A stretch of 64,000 nt of DNA from an uncultured delta proteobacterium (GCA_963775425.1 CAVZJB010000009.1:128001-192000); one strand, 5' to 3'; positions 1-64,000 are shown, numbered from the stretch's first letter. The notes: generated by a model not told the origin, from the sequence alone. Program-made: numbers and translations.

Positions 1-4
1 GCGG

Positions 5-454
5 GTGGGCAAGCGGCTCATGAGCCCCGCCTTGCTGTCGGACGCGGCGCACACGCGCAGCGACGTCGTGGTCACCGTCGGCGTTTCGCTGTCGGCGCTG
101 CTCGTGCGCTTCGGCTTCGTGTGGGTCGACGCCGTCGCCGGCGCCGCCGTCGCGGTCTTCATCGGGATCACGGGCGTGCGCATCGTGAAGGAGAACGCCA
201 GCTACCTCATGGACACCAACCTCGTCGACGTCGACCGCGTCGTCGCCCTCGCGCTCACCGTCGAGGGCGTGCGCGCCGCGCGCGACGTGCGCTCGCGAGG
301 CTCGCCGGGCAACGTGTTCGTGGACATGGCCATCGCCGTCGACGGCGGCGTCCCCGTGGAGCGCGCACACAGCCTGGCCCATCGCGTCGAGGACAGCGTG
401 CGCAAGGAGATCCCGGGGATCGCGGGCGTGCAGGTCCACGTGGAGCCCGCCTAG
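5..454 (+). CDS. Cation diffusion facilitator (FieF-like), 5'-truncated by window edge
   Basis: SDAAHTRSD transport motif, TM helices, C-terminal ZT-dimer domain (RSRGS..VFVDM..AHSLAH..VQVHVEP). Confidence 0.9.
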   Translation: MGKRLMSPALLSDAAHTRSDVVVTVGVSLSALLVRFGFVWVDAVAGAAVAVFIGITGVRIVKENASYLMDTNLVDVDRVVALALTVEGVRAARDVRSRGSPGNVFVDMAIAVDGGVPVERAHSLAHRVEDSVRKEIPGIAGVQVHVEPA

Positions 455-475
455 AGAAGTGACCGCATAGCCGCC

Positions 476-586
476 GTGGAGGGCGGTCGCGCCCGTGACA
501 AGGGCGTGCGCAACAACGAGCTCGACCTGACCGCGCCGCGGCCGTGATCAACCTGCAAGAGATCGCCAAGCTCCGCCGCGCGGCGT
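476..586 (+). pseudogene. Frameshifted C-terminal fragment of an IS1182-like transposase
   Basis: Reads VEGGRARDKGVRNNELDL, then after a 1-nt shift RAAAVINLQEIAKLRRAA; resembles the RARYKG..N..DL....V.NL end of IS1182/IS5-type DDE transposases. Confidence 0.55.
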
Positions 587-700
587 CGCAGAGCCCGCGC
601 CGGGTCCCGTCGTCGGTGCGCACGAGAGCCCTGCACATCGCCACGAAGTCGCCACAGCGACACCGCTCCAAATGCCGACAACGTCGTCACCGCGCCGCGC

Positions 701-1216
701 TCACGGGCATTGCAGGTCGGAAGCCGAGGGATCCGTCGTGGTGCACGCGCGGACGGCGACGTCGACGTCGCCGGTGCGCTGCAGCACCGTGACCGAGCGC
801 AGGGCGAGGGGCCCGGCGCCGTGGCAGGTCTCGGAGGCGCTGGTGGCGACGACGAGGTTCGCGCCGACGGCGAACACCCCGTCGACGTCGACGGTGTCGA
901 GGCGGTCGAGCACGAGGACCTCCTCGTTCGCGAAGTCGACGTCGACGCTGCCCGACGCGCAGGAAAACGAGTCGAGCAGCTCCTGCTCCGAGCCGAACAC
1001 GTGCGCCTGCGTCGCCGACAGCTCCGCGGGGGCGGTGTCGGCGGAGCAGGCGGGGTCGAGGTCGGCGTGGAACGGGAGCCGCTCGACGGGATCGGCCTTG
1101 TCGACGCTGGGCCCGGTGCACGTCGTCTCCGGAGCCGGGGCAGGACCGCCGCACGCCCCAATGAGGGCGAGCACGACGGCGGCGGCGGCGATCGGGAGGG
1201 ATCCGGGGAGGCGCAT
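701..1216 (-). CDS. Hypothetical Cys-containing lipoprotein
   Basis: MRLPGSLPIAAAAVVLALIGA-C lipobox, acidic mature region with several Cys. Confidence 0.7.
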   Translation of the reverse strand: MRLPGSLPIAAAAVVLALIGACGGPAPAPETTCTGPSVDKADPVERLPFHADLDPACSADTAPAELSATQAHVFGSEQELLDSFSCASGSVDVDFANEEVLVLDRLDTVDVDGVFAVGANLVVATSASETCHGAGPLALRSVTVLQRTGDVDVAVRACTTTDPSASDLQCP

Positions 1217-1273
1217 CACCCGACGTTGCCAGGCGCGCGGCCTTCGTGCACCCTCCGGACCTCGGAGGTCTCC

Positions 1274-2719
1274 ATGAGCGTGCTCATCACCGGTGGCCGG
1301 GTGGTCACCGCCACCGACGACTACTTCGCCGACGTCTTCATCGACAACGACACCGTCACCGCCATCGGCAAGGATCTCGCCGGCACGCTGCCGGCGGCCA
1401 AGGGCGCCACCGTCGTCGACGCCAAGGGCAAGCTCGTCATCCCCGGCGGCATCGATCCGCACACGCACATGGACATGCCGTTCGGCGGCACCAGCTCGTC
1501 GGACGACTTCGAGACGGGGACCATCGCCGCGGCGTTCGGCGGCACCACCACCATCGTGGACTTCGCCATCCAGCAAAAGGGCGAGTCCACGCTCAAGGGC
1601 CTCGAGAAGTGGCACCAGAAGGCCGAGGGCAAGGCCACCATCGACTACGGCTTCCACATGATCATCACGGACATGCCCGACGAGCGGCTGCCCGAGATGA
1701 AGCGCCTCAGCGACGAGGGGCTCACGTCGTACAAGCTCTTCATGGCGTATCCCGGCGTGTTCTACGTCGACGACGGCACGCTGTACCGCACCTTCCGCCA
1801 GGCCGGGGAGAACGGCACGCGCATCTCGATGCACGCCGAAAACGGCATCGTCATCGACGAGATCATCAAGGCCGCGGTGAAGGACGGAAAGGTCCAGCCG
1901 AGGTTCCACGCCAAGACGCGACCCACGCGCATGGAGGCGGAGGGCGTGCACCGCGCCATCGCCATCGCCGAGGTGGCGGGCGTGCCGCTGTACATCGTGC
2001 ACTTGTCGTCGGCGGACGCGCTCGAAGAGGTGAAGCTGGCGCGGATGCGGGGCGTGGACGTGCAGGCGGAGACGTGCCCGCAGTACCTCTTCCTCGACGA
2101 GACCTCCTACGACAAGGAGGGCTTCGAGGGCGCCAAGTGGGTGATGACGCCGGCCCTGCGCGAGAAGTGGAACCAGGACGTCCTGTGGCAGGGGCTCAAG
2201 TACAACCACCTCTCGGCGATCGCGACGGACCACTGCCCGTTCTGCTTCAACGGCGCGTGGAAGCCCGGTGACCCGGCGCCGGAGCGGCCGGGCAAGGAGC
2301 TCGGGCGCGAGAGCTTCACCAAGATCCCCAACGGCGCGCCCGGCGTCGAGAACCGCATGGCGCTCATGTACCACGGCGGCGTCGTCGAGGGCCGCATCTC
2401 GCTGAATCGCTTCGTGGAGCTGACGTCGACGTCGGCGGCCAAGACCTTCGGCTTGTTCCCGAAGAAGGGCACCATCGCGGTGGGCAGCGACGCCGACATC
2501 GTGGTCTTCGATCCCAACCGCACCGAGACCATCTCCATCAAGAACGACAAGACGCACCACATGCGGGTCGACTTCTCGGCCTACGAGGGCTTCACGGTGA
2601 AGGGCTACCCCGACACCGTCATCTCCCGCGGCCGCATCATCGTCGACAAGGGCTCTCAGAAGACCAAGGGCGGCGGCCGCTTCATCAAGCGCGCCCGCGC
2701 GAGCGAGCTGCTTCGATGA
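1274..2719 (+). CDS. hydA: Dihydropyrimidinase (D-hydantoinase)
   Basis: PGGIDPHTH, GGTTTIVDF, SYKLFMAY, HAENG, ATDHCPF, IPNGAPGVE motifs; GGAGG RBS at 1264-1268. Confidence 0.95.
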   Translation: MSVLITGGRVVTATDDYFADVFIDNDTVTAIGKDLAGTLPAAKGATVVDAKGKLVIPGGIDPHTHMDMPFGGTSSSDDFETGTIAAAFGGTTTIVDFAIQQKGESTLKGLEKWHQKAEGKATIDYGFHMIITDMPDERLPEMKRLSDEGLTSYKLFMAYPGVFYVDDGTLYRTFRQAGENGTRISMHAENGIVIDEIIKAAVKDGKVQPRFHAKTRPTRMEAEGVHRAIAIAEVAGVPLYIVHLSSADALEEVKLARMRGVDVQAETCPQYLFLDETSYDKEGFEGAKWVMTPALREKWNQDVLWQGLKYNHLSAIATDHCPFCFNGAWKPGDPAPERPGKELGRESFTKIPNGAPGVENRMALMYHGGVVEGRISLNRFVELTSTSAAKTFGLFPKKGTIAVGSDADIVVFDPNRTETISIKNDKTHHMRVDFSAYEGFTVKGYPDTVISRGRIIVDKGSQKTKGGGRFIKRARASELLR

Positions 2720-3855
2720 CGAAGAAGCGTCCGTCGAAGAAGAAGCGCCCCGCGGCCAAGAAGGCCCGCGTGTCGAAGAAGAAGGCGCGGACGTCGTCGC
2801 AGAAGAAGAAGAAAGTGCGCACGTCGTCCAAGAAGAAGGCGCGGACGTCGTCGAAGAAGAAGAAGAAAGCGCGCGCGCCGTCGAAGAAGAAGGCGACGGC
2901 CGCGAAGCGGCGCGCGGGCACGAAGAAGCGCACCGCGAAGCGGACGGGCAGGCGCTCCCCCTCGAGGCCGGCGCGCGCGTATCGGATCGGCACGGCCGCC
3001 TGGTCGCGTGACGGCCGCGTGTTGGCCACGGCGGCGGGCAAGCGCATCTACGTCTGGGACGTGAGCCGCGCAGCGCCCAAGAAGATCGGGAGCTTCCTGA
3101 CGCAGGTGGACGCGTCGCGCATCGCCGTCGACGCCGACGGCTCGCGCGTCGCCGCCGCCGTCGCCGGCTTCTCGGAGGTGCGGATCCGCGCGGCGTCCAC
3201 CGGCGCGCTGCTGCACGAGATCCACGCCCGCGGCGCCGTCACCTGCTTCGGCTTCGCCCCCGACGGCCGCTTCGTCCTCGGCGAGGTCGAGCGCATCGGC
3301 GAGCAGGGCCTTCACGCGCGCAGCTACGTCACGCTCGTCGACCTCCTCACGGGCGCGGAGCTGTTCCGCACGGCGGTCATCGACCTGCCCATCCGCGAGA
3401 TCGCGTTTTCGGCCGACGGCCTGCTTTTGTTCCTCGGCTTCGGCGGGGGCATCGTCGTGGTCTTCGACCTCGAGGCGCGCCGCGAGCTGTTTCGCTTCCC
3501 GTCTCTCGACGAGCGCGAGATCGGCGCGCGCATCGCCGCCGCGTTCGCCTTCAGCCGCGACGGCCAGCGCGCCGCCATCGGCTACGACAACACCGTCGAG
3601 GTGTGGCCCATCGACGGCGGCGATCGCCTCGCGCGCATCGACCTCGGGACCAAGGCGTGGTCCGTCGCGCTCACCGACCGCGGCGACGCCGTCATCGCCG
3701 GCGCCCCCGCGTCGGGCGTGTGGTCGCTGCAGGGCAAGAAGGTGGCGTCGCTCGACGTCGCCCACCCCGTGGTGGCCAGCCCCGACGGCAAGCGCGTGCT
3801 CGTCGGCGAGCGCATCAACCTGAAGAAGGGCCCCGCGCTCGCCCCGGCCGCCTGA
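2716..3855 (+). CDS. WD40/YVTN-type beta-propeller protein with Lys/Arg-rich histone-H1-like N-terminal tail
   Basis: ~80 aa of KKKARTSS-type repeats, then blades (AWSRDGRVLATAAG..IYVWD, FAPDGRF, FSADG, FSRDGQR, SPDGKRV); ATGA overlap with hydA stop. Confidence 0.75.
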   Translation: MTKKRPSKKKRPAAKKARVSKKKARTSSQKKKKVRTSSKKKARTSSKKKKKARAPSKKKATAAKRRAGTKKRTAKRTGRRSPSRPARAYRIGTAAWSRDGRVLATAAGKRIYVWDVSRAAPKKIGSFLTQVDASRIAVDADGSRVAAAVAGFSEVRIRAASTGALLHEIHARGAVTCFGFAPDGRFVLGEVERIGEQGLHARSYVTLVDLLTGAELFRTAVIDLPIREIAFSADGLLLFLGFGGGIVVVFDLEARRELFRFPSLDEREIGARIAAAFAFSRDGQRAAIGYDNTVEVWPIDGGDRLARIDLGTKAWSVALTDRGDAVIAGAPASGVWSLQGKKVASLDVAHPVVASPDGKRVLVGERINLKKGPALAPAA

Positions 3856-3959
3856 GTCGTCGCCGTCCCTGATCGCCCCGCGCGTTCGACGAGGACCGGC
3901 GCCGCTGACCCCGCGACGGCGCGCTTGCATTCGTCCGCGAGATGCCTATCGTCCGGCCC

Positions 3960-4367
3960 ATGAAGCGCCTCATCCCCTTCGCTGTCGTCATCGCTGCTGC
4001 CGCACTCACGGGCCTCGCCGGCTGTCACCCCGAGGGCTCGAAGGACCAGGGGAGCGCCGGGGTCCCCGCCCGCGGCGAGGGCGGCTGGTACGACGGCCAC
4101 GTGAAGCTGCCGGCCGCGGCGGACACCCCGCCCTCGGCGGAGCCGACGCCGTTCGACGCCGCCAAGGCCGCCGCCGCGCCGACGCTGCCTCCGGCCACCG
4201 TGGCCCCCGGTCCGTCGACGCCGACCGCCGCCGCCCCAGCCGCTGCCGCTCCGGCCGGCGCCGCTCCTGCGGCCGCTGCCGCTCCGGCAGGCGCCGCTCC
4301 GGCCGCTGCCGCCGCTGCGCCCCCGGCGGCGAAGCCCGCGACGCCGGCTCCGGCGGCGACGCCGTAG
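3960..4367 (+). CDS. Small lipoprotein with Ala/Pro-rich repetitive tail
   Basis: MKRLIPFAVVIAAAALTGLAG-C lipobox; AAAAPAGAAP repeats. Confidence 0.75.
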   Translation: MKRLIPFAVVIAAAALTGLAGCHPEGSKDQGSAGVPARGEGGWYDGHVKLPAAADTPPSAEPTPFDAAKAAAAPTLPPATVAPGPSTPTAAAPAAAAPAGAAPAAAAAPAGAAPAAAAAAPPAAKPATPAPAATP

Positions 4368-4403
4368 CGACGCAGGCTCCGGCGACGCCGGAGCGACGCT
4401 GGC

Positions 4404-4437
4404 GATCAAGCGCGGCCGCTCCCTCCGGTCGCTGATC
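4404..4437. repeat. Dispersed ~35-bp GATC-bounded repeat, copy 1
   Basis: gatcaagcgcggccgctccctccggtcgctgatc is near-identical to the reverse complement of 16639-16673. Confidence 0.75.
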
Positions 4438-4500
4438 AGCGGCGGGAGCGATCACGCGGCGGGAGCGATCACGCGGCGGGAGCGCTCACGCGGCGGGAGC
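4434..4500. repeat. 17-bp tandem repeat (about 4 copies) overlapping the NCS1 stop codon
   Basis: Unit gatcacgcggcgggagc at 4434 (16 bp), 4450, 4467 and 4484 (one substitution). Confidence 0.9.
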
Positions 4501-6150
4501 GCTCGCGCGCGGCATCAGCTTGGTCCCGATCAGGTAGATGCCGCCGGCGATCAAGAAGCCCGTGAACCAGGCGTAGGGATAGATGGCGTCGAAGAAGCCG
4601 CCGGCGCCGTCGATGACGTGCGCGCTGGCGAGAAAGCCCGGCACGTTCGGCGCAATGCCGGCGACGAGCGCCACCATCGCCACCGGGTTCACGCCGGAGT
4701 AGCGGCCGGTGCGCATGCCCTCGCGGCCGACGCTGCCTTCGAGGATGAAGGCCAGGAAGCGGACGACCGGGATGCGGCTCAGCACCCGCACGACCGAGGC
4801 CAGCACCGGCGTGCTCCCGGGCCGGTAGAGGTCGCCGACGTCGAGCTCGCGCTTCCGCACAATCCAGTAGTCGGCGATCATGATGCCGGCGATGGGCCCG
4901 AGGAGCGCCGAGTAGCCCACGAGCCAGTTGAAGATGTACGTGTCCGCCGACGCCAGCAGCTTCCACGGCATGAGCAGGATGCCGAGCACGCCGGTGATGA
5001 GCCCGCCCATCTTGAACGAGATGTGCTTCGGCGCGAGGTTGGCGAAGTCGTTGGCGGGGCTGACGACGTTGGCGGCGATGTTCACCGACACCGTGGCGAT
5101 GCCGACGCCGACCAGCGACACCACCGCGACCAGCAGGCGCACCCCGTCGGACGCGATGAGCGGAGCCTCGAGGCCGGCGGGCGCCGTGCTCGACGTGATC
5201 TGCGAGAGCACGAACACCGGGTCCCACAGCTTGCCCGGGTCCACGCCGGTGAGGAGCGCCTGCGACGCGCTCGTCACGACGACGCCCATCGCCGAAAACG
5301 CGATCATCGTCGTCGGCAGGCCCAGCACCTGGCCGAGCATCTGTTCTTTCTGGCCTTTGCCGAAGCGCGTGAAGTCCGGGATGTTCAACGAGAGCGTGGC
5401 CCAAAAGCCAATCATGCCCGTCAGCGACGGGATGAAGACCTTCCAGAACGCGCCGACGGTCTCGAACTTGGACGGCTGCGTCAGCATCGGCCCGAGGCCG
5501 CCCGCCTTGACGACGACGAAGGCGAGCAGGCCGCCGGCCAGGACGAGGACGATGGGCGCCGCCCAGTTCTCGAAGACGCGCACCGCGTTCATGCCGCGGA
5601 AGATGATGAAGACGTTCAGGCCCCAAAACAGGAAGAACGTGATGGCCGACGGCAGCGTGAGGCCGGCGAACGACGCGCCGCCGCCGAGGTTGGCGTATCC
5701 GGGCCACAGGGCTTCCACGAAGGTCTTCACGGCTTCGCCGCCGATGAACGTCTGGATGCCGAACCAGCCGCACGCGACGATGGCGCGCAGGACGGCGGCG
5801 ACGTTGGCACCGGCGGTGCCGAACGAGGCGCGCGCGAACACGGGGAACGGGATGCCGTAGCGGGTGCCCGCGTGCGCGTTCAGCAGGATGGGCACGAGCA
5901 CGATGATGTTGCCGAGCCCGACCGTGAAGAGCGCCTGCCACCAGTTCATGCCCGCGGCGACCAGGCCGCCGGCGAGCATGTACGTGGGGATGCAGTGCGC
6001 CATGGAGATCCACAGGGCGGCGAAGTTGTACGTCGTCCACGTCCGGCGCGACGCGGGCACCGGCGCCAGGTCGGGGTTGAACAGCGGGCTGTCCTTGACG
6101 TCGGCGGGGAGACCTTCGAGCGCCTCCGCCACGAATGCGGGATCGTGCAT
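4486..6150 (-). CDS. NCS1 family nucleobase:cation symporter (uracil/hydantoin permease)
   Basis: NPDLAP..RRTWTTYNFAALW, GTRYGIPFPV, GFWATLSLNIPDFTRF, NIAANVVSPANDF; ~12 TM; lies within pyrimidine catabolism cluster. Confidence 0.93.
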   Translation of the reverse strand: MHDPAFVAEALEGLPADVKDSPLFNPDLAPVPASRRTWTTYNFAALWISMAHCIPTYMLAGGLVAAGMNWWQALFTVGLGNIIVLVPILLNAHAGTRYGIPFPVFARASFGTAGANVAAVLRAIVACGWFGIQTFIGGEAVKTFVEALWPGYANLGGGASFAGLTLPSAITFFLFWGLNVFIIFRGMNAVRVFENWAAPIVLVLAGGLLAFVVVKAGGLGPMLTQPSKFETVGAFWKVFIPSLTGMIGFWATLSLNIPDFTRFGKGQKEQMLGQVLGLPTTMIAFSAMGVVVTSASQALLTGVDPGKLWDPVFVLSQITSSTAPAGLEAPLIASDGVRLLVAVVSLVGVGIATVSVNIAANVVSPANDFANLAPKHISFKMGGLITGVLGILLMPWKLLASADTYIFNWLVGYSALLGPIAGIMIADYWIVRKRELDVGDLYRPGSTPVLASVVRVLSRIPVVRFLAFILEGSVGREGMRTGRYSGVNPVAMVALVAGIAPNVPGFLASAHVIDGAGGFFDAIYPYAWFTGFLIAGGIYLIGTKLMPRASAPAA

Positions 6151-6214
6151 GGCGTCACTGGTAGCGGCGCCGACCTCGGTTGCAAACCGCCTCGCCGCCG
6201 GCCACAAGGAGGAC

Positions 6215-6508
6215 GTGCTCGCCGCGCTCCTCATCACGGGCCTCGCCGTCGTCTCTCCCGGGCGCGCGACGCCCCGCGTCGAGCTCGCGCACGCAACCCG
6301 CCCGCTGCCGACGTCGGCGCAGGCCGGCCTCGAGCTCGCGGGCGCCGGCGCCGCGGTCTTGTGGATCCGCCACGTCGTCGTCGACGCGCGCACGCGCGGG
6401 CAGGAGGCGGAGGCCGTCGACCTCGTCACCGGTCCTTTGCCCTTCGGCGCCTTCCCGGCGGTCATCGTTCCGCTCGCGCGCGCGGCGCACCTGTTGCCGT
6501 CGGAGTAG
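6215..6508 (+). CDS. Small hypothetical protein
   Basis: AAGGAGG just upstream of GTG; hydrophobic N-terminus; fills gap before preT. Confidence 0.35.
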   Translation: MLAALLITGLAVVSPGRATPRVELAHATRPLPTSAQAGLELAGAGAAVLWIRHVVVDARTRGQEAEAVDLVTGPLPFGAFPAVIVPLARAAHLLPSE

Positions 6509-6556
6509 CGGGGACAGCCCGGTTGATTCTTCGCGGGGTCGACGTAGAACGCGACC

Positions 6557-7870
6557 ATGAAGACCGGCTCGAACCTCTCCGCCGCCGACATCGCGCACAA
6601 CTTCGCCGAGATCGCGCCCGCGCTGAACAAGGCGGAGGCGTTCGCGGAGAGCAACCGCTGCCTCATGTGCTACGACGCGCCTTGCACCATCGCGTGCCCG
6701 ACGCACATCGACGTGCCCGCGTTCATCAAGAAGATCCACAACGACAACCTCAAGGGCGCGGCCCGCGTCATCCTCGACGCCAACCCCATGGGGCACTCCT
6801 GCGCGCGCGCGTGCCCGGTGGAGGCGCTGTGCGAGGGCAGCTGCGTGATGAACCACCAGCAGATGAAGCCCATCGAGATCGCGCGGCTGCAGCGCTATGC
6901 CACGGACGCCGCGCTCGAAAACGACTGGAAGCTCTTCGAGCCCGGCCCCGCCACGGGCAAGAGCATCGGCATCGTCGGCGCCGGCCCCGCCGGGCTGTCG
7001 TGCGCGCAGGACCTGCGCCGCGCCGGCCACGCCGTCGTCGTGTACGACGCCAAGCAGAAGCCCGGCGGCCTCAACACCTACGGCATCGCGCAGTACAAGC
7101 TCACGCCGGAGACGGCGCTGGCCGAGGCCAAGATGGTCGAGGCGCTCGGCGTCGAGATCAAGACGGGCGTCGTCGTCGGCAAGGACGTCTCGTGGGACGA
7201 CCTGTTGAAGAAGCACGACGCGGTGTTCCTCGGCATGGGCCTCGGCGCCACGCAGAACCTGGGCATCCCCGGCGAGGACCTCACGGGCGTCGTCGACGCG
7301 CTCACCTTCATCGAGCACTTGAAGGAGAAGCCCTACGGGGCGTTCAAGGTGCAGGCGCGCGTGCTCGTCATCGGCGCGGGCAACACGGCGGTCGACGCCG
7401 CCACGCAGGCGCGCCGGCTCGGCGCGGAGCACGTGAGCTTCGTGTACCGGCGCGACGAGGCGGCGGCGCCCGCCTACGAGTACGAGCTCGACATCGCCAG
7501 GAAAGACGGCTGCGAGTTCATCTGGCGCACGGTGCCCGTGGCCGTCGAGGGCCAAAACGGCCGGGTCACCGGCCTTCGCTGCGTGCGCGTGAACGACAAG
7601 CTCGAGCCGCAAGACGGCTCGGAGCACGTCATCCCGTGCGACCTCGTCATCAAGGCGCTCGGGCAGCAGAAGCGCAAGGCGATGCTCGGGCAGGTCCCCG
7701 GCCTGGTGCTCGACGGCGCCGGCCGCGTCGTCGTGCAGGCCAACGGGCAGACCACCAACGAGAAGGTCTTCGCCGGCGGCGACTGCATCAACGGCGGCAA
7801 GGAGATCGTGAACGCCGCCGCCGACGGCAAGCGCGCCGCCCACGCCATCGACGTGTTCCTGCGCGTGTGA
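6557..7870 (+). CDS. preT: NAD-dependent dihydropyrimidine dehydrogenase subunit PreT (GltD-like)
   Basis: RCLMCYDAPCTIACP Fe-S motif, CARACP..LCEGSC, GAGPAG and GAGNTA dinucleotide motifs. Confidence 0.92.
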   Translation: MKTGSNLSAADIAHNFAEIAPALNKAEAFAESNRCLMCYDAPCTIACPTHIDVPAFIKKIHNDNLKGAARVILDANPMGHSCARACPVEALCEGSCVMNHQQMKPIEIARLQRYATDAALENDWKLFEPGPATGKSIGIVGAGPAGLSCAQDLRRAGHAVVVYDAKQKPGGLNTYGIAQYKLTPETALAEAKMVEALGVEIKTGVVVGKDVSWDDLLKKHDAVFLGMGLGATQNLGIPGEDLTGVVDALTFIEHLKEKPYGAFKVQARVLVIGAGNTAVDAATQARRLGAEHVSFVYRRDEAAAPAYEYELDIARKDGCEFIWRTVPVAVEGQNGRVTGLRCVRVNDKLEPQDGSEHVIPCDLVIKALGQQKRKAMLGQVPGLVLDGAGRVVVQANGQTTNEKVFAGGDCINGGKEIVNAAADGKRAAHAIDVFLRV

Positions 7871-7923
7871 GCTCGGCGCTTTTGACGGGTTGCACGGCGA
7901 TGCGGCTTCGATAGCGTCGGGCC

Positions 7924-9240
7924 ATGGTCGACCTCACCGCCAACCTCGCCGGCATCGTGTCCCCGAACCCCTTCTGGCTTGCGTCGGCGCCGCCCACCAA
8001 CACCTACGGGCAGGTCGCGCGCGCGTTCGACAACGGCTGGGGCGGCGCGGTGTGGAAGACCATCGGCCAGCCCATCATCAACGTCTACTCACGCTACGGC
8101 GGGCTCGACTCGGGCACGCAGAAGCTCATCGGCCTCAACAACATCGAGCTCATCACGGACCGTCCCATCGAGGACAACATCAAGGAGATGAAGCTCGTCA
8201 AGAAGCGCTACCCCAAGCACGCGCTCATCGCGTCGCTCATGGTGGAGTCAAACCGCGAAGCGTGGCACGAGATCGTGAAGCGCACGCAGGGTGAGACCGG
8301 CTGCGACGGCTTCGAGCTCAACTTCGGCTGCCCGCACGGCATGAGCGAGCGCGGCATGGGCGCCGCCGTGGGTCAGGTGCCCGAGTACTGCCAGCAGATC
8401 GTGGAGTGGGTGAAGGAGGTCTCCTCCATCCCCGTCATCACCAAGCTCACGCCCAACGTCGCCGACGTCACCTATCCGGCCCGGGCCGCAAAGGCAGCCA
8501 AGACCGACGCCGTCAGCCTCATCAACACCGTCAACTCCATCATCAGCGTCGATCTCGACCTCATGGCGCCCAGGCCGAGCGTCGCGGGCAAGGGATCGCA
8601 CGGGGGCTACTGCGGCCCGGCGGTGAAGCCCATCGCGCTCAACATGATCTCGTCCATCGCCGCGGACCCGGAGCTCGCCGGGCTCCCCGTCTCCGGCATC
8701 GGCGGCGTGTCCACGTGGAAGGACGCGGCGGAGTTCATCGCGCTCGGCTGCACCAACGTGCAGGTGTGCACGGCGGTCATGCACTACGGCTTCCGCATCG
8801 TCGAGGACATGATCGACGGCCTCTCGTCGTGGATGGAGTCCAAGGGCTACTCGAAGCTCGCGGACTTCCAGGGCAAGGCCGTGTCCACCGTGCAGAAGTG
8901 GGAGAACCTCGACCTCAACTACTTCACCCGCGCGCACATCGACGAGGACAAGTGCATCGGCTGCGAGCTCTGCTACATCGCCTGCGAAGACGGCGCGCAC
9001 CAGGCGCTGCGCCTCGTCACGCGCACGACGCCTGCCGGCGAGGCCCTGCGGCGCGTCGAGGTCAAAGAGGACATGTGCGTCGGCTGCAACCTGTGCTCGC
9101 TCGTGTGCCCCGTGCCGGACTGCATCAGCATGAAGCAAATCCCGAGCGGCGGCGCGCCCACCACCTGGAAGCAGTTCGCCGGGGGGCAGGGAAAGCTCGC
9201 CGAGCGCCCGCAGCACTACACGGACGTCGACGAGGCGTAG
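7924..9240 (+). CDS. preA: NAD-dependent dihydropyrimidine dehydrogenase subunit PreA
   Basis: NPFWLASAPPT, GLNNIELITDR, ELNFGCPHGMSERGMG, KLTPN, C-terminal 2x[4Fe-4S] (CIGCELC, CVGCNLC). Confidence 0.95.
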   Translation: MVDLTANLAGIVSPNPFWLASAPPTNTYGQVARAFDNGWGGAVWKTIGQPIINVYSRYGGLDSGTQKLIGLNNIELITDRPIEDNIKEMKLVKKRYPKHALIASLMVESNREAWHEIVKRTQGETGCDGFELNFGCPHGMSERGMGAAVGQVPEYCQQIVEWVKEVSSIPVITKLTPNVADVTYPARAAKAAKTDAVSLINTVNSIISVDLDLMAPRPSVAGKGSHGGYCGPAVKPIALNMISSIAADPELAGLPVSGIGGVSTWKDAAEFIALGCTNVQVCTAVMHYGFRIVEDMIDGLSSWMESKGYSKLADFQGKAVSTVQKWENLDLNYFTRAHIDEDKCIGCELCYIACEDGAHQALRLVTRTTPAGEALRRVEVKEDMCVGCNLCSLVCPVPDCISMKQIPSGGAPTTWKQFAGGQGKLAERPQHYTDVDEA

Positions 9241-9243
9241 CCC

Positions 9244-9468
9244 CTACGGCTCGGGGTCGCCCTCGGCGGAGTTGACGACCTCGTCGAAGAAGCCGGCGAA
9301 CGCGGGGCGCTCGTCCTGCCGCACGACGCCTGCGCGCTTGAGCCACTGGATGGCCTCGAGCAGCTCGCCGTCCTGCTCGGTGTCAGGCTGGGTGTCAGGG
9401 CGAACGTCGTCGTCGTCCTCTGCGGGCAGGGGCGGCGGATGGGGCTTGTGCACGCTCATCGTGGTCAT
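9244..9468 (-). CDS. Small acidic hypothetical protein (74 aa)
   Basis: MTTMSVHKPHPPP..ELLEAIQWLKRAGVV; GAGGG RBS; sigma54-like site upstream. Confidence 0.6.
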   Translation of the reverse strand: MTTMSVHKPHPPPLPAEDDDDVRPDTQPDTEQDGELLEAIQWLKRAGVVRQDERPAFAGFFDEVVNSAEGDPEP

Positions 9469-9502
9469 CGCTGTTCCCTCGAACGGACACTGAACCCGGT
9501 AG

Positions 9503-9519
9503 AAGCGAGAAACATGCCC
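9503..9519 (-). promoter_or_regulatory. Putative sigma54 (-24/-12) promoter
   Basis: Minus strand GGGCATGTTTCTCGCTT has GG-N10-GC spacing, ~35 nt upstream of the 9468 start. Confidence 0.45.
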
Positions 9520-9703
9520 GACGCTCAACCCGAGAGCGACGACGCGTGTCACGCCGGATCCGCGCGGGGCGTGCGCGCGACACAGGCCGAAGGACGCGGC
9601 GATCGTGCGCGAAGCGATCGTTCGAATCGAGGCAACGGCTGTGTCGCCGTGCCCGCGGCCCGCGAATTTCTGCGTGTACGTGTGAGTGGCAGCTCGCGGG
9701 CCG

Positions 9704-10567
9704 TCAGGCGCGCGTGGCGAGGAGGGCGCGGATGGCGCCGGCGACGTCGGCGGGGCGCTCGACATGGAGGTGGTGCGCCCCCTTGAGGGTCTGCAGGCGC
9801 GCCTGCTTCATGGCCGCGAGGCGCGCGTCGGTGGTCTCGCCCTCGGGGACGTAGCCGTCGCTCGCCCGCAGCACGAGGACGGGCATCCTCATGCGCGCGG
9901 CGGTGGCGAGCCACATGGACTCCGGCCAGCGCACGGGGGTGGGCCCGCGCAGCCGCGGGTCGAACGGGAAGGCGAGGCGGCCGTCGCCGGCGTCGACGAG
10001 CACGTGCCGCACCATGCGCAGCGCGCCCTCCCTGGACAGCCCCGGGTTCTGCTGGCGGACCTTGTCGGCCGCGTCGTCGACGCTGGCGACGGTGGAGAAG
10101 GGGCGCTTGTCCGCGAGCACGCTCTTCACCACCTCGGCGAGGCGCTCGGGGGCCTCCGCCGGGTCTTCGGGCGGCCCGCCCACCGAGTCGATGAGCAGCA
10201 GCCGCGGCACCATCGCCGGGACCGCGCCCGCGAGCAGGGTCGCGACGTTGCCCCCCATCGAGTGCGCGACGAGGACGTCGACGGCTTCGCCGCTCTTCTT
10301 CAGCGTGTCGATGACGACGGCGACGTCCTTCAGGTGATCGAGCAGGTGATAGCTGCCGCCGGCGCCGACGCGCTCGCTCTGCCCGTGGCCGCGGAGGTCG
10401 AGCGCGAGGCAGCGCACGCCGTCGAGGGCGTCCGCGACCGCGTCGAAGGAGCGACCGGTGTCCAGGTAGCCGTGCACGAAGAGCGCGACCGGTCCTGCGC
10501 CGGCGTGATCCCACAAGCGCAGCTTGAGGCCGTTGGCTTTGACGACGCGAGCGACCGGTGACGCCAC
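9704..10567 (-). CDS. Alpha/beta hydrolase
   Basis: FVHGYLD oxyanion motif, DLRGHGQS, AHSMGG nucleophile elbow, C-terminal GAHHLH. Confidence 0.9.
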   Translation of the reverse strand: MASPVARVVKANGLKLRLWDHAGAGPVALFVHGYLDTGRSFDAVADALDGVRCLALDLRGHGQSERVGAGGSYHLLDHLKDVAVVIDTLKKSGEAVDVLVAHSMGGNVATLLAGAVPAMVPRLLLIDSVGGPPEDPAEAPERLAEVVKSVLADKRPFSTVASVDDAADKVRQQNPGLSREGALRMVRHVLVDAGDGRLAFPFDPRLRGPTPVRWPESMWLATAARMRMPVLVLRASDGYVPEGETTDARLAAMKQARLQTLKGAHHLHVERPADVAGAIRALLATRA

Positions 10568-10581
10568 CGCGCGGGTCTAGC

Positions 10582-12543
10582 ATGACGCCGGTGGGCCGGC
10601 GGGCCTCCGTCGCCGATTCCGCCCGCGTCGCCGCCCGGCTACGCTCGGGCGTGACCGACGACATCCTGCAGCGTCTCCTCTCCGACCCAGACGTCATTGC
10701 CGACCCCGTCGCCGTGGAGCTCGCACACGTCGTCAGCGCGCCCACGGGCCTGTCGTCCGCGGGCTTTCCGTACCTGAGCGACGACGCCTTCGCGCGCTTT
10801 CGCGACCGCGTGCCGCACATCCTCGCCATGGGCCCGCGCGCGCTCGCCGCGCTCGACGTCGTCACCGCCGCCGCGCGCCGCGCCGGCGCCGACGTCGCCG
10901 CCGCCGCCAGGGTGGTGCGCGGCTGCGTCCTCACCGCCGCCGTCACCGCGCCGCCCGACCTGTGGCTCGTTCGTCACGTCGCCGGGTGCCTCGCGCGCAC
11001 GGGCGTGGTGCAACGCCTCCTCGCCGGCGAGACCGTCGACGCGAGCGCATGCGACGTCGTCGTCGCCGGCGGCACGCACCGCGCCGATGCGCGCGAGCTC
11101 GAGGCCGACCTCACGCTCCTCGTGTCACGCGGCCTGGTCCAGGTCGCGCCGTCCGTCGACGGTGAGCGCCGCGCGCGCTTCGTGGCCCCGCGTCACCCGC
11201 GTGCGCGAGAGACGCTCGCCGCGCTTTCGCCGCTGCCGCCGTCGTGGCCGGCCGACGTCTCTCGCCTGTGGTGGCTCGCGTTCGCGGACGCAGCCGAGCG
11301 AAGCGCCGGTGGCCGCTCGACGATGTCGGGGCTCGCCGTGCGCCCCCTCGACGACGACGAGCGCGCGGTGCTCGTCGAGCTCGGCGCGAGCGCGCGCACC
11401 CGCACCGACGCCGCGCAGGACACGTGGATCCCCACGGCCGTCGAGGTCGAGGTCGGCTTTCGCCTCGTCCCCGTCGTGCTTGGCCTGCGCGCCGCCGGGA
11501 TGCACGCGCGGCTCGCCGAGGGCGCCGCCCTCGACGCCGCCGCGCTGTGCCCGGGCGAGCCCGCGGTGGGCGCCGCGGCGCTGGCGATCCTCGAGGCGGC
11601 CGGCGTCGTCATGAAGGCCGGCGGGGACGGCGGCGGCGGTCCGCGGTTCCTGCCCACGGCCACGGGCAAGCGCGTCGGCGACAAGGGCGCCGGGCCCATG
11701 GGCATCATCGAGGCGTACCACCCGTACATGGCCCACCTCGACGACATCCTCGTGCACGGCCGCGGCGGCGCCGCGTGGGTCACGCGCGGCGCGAACATCG
11801 CCGCCAGCCAGGACGCCAACCGCGACACCTTCCAAAGGGCGAACGACGCCCTCGACGCGTACTGCGCGGACACCGGCTTTTCGTACGAGGTGTACATCGA
11901 GCACGCCATCGGCCGCGGTGAGGCCACGCGGCAGCGCTTCGAGAAGGACGGCGAGCGCGTGCGTTACTTCGGCGCCGACCTCGAGGACGCCGCCATCGAC
12001 GCGTGCCTCGAGGAGCAGGCGCGCGGGGTGCTGCCCAGGAACATGGTGTTCGTGCGCCACGCCGACATCGGCGACCCGCAGCCGCTCGTCGACGCCGTCC
12101 GCAAGGCCGGCTGCTCCACGGAGGGCGCGGTGATGATCGTCGGCAACGGCTTTCACGAGGTGCGGGGCAAGGACGACGACGGCATGGTCGGCGTCTTCCG
12201 CGCCTACTGCGACGCCGGCATCGTGTTGCTCTTCACCGAGGAGAACGCGCTGCGCGTCGACGACCTCCTGGCCACGGCGTGGAACACCTACCACGCGGGC
12301 TTCCGTTACGTGCACGACAAGTCCGGGCAGGGGCTCCGGCCCGCCGAGCCCGCGCTCCCGTCGACGGTGGGCCGCTCGCTGCACAGCTCGTGGCGCGAGT
12401 GCGCCGAGCGCGCGGGCTACGTGCGCATGGACAAGTACTCGTCCAAGTCGCGCACGGTCTACCCGCTGGCGAGGAAGGGACGCGCCAACCCCACCATCAG
12501 CGCGAGCCACTTCTGCGTTCCGGCGCGGCTCGTCCGGGCATAG
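10582..12543 (+). CDS. Large hypothetical protein with probable C-terminal SAM-methyltransferase-like Rossmann domain
   Basis: YIEHAIGRGE (degenerate motif I), YFGADLE, HADIGDP, IVGNGFHEV; start uncertain (10558/10582/10651). Confidence 0.55.
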   Translation: MTPVGRRASVADSARVAARLRSGVTDDILQRLLSDPDVIADPVAVELAHVVSAPTGLSSAGFPYLSDDAFARFRDRVPHILAMGPRALAALDVVTAAARRAGADVAAAARVVRGCVLTAAVTAPPDLWLVRHVAGCLARTGVVQRLLAGETVDASACDVVVAGGTHRADARELEADLTLLVSRGLVQVAPSVDGERRARFVAPRHPRARETLAALSPLPPSWPADVSRLWWLAFADAAERSAGGRSTMSGLAVRPLDDDERAVLVELGASARTRTDAAQDTWIPTAVEVEVGFRLVPVVLGLRAAGMHARLAEGAALDAAALCPGEPAVGAAALAILEAAGVVMKAGGDGGGGPRFLPTATGKRVGDKGAGPMGIIEAYHPYMAHLDDILVHGRGGAAWVTRGANIAASQDANRDTFQRANDALDAYCADTGFSYEVYIEHAIGRGEATRQRFEKDGERVRYFGADLEDAAIDACLEEQARGVLPRNMVFVRHADIGDPQPLVDAVRKAGCSTEGAVMIVGNGFHEVRGKDDDGMVGVFRAYCDAGIVLLFTEENALRVDDLLATAWNTYHAGFRYVHDKSGQGLRPAEPALPSTVGRSLHSSWRECAERAGYVRMDKYSSKSRTVYPLARKGRANPTISASHFCVPARLVRA

Positions 12544-12570
12544 CGCGGGCGCCGCCGGGCCGGGCTGCGT

Positions 12571-13785
12571 TCAGGCGCGCCACACGGGGTGGCGGCGGAA
12601 GCCGGCGGCCATGACGACGACGCCGAGCGCGGAGACGGCGCCGACGAGGAGGAAGTGCGGGCCGTAGCCGAAGGCCTGGGCGGAGACGCCGGAGAGCCAA
12701 CTGCCGACGAGCTGTACGAGCACGACGGCGCAGGCCTGCACGGTGTAGTCGGTGCCGCCGGTCTTCGGGTCGCACACGTCCATCATCGCCGTGAACAGCG
12801 CGACCGTGGCGACGCCGCCGGTGAAGTGCTCGATGACGACGAGCGTGGCCACGACGCCGGGGCCGGTGGCGGCGAACGCCGGCCACGCGTAGCCGGCGAG
12901 GAGGAGCGTGTGCACGGCGCCGCCGGCGACGAGGGCGAAGAGCCGGCCGCGCTTGGCGAGCGCGCCGCCGGTCATGGCGCCGAGCAGGCCGGCCCCCGAG
13001 CCCCACAGCGCGAACAGCGAGCCGATCTGGGAGAGCGAGTACCCCTTGTCGACGAGCATGGTCTTGGCCATCGGCCCGGGCAGCGCGTCGCCGAGCTTGT
13101 AGACGGCGACGAGCGCGAGCCACACGAGCACGTCCTTGCGCTTGAGGAACGCCACCGCGGCGGTCCACGTCACCGGCCCCCCTTCCTGTGTCGCGCCGAC
13201 GAGCGGGCGCTCGCGGAACCACAACACCGGCAGCGTGGCGGCGGCGAGGACGGCAGCCATGGCGACGAAGGTCGCGTGCCAACCGAGCCGATCGAAGACC
13301 CACACGAGGACGGCGCCGCCGATGATCATGCCGACGCGGTACGCGGCGACCTGCACGCCGTTTCCGTGGCCGCGCTCGGCGGGCGTGAGGAGGTCCACGG
13401 CGAGGCCGTCGGTGGCGATGTCCTGTGTGGCCGCCAGCGCGTTCATCACCAGGAGGCCCACGGCCATGACGCCGACGAGCGAGGAGCCGCCGAACGCGCC
13501 TTGCGCGCCGGCGAGCGCGAGGGCCATCGCCACCGTCAGCGCCTGCAGCGGGACGATCCAGCCCCGGCGCCGGCCGAGCGGTGAGCCAGTGAAGCGGTCC
13601 ACCACGGGCGCCCACAGGAACTTCAGCGCCCACGGCGCCGCCAACACCGCGCTCGCCCCGATGAGCGCCAGGGAGATCTTTTCCTTGCGCATCACCACCG
13701 GCAACGCCGTCGTGAAGAAGCCGTAGGGGAGCCCCTGTGAGAGATACAGGGAGGTCAAGAGCCCCAGCTTCGCGGGCGTGCGCAC
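12571..13785 (-). CDS. AmpG/RhtX-like MFS transporter
   Basis: LYLSQGLPYG, PWALKFLWAPVVDR, GRRRGW, ATQDIATDG motifs; 12 TM. Confidence 0.9.
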   Translation of the reverse strand: MRTPAKLGLLTSLYLSQGLPYGFFTTALPVVMRKEKISLALIGASAVLAAPWALKFLWAPVVDRFTGSPLGRRRGWIVPLQALTVAMALALAGAQGAFGGSSLVGVMAVGLLVMNALAATQDIATDGLAVDLLTPAERGHGNGVQVAAYRVGMIIGGAVLVWVFDRLGWHATFVAMAAVLAAATLPVLWFRERPLVGATQEGGPVTWTAAVAFLKRKDVLVWLALVAVYKLGDALPGPMAKTMLVDKGYSLSQIGSLFALWGSGAGLLGAMTGGALAKRGRLFALVAGGAVHTLLLAGYAWPAFAATGPGVVATLVVIEHFTGGVATVALFTAMMDVCDPKTGGTDYTVQACAVVLVQLVGSWLSGVSAQAFGYGPHFLLVGAVSALGVVVMAAGFRRHPVWRA

Positions 13786-13850
13786 CCGCGCAATCTAGCC
13801 GGCGGCGGGGGCCTTTCAACCGCCCGCCGCGTTCGCTATCTCGTCGAGCC

Positions 13851-15221
13851 ATGAAGCGTTACGCCAACATCGCCCTCACCGTCGTCGTCGTGGTCTTGGC
13901 GATCCTCGTCGGCTGGATGGTGGCGAGCAAGTTCGGCCTGGTGGCGCCGCCCATCAAGCAGTCGAAGATCGATCGGCTCATCCGAACCACCACCGGCAAC
14001 CCCAAGCACAAAAACGCCTACCTCTCCGTCGACGACCCCACCATCAAGGTCGACGACCTCGGCCCGCGCAAATGGAAGATCATCGACGTCCATGAGCACC
14101 TCAAGGGCGAGCCCGAGGCCAAGATGCTCCTCAAGGAGATGGACAAGCTCGGCATCCAGCGCACGTCGCTCATGGGGTCCACCACGTACACGCTGACGCT
14201 CAACCCCATCTACGGCTTCGAAGGGTGGAAGGACAACAACGAGTCCTTGTTGAAGGTGAAGAAGGCGCACCCGGGGCGCTTCGCGGTGTTCGTCACGTTC
14301 GATCCGTGTGACGACGAGGACAAGGTCGCCCTCGTGAAGGACTACCTCGCTCGCGGCGCCGACGGCGTGAAGCTCTACCTCGGCCACGGCGCGCACACGC
14401 CCAAGTTCGCGTTTCACTGCGAGCCCATCGACGCGCCCAACATGGAGCCGTTCTTCGCGTTCGCCGAGGACGCGCAGATCCCCATCGTCCTGCACGTGAA
14501 CCTCGGGAAGTACTGGGACGAGATGCTCGACGTCCTCGAGAAGCACCCCTATCTGCGTGTGAACATGCCGCACTTCGGCCTGTCGAAGAACTCGGGCCAG
14601 AAGCTCAAGCGGCTCGCGTTCCTGCTCAACCGCTACCCGTACGCCTACACCGACGTGAGCTTCGGCTACTACACCTACCAGCTCGACGGGTACGAGAACC
14701 TGGCGATGTGGCGCTCGCGCAGCAAGGAGTGGCTCACGCAGGAGCGGGACAAGGTCATGTTCGCGTCGGACATGGTGCTCGAGCCGTCCAAGGACCAGCC
14801 GTACATCGAGAACACCCTGCGCGCGTACATGCAGTTCCTCGAGAAGGAGCGCTGGCGTGTGTTCCTCGTGCCGTCCAAGACCATGCACGGCATGGGGCTC
14901 GACGACGAGACGCTGCACCACATCTACGAGGTCGCGCCGCACAACTTCCTGCTCATGGACGACAAGGGCAACCTGCCGGACCGCACCAAGGACCCGCGCG
15001 TCGAGGTGCCGCGCCCGCCCGTCCCGCCGCTCACGCCCGACATGATCCCGCCGTTGCGCTTGCCGCGCGGCGGCGCCGTGCCGGCGCACGGCGCGGCCGA
15101 CGCCGGTGTCGCCGCCCCCGTCGACGCGGGCGCCCAGCAGGGCTCGAGCGAGCCCGAGGGCGACGACGAGGGCGAGATCGACGACGACGTCGGTGGAGGA
15201 GCCGGCGCGACGGCCGAGTGA
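13851..15221 (+). CDS. Membrane-anchored amidohydrolase-2 family protein
   Basis: N-terminal TM, IIDVHEH, GADGVKLY, IPIVLHV, MPHFG, MFASD; Pro/acidic disordered tail. Confidence 0.8.
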   Translation: MKRYANIALTVVVVVLAILVGWMVASKFGLVAPPIKQSKIDRLIRTTTGNPKHKNAYLSVDDPTIKVDDLGPRKWKIIDVHEHLKGEPEAKMLLKEMDKLGIQRTSLMGSTTYTLTLNPIYGFEGWKDNNESLLKVKKAHPGRFAVFVTFDPCDDEDKVALVKDYLARGADGVKLYLGHGAHTPKFAFHCEPIDAPNMEPFFAFAEDAQIPIVLHVNLGKYWDEMLDVLEKHPYLRVNMPHFGLSKNSGQKLKRLAFLLNRYPYAYTDVSFGYYTYQLDGYENLAMWRSRSKEWLTQERDKVMFASDMVLEPSKDQPYIENTLRAYMQFLEKERWRVFLVPSKTMHGMGLDDETLHHIYEVAPHNFLLMDDKGNLPDRTKDPRVEVPRPPVPPLTPDMIPPLRLPRGGAVPAHGAADAGVAAPVDAGAQQGSSEPEGDDEGEIDDDVGGGAGATAE

Positions 15222-15254
15222 CGGCGGCGGGGCCACACCCGCTGCCCGCGTCGT

Positions 15255-16568
15255 CTACTTGGGCAGGCCGATGGGCATGCCCGAGGGCGGCGGGCCCTGC
15301 TTGTCGTCGTCGCCGCCGAAGACCTCGGCCCACTTCACGCGCGCGGTGAGTTGCATCAGCACGAACAGCGTGAGGGTGGCGCCGACCGCGATGGACAGGC
15401 CCGTCTGCCCTTCGACGAAGAACGCGCACGAAAAGAGCACGAGGAACACGAGCTGCGCCGCCGCCGCCTGGAGCCACGCCGCCTTGCTGCCCATCACGAT
15501 GCGCAGGTAGCTCACCACCAACGCGACGCTGGCGACGGCGGAGATGGCGAACGCGGTGGCGATGTCGACGACGTCGACGAGGTAGGCCAGCAGCAGGTGG
15601 AACGCGAAGAACCCGGCCGCGAGGAAGAAGTAGTTCATCGGGTGCAGGCTCTTGCCGCGCACCACCCCGAGGATCACCATCACGGTGAAGAAGAACAGCA
15701 GGCTCACGGGCGCGAAGAACGAGATGCGCGCCGCCACCGGTCCCGGGTTCAAGCGGCTCGGCAGCTCCACCGCGATGCGCTGGCCGGTGACGAGGTTGGC
15801 GAACTTCCACGTGAGGAGGGCGCCGTCGCCGGCGGCGGCCTTCGCCGACGGCGACATCGAGCCCGACGGGAAGTCCACGTCGGCGACGTTGGTGGAGAGC
15901 GCGAGCGCGAAGTCGCGCACCTGCGAGACGCCGTCGCCGAACACGTAGCTCCACGTGCCGATGCCGCGTGAGCGGTAGGCGACGTCGACGTCGACGGCGT
16001 CGCCGGGGTGGAGCTCGAGGCGCACCACGGCGCCGCGCGACAGATCCGTGACCGCCGGCGCCTCCTTGCCGTTCACCTTGAAGACGAAGCCGTCGTAGAT
16101 GCCCTCGGTGGAGGGGAACGAGAAGCCGACCTCGGCGTCGCCGACGTCGTTGGTCTGGTTCTCGAAGCGATAGTGCCCGGCGAAGCCGACGCCGTAGGTG
16201 GGGAACCACAGCAGGCCCTTCCGGCGGTGCTGGAGATCGAGGGAGACGCGGACGTCGCTCTTCACGAGCGAGACGGATTCGCCGCGGGTGTTGCCCTGCA
16301 CGAGCGACTCACGGACGCGCTCGACGTGCTCGCCAACCTTCTTGCCCTTGTCGTCTCTGTCGACGACGTTGCGCGTGACGTCGTGGGTGACGAGCCACGC
16401 CTCCGGCGCCCGCTGCACGTGCTCACCGCCCCAGAGCCGCTCCACCTCGGCGCGCAGGGTGCCGTCGGCCTCGCCGCTGCGGTTGGTCACGGTAGCGCCG
16501 AGGATCATCCACGCGACCGTCGTGCATACGAAGATGAACCCAATGGCGAACAGGCGGAGCGGTGTCAC
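15255..16568 (-). CDS. CreD-like inner membrane protein
   Basis: N-terminal TM, periplasmic domain (RRKGLLWF), six C-terminal TMs with LHPMNYFF..FHLLLAYL. Confidence 0.8.
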   Translation of the reverse strand: MTPLRLFAIGFIFVCTTVAWMILGATVTNRSGEADGTLRAEVERLWGGEHVQRAPEAWLVTHDVTRNVVDRDDKGKKVGEHVERVRESLVQGNTRGESVSLVKSDVRVSLDLQHRRKGLLWFPTYGVGFAGHYRFENQTNDVGDAEVGFSFPSTEGIYDGFVFKVNGKEAPAVTDLSRGAVVRLELHPGDAVDVDVAYRSRGIGTWSYVFGDGVSQVRDFALALSTNVADVDFPSGSMSPSAKAAAGDGALLTWKFANLVTGQRIAVELPSRLNPGPVAARISFFAPVSLLFFFTVMVILGVVRGKSLHPMNYFFLAAGFFAFHLLLAYLVDVVDIATAFAISAVASVALVVSYLRIVMGSKAAWLQAAAAQLVFLVLFSCAFFVEGQTGLSIAVGATLTLFVLMQLTARVKWAEVFGGDDDKQGPPPSGMPIGLPK

Positions 16569-16638
16569 GCGAGCCTCCCTCACGTCGAGCGCGTGGTGTG
16601 GAGGCACAAAGCCGCGGGCCCCGGCGGCCATTCCGGTT

Positions 16639-16673
16639 GATCAAGCGACCGGAGGGAGCGGCCGCGCTGGATC
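16639..16673. repeat. Dispersed ~35-bp GATC-bounded repeat, copy 2
   Basis: Reverse complement matches 4404-4437. Confidence 0.75.
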
Positions 16674-16687
16674 ACGCGACCGGAGAG

Positions 16688-17584
16688 TCAGCGCACCGTG
16701 ATGCGGAGGCCGGCGCGGTTTTCGAATTGCTGCAGCGCGCCTTTGTCGTAGGCGACGGCGTCGACGTGGGCGGGCTTGCCTTCGGCCGGGTGCACGAGGG
16801 TCATGCCGCGCACCTTGATGTGGATGCCCTCCATGTAGCTGAACAGGCCGTTGGCCTTGCCGACATAGAGCGTCTCGACGCGCACCTGGTGGGTGCCGGG
16901 GAACACGGTGCCCTCGTAGAACACCCGCGCCTTCCGGGCGTCGATGCCCGTTTGATCGTTGGCGTCGGTGACGCGCTTGCCGTCGACGAACACACGCACC
17001 TGGATGAGCTTGAGCCACGCGGAGACTTCGTCGGTGTAGCGCACCGTGAGCGGCGCCGACGGGAGCGGCTCGGGCGCGAGGTCCTGGTGCGCCGCGCGCG
17101 CGGTCCCCGCGTCGGCGACGCCCGCGTCGACGACGCCGTGGGCGGCCGCAGCGACGCCGGCGTCGTGGACGGCCTCGGCCTCGCCGGCGTCGACGACGAC
17201 CGGCTCCTTCGCGACCGCCGTGCTCTCGACCGGCTTGTTGTCCACCGGCTTGTTGTCGACCGGCTCCTCGGCGCGCGCGCGCCGGCCGTGGTGTGTGGGC
17301 CCGACGGGCGCCACCAGCGCAATGGCCGCGCCGGCGTCGACGACGGCCTCGACGAGGCCGCCCGCGTCGGCGGCGCCGGCATCGCCCACGGCTTCGGCGA
17401 CGCCCGCGTCGAGGTCGCCCGCGTCGGCGTCGCCCGCGCCGACGTCGCCCGCGTCGGCGTTGCCCGCGTCGTTGGATTCGCTCGTTCGGCTACAGGCGCG
17501 GCCGATGAGCAGACCGAGGACCACGGCGACCACCGCGATGACCGCGAATGCCAGGAGCCTGCCGGTGTTCCCGCGCCGAGGCAC
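16688..17584 (-). CDS. Membrane-anchored hypothetical protein with DAG-repeat stalk and C-terminal beta-sandwich
   Basis: TM segment, many DAG repeats, C-terminal VFVDG..VFPGTHQV..GLFSYM domain. Confidence 0.75.
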   Translation of the reverse strand: MPRRGNTGRLLAFAVIAVVAVVLGLLIGRACSRTSESNDAGNADAGDVGAGDADAGDLDAGVAEAVGDAGAADAGGLVEAVVDAGAAIALVAPVGPTHHGRRARAEEPVDNKPVDNKPVESTAVAKEPVVVDAGEAEAVHDAGVAAAAHGVVDAGVADAGTARAAHQDLAPEPLPSAPLTVRYTDEVSAWLKLIQVRVFVDGKRVTDANDQTGIDARKARVFYEGTVFPGTHQVRVETLYVGKANGLFSYMEGIHIKVRGMTLVHPAEGKPAHVDAVAYDKGALQQFENRAGLRITVR

Positions 17585-17602
17585 GGCGCGAGTCTACGGG
17601 GA

Positions 17603-18412
17603 TCAGAGCAAGGCGACCAATTGCCGGGCGGTGGCCACGAGCACGCCGTCCGCGGACCAAAGGTCGCAGCGCTCGTCGGTCATGCCTCCGTCGCCGACGC
17701 GCGAGCTCTGCACGATGAGCACGTGAGCGCCGGGCGCGACGGCGGCGGGATCGCCGTGGAAGTCGATGGTCATGTCGACGCTGCTGGCCGCGCGCAGCGA
17801 GGGGAGCCGGGGCATGAGCGCCGGCGGGTACGCGTCGATGAGCGCGGCGACGGCGGGCGCGTCGACGACCACGGGCTCGCGCGGCCGCAGCCAGCCGCCG
17901 ACGAGCGAGCGCGGCGACGATGACAGCGGCGGGTCGCCGAGGCACATGCGGTATTCGAAGAACTGCGTGAACGCCGGCAGGACCGGGACGTCGGGCGGCA
18001 CCGTGGGCACGCCCTCGGGAGCGGGGACAGCCGGCATCTGCGCGTCGAGGTACACGAGCGCGTCTTCCGGGCGCGGGCGCGGCACGGCGAACGTGGCGCT
18101 CGCGAGGGTGACCACCGTGTCGCCCTGGCGCACGCGCGCCGAGAGCGTGGACATGGTGGCGCCCGCGCGCTCGACGACGACGTCGCAGGTGAGCGGGCCC
18201 TCCCGGGCCGGCGCGCAGAAGTGCACGTGGAGCGTGCGCGGCCGGCGCGCGGGGGCGTCGACGACGGTCATCATCGCGCGGAGGACGCCGGCGTTGAGCA
18301 AGCCGCCGTAGGCGCCCTTGCCCTGAAACCAGGGCGGCGTGATCTCCGCCGTGAAGCGCGCGCCCCCGGCGCGGGTCCAGGTGGTGGCGGCGACGAGGGG
18401 GGCTGCGGTCAT
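17603..18412 (-). CDS. Acyl-CoA thioesterase (double hot-dog)
   Basis: WFQGKGAYGG, HVHFCAP, DAYPP, SSVDMTIDF, LWSADG..ARQL. Confidence 0.88.
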   Translation of the reverse strand: MTAAPLVAATTWTRAGGARFTAEITPPWFQGKGAYGGLLNAGVLRAMMTVVDAPARRPRTLHVHFCAPAREGPLTCDVVVERAGATMSTLSARVRQGDTVVTLASATFAVPRPRPEDALVYLDAQMPAVPAPEGVPTVPPDVPVLPAFTQFFEYRMCLGDPPLSSSPRSLVGGWLRPREPVVVDAPAVAALIDAYPPALMPRLPSLRAASSVDMTIDFHGDPAAVAPGAHVLIVQSSRVGDGGMTDERCDLWSADGVLVATARQLVALL

Positions 18413-18581
18413 CGCCGGACGTTATCGGTGGGCGCCGCGGCGTCAACTCGGAGTCCACGGCGCTGGACGCGCCGCGCTCGTCGACGACGACCGTGTGCGC
18501 GATGCTGCGCCGTGCGCGCGGCGAAGCCGCCCTCGTCCGCGCGCTCCCGTTGGCATATCGAGCGGTCGCAGGAGCAACGCC

Positions 18582-19187
18582 GTGACCGCTCGCGCCCGAC
18601 GCCACCTCATCGCCGCCGACCCCGTCCTCGGTCGTCACATGGACAAGATCGGCGCCTGTCGCCTGCGCAAGGACGACATCTCGAGCCTCTACGAGTCGCT
18701 CGCGGAGGCCATCGTGTACCAGCAGCTCAACGGCAAGGCTGCGGCGAGCATCTTTTCGCGGGTGAAGGCGCTCGGGACCCGCGGCTTCCCGAGCCCCGCG
18801 GAGCTCATCGCCCTCGACGACGCTGCGCTGCGCGGTGCCGGCCTCTCGGCCGCCAAGGCCAGGGCCGTGCGCGACCTGGCGCTGCACGAGCAGCGCGGCG
18901 ACCTGCCCACGCTCGCGGAGGCGCACGGCCTCGACGACGCGGCGCTCGTCGACAAGCTCACGGCGGTGCGCGGCATCGGCCCGTGGACCGTGGAGATGCT
19001 CCTCATCTTCCGCCTCGGCCGCGGCGACGTCCTGCCCGCCACCGACTACGGCATCCGCCAGGGCTTCCAAAAGGTCTTTCGCACCAAGGCGCTGCCGTCG
19101 CCGGCGCAGGTCCTCGCCCGCGGCGAACGCTGGCGCCCCTTTCGCACCATGGCCGCGTGGTACCTCTGGCGCGCCGTGTCGCCCTGA
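18582..19187 (+). CDS. alkA: DNA-3-methyladenine glycosylase II (HhH-GPD)
   Basis: AIVYQQL, LRGAGLS, VRGIGPWTVEMLLIF, DVLPATDYG, W.PFRT..AWYLW. Confidence 0.88.
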   Translation: MTARARRHLIAADPVLGRHMDKIGACRLRKDDISSLYESLAEAIVYQQLNGKAAASIFSRVKALGTRGFPSPAELIALDDAALRGAGLSAAKARAVRDLALHEQRGDLPTLAEAHGLDDAALVDKLTAVRGIGPWTVEMLLIFRLGRGDVLPATDYGIRQGFQKVFRTKALPSPAQVLARGERWRPFRTMAAWYLWRAVSP

Positions 19188-19272
19188 CGCCGTCGGTGTC
19201 GAGCGGAATGCCGCTTCGCCTTTTCGGTCGGCGTTTTTTGACATCGATGACGACGACGCCGACGATCGAGGC

Positions 19273-20115
19273 ATGTCCGCGCCACTCGTGCTCGTCGCCG
19301 CGCTCGCCGCCTCCCCGCACCCGTTGGGCTTCGGCCTCGCGGCCGCCGCGCCGGCGCCGCCGCAAGTGGTCGTCGTGCACGACGGCGCGCTGGCGGAGGC
19401 GCAGGCGGTGACCGCGCACCTGTCAGCGAGCGGGAAGGTGCTCGCCACGCTGCGCGAGGCGCCGCTCGCCGCGAGCTGCGTGCGCACCACGGCGTGCCCC
19501 GAGCGCCCGAAGGCCGACGCCCTCGTCGCGGTCGCCGTGACGGGATCGTCGGTGCACATCGAGCTCGTCGACAACACGGGGGCCACGCGGGCGAGCGAGG
19601 TGGTCGCCGTCGGCGATCCGGCGCTCCTCGACGCCACGCTCGCGCCCGCCCTCGATCGCATCGAGGACGCCGCCGTCGCCGGCGCCACGCCCGACGCGGC
19701 GCCCGCCACGCCGCCGCCCGACGCGCAGAGCCCGTGGGTCCCCTGGGTGCTCGGCACCGGCGTGGTGTGCGGCGGACTCTGTCTGCTCGGCGCCGCCGCC
19801 GGCGTGGTCTACGCGATGATCGCCTCGGCCCAGGCTGCCGGTGACGCCGCGGGTAACGCGTGCGGCGACGCGCTCACCAACGCCTGCACCGCACCCTTCA
19901 ACGCCCTCGGCGACGCCTGCGCCAGCGTCGCCGACATCGGCAACGCCTGCAGCGGCCTCGGCGACTCTTGCAGCAGCGCGGGCGACGCCTGCAGCGGCGT
20001 CGGCGACATCGGCGCGTGCGCGGTGATGCCGAACGCGCCCGCCGAGCCCGGCGACCCGCGCCCCGTCATGTCCGCGGCGCCGTCAACGGGCCGCGCGAGC
20101 GCGATGCGCTACTAG
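19273..20115 (+). CDS. Exported single-pass protein with Cys-repeat C-terminal region
   Basis: Signal-like N-terminus, TM (WVPWVLGTGVVCGGLCLLG), repeated G[ND][AS]C motifs, ends AMRY. Confidence 0.7.
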   Translation: MSAPLVLVAALAASPHPLGFGLAAAAPAPPQVVVVHDGALAEAQAVTAHLSASGKVLATLREAPLAASCVRTTACPERPKADALVAVAVTGSSVHIELVDNTGATRASEVVAVGDPALLDATLAPALDRIEDAAVAGATPDAAPATPPPDAQSPWVPWVLGTGVVCGGLCLLGAAAGVVYAMIASAQAAGDAAGNACGDALTNACTAPFNALGDACASVADIGNACSGLGDSCSSAGDACSGVGDIGACAVMPNAPAEPGDPRPVMSAAPSTGRASAMRY

Positions 20116-20467
20116 AACGCCGAACAGGTTGAAACCAGCGTCACGACGCCATCACGGCACGCTGCGCCGCTTGGAGGTTCTGCAGCGCGGCGGTCCGGCG
20201 TAGCGCGAAGGCGTTCTTGCGACTCCCGCGGTAGCGCGCTCGTGGGCGCCTGCGTGCAGCGACGTGGGTGAGATGGTGCTCGACGCGGGCGCGGCGTCGA
20301 AGGCGCATGCGGCGAGGTGCTGTGCAAGCCCTGGCCAACACAGAGGGCGAAGGGACTGTTCACCAAGGCCGACTTTCGCATCGACCATGGACGGGCAGCG
20401 CGTGCGACTCGCGCTCGCCGGCCACGCTCAGCCGCGTTCCACCGCTCGCGGCAACCTGATCGGTGTT
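20116..20467. mobile_element. Internally deleted IS (IS1182-like) remnant / MITE with terminal inverted repeats
   Basis: aacgccgaacaggttg (20116-20131) vs revcomp of 20452-20467 aacaccgatcaggttg, 14/16 match; internal GEVLCKPW..LFTKADFRID transposase-like peptide at 20311-20385. Confidence 0.6.
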
Positions 20468-21542
20468 AGTGCCAGGTGCCCGCGAGCGCGTCGGGGACCT
20501 GCAGCGCGTACGCGTCTTCGAACACGCCGAGGTTCGCGTCGGTGCCGAAGGCGAGCGCGCCGGCGCTGCCCGGCGGACCGCGCCAGTTGTACGTGAAGCC
20601 GCGGGCCTCGGGGCGCTCGCCGTCGACGGGGACCTGCGCCCACGCGCCGGTGTCGAACGTAAACGACCAGAGGTCGCCGAGCACGTGGCTGCCGTTGCCC
20701 GAGTCGGAGCCGAAGCCGTACAGCAGCATCGACTCGTCGGGGGCGAGCGACGTCCACGGGTAGCGGCGGCCCTGCGGCACGTCCGTCGACGTCGTCGCGA
20801 TCTGCGACCAGGTCTCGTCGGCGGGATCGAAGCGCCAGAGGTCCGAGAAGAAGATCGGGCCGAACGCGCCGAGGCCCATGCCGCCGACGAGGAGCACCGT
20901 GCCGTCGTCGAAGATGTGGATGCCGGCGTCGTAGCGCGCGGGCGGGCCGTCGATGGACAGCTCCGTGAGCGTGTGCGCCGCCGGGTCATAGCGCCAGGTC
21001 TTGCCGGTGAACCCCGAAGACGAATCGAGGCCGCCGAACACGTATCCCTTGTCCGCCGACGGCGAGAAGAACGCCTGGCAGCCCACGGGGTGGTCGGCGG
21101 CGCCGTTGGCGTCGATGGCGACGTGCTCGAGCGTCTCGGTGTTGACGATCTCGGCGCTGTTTTCGTCGTTGAACGTCCCGTTCCTGCCGCCCACCACGAG
21201 CAGCTCGTGTCGATTGGGATCGAACATGGCGCAGTTGCAGTAGCGCGGCGTGTCCAGCGTCGTCAGCGGCGTCGCGCGCATGGTCCCGTCCGACGCGTCC
21301 AGCCGGAAGATGTCCTGCGTCACGGTCATGCTCTGATCGACGCCGCCCACGACGAAGTCGCCGACGGCGGCTGCGCCCCAGCGGGCGTCGACGCCGTCGG
21401 TCTCGATGGGCGCGAACGAGAAGGTCGTCCGCTTCGGAGCGTTGTCGTCGGGCGGCGGCGCGGCGCCGGGGCCGACGCAGGCTCCCCCGAACGGCAGGGC
21501 GAAGGCGAGGGCGAGGGCGGGGCGCAGAGGGAGGAGACGCAT
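20466..21542 (-). CDS. Kelch-repeat lipoprotein
   Basis: Lipobox FGGA-C; repeated GG..W.YD blades (YVFGG..TWRYDP, LLVGG..LWRFDP). Confidence 0.85.
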   Translation of the reverse strand: MRLLPLRPALALAFALPFGGACVGPGAAPPPDDNAPKRTTFSFAPIETDGVDARWGAAAVGDFVVGGVDQSMTVTQDIFRLDASDGTMRATPLTTLDTPRYCNCAMFDPNRHELLVVGGRNGTFNDENSAEIVNTETLEHVAIDANGAADHPVGCQAFFSPSADKGYVFGGLDSSSGFTGKTWRYDPAAHTLTELSIDGPPARYDAGIHIFDDGTVLLVGGMGLGAFGPIFFSDLWRFDPADETWSQIATTSTDVPQGRRYPWTSLAPDESMLLYGFGSDSGNGSHVLGDLWSFTFDTGAWAQVPVDGERPEARGFTYNWRGPPGSAGALAFGTDANLGVFEDAYALQVPDALAGTWH

Positions 21543-21629
21543 GGCGTGTGCGCTCTCAGCAGGCGGCGTGCCAAACGAGGTGATCGCCCGGCGCACACCT
21601 CGGGCCTGGCGGCGCGTCCGCCGCCGCTG

Positions 21630-22538
21630 TCACGAGGGCGCGAGGAACGCGAGCGTCTCGCGCACGAGGATCTCGGGCGCGTCGTGCTGCACCCAGTGCG
21701 AGCACTGCGGGATGCGCACGGTGCGCACCGACGTGACGACGCGGTCGAGGCCGTCGAGGTTCTCCGGAGGCAGCGCGCTGTCGTCGAGGCCCCACACCAC
21801 GAGCGTGGGCCGTTCGACGACGCCGCCGCGGTGGCGCCCGCCCTTGAGGCCGCGCAGGCCCTCGGCGACGGCGGCACGGCCGGCGGCGCGGTAGTAGTTG
21901 AGGCCCGCGGTGAGCGCCCCCGGCTTCTTGATCGCGCGGACGTAGAGCTCGACGTCCTCGTCGGTGAACGCGCCCTCGCGCCGCGGCTGGTACTTGAGGA
22001 TGTTCTTCAGCGGGCGGAAGTCGTCCGACGACACCAGGCGCTCGGCGACGAACGGCACCTGGAACACGAACATGTAGTAGCTCGCCTTGAGCTGATCGAA
22101 GTGGCGCAGCCGCTTCTTGAACAGCCCCGGGTGCGGGGCGTTGACGATGACGAGCTTGTCGAGGACGTCGTCGTGGCGGAGCGCGAGCTGCCACGCGACC
22201 ACGCCGCCCCAGTCGTGGCCGACGACGTGGGCTCGCTCGTGGCCGAGGGCGCGGATGAGCGCGTGCACGTCGGTGGCGACGCGGTCGACGGCGTAGTCGT
22301 CGACGTGCGGCGGCTTCTCGGAGTCGCCGAAGCCGCGCAGGTCGGGGACGGCCACGGTGAAGCCCGCGTCCCGGAGCGGACCCATGACGTGCCGCCACGT
22401 CACCCACGACTCCGGCCAGCCGTGCAGGAGCACCACCAGCGGGCCGCTCCCGCCGAGGACGACGTGGAGGGCGACGCCGTTCACGGTGACGCGAACGTGA
22501 TCGAAGCCGCGCGTGTCGTCGGCGACGGTGCTGGCCAT
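21630..22538 (-). CDS. Epoxide hydrolase-like alpha/beta hydrolase
   Basis: LLHGWPE, PDLRGFGDS, GHDWGG, NYYRA, SHWVQ. Confidence 0.9.
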   Translation of the reverse strand: MASTVADDTRGFDHVRVTVNGVALHVVLGGSGPLVVLLHGWPESWVTWRHVMGPLRDAGFTVAVPDLRGFGDSEKPPHVDDYAVDRVATDVHALIRALGHERAHVVGHDWGGVVAWQLALRHDDVLDKLVIVNAPHPGLFKKRLRHFDQLKASYYMFVFQVPFVAERLVSSDDFRPLKNILKYQPRREGAFTDEDVELYVRAIKKPGALTAGLNYYRAAGRAAVAEGLRGLKGGRHRGGVVERPTLVVWGLDDSALPPENLDGLDRVVTSVRTVRIPQCSHWVQHDAPEILVRETLAFLAPS

Positions 22539-23563
22539 CACCACACCATGTACGCGGAGCCCCAGGTGAAGCCGGAGCCGAAGGCGACGAGCGCCACCTT
22601 CATGCCCCGCTGCAAGCGGCCGTCGCGCTCGAGCTCTGCGAGCAGGATGGGGATGGTGGCTGCGGTGGTGTTTCCGTACTTCTGGATGTTGCTCGGCACC
22701 TTCTCCGGGGAGAGGCCGAGCTGATCGCGCACGTACTCGTTGATGCGCATGTTGGCCTGGTGGCAGACGACGAGGTCAAGGTCGTCTGCCTCGAGCCCGT
22801 TTTCCATGCACATGCCCATGAGCGACATGATCATCTTCTCGACGGCGTTCTTGAACACCGTCTTTCCGTCCATCTGACAAAACAGCATGTCCTTGGTGAC
22901 GATGCCGCGGCCCTCGGCGTCCTTGGGGATGAACGGGGTGTTCCTGTTGTTCCACACGCGCTGCGAGAGCGCGTCGGCGAAGCGGCCGTCGGCGCCGAGG
23001 TTCATCCAGCGGATGCCGCGCCCCGACTCCATGAAGGCCGGCTCGTCGCTCCCCCGCAGGACGACGGCGCCGGCGCCGTCGCCGAAGAGACAGGCGACAG
23101 TGCGGCCCTCGGTGGTGAAGTCGAGCGCCGAGGTGTGCTTCTCGCCGCCGACGACGAGGACGTTTTTGGCCATGCCCGTCTCGACGATGCCGCGGGCGCA
23201 GGCGAGCGCGTAGAGGAAGCCGGAGCACTGGTTCCTGACGTCGAGGGCGGGGATGCCCACGAGGCCGAGCTTGGCCTGCAGGTAGCAGCCGGCGCCGGGG
23301 AAGGCGTGCTCCGGCGACAGCGTCGCGAAGACGATGAAGTCGATGTCGGAGACCTCGAGCCCGGCGCGCTCGATGGCGTCCTTGCACGCGGGCAACGCGA
23401 GGTCCGAGGGCCCCTCGCCGTCCTCGGAGAACCGGCGGGCCTCAATGCCGGTGCGCTGGACGATCCACTCGTTGTTGGTGTCGATGCCCAGGTCGATGAG
23501 GTCCTGGTTGGTCATGACCTTGGGCGGGACATGAAACCCGGTGCCGGCGATGTAAGCGCGCAT
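22538..23563 (-). CDS. fabH: 3-oxoacyl-ACP synthase III
   Basis: WIVQRTGI..RR, NQCSGF catalytic Cys, FGDGAGA, HQAN, GNTTAA, FGSGFTWG. Confidence 0.92.
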   Translation of the reverse strand: MRAYIAGTGFHVPPKVMTNQDLIDLGIDTNNEWIVQRTGIEARRFSEDGEGPSDLALPACKDAIERAGLEVSDIDFIVFATLSPEHAFPGAGCYLQAKLGLVGIPALDVRNQCSGFLYALACARGIVETGMAKNVLVVGGEKHTSALDFTTEGRTVACLFGDGAGAVVLRGSDEPAFMESGRGIRWMNLGADGRFADALSQRVWNNRNTPFIPKDAEGRGIVTKDMLFCQMDGKTVFKNAVEKMIMSLMGMCMENGLEADDLDLVVCHQANMRINEYVRDQLGLSPEKVPSNIQKYGNTTAATIPILLAELERDGRLQRGMKVALVAFGSGFTWGSAYMVW

Positions 23564-23652
23564 GTGCGGGAACGTACCGGCGGCCCGGTGAAAGGCAACC
23601 CGGGCGTGCGGCCCGCCGTCGACACACGGCGGACCAAAGCGAGGCGTTCAGC

Positions 23653-23958
23653 CTACCAGGAGGCCTTGGTGACGCCGGGGAGCAGGCCGGCGAGCGCCAT
23701 CTTGCGGAAGGTGATGCGGTTCAGGCCGAACTTGCGGTAGTTGCCGCGGGGCGCGCCCGTGGCGGTGCAGCGACGCCGGCCGTGCGACGGCGAGCCGTAC
23801 CGCGGCATCTTGGTGAGGGCGAACATCGCCTCGCGCTTGTCTTCCTCGGAGAGGCTCGGATCGATGATCTTCGCCTTGAGCTCCGTGCGCTTTGCCTTGT
23901 GGCGCTTGGCGGTCTCCGCCTTGCGCTTCTCTTTGGCCACCGTCGACGTCTTCGCCAT
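23653..23958 (-). CDS. rpsN: 30S ribosomal protein S14, long zinc-independent form, outside the spc operon
   Basis: MAK.S..AKE..R.., [34 protein letters not shown]; only one Cys. Confidence 0.95.
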
Positions 23959-24079
23959 CGTTCCCTCGGATCCCTTGCCGCCACTCGGCGGGAACCGGTC
24001 ATGTAGGGCACGCCGGAGCCGCTGGCAAGCCCTCTCGGCGCGGTTGACGCCCGCGGGCCAAGGGGAGATTCAGCCGGCC

Positions 24080-25682
<1,603 letters not shown>

Positions 25683-25711
<29 letters not shown>

Positions 25712-25951
25712 GGATCGCGGCGGCGCGCTTCATCAAGACGGCGCGCGGGAAGAGGCGCTTGAGGTCGTGGGCGAGCTCGTCGCGTGCGCGCGCCGGATCG
25801 CTCTTGTCCTCGAGCTCCGCGCGCAGCACCAGCGCGTGCAGCACGTAGCCACGGCCGGAGCACCTTGAGCGCCACCTCGCGCCCGAGGGACGCGGTAGCG
25901 GCCGGCGAGCACCGAGCCCGGGAGCGGTTCGTCCGTCACGGCCGGCAGCAT
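25683..25951 (-). pseudogene. Collapsed Ser/Thr protein kinase remnant (three short pieces in different frames)
   Basis: LPGSVLAGRYRV, then in another frame SLGREVALKVLRP (subdomain II), then a helical C-terminal piece YVLHALVLRAELED.. Confidence 0.55.
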
Positions 25952-25987
25952 AGCCGCGCCTCCGCCCGTCGACGACAGCGGGGCCCG

Positions 25988-26590
25988 CTACGTCTCGTCG
26001 GCGCCGATGACGAAGCGTGACGTCGAGGCGCCCTGGGGCGTGAGCGGCGCCTCGCGGCTGCCGGCGCGCACGAGCGCCGGCAGGTGCTCGACGAACGCGC
26101 GCGTGGCCGCGTCGCTCTTCGACGACGTCAGCGCCAGGTGGCGGCGGACGGGGACGAGCACGTCGTCGGCGAAGCTCCTGCAGAGGGAGCGGAACAGCGG
26201 GCTCGACGTCGCCACGGGGTAGGCCAGCTCGCGCACCACGGCGGGCCCCGGGTGCTTGCCGGCGCCGCAGATCTGCACGAGGAAGCCGGCGTCGCGGGCG
26301 GCGGCGGCGAAGCCCTCGGGGTCGCTGGTGGGCGGCGTCCACGCCGACAGCGCGGTGGCCACGAGCTTCTTCAGCAGGTCGCGGCAGGTCTGCGGGTCGG
26401 GCGCGGACACGAGCGTGTCGCGCATCGCCGTGAAGCAGTCGGCGGCGCGCGCGGGCTCGTTGCGCACGCGCAGCACGGCCTCCGCGAGGGCCTCGTCGAG
26501 GACGCTCCGGGGCTCCACCGGGCGCGTGTCGACGAGCGCGGGATCGGTGTCCTCGACGGTCGTGCCCGGAGGCGGGGCGTTCGGGTCCAT
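25988..26590 (-). CDS. Hypothetical helical protein
   Basis: GGGAG RBS before ATG, 200-aa ORF with typical codon bias. Confidence 0.65.
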   Translation of the reverse strand: MDPNAPPPGTTVEDTDPALVDTRPVEPRSVLDEALAEAVLRVRNEPARAADCFTAMRDTLVSAPDPQTCRDLLKKLVATALSAWTPPTSDPEGFAAAARDAGFLVQICGAGKHPGPAVVRELAYPVATSSPLFRSLCRSFADDVLVPVRRHLALTSSKSDAATRAFVEHLPALVRAGSREAPLTPQGASTSRFVIGADET

Positions 26591-26665
26591 CTCCCTGTTG
26601 TACACGGCCGGCGCCGGGCGACGAAGCGCCCCCGGGCTCGACCGCTCGTGCGTCCCTGGCCGCGT

Positions 26666-26762
26666 GCGTGCGCCACGAGGGGGCGTCCCACGCGAGGGCA
26701 CAGACCCGTGGTCCCGTGCGGCCTGTGCGTGAAGACGTGGGGCGCACCCTCGTGGCGCACGC
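26666..26762. repeat. Long intergenic inverted repeat (~97-nt hairpin)
   Basis: gcgtgcgccacgaggg (26666-26681) is perfectly complementary to 26747-26762; inner cccacg/cgtggg and gcacag/ctgtgc arms. Confidence 0.8.
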
Positions 26763-26768
26763 GTTCCG

Positions 26769-28061
26769 TCAGCCGAAGGGGCCGCCGCCGCTGCCGTTGC
26801 CGCCGCCGCCGCCGCTCCCGTTGCCGCCGCCGCTCCCGTTGCCGCCGCCGTCGCCGCCGTCGCCGCCGTCACCGGTGCCGCTGTCGCCGAGGCCGCAGTC
26901 GTCGCCCGCGCCGTCGCCGGCGTGCTCGTCGTAGCCGACGTGGATGACGCCGGCCTCCTTGACCTCCTTGACGAGCACCGCACCGGCCACGTCGAGGGGG
27001 CCGGCGGCGATGAGGCGGGCGTTCGGCGCCCACAGCTCGCCTTGGAAGTCGAGGTCGCCGGCGAGCAGGATGTCGTCGCTGCCCGCGACGTACGTGCGCA
27101 CGCTCGACGGCGGGGCGCCGTCCTCGCCGAAGTCGAAGTCGCCCGACGCATGCAGCGAGCCGCCGACGAACACGTCGAGCGCCGCGGTGGGGTCCGCGGT
27201 CCTGTCGACGTGGATCTCGATGACGCTCACGCTGTCGAGGTCGCCGTCGATGTACAGCGCCGTCGGCCCGCTCACGTGGATGTCGAGGGGCGCGATGGCG
27301 CGCACGCGGTCCACGAAGTAGCGGCCCGGCGGCAGCACGAGATCCTTCGGGGCGACGAGATTGGTGAGGCCGTCGGGGTGCAGGCCGATGGCGTCGTCGT
27401 CGTTGTGCTCGCGGGCGTCGGCGATGAACGACGGCACGTCGAGCGCGCCCGCGACGTCGCACGGGCAGGGCGGGTCCACGGCCACGGGCTCGTTCACGGC
27501 GGCGCTCGACGAGACCCCGAGGCCCACCGCGCTGTCTGCCGGCGCGTGGAGCGTGCCGTCGATGTCGATGATGAAGCCGCCGATGTCGCCGCCGACGAAG
27601 GCGTCGCCGGCGACGTCGATGTCGCCGGCGGCCGTGACGTCGGCGCCGGCTCTCAGGTCGCCGGCGATCTCGTGGTGGCCGATGGGCAGGGCGCTGCCGG
27701 CGACGACGAGATCGCCGCCGATGTCGCTGTCGCCGGTCGACGTGAAGGAGCCGTTGGTGCCCACGGCCGCGCCACCGCCGTCGAGGCCGTCGATGCGCAG
27801 AACCGTCGAAAACGAGATGTCCTCGCACGTGCACAGGCCGTAGCCGAACGTCGTGGCGGAGAGATCAGCGCCGCACACCGGCGCGCCGCTCTGGGCGATG
27901 CCGACGACGCCGGACGGCGCGGCGCCGAGGTCGTGCGGCAGCGGCCGCCCTCGATGCGCCGTCGATCCGCCCTGCGGCGCGGGCGCGCAGGCGAGCGCGA
28001 GCCCGGCGATCGCGGCCGCGGTGAAGATGCGTGGGCGGGAGAGACACGGGGCGTCGGTCAT
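26769..28061 (-). CDS. Acidic beta-solenoid-like lipoprotein with Gly-rich tail
   Basis: Lipobox LALA-C, CTC, repeated IGGDL/IAGDL/VAGDA, DPPCPC, LPPGRYFV, LWAPNA; GGNGSGGG tail. Confidence 0.75.
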   Translation of the reverse strand: MTDAPCLSRPRIFTAAAIAGLALACAPAPQGGSTAHRGRPLPHDLGAAPSGVVGIAQSGAPVCGADLSATTFGYGLCTCEDISFSTVLRIDGLDGGGAAVGTNGSFTSTGDSDIGGDLVVAGSALPIGHHEIAGDLRAGADVTAAGDIDVAGDAFVGGDIGGFIIDIDGTLHAPADSAVGLGVSSSAAVNEPVAVDPPCPCDVAGALDVPSFIADAREHNDDDAIGLHPDGLTNLVAPKDLVLPPGRYFVDRVRAIAPLDIHVSGPTALYIDGDLDSVSVIEIHVDRTADPTAALDVFVGGSLHASGDFDFGEDGAPPSSVRTYVAGSDDILLAGDLDFQGELWAPNARLIAAGPLDVAGAVLVKEVKEAGVIHVGYDEHAGDGAGDDCGLGDSGTGDGGDGGDGGGNGSGGGNGSGGGGGNGSGGGPFG

Positions 28062-28122
28062 GCATCACCTCGAAGCCGATCCGGTCACATCTGACCGAAA
28101 GCGGCGATCGGGCCGGCGACCC

Positions 28123-28818
28123 TCAGCCCGGCGTCGCAGCCGTCGGGCCTTCGGCGGAGAACGCGAAGACCTTGGCGGGCCGCCGCGCCGTCACCCGCTT
28201 CCCCGTCGCCGGCGCCACCACACCCTCGTCGAGGAGCGCCTGGAAGCGGCGGCGGAAGTTGCCCGGGTCCTGGGGCTTGCCGAGGACCGCGGCCCACGCC
28301 GCGCGCAGCTCGGCGAGCGTGAACGTGGCGGGGACGAGGGCGCGGGCGAAGGCGTCGACGTCGTCGCGCAGCCGCTCCAGGCACCGATCCACGATCTGTC
28401 GGTGGTCGAAGGCGAGCGTGAGCTTCGACAGGTCGCCCACGCTCCACCACTGCGTCGACGCCGCGTCGCTCCCCGCGCGCACGAACGCGGCGAGCTCCGG
28501 GCGCACAACGGCGAGGTACGCCACGGAGATCACACGCGCGCGGGGGTCGCGGTCGGGCGCGCCGGACACGTGCACCTGGCACAGCGGCAAGGACGCCGTC
28601 GGCGGCAGGTGCGTCTCCTCGAGGAGCTCGCGGCGCGCGGCGTCCTCGAGGTCCTCGCCCTGCTCGTCCTTCGACGGCCCCACGCGCACGAACCCGCCCG
28701 GCAGCGCGAGCGCGAGCGGCGGCAGCCCGCGGCGGATGAGCAGCAGCTTCAAGTCTGCGTCGAGCACCGTGAACGCGGCGACGTCGACGGCGACCAGCGG
28801 CTTCGGGTGCTCGCTCAT
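28123..28818 (-). CDS. NUDIX hydrolase / NrtR-type regulator (NUDIX + wHTH)
   Basis: ALPGGFV..EDLEDAARRELLEET Nudix box, DRDPRARVIS, LAFDHRQI, FTLAEL..NFRRR. Confidence 0.88.
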   Translation of the reverse strand: MSEHPKPLVAVDVAAFTVLDADLKLLLIRRGLPPLALALPGGFVRVGPSKDEQGEDLEDAARRELLEETHLPPTASLPLCQVHVSGAPDRDPRARVISVAYLAVVRPELAAFVRAGSDAASTQWWSVGDLSKLTLAFDHRQIVDRCLERLRDDVDAFARALVPATFTLAELRAAWAAVLGKPQDPGNFRRRFQALLDEGVVAPATGKRVTARRPAKVFAFSAEGPTAATPG

Positions 28819-29294
28819 GGCGCCTCGCCCGCTTCGAGGGGGGCATCGTCGCTGCGCGCGTCGCCGTCGTGGCGCGCGCGCGTCGCCAGCCAAGCCGGGA
28901 ACACGAGGGAGGGCAGCGCGAGGAGGTCGGTCGGGTCGACGACGAAGCTCACGCGCGCGAGCGCCGGCACCGCGCGGCCCGCGATCGCGGCGGCGACGGC
29001 GCGCACCGGCCACTGCAGCGCCGAGATGCCGGCGCGATACAGCTCCGCCGCCGGCGCCCACGTCTTCGCCAGCGCGAAGAAGCACCCCGTGACGACGACG
29101 CACGCCAGGCGCGCGCGCGTTGACAGGCGCCGGCGCGCGAGCACCTCGACGAGCGACCACAGGAGCACCGGGAAGAACACGAGGCCGGCGGCGTCCGAGA
29201 GCTTGCCGGTGACCGTGCCCGGGAACGCGGCCTTGAGCACGTGGTCGTTCACGAGGAGCAGCGCGAGCGCGGCGAGGACCGCGGGGTGGAGCAT
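28815..29294 (-). CDS. Conserved small membrane protein
   Basis: LLLVNDHVLK..PG.VTGKLSD.AGL, DPTDLLALP motifs. Confidence 0.75.
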   Translation of the reverse strand: MLHPAVLAALALLLVNDHVLKAAFPGTVTGKLSDAAGLVFFPVLLWSLVEVLARRRLSTRARLACVVVTGCFFALAKTWAPAAELYRAGISALQWPVRAVAAAIAGRAVPALARVSFVVDPTDLLALPSLVFPAWLATRARHDGDARSDDAPLEAGEAP

Positions 29295-29453
29295 GGTGGC
29301 ACCCGGTGACGCGCGCACGCCGCGCAACATAGCGCGCCGGGAGCGCCCGGCGACCGGGAGCGTGCGACCGGGCCGCGCGCGCGACGACGACGGCGGCGGC
29401 GGGGGCGCGCCGCCGCCGATGTGCCGCTGCCGATGTGCCGCTACACTCCGTCG

Positions 29454-30824
29454 ATGCGCTCCCTGTTTTCCCCGCGCCCCTCGCACGACGAAGCGCTCGC
29501 CGGCCTCGACGACGCCGACCGCGCCCGCATCGAGGAGCTCTTCGATGCGCTCGAACGCCGCCCCGGCGACCTGCGCGCCCGCCGGCGGCTCGGCGACGCC
29601 TTCCGCTCGGCCAACAAGCTCGACGAAGCGGTGGAGCAATACCAGGCGCTCGTCGGCGCCTACGCCGCGCAGGGCCTGCTGTTTCGGGCCATCGCGGCCT
29701 GCAAGCTCATCCTCGAGCTGCGCCCCGACGACGACCAGACCAGCCACACCCTCGCCGAGCTCTACGGCCGGCGCACCGCGGGCAAGGAGTCGGCGGAGCT
29801 GTCGGGGCCCATGAGCGCCGCGCTCGTCTCCGACGACAGCGATCCCGTCTCCATCCCCGACGGCGCCGTCGTCATGATGCCGCCGCCGCTGCCCCCCGAC
29901 GCGGACGACGACGAGGTCGTCGACGTCAGCGCCCTCGCCGCCGCCCTTACGCCGCTGCCCGAGGGCGCGGTCCGCCTCGAGCGGCCGCCGGCGGTGCCGC
30001 TGTTTTCGGGGCTGTCGCCGGCGAGCTTCCAGCAGGTGGTCAAGCGCCTCACGGCCTGGGAGGCCGACGCCGACGCCGTCATCGTCGGCGAGGGCGAGGA
30101 GAGCGACGGCGTCTTCGTCGTCGTCCGCGGCCGCGTGCGCGTCGAGCGCCAGGGCGTGGTGCTCGCCACCCTCGGCCCCGACAGCTTCTTCGGCGAGATG
30201 GCGCTGTTGTCGAAGAAGCCGCGGGCGGCCACCGTCATCGCCGAGGTGAAGACGGAGCTTCTCGAGATCCCCAAAGACGTCCTCACCGATCTCGTCGCCG
30301 ACGACCCCGGCGTGGCCCAGGCGCTCGACCACTTCAACCGCGCGCGCCTGCTCGAAAACCTCTCCCACGTCTCGCCGCTGTTGCAGGAGCTGCCGCGCGA
30401 CGTCGTCGACGGCGCCCTCGCCGCGTTCGGCGGCAAGCGCGCCGCCGCCGGCAACAAGCTCGTCGAAGAGGGCGGGGAGGGCCCCGGGCTCTTCGTCGTC
30501 CTCTCGGGCGAGCTCGACGTCACCGGCGCCGGCACCAAGGGCGCGCCCGGGATGCAGATGCGCCTGAAGAGGCTGGGCCCCGGCGACGTCTTCGGCGAGA
30601 TGAGCCTGCTGTCCGGTGCGCCGGCGTCGGCGTCGGTGACCGCCGCGTCCGATTGTGCGCTCCTGTTCCTCGACAAGGAGGCGTTCGCGGCGTTCGCGCG
30701 CGCGCACCCGGCGCTCGAGGAGAGGCTGAAGGAGCTGGCGTCGTCGCGCGCCGCCTTCAACGCGCGCTGGCGTCCCGACGACGCCGATATCCCCGACGAG
30801 ACCTCGTCGGCGATCCTGGTGTAG
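29454..30824 (+). CDS. TPR plus tandem cyclic-nucleotide-binding domain protein
   Basis: N-terminal TPR; two CNB domains (FFGEMALL..PRAATV; VFGEMSLL..PASASV). Confidence 0.9.
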   Translation: MRSLFSPRPSHDEALAGLDDADRARIEELFDALERRPGDLRARRRLGDAFRSANKLDEAVEQYQALVGAYAAQGLLFRAIAACKLILELRPDDDQTSHTLAELYGRRTAGKESAELSGPMSAALVSDDSDPVSIPDGAVVMMPPPLPPDADDDEVVDVSALAAALTPLPEGAVRLERPPAVPLFSGLSPASFQQVVKRLTAWEADADAVIVGEGEESDGVFVVVRGRVRVERQGVVLATLGPDSFFGEMALLSKKPRAATVIAEVKTELLEIPKDVLTDLVADDPGVAQALDHFNRARLLENLSHVSPLLQELPRDVVDGALAAFGGKRAAAGNKLVEEGGEGPGLFVVLSGELDVTGAGTKGAPGMQMRLKRLGPGDVFGEMSLLSGAPASASVTAASDCALLFLDKEAFAAFARAHPALEERLKELASSRAAFNARWRPDDADIPDETSSAILV

Positions 30825-30834
30825 CTTCGTCGCC

Positions 30835-31758
30835 GTGCCGGCCAAGAAACAGTGGACCCTCCGCCCCTTCGCCGCCGCGGACAAAGCGGGCGTGCAGAAG
30901 CTGTGGGCCGGCGTCGCCAGCTTCGACGGCAGCACCCCGGCGCGCACCACCGGCGAGATCGACGCGCTGCTCGCGCACCCCGCGCACCTTGGCGGAAAGC
31001 ACTGGCGCGTCGCCGTCGCCGGCAACGGCGCGGTGGTGGGCGCGCTCGAGATCGGCTTCATCGGGACGGTGCGCACCGAGGTGGTCCTCGCGGTGAACCC
31101 CGCGTGGCGCCGGCAGGGCATCGGCCGCGCGCTCCTGGACGAAGCGCCGCAGGACCGCCGGCTGCTCGTCACAAGCCGCGCCGGCGTGCAGGGCGCGGCG
31201 GAGCTCCTCGAGAGCGCCGGCTTCTCCGAGCGGTTCCGCGAGGCGCGCATGCGCAGGAAGGCCAAGGGGCTCACGCCCATGGAGATCCCCGACGGCGCCG
31301 TCGTCGTCGCCGACAAGAGCGGCGACGCCGACCGCTGCCTCGCCGCCCTCGCCACCGTCTTCGGCGACGACGCCGAGAAGGACCGCGGCCTGGTCGCCGC
31401 GTGGCTCGCCCGGCCCGGCTGCCGCGCGCTCTACCTCTCCGTCGCCCGGCGCGACTACGGCATCTGCCTCGTCGCCGGCAGCGACCACGCCAAGCGCAGC
31501 GAGCGCAACCCGGCGGGCGAGCCCACCGTCGGGGTCGTCGAGCGCGTCGGCCTCGGCAAGGCCGTGCGCGGCAAGGGCATGTCCCGCCCGCTGGTGCGCG
31601 CGGGCCTCGTCGAGCTTCAGCGCGCGGGCTTCACCGATCTCGAGGTCGTCGCCGACCGCCGCCGCGAGTCCGCCGTGGAGCTCTACGAAGCCGAGGGCTT
31701 CGCCGTCGTCGACGACGACGTCCATTGGATCAAGCGCGAGCCCTGGGCAAAAGACTAG
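30835..31758 (+). CDS. Tandem GNAT acetyltransferase
   Basis: VNPAWRRQGIGRALL and RGKGMSRPL..AVELYEAEGF. Confidence 0.85.
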   Translation: MPAKKQWTLRPFAAADKAGVQKLWAGVASFDGSTPARTTGEIDALLAHPAHLGGKHWRVAVAGNGAVVGALEIGFIGTVRTEVVLAVNPAWRRQGIGRALLDEAPQDRRLLVTSRAGVQGAAELLESAGFSERFREARMRRKAKGLTPMEIPDGAVVVADKSGDADRCLAALATVFGDDAEKDRGLVAAWLARPGCRALYLSVARRDYGICLVAGSDHAKRSERNPAGEPTVGVVERVGLGKAVRGKGMSRPLVRAGLVELQRAGFTDLEVVADRRRESAVELYEAEGFAVVDDDVHWIKREPWAKD

Positions 31759-32015
31759 CTCGTCTGGGCCCGCGCCTCGGAGGGTGACGAGCAATCTAAT
31801 CCATCGGCGACGCGCGCGGTACAGCCGGCCCGACGCGGGAAAGGCGCCGAAGGCGCGCGGCGTAGACACTCTCGGCGGGGCAGGACGTCGTCGTCGGCGA
31901 GGAACGCCCTCCCGCCCGTGCATGTCGTCACGCCGCTGGGCTCAAAGGGTGACGCGCAACGTGATCCGTCGGCGCCGGCGCCTCGGCGCGGCCAGTCCAT
32001 TCGCGACGTCGGCGA

Positions 32016-32113
32016 CGTCGACGACCCGCCGGGGCTTCACGCAGCCGACGTGAGGCGCCGCCGGCGGGGCTTGACGTCGGCTGCGTCGACGCCCCGGCGG
32101 GGCTGCGTCGACG
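32016..32113. repeat. Long intergenic inverted repeat (~98-nt hairpin)
   Basis: Arms 32039-32051/32074-32086 (13 bp), 32025-32035/32091-32101 (11 bp), 32016-32023/32106-32113. Confidence 0.8.
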
Positions 32114-32117
32114 CCCC

Positions 32118-32140
32118 GTAGGGCGGGGGCTTGTCCCCCG
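32118..32140 (+). repeat. GTAG-type REP element
   Basis: gtagggcgggggcttgtcccccg, identical to 41877-41899. Confidence 0.8.
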
Positions 32141-32290
32141 TGTCGGAAGGCCAGGCGCGGACGTTGCCGGTGCCGTCCGACGCGCTGAGCCGCGTTCCCC
32201 GCGCGGAGGGCGCGGACGTGCCGTGTCGACGCGTGCGGCGACGACGGCGCCGGTCGTCGCCCCGCCGTGAATGTCGTCACGCCGCTCAAA

Positions 32291-33064
32291 TCAGCGCAAC
32301 GAGAACAGCGTGGCGTCGAAGTGGACGCCCTTTTCGACCTCTCTGACGTTCGAACGGCGGACGAGCTTGCCGTCGCTCCAGACCTCGATCGACGCCGGGA
32401 ACCAATTGCCGCCGATGGGCGAGCCCCAGCCGAGGTAGCGGACGTCGGTGCGGCGCACGGCGTCGCCGACCTTCTGCACCATCACCACGCGCACGAGCAG
32501 GAGGGTGTCCTTGTCGAGCCAGATCTGCGGCTTGTCGTTCTCCCAGGGCTTGCTGCCGATGAGGTAGGCGACGCGGCCGTCGAAGCGGGCGAAGCTCACC
32601 ACCTCGGGGTTCACGCCGATGAGCTTCATGTCCTTCATGAAGCGATCGACGGCCTGGTCGTCGGACAGCGGCGGGTTCGCCGTGATCTGATCGACGAGCA
32701 AATCCACCGGCGCCGCCGCCGTCTTCCCCGCCGCGAGCACCTTGCTGCCGACGCGCACCTCGACGGTCTCGTCGTCGCCGCTGTCCATCTCCTTGCGGAC
32801 GCTCCCCGGCGCCTCGACGAGCCAGCGCTCGACGACGGGCATGCCCCGCGGCGCGCCCGTGAGCTCGAAGCTCTGCGTGTCCATCTCGACGCGGAGCGTC
32901 TTTGCCCCGCGGTCGAACTGCCGCTCCATGGCCCGCTGCAACAGCACCGTCGCCGGCGGCCGGTACGCCTGCGCCGCCGCCGCCCACGTCAGCGCGATCG
33001 CCGCGGCGAGCAGGGCGGTGGCGCGCCCGGCGGGCGCTCCACGACGAGGACACGGCGCGTTCAT
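32291..33064 (-). CDS. Exported LolA/lipoprotein-sorting-like protein
   Basis: Signal peptide ending AQA; AYLIG.KPWE.DKPQIWLDKDTLL; beta-rich. Confidence 0.65.
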   Translation of the reverse strand: MNAPCPRRGAPAGRATALLAAAIALTWAAAAQAYRPPATVLLQRAMERQFDRGAKTLRVEMDTQSFELTGAPRGMPVVERWLVEAPGSVRKEMDSGDDETVEVRVGSKVLAAGKTAAAPVDLLVDQITANPPLSDDQAVDRFMKDMKLIGVNPEVVSFARFDGRVAYLIGSKPWENDKPQIWLDKDTLLLVRVVMVQKVGDAVRRTDVRYLGWGSPIGGNWFPASIEVWSDGKLVRRSNVREVEKGVHFDATLFSLR

Positions 33065-33948
33065 CGGGCCTCCTCGAGCAGGCCGCGCATCAGCGCGGTG
33101 ACGCCTTTGGCGAGGTCGGGGCGGGAGAGCGCCTCGAGGAGGTTGGCTTCGAGGTAGCCGAGCTTGTCGCCGGCGTCGACGCGGCGGCCCGCGAACTTGC
33201 AGCCCATGAGCCCGTCCTGCGCGCGCAGCGCCTCGAGGGCGTCGGTGAGCTGGATCTCGCCGCCCTTGCCGGGCTTCGTCCCCTCGAGGAGCCCCCAAAT
33301 CTTCGGCGGCAGGACGTAGCGGCCTATGATGGCCTGGTCCGTCTTCTCGGTGCCCTTGGGCGGCTTCTCGACGAGGGCGCTGATGTGGAACTGCGACGCG
33401 TCGGCGGCGTCGACCTTGCCTTCGGCCGCGCCGTACTTGTGGATCTCGTCGAGGGGAACGGTCATCAACGCCACTTGCGCCTTGGACGTCTTTTCAAACG
33501 CGTCGATGAGCTGGCCGATTCCGGTGCGCGCGCCGGGCGCGGTGCGCACGAGGTCGTCGCCGAGGAGCACCGCGAAGGGCTCGTCGCCGATCAAAGGCTT
33601 GGCGCACAGGACGGCGTGGCCGAGGCCGAGCGGCGCCTTCTGGCGCACGCTCGAGATGGAGCCCATGTGCGAGATCTTGCGGACCATCTCGAGGTCGGCG
33701 GTCTTGCCGCGCTTTTCGAGCGTGTCCTCGAGCTCGTAGCTCGCGTCGAAGTGGTCCTCGATGGCGCCCTTGTAGCGGCCCTGCACGAGGACGATGTGCT
33801 CGACGCCCGCGGCGAAGGCCTCTTCGACGATGTACTGCAGCGTCGGCTTGTCGACGATGGGCAGCATCTCCTTGGGCACCGCTTTGGTGGCGGGGAGAAA
33901 CCGGGTGCCGAGACCGGCGACGGGGATGACGGCTTTCCGCACTCGCAT
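33061..33948 (-). CDS. galU: UTP--glucose-1-phosphate uridylyltransferase
   Basis: KAVIPVAGLGTRFLPATKAVPKEMLPIVDKP, LGLGHAV, VEKP, GEIQLTD. Confidence 0.96.
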   Translation of the reverse strand: MRVRKAVIPVAGLGTRFLPATKAVPKEMLPIVDKPTLQYIVEEAFAAGVEHIVLVQGRYKGAIEDHFDASYELEDTLEKRGKTADLEMVRKISHMGSISSVRQKAPLGLGHAVLCAKPLIGDEPFAVLLGDDLVRTAPGARTGIGQLIDAFEKTSKAQVALMTVPLDEIHKYGAAEGKVDAADASQFHISALVEKPPKGTEKTDQAIIGRYVLPPKIWGLLEGTKPGKGGEIQLTDALEALRAQDGLMGCKFAGRRVDAGDKLGYLEANLLEALSRPDLAKGVTALMRGLLEEAR

Positions 33949-34024
33949 ACCCGGTTGCTACCACAGCGCCGCGCCCGGCGGTCACGCGAGACCCATCGGC
34001 GCCGTCGCTCGCTCCGGTCGCCGC

Positions 34025-34825
34025 TCAGCCGCCGGAGAACCTTCGCCACGACGACGACGCGGCGAGCCTGGGGCCGGCGAGCGGCTTGTGCGGGAAGTAG
34101 AGCTTCCTGACGAAGCGTGTGAACAGGTGGTCTTCGTTCCACTGGCGCCGCACGAAGCCGTAGATGCCGGGGGCGCGCCGCTCGAGCTCCGAGAAGTCCT
34201 TGCAGAGCTCCCGCTCGGTGTAGATGGCGAACGCTTCGTCCATCGACGACCGATCGACGAACGTCGGGCGCAGGACGCCGTAGACGAGCGCGCGCTCCCT
34301 CTCCGTGAGCGCGAGCGCGTGTACCGCGTGCCCCACCTCGTGCACCACGAGCACCTCGTCGTCGTCGAGGTGCTCCGAGCGAAGCGCGATGCGGGCCTCC
34401 GGCCACGACGGGTGATCCCAAAACAGCCCCGACGCGCGCTCGTTGGTCGCCCGCGGGAAGCCGAGCGCCACGAAGCTCTCCCGCGGCGCGAGCACGTCGA
34501 CGCGGATGGGCCGCGCCTCCATCATGCGCGCGCACAGCACGGCGTTTCCCGCGAGCACCCGCGCGGCCTCCGCCCGCACGCGCTGCCGATCCGCCTTCGC
34601 GGCGCCGTCGAAGAGCAGCCGCTCCTTCGCCCACGCCGCCGCCCGCTCCGCCCGGTCGGCGACGGCCTTCGCGGACGTGCCGGCAGGCGCGTCGAACGCG
34701 TCGCCGCCCTCGAGGAGGGCCATCGCCGCCAGCGGCAGCGCGCGCGCGCGCGCCTCGGCGAGCGTCCTCGACGACGGGCGCGAGCCGTCTGTGGTCTCGA
34801 AGCGGCTTCGGAGGTCGAAGCCCAC
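34025..34825 (-). CDS. Zinc-dependent peptidase-like protein (MtfA/M90-like)
   Basis: VVHEVGHAVH followed by DEAFA and AP.IY.F. Confidence 0.7.
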   Translation of the reverse strand: MGFDLRSRFETTDGSRPSSRTLAEARARALPLAAMALLEGGDAFDAPAGTSAKAVADRAERAAAWAKERLLFDGAAKADRQRVRAEAARVLAGNAVLCARMMEARPIRVDVLAPRESFVALGFPRATNERASGLFWDHPSWPEARIALRSEHLDDDEVLVVHEVGHAVHALALTERERALVYGVLRPTFVDRSSMDEAFAIYTERELCKDFSELERRAPGIYGFVRRQWNEDHLFTRFVRKLYFPHKPLAGPRLAASSSWRRFSGG

Positions 34826-34829
34826 GCGC

Positions 34830-35057
34830 TCAGAAGCGCTGGCCGGCGGCCTTGGCGAGCGGGGCGTTCACGGCCTCGAGCGGCACCTCCACGAGCCTGG
34901 CGCGGTCGGCGGAGGACACGGGGTGCAAGCCGGCGGCGGCCACCGGGAGCTGGTTGGACGTGTTGCCCGGGAGGCAGCAGTACAGGCAATCGAGTGGGCA
35001 GCAGCCGCCGAGGGCGGCGACCGCGAGAACCATCAATCCGGATGCCACGAAACGCAT
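34830..35057 (-). CDS. Small Cys-rich lipoprotein (75 aa)
   Basis: Lipobox LGG-C followed by CPLDCLYCC; AAAGGGG RBS; ends GQRF. Confidence 0.65.
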   Translation of the reverse strand: MRFVASGLMVLAVAALGGCCPLDCLYCCLPGNTSNQLPVAAAGLHPVSSADRARLVEVPLEAVNAPLAKAAGQRF

Positions 35058-35086
35058 TCGGTCCCCTTTTTCTTTTGTACGACGCC

Positions 35087-36646
35087 TCATTCGGCGTCGA
35101 GCTGGTCGAGGTCGGCGGACTTGCTGCCGGTCTCGACGTCCCCATTCAGCAGCGTGAAGGCGATCTCCACCGCCTTCTTGGCCTTCTCGCGCACGGTCTC
35201 TTCCGTCTTCAGGCGCTGGTACGCCTTGAGCGCCCGGTCTTCCTGGTTCCTGACCTCGCTCTCGAGCTCGTTGACGCGCGTCTCCATCTGCTGCCGCTGC
35301 TTCTTGTGCTCTTCGATGTCGCTCTTGGCGCGATCGACGTCCACCTTGAGCTTGTCCTCGAACGCCTTGGCGCGATCGAGGTCGTTCTTTGCCCCCTCGA
35401 GGGCGGCGCGGGCCTCGTCGCGCTCGGCCTCGGCCTGGCGCATACGGCCCTGCACCTGCCGCTCGAGCTCGTCGCGCTCCTCGGTGATGGCGGAGAGCTT
35501 GGCGTTGAGCGCGGACAGCTCGACGTCCTTCTTGTTGGCCACGTCGAGCTTCTGCTGCACCTCGGCGCGCACCGCCTCGATCTGCTCCTGCAGATCGACG
35601 TTGGTCTTCTCCTTCTCGAAGACTTCGTCCTTGAGGGCGCCAATCTCCTTCTCCTTGGCCCGCACCTGTTCTTTGAGGTTGAGCACGTCGCGCGCCGACG
35701 ACGCGCCGCCGCCGCCGGCCGCCGCCGCAATCTGCGCGTCCTTGGCCTTGTTGCTCTCCTCGGCGGCGCGCAGGCGCGCCTCGAGCTCGGCGACCTTGGC
35801 CTTGAGGTCGGTGTTGTCGTGTCGAAGCTGGGCGAGCGCCTGGAGGTCGGCCGCGGACGCCGACGGCGAGGGAGGCGTGGTGGTCGCGGGCGCCTTTTGC
35901 GCCGGCGCGGGCTTCGCGGGCTCCGGGGCCGGCTCCGGCGCGGCGCCGGCGTCGAGGTCGAAGTTCTGGTCGAAGTTGAGCCCGTCGTCCTGCACGGCCG
36001 GCCCGAGGTCGAGCTCGTCGATGCTCGGCACCGGGGCGCCCGTCGGCGCGTCGCCGCCAATCTCGTCGAAGCCGGCGAGCAGGTCGTCCTCGGGGGACAG
36101 CGAGCCGCCCGCGTCGACGTCGAGGGACGCGAATTCGGCGTCGTCGAGCTTGACCTCGCTCTCCCCACCCGTGGAGGCGGGGCCGAGGTCGAGGTCGGCG
36201 CCGAGGGAGTCGAGGGCGTCGAACGCGTCGTCGTCCGCGGCGGCGGGGGCCGCGCCGGCGCCGTTGGCCTCGGGCACGGCGATGTTGAGCGCGGCGATCT
36301 TCTCGACGAGCTCTCCGTCCGAGAAGGGCTTGATCAGGTAGTCCTCGGCGCGCGTCTTGAGCTTCTTGTGCTGCGCGAAGGTCTCCGGCGTCGCCTCCTT
36401 GGACGTGATGATCAGCGGGATGGTCTTGAGGTCCGTGTCCTTCTTGAGCTTGTTGCAGATGGAGTAGCCGCTCATCTTGGGCAGCTCCACGCAGAGGATG
36501 ATCAAGTCGGGGCGGTTGTCCCTCGCGTAGTCGAGGCCGTCCTTCCCGTCGTCGAGGAGCTTGACCGAAAAACCGCGCCCTGTGAGCGACCCCGCCAACT
36601 GCTCGGCGAAGGGCTGCTCGGCGTCGATGAGAAGAATCCCACTCAC
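35087..36646 (-). CDS. frzS: FrzS-like pseudo-receiver/coiled-coil protein
   Basis: Receiver without phospho-Asp (LIILCVELP), GYSICNKLKKD, FAQHKKLK..AEDY, acidic linker, long coiled coil ending ALKAYQRLK.EE.VREK. Confidence 0.7.
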   Translation of the reverse strand: MSGILLIDAEQPFAEQLAGSLTGRGFSVKLLDDGKDGLDYARDNRPDLIILCVELPKMSGYSICNKLKKDTDLKTIPLIITSKEATPETFAQHKKLKTRAEDYLIKPFSDGELVEKIAALNIAVPEANGAGAAPAAADDDAFDALDSLGADLDLGPASTGGESEVKLDDAEFASLDVDAGGSLSPEDDLLAGFDEIGGDAPTGAPVPSIDELDLGPAVQDDGLNFDQNFDLDAGAAPEPAPEPAKPAPAQKAPATTTPPSPSASAADLQALAQLRHDNTDLKAKVAELEARLRAAEESNKAKDAQIAAAAGGGGASSARDVLNLKEQVRAKEKEIGALKDEVFEKEKTNVDLQEQIEAVRAEVQQKLDVANKKDVELSALNAKLSAITEERDELERQVQGRMRQAEAERDEARAALEGAKNDLDRAKAFEDKLKVDVDRAKSDIEEHKKQRQQMETRVNELESEVRNQEDRALKAYQRLKTEETVREKAKKAVEIAFTLLNGDVETGSKSADLDQLDAE

Positions 36647-36751
36647 ACGCACGCTCCTGGAGATCTGTCCGGACCTTATGTTGCAGGGCCGGGTGCCGTC
36701 AAAGCCGTGGAATCCTTGCCTCGACGTGGGGTGGGATGCTAACCGCTTGTC

Positions 36752-37060
36752 GTGGCTGAAAAGAAGACCAAGAACGAGGACGAGTTCTTCGCCCGCGAGG
36801 AAGCCGAGAAGCTTCACCGCCTCCACACCGAGAAGCTGCGGGCTTTGTCCCAGCAGGACGCGGAGGAGCAGAAGAAGCTGCACTGGATGAAGTGCGGCAA
36901 GTGCGGCTACGACCTCGAGACCATCCGCTGGCGCAGCGTCGATGTCGAGAAGTGCTTCCGCTGCGGCGCGATCGTGCTCGACGACGGGGAGCTCGAGAAG
37001 CTCGCCGGCCGCGAGGAAGCGGGCCAGTTCATGTCGTCCTTCATCGGCCTCTTCAAGTAG
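36752..37060 (+). CDS. TFIIB-type zinc-ribbon protein
   Basis: EDEFFAREE, HWMKCGKCG..CFRCG..LDDGELE. Confidence 0.85.
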   Translation: MAEKKTKNEDEFFAREEAEKLHRLHTEKLRALSQQDAEEQKKLHWMKCGKCGYDLETIRWRSVDVEKCFRCGAIVLDDGELEKLAGREEAGQFMSSFIGLFK

Positions 37061-37078
37061 GGCGGGGGCTCGCCCCGC
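37057..37078 (+). repeat. Degenerate GTAG-type REP supplying the gene's stop codon
   Basis: gtagggcgggggctcgccccgc. Confidence 0.65.
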
Positions 37079-37088
37079 GGTCGCTGGG

Positions 37089-37979
37089 CTAGCTCGTCGG
37101 ACGGGCGCTCGGCGCCGGTGGCGTCTCGGCGCGCTCGAGCGTGCGGCGCCGCTTGAAGAAGACCACCTCTTCGACGAGCCCGAGGCTGATGTAGGCGCCC
37201 ACGGCGAGGACGAGGGTGACGCTGGCCTTGAACAGGGCCACGGCGGCGGCCAGGATCAGCATCACGGACAAGAGGATGGGCGTGGTCTTCACGCTCGGCC
37301 GGAAGTCCTTGAACGTGCGAAAGCGCACCCGGCTGACCATCAGGTAGGACAAGACCAGCACGAGCAAGGCCACCGTGCCTTTGGCGCGCACGCTCTCGTG
37401 GATCCACAGCGACTGCGCGATGACGACGGAGACGAGCATCATGGCGGCGCCCGGGATGGGCAGCCCGATGAAGTACTTCGAGGAGCCGTGGCCCCGGGCG
37501 GCGAGCACGTTGAAGCGCGCGAGGCGGATGGCGCCGCAGGCGGCGAACACGAAGCTGACGAACAGGCCGACGTCGAAGCCCCCGATGCGCAGGTCCTCGA
37601 GGCCCCACGAGTAGACCATGATGGCGGGGGCGACGCCGAAGCTGATGACGTCGGCGAGCGAGTCCATCTGCACGCCGAAGTCGCTCTGCGTGCGCGTGAG
37701 GCGCGCGACGCGTCCGTCGAACGCGTCGAAGAACGCCGCGAAGAACAGCGCGACCGCGGCCTGGTAGAAGGCCTCGGGGCCGCCGCGCGACGTCGAGCGC
37801 ATGATCGAGAAGAAGCCGCAGAAGATCGACGACAGCGTGAAGGCGTTCGGCAGGATGAACAGCGCCTTGCGCAGGTCGAACGGCGGCTTTCGCCGCGGCC
37901 GCTCGATGCCGCCGGTGCGCAGCCGTCGACGAAAGAGCCGCCTGCGTTGGCGCGCCTCCGCGGGCGAGCCGTCGGTCAC
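37089..37979 (-). CDS. pssA: CDP-diacylglycerol--serine O-phosphatidyltransferase
   Basis: LPNAFT, DAFDGRVAR..SDFGVQMDSLADVISFGVAP, RLARFN, FIGLPIP. Confidence 0.93.
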   Translation of the reverse strand: MTDGSPAEARQRRRLFRRRLRTGGIERPRRKPPFDLRKALFILPNAFTLSSIFCGFFSIMRSTSRGGPEAFYQAAVALFFAAFFDAFDGRVARLTRTQSDFGVQMDSLADVISFGVAPAIMVYSWGLEDLRIGGFDVGLFVSFVFAACGAIRLARFNVLAARGHGSSKYFIGLPIPGAAMMLVSVVIAQSLWIHESVRAKGTVALLVLVLSYLMVSRVRFRTFKDFRPSVKTTPILLSVMLILAAAVALFKASVTLVLAVGAYISLGLVEEVVFFKRRRTLERAETPPAPSARPTS

Positions 37980-38269
37980 GGCGTTGTCCCGGCGTCCTCG
38001 GGCACGAAGCCGCAGGCGTCGAGCTTGTTCTCATCAATCGCGTCGCACGTGCAGGTGTCGAGCTTCTGCGAGCAGAAGGCGCGGTCCGCGTCCGTGATCT
38101 GGATGGTGCTCTGCTGGTTCACGATGCGGTCGGTGCGGCAGGACGTCTGCGCCGTGGAGTTCGGCTGGCAGTTGCAGATGCGGTCCGCGAGGACCTTGCA
38201 CGGATCTTCGCAGCCCGCGGAGAGGAACGCAGCGACGACGACAACGCCGACGAACGGAAGGAACCGCAC
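37976..38269 (-). CDS. Small Cys-rich lipoprotein
   Basis: SAG-C lipobox, CEDPC..LADRICNC..C..C..CTC..C. Confidence 0.75.
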   Translation of the reverse strand: MRFLPFVGVVVVAAFLSAGCEDPCKVLADRICNCQPNSTAQTSCRTDRIVNQQSTIQITDADRAFCSQKLDTCTCDAIDENKLDACGFVPEDAGTTP

Positions 38270-38279
38270 AAAGGGGGGC

Positions 38280-38867
38280 CTAGCCTGCGAGGAAGTCGAG
38301 CGCAAGGCGTGCGACCTCGGCGTCGTTCATGATGAACGTGTGAATCGCAGGCACCTCCACGTGGGGCACGCCGGGCAGCCGGGTCTCCTCCACGCGGACC
38401 ACGCCGTCGGACGGCTCCCCCTTGAACGGCAGCCACGCCGCCCGCGGGCCGCGGTTGCCGGCGATGACCAGGGTGGGGACGTCAGGCACGGGCAGGCGCG
38501 CGTAGAATTGCTCGTCGAGGAGCTTCTTGCCGGCGTCGCGGGTGAGCACCTTGAACAGCGGGTTTCCCTCGAGGGCCCGCGCCATCACCGGGGGTTGGTT
38601 GGGCGGGGCGAGCATGATCATGCGCGCGAGCCCGGGCAGGGGCAGGGCCAGGCGCGCGATGACGTTTCCGAGCGAATGGCCGATGAGCGCGTAGCCCTCG
38701 GCGTCGCCGATGAAGAGCTTGAGCTTGTGGGCGATGACGTCGACCGGGTCGCGCGTGACGAAGTAGCCGAACGCGGAGACCTCGTGGCCGGCGGCGCGCA
38801 GCCGGCGCGCGAGGAGGCCCATCGACACCGACGTGCGGCCCATGCCGTGGATCAGGAAGACGCGCAC
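38280..38867 (-). CDS. Esterase/lipase-type alpha/beta hydrolase
   Basis: LIHGMG, GHSLG, MLAPPN, SDGVV.VEET, HTFIM. Confidence 0.85.
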   Translation of the reverse strand: MRVFLIHGMGRTSVSMGLLARRLRAAGHEVSAFGYFVTRDPVDVIAHKLKLFIGDAEGYALIGHSLGNVIARLALPLPGLARMIMLAPPNQPPVMARALEGNPLFKVLTRDAGKKLLDEQFYARLPVPDVPTLVIAGNRGPRAAWLPFKGEPSDGVVRVEETRLPGVPHVEVPAIHTFIMNDAEVARLALDFLAG

Positions 38868-38906
38868 GGCCGGCAGCTTACAGCGCGGTCGCGTTAGGAT
38901 TGAACG

Positions 38907-40349
38907 GTGTTGTATCGCGCGGTCGTCGGCTTCCTCACCCTCGTGACGCGCGTATTCTTTCGCAGCGTCGAGGTGAGCGGCCTCGAAAACGTCCCCGCCG
39001 ACGGCCCGGTCATCTTCGTCGGCAACCACCCCAACTCGCTGCTCGACCCCGTCCTCGTGATCACCACCTGCCGGCGGCCGGTGGCCTTCGCGGCCAAGGA
39101 GACGCTCTTCAAGGGGCCGCTCAACCCCTTCCTCAAGGCCCTCGGCGCGGTCCCCATCAAGCGGCGGCAGGACCAGGTCCCCGGCGCCGCCGAGGACGCC
39201 CCGGCCGCAGACGCGCCCGCCCGCGTCGACAACAGCGAGGCGTTCTCCGCGCTCCACGCCGTGCTCGAGGGCGGCGGCGCGTTCGGCATCTTCCCGGAGG
39301 GCATCTCGCACACGCGCCCGGAGCTCGCGCCCTTGAAGACCGGCGCCGCGCGCATCGCGCTCGGCGCCGCCGACAAGGGCGTGCCGGTGCGCATCGTCCC
39401 GGTGGGCCTCACCTACCGCCGCCGCGACCGGATGCGCAGCCGGGTGCTGGTGCAGTTCGGGCCGCCGCTCGTCGTCGAGCCCGCGCCGGCGGCGGAGGCA
39501 GAGGAAAGCGCGGAGTCGTCCCTCGACCGCGCGCGCCGGCTGACGGGACGGATCGGGCAGGCGCTGCGCGCGCAGACCATCAACGCCGCCGACTTCGAGA
39601 CCATCCGCGTCCTCGACGGCGTCCGCCGTTTGTACAAGCCCGACAACGTCGACCTCACGCTCGCGCAGCGCGCGGAGCTGATGCGGCGCTTCATCAATCA
39701 TTGGGAGCGCTTCCGGCACGAGCCGGAGATCCGCGCCTTCTACGGCGACGTCGAGTCGTACCTGCTGTCGCTGCGCGCGCTCGGTCTGACGGACACGGAC
39801 CTGCGCGGCGATCCCACGTCGCTCATCAACCGCGCCGCCTTCGTCATCAAGCACCTGGTGTTCTCCCTCGTGCTCGTGCCGGCGGCCATCCCCGGCGTCG
39901 TCATCCACGCCCCGGTGCTCGTCGCGGCGGTCTGGGCGGGGCAGGCCCTGACCTCGCGGGGCGACGTCCGGGCGACCATCAAGATGTGCGCGGCCACGCT
40001 GTTGACGCTGGCGGCCTACGCCGTCGTCGCGGGCCTGGTGCTCGTGAGGGTCCCGCCGCCCGGGGGCCTGGCCGCCGCCGGCACCACCCTCCTGGCGCTC
40101 CTGTTGTCCGGGTACGCGACCATCCGGGTTCTGGAGAAGCAGAGCGAGCTGCGCCGGGGCCTGTCCACGCTGCTCGCCCTGCTCCACCTCGACGATGAGA
40201 TCGCCCGGCTCGCCGCCGAGCGCGAGCGGCTCCGCGCCCGGCTCCTGGGGCTCATCGACGCCTACCTGGGCGAGGACGTCCCCCGCATCATCGACCGGGC
40301 GGCGCACGACGACGCCAAGGCCTGGCTCGACGCCGACGATCTCGATTGA
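38907..40349 (+). CDS. PlsC-type acyltransferase with C-terminal membrane domain
   Basis: NHPNSLLD, IFPEG.SH, LKTGAAR motifs. Confidence 0.88.
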   Translation: MLYRAVVGFLTLVTRVFFRSVEVSGLENVPADGPVIFVGNHPNSLLDPVLVITTCRRPVAFAAKETLFKGPLNPFLKALGAVPIKRRQDQVPGAAEDAPAADAPARVDNSEAFSALHAVLEGGGAFGIFPEGISHTRPELAPLKTGAARIALGAADKGVPVRIVPVGLTYRRRDRMRSRVLVQFGPPLVVEPAPAAEAEESAESSLDRARRLTGRIGQALRAQTINAADFETIRVLDGVRRLYKPDNVDLTLAQRAELMRRFINHWERFRHEPEIRAFYGDVESYLLSLRALGLTDTDLRGDPTSLINRAAFVIKHLVFSLVLVPAAIPGVVIHAPVLVAAVWAGQALTSRGDVRATIKMCAATLLTLAAYAVVAGLVLVRVPPPGGLAAAGTTLLALLLSGYATIRVLEKQSELRRGLSTLLALLHLDDEIARLAAERERLRARLLGLIDAYLGEDVPRIIDRAAHDDAKAWLDADDLD

Positions 40350-40380
40350 GCGCGCTCGACGGCGACCCCAAACGATGCCA

Positions 40381-41736
40381 ATGTCCGCCATCGTGACAGA
40401 CGGGGAACCCGAATCGCCGCCGGTGCGCAAGAAGCGCGATCCGAACGAGCTGCGCGTCGCGCGGTACGAAGGGCCGCAGCCGCCGCCCGAGGTGCCGCTG
40501 TACCGCGCGCACAGCACGCCGGGCGCCGGCGACCTCCAGTTCGGCGTCGCCGACGAGAGCGAGCCCCCGCTCGATCTCCCCGCGGGCCCCGCGGGCGAGG
40601 CCGAGCTCGCGCTCGGCCGCGCCGATCCGCAGGCGGCGCGCGCCGCCGTCGAGGCCGCTGACATCCCCGCGGAGATCGCCCGCGCCGTCCGCGCCCGCGC
40701 CGCGCTGATGGCCGGCGACGTCGACGAGGCCAAGGTGCAGCTCGGCAACGAGCGGGACATGCCCGCCTTCGCCGTGGCCGACGCCGCCCTCGCGCTCGCC
40801 GAGGGCGACGCCGCCCGCGCCGCCCGCCGCGTCGCCGACGCGCTGTTCAGCCGGCCCAACGGGCTCGCCGAGCGGTACCTGTTTGCCCTCGTCAAGGTCG
40901 CCGAGGGCGACATGGCCGAGGCCGGCTCGGCGCTCTCCGACGTCGCGCGCTCCGCGCCGACGCACGCCGTCGCCCGCTACCAGCTCGGCCAGATCCTCCT
41001 CGCCACGGGTGATCCCGCGCGCGCCGGGACGCTGTTCGAGATGTCCTGGCAGCTCCAGCCCACGTTCGTGGCGCCGGCGCTCGCCCTCGCCGAGATGCTC
41101 GCCGACAGCCGCCAGTACGGCGAGGCCTTGAACCTCGTCACCGCCGTGTGCGACGCGGCCCCCGACGCCCTCGCGCCGCGCTCGCTGCAACTGCGCGTGC
41201 TGCTCGAGGTGGGCGAGCGGGAGGCGGCGCTTCAACTGTCGTCGATGTTGCACGACAAGTTGCCGGCCGACGTCGACATCGCGCTCCTGCACGCGGAGGC
41301 GCTCGCGGAAAACGACAAGCCCGAGGACGCCAAGGCCGTGCTCGACGCGCTCTTGCAGGGGCCGAGCCCCACGGCCATCCAGCAGCGCGCCCGCCGTCAG
41401 CTCGCCCGCATCGCGCTGGCCGAGCGTCCCCCGCGCGCCGCCGACGCCATCGCGCTCATGAAGGAGGCGGCCCGCGCGGGCGGCGCCCTCCTCGGCGAGC
41501 TCTGCATCGAGATGTTCCACGTCTGCATCGCCGTGGGCCGCAGGAGCGACGCCGAAGAGGCCCTCGAGATCCTCTCGGAGGCAGGCGACGTCGGCGCCCT
41601 GATCTCCGGCGCCATCCTCGCCCGCAGCCACGCCATGTGGACCTGGGCGCGCAAGCTCGGCGAGCAGGCCCGCGGCCACGTCGCCGGCTCCCCCGCAGAA
41701 GCCCAGCTCGAAGGCTTCCTCGCCACCCTGCCGTAA
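40381..41736 (+). CDS. Tetratricopeptide repeat protein
   Basis: Ala/Leu-rich helical repeats (ARYQLGQILL, ALALAEML, ALLHAEAL). Confidence 0.8.
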   Translation: MSAIVTDGEPESPPVRKKRDPNELRVARYEGPQPPPEVPLYRAHSTPGAGDLQFGVADESEPPLDLPAGPAGEAELALGRADPQAARAAVEAADIPAEIARAVRARAALMAGDVDEAKVQLGNERDMPAFAVADAALALAEGDAARAARRVADALFSRPNGLAERYLFALVKVAEGDMAEAGSALSDVARSAPTHAVARYQLGQILLATGDPARAGTLFEMSWQLQPTFVAPALALAEMLADSRQYGEALNLVTAVCDAAPDALAPRSLQLRVLLEVGEREAALQLSSMLHDKLPADVDIALLHAEALAENDKPEDAKAVLDALLQGPSPTAIQQRARRQLARIALAERPPRAADAIALMKEAARAGGALLGELCIEMFHVCIAVGRRSDAEEALEILSEAGDVGALISGAILARSHAMWTWARKLGEQARGHVAGSPAEAQLEGFLATLP

Positions 41737-41775
41737 TCGTGAGGGCGCGCTGCGCGCGCCGATTCAGCGGCTTGT

Positions 41776-41822
41776 CGGCTGGCCCGATGGACCGTTGATC
41801 CGAGCCACCCGGAAGGGGACGG
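41776..41822 (+). repeat. Short copy of dispersed MITE-like repeat family
   Basis: cggctggcccgatggaccgttgatccgagccacccggaaggggacgg matches revcomp of 51469-51515 (1 mismatch) and 60250-60284. Confidence 0.85.
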
Positions 41823-41876
41823 CCGGCGCTCGCAGTCCTCGTGGGGCGGCGCCGCCTTGCCCCGCTCGTGGTCGTC

Positions 41877-41900
41877 GTAGGGCGGGGGCTTGTCCCCCGC
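41877..41900 (+). repeat. GTAG-type REP element
   Basis: Identical to 32118-32140; degenerate GTGG copy at 41841-41865. Confidence 0.8.
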
Positions 41901-41913
41901 GTCGATGGGGCGC

Positions 41914-43923
<2,010 letters not shown>

Positions 43924-44010
43924 GCGTGGATTCTAAACGATCCCGCCCGCGGGCGAACAAGGCTGTTCGCTCCCGTGTAGGCGGCGTTCGCACCGGTGGC
44001 GGGCACGCTC

Positions 44011-44499
44011 TCAGCGCTCGAAGTGCACGGTGGGCGAGCCCGCGCGCGCGCGCTCGGCCTTGAGCTGGGCCAGCGGGCCGAGGGAGCCCGCGCCGAGGAT
44101 CCACGTGAGCAGCAGCGTGAGGAGCGTGACGGCGGCGCAGCCGGCGACGAGCACGCGGAGCACGAGCTTCAGCGAGGGGGCGTCGCGCACGGCACGCCAG
44201 GTGGAGGTGCAGCCGGTCACCATCATGAGGATCGACACGCCCGCGAGGATGGGCGTGACGGCCTGGATGGGCAGGTACAAGAGCGCCGCGAACAAGCCCG
44301 CGCAGCCGGCGCCGGCGCGGAGCACGCCGGCGAACAGCTGGGCCTTCTCGGCGGCGCCGCCGCCTGGGCGCGGGGTGCGGTAGCCGGGCCGCGGGCGCGG
44401 CGCGATGCCGGCGTCGTCCTCGTCGTCGGGGGCGCCCCCGTCCCCGCCGAACGCCGGGCGCGCGCTGTCGGGGCCGTCTGCGAGGCTGTCGGAGGTCAT
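44011..44499 (-). CDS. Hypothetical membrane protein
   Basis: Three hydrophobic segments. Confidence 0.6.
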   Translation of the reverse strand: MTSDSLADGPDSARPAFGGDGGAPDDEDDAGIAPRPRPGYRTPRPGGGAAEKAQLFAGVLRAGAGCAGLFAALLYLPIQAVTPILAGVSILMMVTGCTSTWRAVRDAPSLKLVLRVLVAGCAAVTLLTLLLTWILGAGSLGPLAQLKAERARAGSPTVHFER

Positions 44500-44546
44500 C
44501 GGGTTCTCTATGGCATCCGAGACGCCGCGGCGCTACCTAGGGTTCC

Positions 44547-45065
44547 ATGCGCACGCCCTTGATCTTCGCCGCCGCCCTCTCCCTCCTCGCCCTCGCCGGC
44601 TGCCCCAAGTCCGAAGAGACCGGCGACTTCGGCCCCGCCAAGCCCGTGAAGAACAACGGCACCCTCGGCAACAAGCCCATCACCGATGCCGCGCCGGCGG
44701 CGCCGGACTTCGAGCACTCCGTCGACGTCGCGCCCGCCTTCGACAAGGCGAGCAACACGCTCACGGTCACCCTCAAGCTCAAGCCGGGCTTTCACGCCTA
44801 CGCCCCGGGCGAAGAGGTCGGCAAGCCCGTGGAGCTCGCCGTGGACGCGCCCTGGACCGTCGACGGCGCCGTCAACATCCCCAAGGGCACGCCCAAGGAC
44901 ATGGGCGAGCTCGGCAAGAGCGTCATCCTCGAGGGCGACGTCCCCTTGAGCGCCAAGCTCAAGGGCGGCAGCGGTGAGATCAAGGGCGTCGTGACGGCCC
45001 AGGTGTGCACCGACAAGGCCTGCGACCGCCCGAAGAAGCACCCGTTCTCCGTGCCCGCGGCGTGA
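44547..45065 (+). CDS. Lipoprotein with DsbD N-terminal-like Ig domain
   Basis: LAG-C lipobox, [17 protein letters not shown] (CxxxxC). Confidence 0.75.
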
Positions 45066-45072
45066 GGTCCCC

Positions 45073-47217
45073 ATGGCGGCTCGTGACGACGGCGGCGCTC
45101 AGGGCGCGGTGCCGCCGAAGAAGCTCTGGCCGCTCGAGAGGGCGGCGGCGGTGACGGAGCAGGCGGCGCGGGAGGACCCGGGCCCTGGTTTGCGCACGCC
45201 CGCGCAGTTCAAGCTCGTCTCCGAGTACCAGCCCCAGGGCGATCAGCCCGCGGCCATCGATCAGCTCGTGGACGGCGTGAACCGCGGCCACAAGCACCAG
45301 GTGCTCCTCGGCGTCACCGGGTCGGGCAAGACGTTCACGATGGCCAACGTCGTCGCCCGCACCAACCGGCCGACGCTCGTGCTCGCGCACAACAAGACGC
45401 TCGCGGCGCAGCTCTATCAGGAGATCAAGGCGTTCTTCCCAGAAAACGCCGTCGAGTACTTCGTCAGCTACTACGACTACTACCAGCCCGAGGCCTACGT
45501 CCCGTCGACGGACACGTACATCGAGAAGGACTCGCTCATCAACGAGACCATCGATCGGATGCGGCACTCGGCCACCAAGAGCCTGCTCGAGAGAAACGAC
45601 GTCATCATCGTCGCGTCGGTGAGCTGCATCTACGGCATCGGCTCGCGCGAGAGCTACAAGGAGATGACGGCGTATGTCGAGGTCGGCCGCCCGCTGAACC
45701 GCGACCAGTTCCTGCGCCAGCTCGTCGAGAGCCAATTCGAGAGGAACGACGTCTCGTTCGCCCGCGGCACCTTCCGCGTCCGGGGCGACACCGTCGAGGT
45801 GTTCCCCGCCGACGAAGAGGAGCACGCGCTGCGCATCTCCTTCTTCGGCGACGAGGTGGAGTCCATCGTCGAGACCGATCCGCTGCGCGGACGCACCTTG
45901 CGCGAGCTGCCGTTCGTCACCATCTGGCCCGCCTCGCACTACGCGATGAACAAGGACCGGATGAAGCGCACGCTCGACGCCATCCGCGACGAGCTGCGCG
46001 AGCGCCTCCAGGAGCTGCGCGCCCAGAACCTGCTGCTCGAGGCCCAGCGCCTGGAGCAGCGCACGCTGTACGACCTCGAGATGCTCGAGGCCACGGGCCA
46101 GTGCAAGGGCATCGAGAACTACTCGCGTCACCTCACCGGCCGGAGCCCCGGCGAGCCGCCGCCCACGCTGCTCGACTACTTCCCGCGCGACTTCCTGCTC
46201 GTCGTCGACGAGAGCCACCAGAGCGTCCCGCAGGTGCGCGGCATGTACTTCGGCGATCGCTCGCGCAAGGAGACGCTGGTGCGCTACGGCTTCCGGCTGC
46301 CGAGCGCGCTCGACAACCGCCCGCTCAAGTTCGAGGAGTTCGACGGCCACATCCACCAGGCGGTCTACGTCTCGGCCACCCCCGCCGAGTACGAGGTCGA
46401 GAAGGCCGAGGGCGTCCTCGTCGAGCAGCTCATCCGCCCCACCGGCCTGCTCGATCCGCTCGTGGAGATCCGCCCGGTGGCGTCGCAGGTGGACGACCTC
46501 ATCGCGGAGGCCAAGAAGGTGGTGGCGTCCGGCGACCGCGTCCTCGTCACCACGCTCACCAAGCGCATGGCAGAGGACCTCACCGAGTACCTCGTCGAGG
46601 TCGGCGTCAAGGCGCGCTACCTCCACTCGGACATCGACACCCTCGAGCGCATCGAGATCCTCTCCGCGCTCCGCCGCGGGGAGTACGACGTCCTCGTCGG
46701 CATCAACCTCCTGCGCGAGGGTCTCGACCTGCCCGAGGTCTCGCTCGTCGCCATTCTCGACGCCGACAAGGAGGGCTTCCTCCGCGCGGCCACGGGCCTC
46801 ATCCAGACCATCGGGCGCGCGGCGCGCAACGATCACGGCCGCGTCATCCTCTACGCCGACACCATGACCGACTCCATCAACGCCGCCGTCTCGGAGACCG
46901 GGCGCCGTCGCGCGATCCAGGAGGAGTACAACAAGCGGCACGGCATCACGCCCACCACCATCCAGAAGGCCGTTCGCGCAAACCCCCAGATCGCCTACGC
47001 CGAGATGGACTACCTCGACGTCGACGCCGCGCGCGCCACCCCCGGCCGCAAGAAGGGCAGGAAGGCGCGCGCCGAGGAGGTGGACCCGGCCGAGCTGCCG
47101 GCGCTCCTCGACAAGCTCAGGAAAGAGATGCGCGCCGCCGCCGCCGACATGGAATTCGAGCGCGCCGCGGAGTTGCGCGACCGCATCCGCGGCCTCGAGT
47201 CACGCGCGCTCCTTTGA
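45073..47217 (+). CDS. uvrB: Excinuclease ABC subunit B
   Basis: [61 protein letters not shown]. Confidence 0.97.
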
Positions 47218-47263
47218 CGTCGAGGGCCGCTTTTCAGCACGGCGCGCCACGCGCGCGATGCCC

Positions 47264-47740
47264 TCATCGATCGAGCGCGTCGACGGCCTGCGCCTGCGCC
47301 TGCGTGGCGCGGTCGGCGGCGGCGGCGGCGGCGCGCGCCTGGTGGACGGCGTCCGCCGGGAACGCGACGAGGCCGCCGTCGCCGAGGCCGGCGCTGCGCA
47401 TCACCCAGCCGAAGTAGAGCGCGCCGAGGAGGGCGACGCCGGCGGCGAGCCCGGCGGCGCGCAGCAAGAGCCGGCGGCCGCGGCGGCGGCCGCGCGCGAG
47501 GCCGACGGCGGCGACGACGACGAGGGCGGCGCCGGCGCCGACGGCGGCCGAGGGCAGGTGCACGCCGCCCACGACGGCGGGCACGTGCACGACCGGAGCG
47601 GGCCGCGCGCCGGGATCGAAGAGCGCGGCGTGCTCGCGGTACGCCGGCGGGATGGAGGCGTAGTCGTTGGTGACGACGTCGCGGCCCCGGTCGTCCTGGT
47701 AACGGAAGAAGAACGTCGCGTCGCCGGCGTCGTCGGCCAT
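47264..47740 (-). CDS. Hypothetical membrane protein (DUF4124-like N-terminus)
   Basis: FFRYQDDRG..VTND..SIP..YR followed by two TMs. Confidence 0.6.
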   Translation of the reverse strand: MADDAGDATFFFRYQDDRGRDVVTNDYASIPPAYREHAALFDPGARPAPVVHVPAVVGGVHLPSAAVGAGAALVVVAAVGLARGRRRGRRLLLRAAGLAAGVALLGALYFGWVMRSAGLGDGGLVAFPADAVHQARAAAAAADRATQAQAQAVDALDR

Positions 47741-47752
47741 CGAGGGCGTTCG

Positions 47753-48550
47753 TCAGCCCAACAGCTCGAACCCGCCGGCCGCCCGGAGCGTGAGGTTCTG
47801 CCACGGTGCGAAGTTGTTCTCGCGGAAGCGCAGCCCGAACTCGTCGGCGCCGGGATCGAGCAGCTTGAGCTCGACGAACATGTTGCCCTTCTTGGTGCCG
47901 CGCAGATCGATCTCGGCACCGTCGGGCGCGTGGAGCACCGCGTCCTCCGAAAGGGCGTAGCCCCGCTCCTTCAGCGCCTTCAGCGTGGTCCCCGTGGTGG
48001 TGAGCTGTGTCACCTGACCGTTCAGGAGCGGGTTCTTCACCCGCCACAGCTCCATGTCCCCGACGAGGGTCTTGTCCGCCGGCGGCACGACGGAGGCGCC
48101 GCCGTGCGCCTTGTCCGCCTCGAAGCGCGACGCTTCCGGGACGTGGCCGCCGACGTCGGCGAGGCTCACCGAGGTGATCTCGCCGATGCCGCGCTCGCCC
48201 GACTCGCGCGCGCGGATGTCGACGGTGAACGGCTTGTTCGGCGACACGTCGAGGCTGACCTCCTCGTTCGCCTTGGCGGTCCCGCGCAGGTCGATGTCGC
48301 CCGAAGGGGTGTGCACGACGCCGTCGTCACCGAGGGTCAAGCCGGCCTGGGCGAGCATGCGCTGCGCCGCCGGGCTGACGCTGATGGCGGTGTCGCGCGC
48401 GCCGCGGAACCCGGGGTGGTCGTTCTTGGCCGCGAGGTGTTGCGCGACGAAGTTGCGCCCGGCGGGAAAGGCGAACGCGCGCTCGGCCCGGTTGTCGCGC
48501 AGCGGCAGACTGGTCTTTTGTTGTGCCTTGTCGAGCGCGCGGAGCTTCAT
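47753..48550 (-). CDS. Hypothetical protein with internal duplicated motif
   Basis: AGLTLGDDGVVHTPSGDIDLRGTAK vs RGYALSEDAVLHAPDGAEIDLRGTKK. Confidence 0.7.
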   Translation of the reverse strand: MKLRALDKAQQKTSLPLRDNRAERAFAFPAGRNFVAQHLAAKNDHPGFRGARDTAISVSPAAQRMLAQAGLTLGDDGVVHTPSGDIDLRGTAKANEEVSLDVSPNKPFTVDIRARESGERGIGEITSVSLADVGGHVPEASRFEADKAHGGASVVPPADKTLVGDMELWRVKNPLLNGQVTQLTTTGTTLKALKERGYALSEDAVLHAPDGAEIDLRGTKKGNMFVELKLLDPGADEFGLRFRENNFAPWQNLTLRAAGGFELLG

Positions 48551-48639
48551 CGTCGTTCCCCTGCCGAGAGGCCGAGCCTAGCAGAGGCGCCCCGGCATGG
48601 GGGGAGCGTGTCGCGGGCTTGCCTGGTAGGATGCGCCCC

Positions 48640-49773
48640 ATGAAGTCCCGCATCGACTCGACTGCAGCGCGCCCGCTCCCTGCGGTCGCAATCGCGCTGC
48701 TCGCCGCCCTCGTGAGCGTCCCCGCGCTGGCCGGCCACGTGGACCGCGAGCGCAACAAGAAGGCCCCCGTCGTCGCCGTCTTCCCGTTCAAGGTGCTGAA
48801 CAAGGAAGACAAATTCCAGTCCTACGGCGAGGGTGCGGCCGAGGCCATCATCAACAAGATCGTCAACGACAAGTCGTTGCGCATCGTCGAGGAGAGCCAG
48901 CTCGACAAGGCCATCAACGCCCTCGCGCGCAACCAGACCGGCTTGTTCGAAGAGGAGAGCGCGCTCGCCGTGGGCCAGATGGTGGACGCCCGCTTCATCA
49001 TCATCGGCAGCGTGCAGGTGGTGGCCGATCAGGTCGCCGTCACGTCGCGGCTGCTCGAGGTGGAGACGCGGCAACTGCTGGCCAGCTCGCGCAGCACGCA
49101 GCCCATGGCCAACATCTTCGGCGCCTATGACGAGGTGGCGGCGCAGATGCTCTCGCGCATGACCTTCCACCTCTCGCAGCGCATCACCGCCGGCGAGAGC
49201 GCCGACGAGATCGCGGTGCGCCAGCTCATCGAGGACGCCAAGGCGTTCGACCCGCAGTTCCCGCCGGCCAAGAGCGCCAAGGGCGGCGACCTGCCCAAGG
49301 ACCTGGCGCGCGCCCTCGCGCTCTACAACAAGGCGGTGCTGCGCGATCCCAGGAGCGCCGTCGCGCAGCTCGCCCTCGGCGACGCCGAGGGCCGCATGAG
49401 CGCCGCCATCGCCCGCGCCGACGCCACCCGCTCGCGGCAGCTCCTCGAGAGCGCGCGCGATCACCTCTCGACGTCCACCAACCTCGACAAGAACAACGTG
49501 TTCGCCTGGACCCAGCTCGGGCGTGCCGAGGGCCGGCTGCAGAACCACAGCGCCGCCGAGCTCGCCTTCCGCAACGCGCTCGCCGTCGACGCCAACTTCG
49601 TCGCCGCCCGCTACGGCCTCGCCGTGGCCCTGTTGAACGTGGGCAACCTCCAGGAGGCCCGCGAGAACGCCGCCCAGGCCAAGCAGGGCGGCGATCCCCG
49701 CGCCGCCGGCCTCCTCGGGCAGATCAACCAGCGCATCGCCGCCGAGCGCCAGAAGCCCAACCCACCGAAATAG
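48640..49773 (+). CDS. Exported CsgG/FlgO-like domain plus TPR protein
   Basis: Signal peptide, VVAVFPF, IVEESQLD, ARFIIIGSV, RLLEVET; C-terminal TPRs. Confidence 0.8.
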   Translation: MKSRIDSTAARPLPAVAIALLAALVSVPALAGHVDRERNKKAPVVAVFPFKVLNKEDKFQSYGEGAAEAIINKIVNDKSLRIVEESQLDKAINALARNQTGLFEEESALAVGQMVDARFIIIGSVQVVADQVAVTSRLLEVETRQLLASSRSTQPMANIFGAYDEVAAQMLSRMTFHLSQRITAGESADEIAVRQLIEDAKAFDPQFPPAKSAKGGDLPKDLARALALYNKAVLRDPRSAVAQLALGDAEGRMSAAIARADATRSRQLLESARDHLSTSTNLDKNNVFAWTQLGRAEGRLQNHSAAELAFRNALAVDANFVAARYGLAVALLNVGNLQEARENAAQAKQGGDPRAAGLLGQINQRIAAERQKPNPPK

Positions 49774-49820
49774 TCCCGGCCGGGCTTGCGACCCCGCGGG
49801 CGCTCAGGCATCGAACGCGT

Positions 49821-50294
49821 ATGGCCAAGAGCATCGCCGTCGGCGACCGCGTCGCTTCCTTCGAGCTGCCCGATCAACACGGAAAGGTCGTCAAGCTCGA
49901 CGACCTCCTCGGCAAGGGTCCGCTCGTGTTCTTCTTCTATCCGAAGGACGAGACCCCCGTGTGCACGCGCGAGGCGTGCAGCTTCCGCGACGCCCACGAC
50001 GAGCTGCAGCAGGCCGGCGCCGCCGTCTTCGGCGTGAGCGGAGACTCCGTCGAGTCGCACGCGAGCTTCGCCGAGCACCACAAGCTCACCTACCCGCTCC
50101 TCGCCGACCCCGGGGACAAGGTGCGGGACGGCGTGTTCGGCGTGCCGCGCGGGCTGCTCGGCCTCACCGCAGGCCGCTCCACCTACGTGCTCGACAAGGA
50201 CGGCGTCGTGCGGCACGTGCACAAGGCCCAGCTCGAAGCCCAGTCCCACGTCGACGAGGCGTTGGCCGTGGTGAAGAAGCTCGCGAACGGATAA
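49821..50294 (+). CDS. bcp: Peroxiredoxin Q/BCP
   Basis: FFYPKDETPVCTREACSFRD. Confidence 0.92.
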   Translation: MAKSIAVGDRVASFELPDQHGKVVKLDDLLGKGPLVFFFYPKDETPVCTREACSFRDAHDELQQAGAAVFGVSGDSVESHASFAEHHKLTYPLLADPGDKVRDGVFGVPRGLLGLTAGRSTYVLDKDGVVRHVHKAQLEAQSHVDEALAVVKKLANG

Positions 50295-50302
50295 GGAACC
50301 TC

Positions 50303-51289
50303 ATGACCGCCCACAACGTCGTCATCATCGGCTCGGGGCCCGCGGGGTGGACCGCGGCGCTCTACACCGCCCGCGCCAACCTCTCGCCCATCGTGTTCGA
50401 GGGCTCCGTGCCCAACCTGCCCGGCGGCCAGCTCATGATCACGAGCGACGTCGAGAATTACCCGGGCTTCCCGGAGGGCATCAAAGGCCCCGAGATGATG
50501 GACCGCTTCAAGAAGCAGGCGGAGCGCTTCGGGACCACCGTGAAGAGCGAGAACATCGCCGCCGTGGACTTCTCCAAGCGGCCGTTCACGCTCACCACCG
50601 AGGAAGGCGAGACCCTCACGGCGCACGCCGTCATCATCGCCACCGGCGCCAACGCCAAGCTCCTCGGCATCGACAAGGAGAAGGACCTGATGTCCTCCGG
50701 CGCCGGCGTCTCCGCCTGCGCCACCTGCGACGGCGCGCTCTACAAGGGCGAGGAGCTGGCGGTGGTGGGCGGCGGCGACACGGCCATGGAGGAGGCGCTG
50801 TTCCTCACGCGCTACGCGTCCAAGGTCACCCTCGTGCACCGCCGTGAGGAGTTCCGCGCCTCCAAGGTCATGCTCGAGCGCGCGCGCAGCAACCCGAAGA
50901 TCGCGTGGGAGCTCAACGCCGTCGTCGACGAGATCCTCACCGAGAAGAAGAAGATGGGCATCTTCGAGCGCGACGCGCTCGTGGCCTTGCGCCTCAAGAA
51001 CACCAAGGACGGCGGCACCAAGGACATCGCCGTGGGCGGCCTCTTCGTCGCCATCGGCCACGAGCCCAACGTCTCGCTGTTCAAGGAGCACCTGAAGCTC
51101 GACGACAAGGGGTACCTCGCCGTCACGCCGGGCACCACGCGCGCCACGGCCAGGTCCGGCCAGTGGCTCGACGGGGTGTTCGCCTGCGGCGACGTGCAGG
51201 ACAGCTATTACCGCCAGGCCATCACCGCCGCCGGCACAGGCTGCATGGCCGCCATCGACTGCGAGCGCTGGCTCGCCGAGCACCACTGA
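50303..51289 (+). CDS. trxB: Thioredoxin reductase
   Basis: IIGSGPAG, VENYPGF, CATCDG, GGGDTA.EE, GDVQD..YRQAITAAG. Confidence 0.96.
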   Translation: MTAHNVVIIGSGPAGWTAALYTARANLSPIVFEGSVPNLPGGQLMITSDVENYPGFPEGIKGPEMMDRFKKQAERFGTTVKSENIAAVDFSKRPFTLTTEEGETLTAHAVIIATGANAKLLGIDKEKDLMSSGAGVSACATCDGALYKGEELAVVGGGDTAMEEALFLTRYASKVTLVHRREEFRASKVMLERARSNPKIAWELNAVVDEILTEKKKMGIFERDALVALRLKNTKDGGTKDIAVGGLFVAIGHEPNVSLFKEHLKLDDKGYLAVTPGTTRATARSGQWLDGVFACGDVQDSYYRQAITAAGTGCMAAIDCERWLAEHH

Positions 51290-51290
51290 A

Positions 51291-51515
51291 AGGCTGACGA
51301 AATAAGGCTCGTGGCAGCACTCGGCGAAGCCGCCCACAAGGTGGCTCGCCGCGCGGAGTACGTGGCGAGGCACGTCGGCGCGGACTTGAGGCGGTGAGCT
51401 TCGCGAAGGCTAGTAGACAACGTCGCCACCGCCGGAGCTCCTTTCCGCTCCGCCGTGTGGCCGTAGCACCGTCCCCTTCCGGGGGGCTCGGATCAACGGT
51501 CCATCGGGCCAGCCG
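51291..51515. mobile_element. MITE-like dispersed repeat, copy A
   Basis: Begins aggctgacgaaataa right after the trxB stop; blocks match revcomp of 60250-60320 and 60500-60584. Confidence 0.75.
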
Positions 51516-51606
51516 TCGTCGCCACTCCGGCGCTTGAGCGCGCCACCGCGAGGCGCGGGACGCGCCCGCGCCACCGCCTACGAGGCAGACGGGTCCCCGC
51601 CGGGGG

Positions 51607-52827
51607 TCACTCGAGGGGCTTGCCGTCGACGACGGCGTAGCTGCCCGGGGCGAGGTCGGCGGGGACCTTTCGCAGCACGCGGTCGGCGTTCACGTACAGC
51701 CGCACGCCGGCGGGGACGGCGCGGCCGGCCGCGATGACGACGTCGGCACCCACGAAGACCTTGGGTCCGAAGGCGACGCCGCAGGGGAGCTCGCCCACCT
51801 CGCGGAGCCCGCCGTCGTCCTCGACGCGCACCGCGCCGCCTACAGCCAGATCCAGCGGTCGCGCGAACGAGGTCAGCGCGCAGCCCTGAGCGATGACGCA
51901 GGCCTGCACGCCGTTGATGCACGCGTCCGTGTCGCCGAAGGTGACGCACGCCGACAGCGACGAATTCAACGACACGAACGTCCGCGGTCCGAGCGAGCAC
52001 CCGCTCACGTGCGCGCGCTGCTCGATGACGCAGCCGTCGCCCAGGACGCTGTTGGTCACGTAGCTGTGCGCGCCCACCGTGACGTCGTCACCGAGCACGC
52101 TCGCCTCCACCGTCGCCGTCGGGTGCACGTACGTCCCCCGGCCGCGGTACGAGAACGCCCGACGCAGCGCGCGCATCCGCCCCGCCCGCGTCGGCCGCAG
52201 CGCCGACAGCCCGCGCAGCGCCGAGCGCACCGGCTGCGACGACGCCCGCTCGAGGAGCGCGACCTGCGGCATCAGGTGACCCGCGCGCAAGACGTGCAAC
52301 CAGTGTCGCACGCGCATCACCACCGTCGACGTCACGGGGAACACCATCGTCGACGACTCCCTCCCGAGGATGTGCCGTGGCACCGGCACCTCGAGGTCGA
52401 GCTGCCGGTAGGGCGGCGCCCGCCAGCGCTCGGCACCGAGCGCAAAGACGTCCTTGATGCGCAGGCTCTGGCCCGCGGGGACGAAGCCGACGTCGTAGCC
52501 CGCCTTCCCCTCGTGCGTGTCGACGTCCTGCAGCGGCGAGAACAGCTCGAGCAGGCGGCTGGGCTCCAGGCACAAGCGCGACAGCTCTCCCGCGGCGGCG
52601 GACGCGAACCCCTCGAGCGCGCGCTTGCTCACGAAGACGTCGTCGCTCCACACGATGGCGGGCCCGGTGACGCCGTCGTCGACGCTCGCCTCCTCGACGG
52701 ACACCTTCTCGTCGCGCAAGACGCGCTCGCGATACGACGCGAACGTCCCGGCGCCGAGGCCGCACGCGTCCACGTCGCAGCCGAAGGGCGCGATGGTCCG
52801 TCCGCGGCGCACGATGACGACCTTCAT
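51607..52827 (-). CDS. Left-handed beta-helix (hexapeptide) transferase-like protein
   Basis: VHPTATVEASVLGDDVTVGAHSYVTNSVLGDGCVI repeats; uncharacterised N-terminal domain. Confidence 0.75.
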   Translation of the reverse strand: MKVVIVRRGRTIAPFGCDVDACGLGAGTFASYRERVLRDEKVSVEEASVDDGVTGPAIVWSDDVFVSKRALEGFASAAAGELSRLCLEPSRLLELFSPLQDVDTHEGKAGYDVGFVPAGQSLRIKDVFALGAERWRAPPYRQLDLEVPVPRHILGRESSTMVFPVTSTVVMRVRHWLHVLRAGHLMPQVALLERASSQPVRSALRGLSALRPTRAGRMRALRRAFSYRGRGTYVHPTATVEASVLGDDVTVGAHSYVTNSVLGDGCVIEQRAHVSGCSLGPRTFVSLNSSLSACVTFGDTDACINGVQACVIAQGCALTSFARPLDLAVGGAVRVEDDGGLREVGELPCGVAFGPKVFVGADVVIAAGRAVPAGVRLYVNADRVLRKVPADLAPGSYAVVDGKPLE

Positions 52828-52871
52828 CGACCGAGCCCCTCCGGGCGGCGAGCGCCCCCCACCGTCGCGCG

Positions 52872-54290
52872 CTACTTCTTGGCGCGCGCCGCGTTCCTGG
52901 CGCGCACCTTCGCCGCTTGGCCTTCCTTGTTCGTCTGCCGCGCGCGCCCGAAGGCCAGGGCGTCGGGCGGCACCTCGTCGGTGATGACCGAGCCCGCGGC
53001 GACGTACGCGCCGCGCTGGATCTCCACGGGGGCCACCAGGGTCGCGTTGCTGCCGATGAAGACCTCGTCGGCGATGACGGTGGGGTGCTTGCCGATGCCG
53101 TCGTAGTTGCAGGTGATGGTGCCGGCGCCGATGTTGACGCCGCGGCCGATGTCGGCGTCGCCGAGGTACGCGAGGTGGTTGGCCTTGCTCCCTTTGCCGA
53201 GCCGCGTCTTCTTCAGCTCCACGAAGTTGCCGACGTGCGCGCCGTCCTCGAGCACCGCGCCCGGCCTCAGCCGCGCGAACGGCCCCACGATGCAGCGCGG
53301 ACCGATGCGAGCGCCGTCGCAGACGCTGTAGGGGTGCACCACCAATCCCTCGTCGACCTGCGTGTCGTGCAGCACGCAGCCCGCGCCGATCTGCGCTCCC
53401 TCGCCGACGGTGGTGTTGCCGGACAACACCGCGTTGGGCCCCACGACGACGTCGTGGTGGAAACGCACGCTGGCGTCGACGTACGCGCTCTTCGGGTCCA
53501 CGAAGGTCACGCCGTCGAGCATGGCGCTGTTGATCACGCGCGCCCGCAAGACCTCGGCGGCCTCGGCGAGCTGGGCGCGGTCGTTGACGCCGAGGGTCTC
53601 GCCCACGGGCACCGCGTACGTCGGCACGCCGCGCCCCTCGGTGCGCGCGAGCGCGACGATGTCCGTGAGGTACAGCTCGCCCTGCGCGTTGTTCGGCTCG
53701 AGCTTGTCGAGCGCGGCGCGGAGGAACGCGGCGTCCACGGCGTAGACGCCCGGGTTGATCTCGTCGACGGCGCGCTCGGCCTCCGAGGCGTCCCTGTGCT
53801 CGACGATGCGTTCGAGGAGGCCGTCGGCGCCGCGCACGATGCGGCCGTAGCCGGTGGGGTCCGGCGCGCGGGCCGTCCACAGCGCCACCGGAGCGCCCGT
53901 TCGCGCGCGCAGGTCCACCAGCCCCGCCAGGTGCTGGCCGGTCAGGAGCGGGCAGTCGCCGTAGACGAGGAGCACCGTGCCGGTGAAGCCCTCGAGGAGC
54001 GGCAGCGCCATCCGCGCCGCGTGCCCGGTGCCCTTGAGCTCGGTCTGGTGCACCGTCTTCACCCGGTTGCCGAAGCGACCGGCCAGCTCCGCGTCCACGA
54101 GGTCGTGCCGGTGGCCGGTGACGACGACGACGGGCGACGCCCCCACGACGAGGACGGACTCCACGGGCCAGGAGACGAGGGGTTTTCCGCACGCCGGGTG
54201 CAGCACCTTGGGGATCGCGCTCTTCATGCGCGTGCCCTTGCCGGCGGCGAGGACGACGGCGGCGACGGGCCCGGACGGGTTGGTGGCCAT
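52872..54290 (-). CDS. glmU: Bifunctional UDP-GlcNAc pyrophosphorylase/glucosamine-1-P acetyltransferase
   Basis: LAAGKGTRMKS..PKVLH, GTGHA, GYGRI, NNAQGELYLTD, GNFVELK, HLAYLGD, CNYDG. Confidence 0.96.
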   Translation of the reverse strand: MATNPSGPVAAVVLAAGKGTRMKSAIPKVLHPACGKPLVSWPVESVLVVGASPVVVVTGHRHDLVDAELAGRFGNRVKTVHQTELKGTGHAARMALPLLEGFTGTVLLVYGDCPLLTGQHLAGLVDLRARTGAPVALWTARAPDPTGYGRIVRGADGLLERIVEHRDASEAERAVDEINPGVYAVDAAFLRAALDKLEPNNAQGELYLTDIVALARTEGRGVPTYAVPVGETLGVNDRAQLAEAAEVLRARVINSAMLDGVTFVDPKSAYVDASVRFHHDVVVGPNAVLSGNTTVGEGAQIGAGCVLHDTQVDEGLVVHPYSVCDGARIGPRCIVGPFARLRPGAVLEDGAHVGNFVELKKTRLGKGSKANHLAYLGDADIGRGVNIGAGTITCNYDGIGKHPTVIADEVFIGSNATLVAPVEIQRGAYVAAGSVITDEVPPDALAFGRARQTNKEGQAAKVRARNAARAKK

Positions 54291-54350
54291 GACGCGCAAC
54301 ATAGGCGGTGATTTGACGCGGGGCCAGACACGCGGAATAACTCCGAGGCG

Positions 54351-55652
54351 ATGGCGTCGATAAGCGGCGACGTGTCCCTGATGCCCATTGGCGATCTGAT
54401 CATCTGGATCGCCAACCGAGCGTTGAGCGGCACGTTCATGGTGAAGAAGCGTGGGGTCGAGTCGCGGTTCGTGATCCGCGACGGCAAGCTGTGGCAGGCG
54501 GCGTCGTTGGATCCGCGCGAGTACCTCGGCCAGCACCTCATCAACTTCGGCTACATCAGCGAAGAGCAGCTCCAGAAGGCGTTCGACACGCAGCAGGAGA
54601 CGCACGTCCCCCTCGGCCGCGTCCTCGTCATGGTCGAGGCGGTGAACCAGGAGCAGCTCGACCGCGTGCTGTTGTTCAAGACGCGCGAGAGCATGCTCGA
54701 GACCATGAGCTGGACCGAGGGCGCCTTCAAGCTCGTCGACGAGGTCCCCGAGACCCGAGAGCTCGACACCACGGTCCCCGTCGACCTCCACGAGGCGCAC
54801 AGCGAGGCGCTCGCCCGGGCCTCGATGTGGAACGAGATCAGGAACGTGTTCCCGTCCGACGCCACGCGCGCCGAGGTGCTCGTCGACGCCGCGCGGCTCA
54901 GCGGCTTCGACAAGAAGCTCGTGATGCTCATGCTGTCCGGCCGCTCCATCGGCGAGGCCAGCCTCGAGCTGCGCTCGATGGACTTCCAGACCTACGCGCG
55001 CCTGTACGACCTCTACAACCGCGGCGCCGTGCGTCCACGGCTGGCGTCGAGCACCGTGCAGACGATGCCCGCGAGCATCCCTGCGCCGCGGGCGGCCACG
55101 CCGATGCCGTTCCGCTCCGACGTCCCGCGCACGAAGACGCCCGAAGGCCAGCGTCCGCCGGCGCAGCCGACGCAGCCGTCGTCGGCGCACGCCCAGGGCG
55201 CGGGGATCGGCGGCTACGTGCTGGTGCGGCCCGAGAAGCCCGAGGAGGCGCCCGGCGTGTTGGTGCCGCCGGAGGCGTCGGACCCGCAGGCGGCGCTGCG
55301 GGTGGCGCTCGCGGGCCGCAGTTGGTCGGATGCCCTGTTGTTGTCCCAGCGCATCCTCGAGCTCGACCCGTTGAACTCCGAGGCCATCGCGGCCTGGCGG
55401 GTCGCCGAGGCGCAGCTCAAGAAGGCGCCCGCCGGCGCCGCGGTGGACATGCGGCAGGTGCCGCGGCTGGCCATGCCGCGCGAGCAGGTCGCGCTCACCC
55501 ACCTCACGTCCAAGGAGCGCTACGTCCTGTCGCGCGTGGACGGTCGTCGGTCCCTCCAGCAGATCGCCGCCGTCAGCCCCATCCAGAAAGACGAGCTCGT
55601 GCGCATCGTCAACGCATTCGTGAGCCGCGCCGTGCTCAAATTCGAATCATGA
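54351..55652 (+). CDS. DUF4388 (PatA_N-like) domain protein
   Basis: ISGDVS.MP..DL..W, LGQHL..G.ISEEQL, W.EG.F; C-terminal LTSKERYVLSRVDG. Confidence 0.8.
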   Translation: MASISGDVSLMPIGDLIIWIANRALSGTFMVKKRGVESRFVIRDGKLWQAASLDPREYLGQHLINFGYISEEQLQKAFDTQQETHVPLGRVLVMVEAVNQEQLDRVLLFKTRESMLETMSWTEGAFKLVDEVPETRELDTTVPVDLHEAHSEALARASMWNEIRNVFPSDATRAEVLVDAARLSGFDKKLVMLMLSGRSIGEASLELRSMDFQTYARLYDLYNRGAVRPRLASSTVQTMPASIPAPRAATPMPFRSDVPRTKTPEGQRPPAQPTQPSSAHAQGAGIGGYVLVRPEKPEEAPGVLVPPEASDPQAALRVALAGRSWSDALLLSQRILELDPLNSEAIAAWRVAEAQLKKAPAGAAVDMRQVPRLAMPREQVALTHLTSKERYVLSRVDGRRSLQQIAAVSPIQKDELVRIVNAFVSRAVLKFES

Positions 55653-56221
55653 GCTCGCGCCTCGCCCTGTCCCTCGCCGTCCTCGGCTGCGCCGCCGCGG
55701 GCTGCGGGATCAACGTGCAGCCCATCGAGGCGTACGACGTCGTCCTCCAGCCCACGCAGGACTGCACGCTCACCGGCTCCACCTCGCGCGACTGCACCGA
55801 TGACGCCGACCTCGCCGCGCAGCAGACCAAGGGGCGCTGGGTGTTCGAGGCCGGGCCGGCGGAGAGCTTCACGCTCACCACGGAGGAGGGCTTCACGCTC
55901 CCGGGCATCTACTTCCCCGACGACGCCACGGTGCTGAACGAGGCGCCTTGCATCGGCACCGACGGCTCGTCGCTCTGCTACTTCGCCCGGCGCAAATTCG
56001 AGTCCAGCGACGACCGCAACAACGGCTGCACGACGTTCGGCGAGCTCGTGGCCATCCTGCTGCGCACCGACGCCGAGACCTTCAGCGGCGTCGTCTCCGA
56101 CACCGCCGGCACCGACCAGAACTGCGGCACCTCCACGGTGGTCCAACGCATCAACGCCGTGAGCGGCAAGCTGTCGGCGGAGCCGTCGCTGGCTCGGCAG
56201 GAAGCGGCGGCGGCACCATGA
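55649..56221 (+). CDS. Cys-patterned lipoprotein, paralog 1
   Basis: AAG-C lipobox; ATGA overlap with upstream stop. Confidence 0.8.
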   Translation: MSSRLALSLAVLGCAAAGCGINVQPIEAYDVVLQPTQDCTLTGSTSRDCTDDADLAAQQTKGRWVFEAGPAESFTLTTEEGFTLPGIYFPDDATVLNEAPCIGTDGSSLCYFARRKFESSDDRNNGCTTFGELVAILLRTDAETFSGVVSDTAGTDQNCGTSTVVQRINAVSGKLSAEPSLARQEAAAAP

Positions 56222-56727
56222 CGAGCACCGCCGTGGAACGCGCCGTCAAGACGGCCTGCGTCGTCGCGGGGCTCGGCTGCGCGCTGGGGGCCGCCGGCTG
56301 CCGCCTCGACCAGTTCAACTTCTACGACGTCACCCGCACGCCCACCGAGGAGTGCGACATCCTGCCCGAGGGCGAGTTCTGCGATCCGGACGCGCTGTCG
56401 CCGCCGACGACGGAGACGTGGTCGGTGGAGCGCGTCGACAATGTCGTGCGCGTGTACGTCGACGAAGAGGTCTGGGTGGCGAGCCCGCCCGGCAACAAGG
56501 ACGACCCGAACCTCGTGAAAGCCTCCAAGCTCGAGGTCGACACGCGCGATCCGGGGGGCTGCACCAACACCATCACGCGCGACTTCCAGGTGCTCGCCAC
56601 CGACGCCGACATCACCGGCCAGCTCCACGAAAAGACGCGCCTCGTCGGCGGGCAGGAGTGCGGCGACACGCCGCGCGGCCTGCGCACCACCGCGCGCATC
56701 GACGGAACCATCGCGGGGGCCCCCTGA
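56218..56727 (+). CDS. Cys-patterned lipoprotein, paralog 2
   Basis: AAG-C lipobox; ATGA overlap. Confidence 0.8.
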   Translation: MTSTAVERAVKTACVVAGLGCALGAAGCRLDQFNFYDVTRTPTEECDILPEGEFCDPDALSPPTTETWSVERVDNVVRVYVDEEVWVASPPGNKDDPNLVKASKLEVDTRDPGGCTNTITRDFQVLATDADITGQLHEKTRLVGGQECGDTPRGLRTTARIDGTIAGAP

Positions 56728-57272
56728 TGCGTGCCCCCACGTGCGTGCCGGCGCTCGCTGCGCTCCTCGTCGGAGGTGGCCTGGCGGGGTGTGGGCCCGA
56801 CAGGATCGACGCCACCTTCACGAGCCGCGTGGTGCAGCACGAGACCTGCAAGACCGTCGGCGACCACCCGCAGGTGTGCACGCGCGAGGAGTCCGTCACC
56901 GACGAGCGCGTCCGCCTCGTCGAGCGCGACGACCAGAACGTCTGGCTGTACGGCATCCCGCGCAACGGGGTCTCCGACCGCGCCATCCTCGGCACGCGTG
57001 ACAGCGCCGGCGGCTACCTCTTCGTGGACCAGGTGGTGCAGGAAAACAGCTCCAGCACCTGCACGCTCACCGACCGCCTCGAGATCTCCATCAGCGTCGA
57101 CCCGGACGCCTCCACCGACAAGATCGGCAGCGACCCGTGCATCTCCCTGCTCGGGCGCGAGAACGAGTCCACGGACAGCTCTCCCGGTTGCGACAACGTC
57201 GACGAGCCCCCGGTGAAGACCGTCCTCGTCGCCAACCGCCGCTGGGAAAAGCCCCTCGACTGCTCCCCGTAG
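56727..57272 (+). CDS. Cys-patterned lipoprotein, paralog 3
   Basis: LAG-C lipobox; TGATG overlap. Confidence 0.8.
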   Translation: MRAPTCVPALAALLVGGGLAGCGPDRIDATFTSRVVQHETCKTVGDHPQVCTREESVTDERVRLVERDDQNVWLYGIPRNGVSDRAILGTRDSAGGYLFVDQVVQENSSSTCTLTDRLEISISVDPDASTDKIGSDPCISLLGRENESTDSSPGCDNVDEPPVKTVLVANRRWEKPLDCSP

Positions 57273-57306
57273 CAGTGTCCGGGCGCCCGTGCCGATCGCC
57301 CGCTGT

Positions 57307-60162
57307 TCAGTCGCCGGAGGCGTCGAGCACGCTCTGCAGGAACGCCTCGGGCGACGAGAAGATCACGTTCGCGCTGCAGGCGGCGTCGCCGCTGAAGGCG
57401 CCGGCGTCGCGCTCGACGGTGAGCACGCCGCCGTCGTAGGCGATGCGGGAGACGCCCGACTGCGCCGCGGCGCCGGCGTCGACGTCGAGCTCCAGGGCCC
57501 ACGGGCCGCCTGCGTCCATCCCGGGGTGATCGAAGGCGTAGCCGGTGTGGATGACGCTCCGGCGCTGGCCGGCGGTGGCGCCGAGATCGGGCACGTCGTC
57601 GAGGAAGTCCACGACCGCGAACGACGTGAACGGCGCGTCGTCGTAGCCGAGGTCCGGCGGCAGGAGCGGATCGGTGAACGCCTCGGTGACCGTCACCCGC
57701 AACGCGCCGGCGTCGCAGGTGCGCTGCTCGACGCGGCGCGAGCGCGAGAGGATGTCCTTGGGGATGGGCATCGAGCGCACGAGGGCGGGCACGCGCACCG
57801 TGGACGGCTCGCTGGTGCGCGCCTGCTTGATCACCACGCGCGAGCCCCACACGTTGCCGTTCGCGAGCTCGGGCCATCCGTCGGCGACCTCGCGCAGCTC
57901 GAAGTTGATGGTGAGCTCCCGGCGCTGCTGCGCGAGCGGCAGCGCGGCGTTCTCGATGCCCTTCCAGTACTCCGCCACCTGCCGGGTCTCGTCGAAGACG
58001 CGCGCGAGCTGATCGTCGGTCAACACCCACGAGCCCTCGGGCAGGAGCGTGGAGCCGCGCACGCGGGTGAGGGCGGTGGTGCCGTCGTCGTGGAGCACGA
58101 TGCGATCGACCTCGGGGAGGTTCGGATCGCCGGCCGGCGGGTTGGTGACGCTGAGCGCGCCCTCCTGGGCGTTCACCTCGAGGACGGCGGCGCCGTCGGG
58201 GTGTCCGGGCGGCAGGATGGTGTAGAGCATCACGCCGTTTCCGATCTCCTTCGAGTCCTGGAAGTTGGCGTGGCACGCGCAGCCCATGGCGCCCGAGAGG
58301 TGGTCGACGTTGGCGAGCTTCCGCTCTTCGAAGCCCTCGACGTCCCAGTACGACGCCCACGTCTCCTTCACGGCGTGCTCGATGGTCTTTTCGTGCTTGC
58401 CGCCGCTCAAGCGGTCCGCGTGGAGGTAGCCGGTGTTGGAGGTGTAGAGCCCGGCGCCGTTGAAGCCCTCGGCGTCCTCGACGTTCGATGACGAGCGGAA
58501 GCGGATGCCCTGCCCGTCGGCGTAGCCGCCGAAGTGATCCTCGACCATGGCGGTGATGGCGGCGAGCGCAACCGGATCCATGGGCTTGTTGCGGATGAGC
58601 CCCATGATGCCGCCCTGCTCGATGACGGTGCGCAGCAGGTCGTCGGGCGCGCGTGAGTCGAGGAGCTGCTGCGGGAAGTCCGGGCGCTCGGGGTGGCGTG
58701 TGTTCCAGCCGTCGACGCCTTCGAGGCCGAGGACGCGCACGTTGGCGTCGGCGGCGAATTGCGGGTCGGCGAGCACGGCCTCGATGGTGGGCTTGAGATC
58801 GGCGATGTGCTCGACGTAGCCGCGCACGGAGACGGCGAAGGGTCGGTCGGGCGTGTCGATGTCCTCCTGGTCGAGGAGCGCGAGGAAGCCGCTGGCCTTG
58901 CCGCCGAGGATCGGGCGCCAGTGCGCCTCGTCGGCGAAGTCGAGGTCGGTGAGGTCGTAGGCGTAGTCGATGGTGCTGACGTCGACGGGCGGCGCGGAGC
59001 TCGGCGGCACCACGCTGAGCGCGCGGTATTGGGCGAACTGCGCCTCCGTCATGGCGACGAGCCGCAAGCGATCCGGCGCGAGCGCCTCGAGGACCACCGG
59101 GGCGCGCACGCGCGCGAGCTGGTCGAGCCCCGGGTCGTCGAGGATGCCGGCCTGGAAGGCGTTGGGGATGCCGCGGTTCTTGGCGAGCAGGTTGATGTGC
59201 GACAGCGCCGTCTGCGGGACGGCGGTGACGAGGCCCGTGCACTGCGGCAGGAAGTCGACGAGGTCTTCGCTGACGAGCACGTCGGTGGAGCGCGCGTCCT
59301 GGAAGTTCTCGCCGGCGTGGACCACGCGCAGCCGGCCGGCGACGAGGCCGTCGTTGTAGACCTCCGTCTGCCCGGGGACGGTGACGTCGCTGTAGTGGAT
59401 GAAGCGGGCCGCGAGCGGATCACCGTCGGCGACGAGCTGCTGCAGGAGCTCCTCGTGCTGCGGCGAGCGCACGAGCATCTTGAGGTTGTCGCCGACCTCG
59501 GGCGGGAGCGAGGGCTCGACCATCGCGAACATGTCGACGAGCTCGGCCTTGCTCAAGACGTGCTGGTACTCGAGCTCGATGGCCCAGGTCTCCGGGACCG
59601 TGTCGCGCGCGTCGAAGTGAAGCACGGTGCCGATGCCCATGGTCTTCGGCGTGTCGAACAACGAGAGGTTGTAGAAGTGCGGCGAGTAGAGCCGGTGGTC
59701 GCCGACGAACGCCAGGTCGAGCGGCAGGGGGCGCTGCGCGATGACCTCGCCGTCGGCCCACGACACGATGTCGGCGACGCTCGCGAAGGAGCGGCCGACG
59801 TTCACCGGCGCGATGTCGTCGACGCCGTCGACGACGTGGCCGTTCATGAGGCGAAACCAGTACCACTCGTCGTGCAGGCCGTACGCGTCGGAGGCGAGCC
59901 AGCGCAGGTTCTCACCGGGCTGCATGAAGCGCGTGATGACGAACTTCACCGCGGTGCTCGACGCCGACGGCGCCGCCACGGCCTCGAAGTCGTCGAAGGT
60001 GGCGAGCGCGCGAACGGTGTGATCGTCGAAGCCGTCGCCCTCGCCTTCCCCCTCGCCCTCGCCCTCGCCTTCGCCCGGGTGCGTGCCCGGGCAGGCCATG
60101 AGACCTGCAGGCAGCAGCAGCAGCAGGGCCAAGCCCCCGATCTTCTTCACGACACCCATCAT
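57307..60162 (-). CDS. Lipoprotein with PEP-utilising phospho-His domain and PEP-synthase/PPDK ATP-grasp domain
   Basis: LMA-C lipobox, (GE)n linker, QTALSHINLLAKNRGIPN, LGGKASGF, IRFRSSSNVED..GFNGAGLYTS. Confidence 0.82.
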   Translation of the reverse strand: MMGVVKKIGGLALLLLLPAGLMACPGTHPGEGEGEGEGEGEGDGFDDHTVRALATFDDFEAVAAPSASSTAVKFVITRFMQPGENLRWLASDAYGLHDEWYWFRLMNGHVVDGVDDIAPVNVGRSFASVADIVSWADGEVIAQRPLPLDLAFVGDHRLYSPHFYNLSLFDTPKTMGIGTVLHFDARDTVPETWAIELEYQHVLSKAELVDMFAMVEPSLPPEVGDNLKMLVRSPQHEELLQQLVADGDPLAARFIHYSDVTVPGQTEVYNDGLVAGRLRVVHAGENFQDARSTDVLVSEDLVDFLPQCTGLVTAVPQTALSHINLLAKNRGIPNAFQAGILDDPGLDQLARVRAPVVLEALAPDRLRLVAMTEAQFAQYRALSVVPPSSAPPVDVSTIDYAYDLTDLDFADEAHWRPILGGKASGFLALLDQEDIDTPDRPFAVSVRGYVEHIADLKPTIEAVLADPQFAADANVRVLGLEGVDGWNTRHPERPDFPQQLLDSRAPDDLLRTVIEQGGIMGLIRNKPMDPVALAAITAMVEDHFGGYADGQGIRFRSSSNVEDAEGFNGAGLYTSNTGYLHADRLSGGKHEKTIEHAVKETWASYWDVEGFEERKLANVDHLSGAMGCACHANFQDSKEIGNGVMLYTILPPGHPDGAAVLEVNAQEGALSVTNPPAGDPNLPEVDRIVLHDDGTTALTRVRGSTLLPEGSWVLTDDQLARVFDETRQVAEYWKGIENAALPLAQQRRELTINFELREVADGWPELANGNVWGSRVVIKQARTSEPSTVRVPALVRSMPIPKDILSRSRRVEQRTCDAGALRVTVTEAFTDPLLPPDLGYDDAPFTSFAVVDFLDDVPDLGATAGQRRSVIHTGYAFDHPGMDAGGPWALELDVDAGAAAQSGVSRIAYDGGVLTVERDAGAFSGDAACSANVIFSSPEAFLQSVLDASGD

Positions 60163-60249
60163 GACCCCGCCGGTGTGCAGCCGCCATGCCCGAGCGATCG
60201 GACCGAGCCACGCCGCGTAACGTGATCCATCGGGATCCGCGTCATCGAG

Positions 60250-60584
60250 TGGACCGTTGATCCGAGCCACCCGGAAGCGGACGGTGCTACGGCCACACGG
60301 CGGAGCGGAAAGGAGCTCCGAGCTCGGCGACGAAGACGCGCGCCGAGTTGAGCGCCGGGGCGCCGAGCTCTCCGCTCCTTTCCGCTCGCCTGAAGTCCGC
60401 GCCGACGTCGCATCGAGGCACGAACCCTGTACGTGCGCTGATAGCGGGATCACAACACCGCTCGGACCCGCCGTTTCCTCACAACCTGCAGCGGTTCTTG
60501 CGCGCCGACGTGCCTCGCCACGTACTCCGCGCGGCGAGCCACCCTTCGCCGAGTGCTGCTGCGAGCCTTATTTTTCGTCAGCCT
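60250..60584. mobile_element. MITE-like dispersed repeat, copy B (longer, opposite orientation)
   Basis: Shares blocks with 51291-51515; internal 14-bp inverted repeat 60303-60316/60374-60387; abuts the TGA of the 60585 gene. Confidence 0.75.
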
Positions 60585-61628
60585 TCAGTTCGCGGCGCCG
60601 GGCGTCGGCGGATCGCGCGGACCCGCGGTGCCGGCGGCGCCGTCGGGGGAGAGGCCGGCGGACACGTCGGCGCCGGCGCCGTCGAGCGGCAGGTCGTCGG
60701 TGACGCTGCCGCAGTCGTCGACGAGGACGACGTCGTCGTCGGCGGCGCTCAGGAGGAAGCTCGCGTGCAGCGCTCCCTCGCCGGGCTCCTCGTCGGCGAA
60801 GATGACCAGGAAGCCGCCGGGGTCGAGCGCCTGCGCGGGGAGCGGCCACGCGCCGAGGCCGGCGGCGTTGTCCGCGAGGCGCATCCCGCCGAGCGAGACC
60901 GCGGCGGCGCCCGCGTTGAACAGCTCGATCCAGGGCGCGTGCTCGCCGCCCTCGTCGGTGATGCCGGCGACGTTGTCGACGAGGGCCTCGTTGACGACCA
61001 CGCCGTCGGGCGTCGTCGGCACGCAGTCGCCCTCGCCTTCTCCCTCGCCTTCGCCTTCTCCTTCGCCTTCGCCCGCGCCGTCGTTGGGCGCGCCGGGCGT
61101 GGGATGTGCGAGCACGGCGAAGGCTCCGTCGACGTCGGGGATGCGCCCGAAGCTCACGTCCGCGCCGAGCGCCGGCAGCGCGACGTCGTCGACGATCTCG
61201 CCGGCGCTCCTCAACGTGACGTGATCGCCCGAGGCCGACAGCTTGAACGCGAAGTGCGGCTCGGCGGCGCTGCCCTGGCCGGGCTCGTCGTCGCAGAACA
61301 CCACGAGGAAGCCGTGGGCCGGCACCACCGCGCCGAGGCTGAAGGGCTGCGGCCCGGAGCCGCTGTCCTCGAGGCTGAACGTCCCGAGCGCGATGTCCGC
61401 GTCGGTGCCGTTGGCGAGCTCGAGCCAATCGTCGAAGTCACCCGCGGCGTCGGCGACGGTCACATCGTTCTTGGACATCAGCTCATTGACGGAGAGCGTC
61501 GCCGCCGTTCCCCCGTCGACGGGGCCGGGTCCGCCGTCCCCGACCGCGCCCGCGTCGGGACCCGTCGACGTTCTACCGACACAACTGACGGCAAGCGCCA
61601 GCACCGAAAATGTGATGACGGAGCGCAC
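60585..61628 (-). CDS. Lipoprotein with two lamin-tail domains
   Basis: AVS-C lipobox; two domains with VNE..N, DW/PW[LI]EL.N, GFLV[VI]F.D, [AS]F.LS, PTPGA.N; joined by (GE)n linker. Confidence 0.85.
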   Translation of the reverse strand: MRSVITFSVLALAVSCVGRTSTGPDAGAVGDGGPGPVDGGTAATLSVNELMSKNDVTVADAAGDFDDWLELANGTDADIALGTFSLEDSGSGPQPFSLGAVVPAHGFLVVFCDDEPGQGSAAEPHFAFKLSASGDHVTLRSAGEIVDDVALPALGADVSFGRIPDVDGAFAVLAHPTPGAPNDGAGEGEGEGEGEGEGEGDCVPTTPDGVVVNEALVDNVAGITDEGGEHAPWIELFNAGAAAVSLGGMRLADNAAGLGAWPLPAQALDPGGFLVIFADEEPGEGALHASFLLSAADDDVVLVDDCGSVTDDLPLDGAGADVSAGLSPDGAAGTAGPRDPPTPGAAN

Positions 61629-61712
61629 ACCGAAGATTAGCCCGCCGAGGAGGATCCCGCTCGTCGGTTGAAATTCGGCGGGATACAAGCGCGCGTCCCC
61701 TCGAGGTGTTTC

Positions 61713-62528
61713 ATGGGTTGGGCCGAATCCACGCTGTTCGAAGAGCGGTTGCCGGATCGGTTCCCCAAGCTCGTGAACCTCTACGAGAAGGCCAAGCGGG
61801 ACTTCTGGAACGAGTCCACGGCCATCGACTGGGACCAGCCCCTCACGCTGTCCACCGACGAGCGGCGCGCGCTCGCGCGCATCCTGAGCATCACCTACTA
61901 CGGGGAGCGCGCGGCCATGACCATCGCCGGGCAGCTCGTCGCCAGCGTGCCCGACGAGGAGGCCCGGCAGGTGCTCGCCTGCCAGGTGATCGAGGAGGCC
62001 AAGCACGTCGGGGCGTTCCAGAAGCTGCTCAAGCGCCTCGACAAGATCTCGCCGCCCTCGTTCTTTGCCAAGAAGCTGCTCGTCGACCTCATCGAGACCG
62101 ACGAGCCCGCGGCCAAGATGGTCGGCATGCACATGTTCGTCGAGAACATCGCCAACCACAGCTTCCATGCGCTCCACGACGCCATCGAGGACCCCCTCGT
62201 GCGGCAGGTGCTCGACTACGTGGCCCGCGACGAGAAGAAGCACACCGCCATCGGCGTCCTCTATCTCCCCGCGCTCCTCAAGGCGCTGCCACGCCACAAG
62301 CTCGTGTGGCTGGAGATGAAGCAGGTGAAGTGGCTCGGCCTCGGCCTCGGCATGGTGAAGGACGGCTACGAGGACGCCCGCGTCCTCCAGATCGACCTCG
62401 CCTCCGCCGGCCAACGGGCGCTGCGCCAGCACTACCGGCTGCGGGAGCAGCTCGCGACCACCCGGGGCCTCATCGACGTCCCCGGCTTCGATCGCGTGAT
62501 CGACCTGATCGGGCGTTGGGCCTCATAG
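61713..62528 (+). CDS. Ferritin-like diiron protein (R2/AurF-like)
   Basis: LYEKAK..W, GERAA, EEAKH, VENIA, RDEKKH: two E..ExxH sets. Confidence 0.82.
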   Translation: MGWAESTLFEERLPDRFPKLVNLYEKAKRDFWNESTAIDWDQPLTLSTDERRALARILSITYYGERAAMTIAGQLVASVPDEEARQVLACQVIEEAKHVGAFQKLLKRLDKISPPSFFAKKLLVDLIETDEPAAKMVGMHMFVENIANHSFHALHDAIEDPLVRQVLDYVARDEKKHTAIGVLYLPALLKALPRHKLVWLEMKQVKWLGLGLGMVKDGYEDARVLQIDLASAGQRALRQHYRLREQLATTRGLIDVPGFDRVIDLIGRWAS

Positions 62529-62689
62529 CCGCGTGGCTGGAGCCCTCGGATCTGTGGTGAACATGCCGCAACCGTGGCGTTCTTACCGCGGACCGAATTG
62601 TCCCGAATCTGGCGCGTTCGGCGCAAACCGTCGGGGTAAATTGACCGCACCCCCGCCTCCGCGATCGCGTCAACATGCAGTCTCGGGGT

Positions 62690-62705
62690 TGGCATGGAGG
62701 ATGCT
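62690..62705 (+). promoter_or_regulatory. Sigma54 (-24/-12) promoter
   Basis: TGGCATGGAGGATGCT: GG at 62691-62692, GC at 62703-62704 (GG-N10-GC); predicted +1 about 62716. Confidence 0.7.
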
Positions 62706-62715
62706 GTTGGCTGGC

Positions 62716-62825
62716 TCCACAGACAGCCGGCTGCGTTGACTTCCCCCCAGGTCGATCGGTTGTCTGTGGAAGGCCATCTGAAGCGGCGTCCCCCCCGTGC
62801 CGCAAAGATGGCCTTCGTTTTTTTT
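62716..62825 (+). ncRNA. Candidate ~110-nt sRNA with two poly-C-loop hairpins (Pxr-like)
   Basis: Stem 62716-62729/62757-62770 with inner stem closing a C6 loop; stem 62769-62779/62806-62816 with inner stem closing a C7 loop; T8 at 62818-62825. Confidence 0.72.
62769..62825 (+). terminator. Intrinsic terminator (3' hairpin of the sRNA candidate)
   Basis: gaaggccatct/agatggccttc 11-bp stem followed by 8 T. Confidence 0.8.
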
Positions 62826-62869
62826 CCGCGCCGGCGGCGTCCTGCTGTATCCGCGCCCTCGAGGTGACC

Positions 62870-63613
62870 ATGGCTCGCAAGGACGGGCGCGCGGCGACGG
62901 AGCTGCGGCCGGTGAAATTCGACGTCGGGTTCGTGAAGCACCACGCAGGGAGCGTCCTGGTGAGCTTCGGGGACACGCGGGTGCTCTGCGTCGCCACCGC
63001 CGAGGATCGGGTGCCGCCCTTCCGCCTGGCCTCGGGCGGCGGCTGGGTCACGGCCGAGTACTCCATGCTCCCCGCCTCCACGCATGAGCGAAAGCATCGG
63101 GAGATCTCCCGCGGCAAGGCCGACGCCCGCTCCGTCGAGATCCAGCGGCTCGTGGCGCGCGCGCTCAGGAACATCGTCGACATCGACGCCATCGGGCAGC
63201 GCTCCATCACCGTCGACTGCGACGTCCTTCAGGCCGACGGCGGCACGCGCACCGCCTCCATCACCGGCGGCTTCGTCGCCCTCGCGCTGTGCTTGAACGA
63301 CCTGCAAAAGCGCGGCGTGTCCATGAAGGGCAAGAAGCTCAAGGACGTCCTGCGCGCGCAGGTGGCGGCGGTGTCGCTCGGCATCCTCGGCGACGAGATC
63401 TTCACGGACCTCAACTACGGCGAAGACTCCAAGGCGGAGACCGACCTCAACCTCGTCGCCCGCAACGACGGCACCATCGTCGAGATCCAGGGCACCGCCG
63501 AGGGCCACCCGATGAAGCGCGAGCAGCTCTTCGCCGTGGTCGACCAGGGCCTCGCCGCCGTGCGCGAGCTGTGCGCCAAGCAGAACGAGGCCCTCGGGGG
63601 GATCCTCGGGTGA
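62870..63613 (+). CDS. rph: Ribonuclease PH
   Basis: R.DGR...ELRPV, GWVTAEYSMLP.ST..R..RE, EIQRL, DCDVLQADGGTRTASITG, EIQGTAEG. Confidence 0.96.
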   Translation: MARKDGRAATELRPVKFDVGFVKHHAGSVLVSFGDTRVLCVATAEDRVPPFRLASGGGWVTAEYSMLPASTHERKHREISRGKADARSVEIQRLVARALRNIVDIDAIGQRSITVDCDVLQADGGTRTASITGGFVALALCLNDLQKRGVSMKGKKLKDVLRAQVAAVSLGILGDEIFTDLNYGEDSKAETDLNLVARNDGTIVEIQGTAEGHPMKREQLFAVVDQGLAAVRELCAKQNEALGGILG

Positions 63614-64000
63614 GCGCCGTCCTCGTCCTCGCCACGCAGAACGCGAAGAAGCGGCGCGAGCTCGAGGACCTCGTCGCGGGCGGGCCGTGGCTCGTGCGCA
63701 CGCTCGACGACGTCGGCCTCGGCGGCCTCGCGATCGAAGAGACCGGCGCCACCTTCGCCGAAAACGCCCGCATCAAGGCCGACGCCGTGCTCGCGGCGCT
63801 GCCCGAGGGCGAGCGCCGCGAGACCTTCGCCGTCGTCGCCGACGACTCGGGCATCATCGTCGACGCGCTGTCTCCCCCCGCGCGGCGCGACGCCCCCGAG
63901 CTCCCCGGCGCGCCCGCCGGCAGCCGCCACGACGGCCCGGACGCAAAGCCCGGCGTGCGCTCGGCCCGCTTCGCTGCCGACCACGGCGTCGAGATGCTCG
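63610..64000 (+). CDS. rdgB: Non-canonical purine NTP pyrophosphatase, 3'-truncated by window edge
   Basis: LVLATQNAKK..EL, EETGATFAENARIKA, ADDSG, PGVRSARFA; overlaps rph stop. Confidence 0.9.
   Translation, partial: MSAVLVLATQNAKKRRELEDLVAGGPWLVRTLDDVGLGGLAIEETGATFAENARIKADAVLAALPEGERRETFAVVADDSGIIVDALSPPARRDAPELPGAPAGSRHDGPDAKPGVRSARFAADHGVEML

Follow-up and report, generated by a model that had tools for sequence, protein, structure and literature searches.

The locus between the diiron gene and rph

The window, by which we mean the whole 64-kb stretch of DNA that was analysed, belongs to the genome of an uncultured member of the Myxococcota (G000). Two protein-coding genes flank the unit described here and lie outside it. 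Upstream, on the plus strand at 61668–62528, is a diiron-type oxygenase-like gene (Pfam AurF, E 1e-08; 35.1 bits, cut-off 29.6), for which a rough gene call places the start at 61713. Downstream, on the same strand at 62870–63613, is rph, encoding RNase PH, with the Pfam domains RNase_PH and RNase_PH_C. Within the interval between them, the fold, the covariation of its stems and the existence of homologues predict a small RNA of about 110 nt at 62716–62825 on the plus strand.

A σ54 promoter of the −24/−12 type, TGGCATG-N4-ATGCT, occupies 62690–62705 on the plus strand (sequence TGGCATGGAGGATGCT), with the consensus GG-N10-GC spacing. The pattern TGGCAYG-N4-WTGCW has this single match in the 64-kb window, against 0.03 expected, and three of 100 shuffled sequences contained a match. 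Since the C of the −12 GC is 62704, counting 12 nt onward places +1 at about 62716. A promoter scan limited to σ70 promoters returned nothing at the locus.

The predicted transcript folds into two hairpins. Hairpin 1 (62716–62770, plus strand) has an outer stem of 13–14 bp, formed by 62716/7–62729 with 62757–62769/70 and containing a single G-U pair (G62726-T62760), and a 5-bp inner helix, GACUU/AGGUC (G62738–T62742 with A62749–C62753), which closes loop 1, CCCCCC, at 62743–62748; the loop is unpaired in both the MFE and the centroid structure. Hairpin 2, the terminator hairpin (62770–62816, plus strand), combines an outer stem of 10–11 bp (62770–62779 with 62806–62815) with an inner helix (62783–62787 with 62799–62803) around loop 2, CCCCCCC, which sequence and fold place at 62790–62796. 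A run of eight T at 62818–62825 forms the intrinsic terminator end. With an MFE of −57.9 kcal/mol, the plus strand is far more stable than 200 dinucleotide shuffles (−36.2 ± 3.5 kcal/mol; z = −6.2, with no shuffle as good), the corresponding value for the minus strand being z = −3.0. A simple terminator scan listed nothing at the locus; its rule admits only loops of 3–8 nt, and hairpin 2 falls outside it because of the internal loop and inner helix.

These results bear out the preliminary description, made from the sequence of the window, which had proposed a σ54 element with a start at 62716, twin stems closing C6 and C7 loops, eight terminal T and hence a discrete non-coding unit of about 110 nt. 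The motif is at 62690–62705, the first stem begins at the predicted +1, and promoter, 5′ end and terminator agree with one another in a unit that is conserved. Of the checks proposed there, folding gave the two hairpins and the z-score above. A cmscan of 62000–64000 against all 4,227 Rfam families (E ≤ 10, permissive filters) gave no match at the RNA, the only match in that interval at this threshold being a chance miRNA match away from it. We take the locus to be a real small-RNA gene of an uncultured member of the Myxococcota, and an uncatalogued one, present as a single copy in G000.

Homologues, upstream sites and a candidate activator

A BLAST search in 40 relatives found six related stretches, from which a covariance model, R1, was built with the structure specified by hand. 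(RNAalifold, given an alignment that contained the promoter, had matched the promoter to loop 2; this pairing was an artefact, arising from the presence of sequence that is not transcribed, and the specified structure was used instead.) In whole-genome searches R1 detected one copy in eight of the 11 genomes of the window's family (f1) and copies in both f3 genomes, with two copies in one of these. Among the first-look candidates scored, the order, which here makes up the entire class, had no copy in its 28 other genomes, and a phylum sample of 151 genomes had none in the 141 that remained; as the number of candidates scored was capped, copies may have been missed. One version that R1 did miss, in G013 of family f4, is 94 nt long with C6 and C5 loops. 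A loose pattern gave at least 118 stretches in genome contigs, and R1 accepted three of these 118, which score the same as known copies and add no new member. Scanning metagenomes gave 12 stretches, one of them a true copy (L193); two weak matches (L187 and L192, 18.5–23.3 bits) were dropped, having poor folds and no σ54 motif. The total is therefore 12 distinct copies, 11 from genomes and one from a metagenome. The named records that carry the RNA (L062, L067 and L143) are metagenome-assembled genomes labelled Deltaproteobacteria, Myxococcales or Myxococcota.

The preliminary description had also named conservation and covariation in relatives as a test, and in the 12 copies the stems covary while the C-loops stay constant. 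In the 12-copy alignment, 94.8% of cells form standard pairs, against 35–44% when the partners are slid by one to three columns. Both sides change in 26 of the 32 pairs, and none of 500 shuffles reaches any of five measures. Compensatory changes occur at 12 of the 13 pairs of the outer stem of hairpin 1 (94.5% of cells paired) and at all nine of hairpin 2 (100% paired). This alignment was fitted to the structure of the model, which favours such pairing counts; the compensatory changes are plain also in the raw MAFFT alignment. Loop 1 is C6–C7 in every copy and loop 2 is C5–C7 in 11 of the 12, the exception being CUCCCUC in G003. A T run of at least four is found in 10 of the 12, with TTTAATT in G008 and CTCTTTGA in G003. 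A σ54 motif of the GG-N10-GC type precedes all 11 genome copies at an equal distance from the first stem, two of them with a weaker −12 element (GT or GA instead of GC), and the metagenome copy carries the motif as well.

One soil metatranscriptome contig (242 nt, depth 2.2) covers 62730–62823 with one mismatch and one deletion, the mismatch (T62760C) turning the G-U pair of hairpin 1 into G-C. Beyond the terminator it continues for 149 nt into dissimilar sequence, and carry-over of DNA might account for it. The contig shows a close relative's copy in an RNA library and nothing more; it does not establish a discrete transcript.

Upstream of the promoter lie palindromes that look like activator sites, two or three in number. 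Candidate site B, the proximal one (GGGGT-N6-ACCGCA, 62633–62649), is about 79 nt before the RNA, and the distal candidate A1 (TGTGGT-N6-GCCGCA, 62553–62570) about 158 nt before it. A second distal candidate, A2 (CGTGGC-N6-ACCGCG, 62573–62590), fits the common palindrome on both strands at −138/−141; sites of its type are weaker or absent in other copies. The recurring form is yGyGGT-N6-ACCrCa. In 3,300 nt upstream of 11 copies, the class GGY-N6-RCCNCR has 44 matches, against 3.5 expected from its genome-wide frequency, a count made on the same sequences from which the motif was derived and therefore outweighed by the agreement in position. The proximal site falls between −69 and −82 in all nine f1-type copies examined (eight genomes and the metagenome copy) and at −100/−103 in two f3 copies, and the distal site between −150 and −168 in f1 copies and at −190 in f3. 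Among 1,343 sites found in G000 with a loose promoter pattern, only the promoter in the window has three or more palindromes, and no regulon emerged.

The preliminary description had stated that no enhancer-binding-protein gene is adjacent. This holds for the genome of the window and fails in G009 and G003, where an NtrC-type activator gene (receiver and σ54-interaction domain) lies divergently next to the RNA, that is, at two of the 12 RNA loci. Every one of the 11 family genomes has a single orthologue of it, with 60–65% identity where paralogues reach about 40%; the G000 orthologue is on another contig, C8, at 41027–42358, behind a histidine-kinase gene. The protein encoded beside the RNA in G009 and G003 is, from its position and sequence, the best candidate for the activator, an assignment that we hold loosely. 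Activators of σ54 require a GAFTGA loop, and this loop is degenerate in six of 13 orthologues, including those of G000 (GASASWTNGG) and of G003, where the RNA is nonetheless next door; the assignment is weak for this reason. No RNA was found beside the activator orthologue in G005, G010 and G007, genomes in which R1 detects no copy, and a 16.5-bit match after the activator gene of G000 was discarded, as it lacks C-loops. The gene for σ54 itself, rpoN, is present in G000. Conserved −24/−12 promoter, rpoN and upstream candidate sites together fit the small RNAs governed by σ54 and an enhancer-binding protein, which are a functional kind and not a homology family.

Pxr and a proposed wider group of poly-C-loop RNAs

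To our knowledge, Pxr, a developmental regulator that keeps fruiting bodies from developing while the cells grow, is the only myxobacterial small RNA with a known role. Published accounts, as far as their available text goes, give it three predicted stem-loops, a predicted σ54 promoter and upstream activator sites, and place pxr just downstream of pxrR (nla19), the gene for its dedicated NtrC-like response regulator (PMC5684412, PMC5568312). In the available part of PMC5684412, the loop of SL1 is essential, as a C-to-A change inactivates Pxr without lowering the level of the RNA, and the host is without hfq; the direct targets are still unknown according to the accessible portion of PMC11928866. 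In the sections of PMC5568312 at hand, Pxr is described, citing Chen et al. (2014), as of recent origin within one suborder, and two Cystobacter paralogues are predicted to have only two stem-loops.

Both the likeness and the difference between Pxr and the RNA of the window are marked. The two occur in the same phylum, have a σ54 promoter, a host without Hfq and a length of about 109–110 nt (the Rfam model, RF01812, has 109 positions), and begin with a long 5′ hairpin tipped by a poly-C loop (C7 in Pxr SL1, C6 here), the distance from promoter to C-run being 43 nt in Pxr and 38 nt here. The preliminary description was thus right in giving Pxr transcription by σ54, a similar size and a C-rich loop. 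In contrast, Pxr has three stem-loops, with a short SL2 and a single poly-C loop, whereas the window RNA has two hairpins, nothing that matches SL2, and two poly-C loops, of which the second belongs to a hairpin that doubles as terminator. The activator sites of Pxr are TTCAG..TGAAA repeats, unlike the GGY-N6-RCC palindromes found here, and pxr is downstream of pxrR on the same strand, whereas RNAs of the window family are divergent from the candidate activator gene or far away from it.

The suggestion that the window RNA might be a distant homologue of Pxr is not upheld, and membership of the Pxr family was rejected, with no covariance-model match in either direction. The published 26-nt Pxr Northern probe, used as a pattern, locates pxr in 37 of 54 f14 genomes and in none of the 147 sampled outside that family; as a control, the probe sequence was reversed and had no match in the sampled genomes. 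Six true Pxr loci score 86.9–134.8 bits with RF01812 (gathering score 80), against no match at E ≤ 10 for the window, and R1 scores at most 15.3 bits on Pxr loci (E 0.08 in 91 kb). Across the upstream regions of the six loci the GGY-N6-RCC palindrome has a single match in total. The candidate activator was likewise rejected as an orthologue of PxrR, whose best matches in G000 are other activators; the RNA-linked protein ranks 36th against PxrR there, at 41% identity (37% by BLASTP).

The design shared with Pxr was then sought in 201 Myxococcota genomes as a class pattern: TGGCAY-N6-TGCW, followed after 28–50 nt by CCCCCC. It matches in 121 of the 201, with about 274 matches (150 listed and 124 not listed; genome G195 is counted in these tallies only), compared with 57 matches in 44 genomes, tallied by hand, for the reversed pattern. 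That control is conservative, since in G000 the promoter motif occurs four times as often reversed as in its true form (138 vs 35). The matches fall into groups conserved within families. Fifty-two sites from families other than that of the window were folded, 30 picked automatically and 22 picked by us as conserved-looking, under the strict criterion that the C-run lies unpaired wholly in a hairpin loop with at least eight enclosing pairs (MFE, predicted transcript ends). Twenty-seven passed, namely 13 of the automatic picks and 14 of ours, usually with 18–30 enclosing pairs and an outermost pair 0–4 nt from the predicted start, and a run of five or more T is present in 22 of the 27. By comparison, two of 28 other C6 runs in the same loci pass the hairpin-loop test, neither of them with such a T run. 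The window RNA shares each defining feature: σ54 motif, C6 or longer within 28–50 nt, position in an apical loop, and a hairpin near +1.

Passing sites come from families f8, f10, f13, f16, f19, f22, f33 and f34, with near misses in f18 and f31; together with f1, f3 and f4 for the window RNA and f14 for Pxr, at least 13 GTDB-level families are represented. The forms differ. Single hairpins of 62–81 nt that double as terminators are found in f16, f19, f22 and f33, and twin poly-C loops like those of the window in f10 and in one case each in f16 and f22; G056 has three tandem genes, and L264 up to three poly-C loops. A second candidate in G000 lies on contig C1; it is about 80 nt long, has a C-rich loop of 25 nt and is conserved, promoter included, in three relatives. 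The divergent arrangement of RNA gene and NtrC-type activator gene known from G009 and G003 recurs at nine of the 30 automatically picked loci; the activators there are only 31–37% identical to that of the window family. In f16 and f22 the inner helix with its loop, GGACUU/C-C8-9-GGUCC, resembles GACUU-C6-AGGUC of the window, and R1 matches the poly-C terminator hairpin of an f10 locus (29.5 bits, E 1.7e-5). Judged by sequence likeness, the two provide some evidence for shared ancestry, though not proof. Not every match is a small RNA: L287 and L288 represent a conserved group of f14 that is an mRNA leader, and start codons occur in several other matches. The survey used one strict promoter pattern, so that variants are missed and some leaders included.

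The RNA of the window therefore stands outside Pxr, as the preliminary description had allowed in proposing a new family, and it is the scope of that proposal that needs widening, since the same design recurs across the phylum. The window RNA seems to form one family in a group of σ54-driven poly-C-loop RNAs that spans the Myxococcota and includes Pxr. A full-text literature search, with most subscription journals outside its reach, found no description of such a class. A bolder idea, which we advance tentatively and would not yet back against its denial, is that Pxr is one branch of an ancient Myxococcota-wide module (NtrC-type regulator, σ54 promoter and poly-C-loop RNA) and not a recent one-off of the Cystobacterineae. 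That the window RNA is the twin-loop form of this module in an uncultured class is possible to the same limited degree.

Other known RNAs offer partial parallels. The Rfam model for 6C had no match at E ≤ 10 in 62000–64000; 6C is presumably RF01066, and we take its model to have been within the Rfam set searched. We know of no σ54 dependence for 6C, nor for sX13 of Xanthomonas, which reportedly acts through C-rich loops on G-rich mRNA sites and is said to have three loops with 4–5 C. The latter shares C-rich loop motifs with the window RNA and differs in belonging to the Gammaproteobacteria, and it has no Rfam match here. As far as the sources at hand describe them, Qrr/LuxO, GlmY/GlrR and CrcZ/CbrB have the layout of the window (NtrC-type regulator, upstream sites, −24/−12 promoter and short terminated RNA), with multi-copy or tandem genes in some lineages, as in G056; they are, however, unrelated RNAs with different seeds. 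Most of these RNAs depend on Hfq or on a protein partner. A functional parallel is 6C of the Actinobacteria, which also has two hairpins, each with a loop of at least six C, and which, in the available text of PMC6486639, likewise belongs to a GC-rich host without Hfq whose genome is depleted of G6 runs. There, the C-rich loops pair with G-rich ribosome-binding sites and repress the targets without a chaperone (PMC6486639). It differs from the window RNA in its phylum, and the same portion of that paper describes no upstream activator sites.

Possible function and alternative explanations

The direct observations are the sequence elements with their conservation, stems that covary around constant loops, a gene context that differs among copies, and rpoN in G000. 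On these we think it probable, with reservations, that the locus is an independent σ54-activated small-RNA gene with poly-C seeds for G-runs, one family of the Myxococcota-wide group in which Pxr is the one member studied so far. From the same observations we infer how it might be transcribed, by which activator, with what it might pair and in which direction it might regulate. An NtrC-type enhancer-binding protein would bind the two or three palindromes 80–160 nt upstream and activate σ54 RNA polymerase at the −24/−12 promoter. Transcription from about 62716 to the T8 run would yield an RNA of about 110 nt consisting almost wholly of two long hairpins, each presenting six or seven unpaired C at its tip. 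The poly-C loops may seed base pairing to the rare G-runs of mRNAs, with G-rich ribosome-binding sites as the most probable partners, and pairing would lower translation, stability or both without Hfq. Synthesis induced by a signal could in this manner mask a small set of G-run ribosome-binding sites, and with its twin loops the RNA could address two targets or bind bivalently.

Pairing with G-runs is favoured because the C-run is conserved and exposed while the rest of the RNA covaries or drifts, and because Pxr and 6C point the same way. The contents of G000 are compatible with it. No Hfq was found in this genome, which is 94.55% complete. Runs of G6 are 14-fold rarer than composition predicts (1,279 vs 17,897). 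Relative to the starts of 4,328 roughly called genes, they are most frequent at −20 to −1, with 52 runs there against an average of 13 per 20 nt at +1 to +60. Fifty-five of the 4,328 calls have a run of at least six G at −28 to +6. By analogy, chaperone-free pairing with G-rich ribosome-binding sites would be the most likely function. Its extent may be limited unless the inner helices open, as the loops are only 6–7 nt long and closed by stable helices. Target prediction from duplex energies in G000 was dominated by GC-rich flanks and gave no outlier, and 17 annotated G-run candidates had no common theme. An Ldh/Mdh-type gene was considered as a conserved target and rejected, since it is present in only one of 10 relatives.

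The same loops could instead serve a protein. As a sponge, the RNA would titrate a KH- or cold-shock-type poly(C) binder through its poly-C loops, in the manner of CsrB/CsrA or CrcZ/Hfq. Constant loops on variable stems fit recognition of a displayed motif as well as they fit base pairing, the multivalent layout (two loops here, three in L264 and the tandem genes of G056) resembles that of sponge RNAs, and the G-run candidates of G000 yielded no mRNA target. Nevertheless, we consider a sponge unlikely: no candidate poly(C)-binding protein was identified and none is encoded beside the RNA, many members of the class have a single loop and would make poor sponges, and the studied analogues are described as acting by pairing, which the available texts present as shown for 6C (PMC6486639) and as proposed for Pxr (PMC5684412).

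Two further explanations would deny the RNA an existence of its own, and it is the genomic context that speaks against both. If it were a cis-acting leader or attenuator of rph-rdgB, the σ54 promoter would drive rph and the terminator would set read-through. This would suit the position of rph, which begins 45 nt past the T run on the same strand and lies downstream of the RNA in five of the 12 copies (G000, G004, G002, G006 and G001), as well as the RNA-library contig of a close relative, which continues beyond the terminator. Yet one of the copies in G017, although between the diiron gene and rph, is on the opposite strand and points away from rph, and other genes follow the RNA in G008, G009, G003, the other G017 copy and G012, the neighbours elsewhere being a DUF1385 gene, a VTC-domain gene, L31 or the activator. 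The gene neighbours vary, and therefore the RNA does not behave as an rph leader; the unit takes its own promoter and upstream sites along with it. Its terminator is also strong (10–11 bp, an inner helix and T8), and no conserved alternative, anti-terminator pairing was found, so that we rate a leader as very unlikely. That there is no gene at all, merely the terminator of the diiron gene with a chance promoter-like motif, or a repeat, is scarcely credible. Hairpins do follow the diiron stop codon (62528), and GC-rich genomes are rich in intergenic hairpins, but the first hairpin begins 188 nt past that codon, the single copy in G000 does not suit a repeat, and the covariation is strand-specific, with C-loops and T run on one strand. 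Conservation with the promoter motif in different contexts, including loci without the diiron gene, already contradicts it.

A small-RNA gene of its own, probably pairing through its C-loops, is thus the reading that we retain. The comparison, in which most genomes are metagenome-assembled, shows that an uncultured class of Myxococcota carries an RNA that is unrelated to Pxr by sequence and built on the same plan, and it suggests that this plan is phylum-wide and often paired with its own activator gene. It offers a comparative handle on what a poly-C loop recognises, together with many natural variants on which a pairing rule can be tested. It also points to chaperone-free pairing of C-loops with G-runs in GC-rich Gram-negative bacteria that lack Hfq, in parallel to 6C of the Actinobacteria. 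If the members of the group share ancestry and a C-run/G-run seed, the targets of Pxr may be findable by comparing G-run ribosome-binding sites across the phylum.

Further putative sigma-54-driven RNA genes

A second candidate for a sigma-54-driven small RNA lies outside the window in the same genome, G000 (contig C1, 14423-14528; loci L297-L300). With a length of about 80 nt and the promoter TGGCACCGCTGCTGCA, it comprises, from 5' to 3', a hairpin with a 25-nt C-rich loop, a terminator hairpin and a run of seven T. The candidate is shared, together with its promoter motif, by three of the relatives that carry the window RNA (G002, G004 and G006), and no activator gene is located within 3.4 kb of it.

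The palindrome CGCGATCGCG occupies positions 62660-62669 of the window, with its 3' end exactly 20 nt ahead of the promoter TGGCA of the window RNA. This palindrome also stands, at identical spacing, ahead of the promoter of the second RNA in G002, G004 and G006, but no further copy of the window RNA is preceded by it. G000 contains 138 occurrences of the palindrome. It may represent a site for a bending protein, or coincidence.

In G056, another Myxococcota genome, three hairpin RNA genes stand in tandem, about 400 nt apart (contig C497, 37763-38620; L276). Each gene combines a sigma-54 motif of its own with a hairpin of 62-71 nt that displays a C8 loop, plus a T-run; two more copies are located on other contigs.

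Across 201 Myxococcota genomes, we surveyed for a sigma-54 motif followed after 28-50 nt by C6. Loci L287 and L288 (family f14, genus g63) display a conserved sigma-54 promoter followed by a C6-containing leader, AAGGAG and ATG; they were assigned to an mRNA leader and rejected as small RNAs. Leaders of this type are present in at least 13 genomes among the matches listed in the survey.

The activator orthologue and the small-genome family

G000 encodes an orthologue of the NtrC-type activator gene that adjoins the RNA in G009 and G003 (contig C8, 39111-42358, including a histidine-kinase gene; L197). Here the orthologue stands behind the kinase gene, the product of which has a weak PilS-like membrane domain. 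The GAFTGA loop of the orthologue reads GASASWTNGG, and the F and/or T of this loop has been lost in 6 of the 13 activator orthologues.

The order of the 8.3-Mb window genome, which constitutes the whole class, also includes family f6, with 21 genomes of only 0.3-3.4 Mb; neither the window RNA nor an orthologue of the activator was found in any of them.

G-runs and C-runs in the window genome

Both G6 runs (1,279 observed) and C6 runs (1,334 observed) are approximately 14-fold rarer in G000 than the 17,897 expected from its base composition. On the sense strand, according to rough gene calls, G6 is less frequent than C6 past the start codon and more frequent just ahead of it. Three genes carry G6-7 directly before the ATG (C8:366339, C14:144289 and C11:409866); two have TTGGCA-N17-GCTAMA farther upstream and the third GCTACA only, elements that may be promoters yielding very short leaders.
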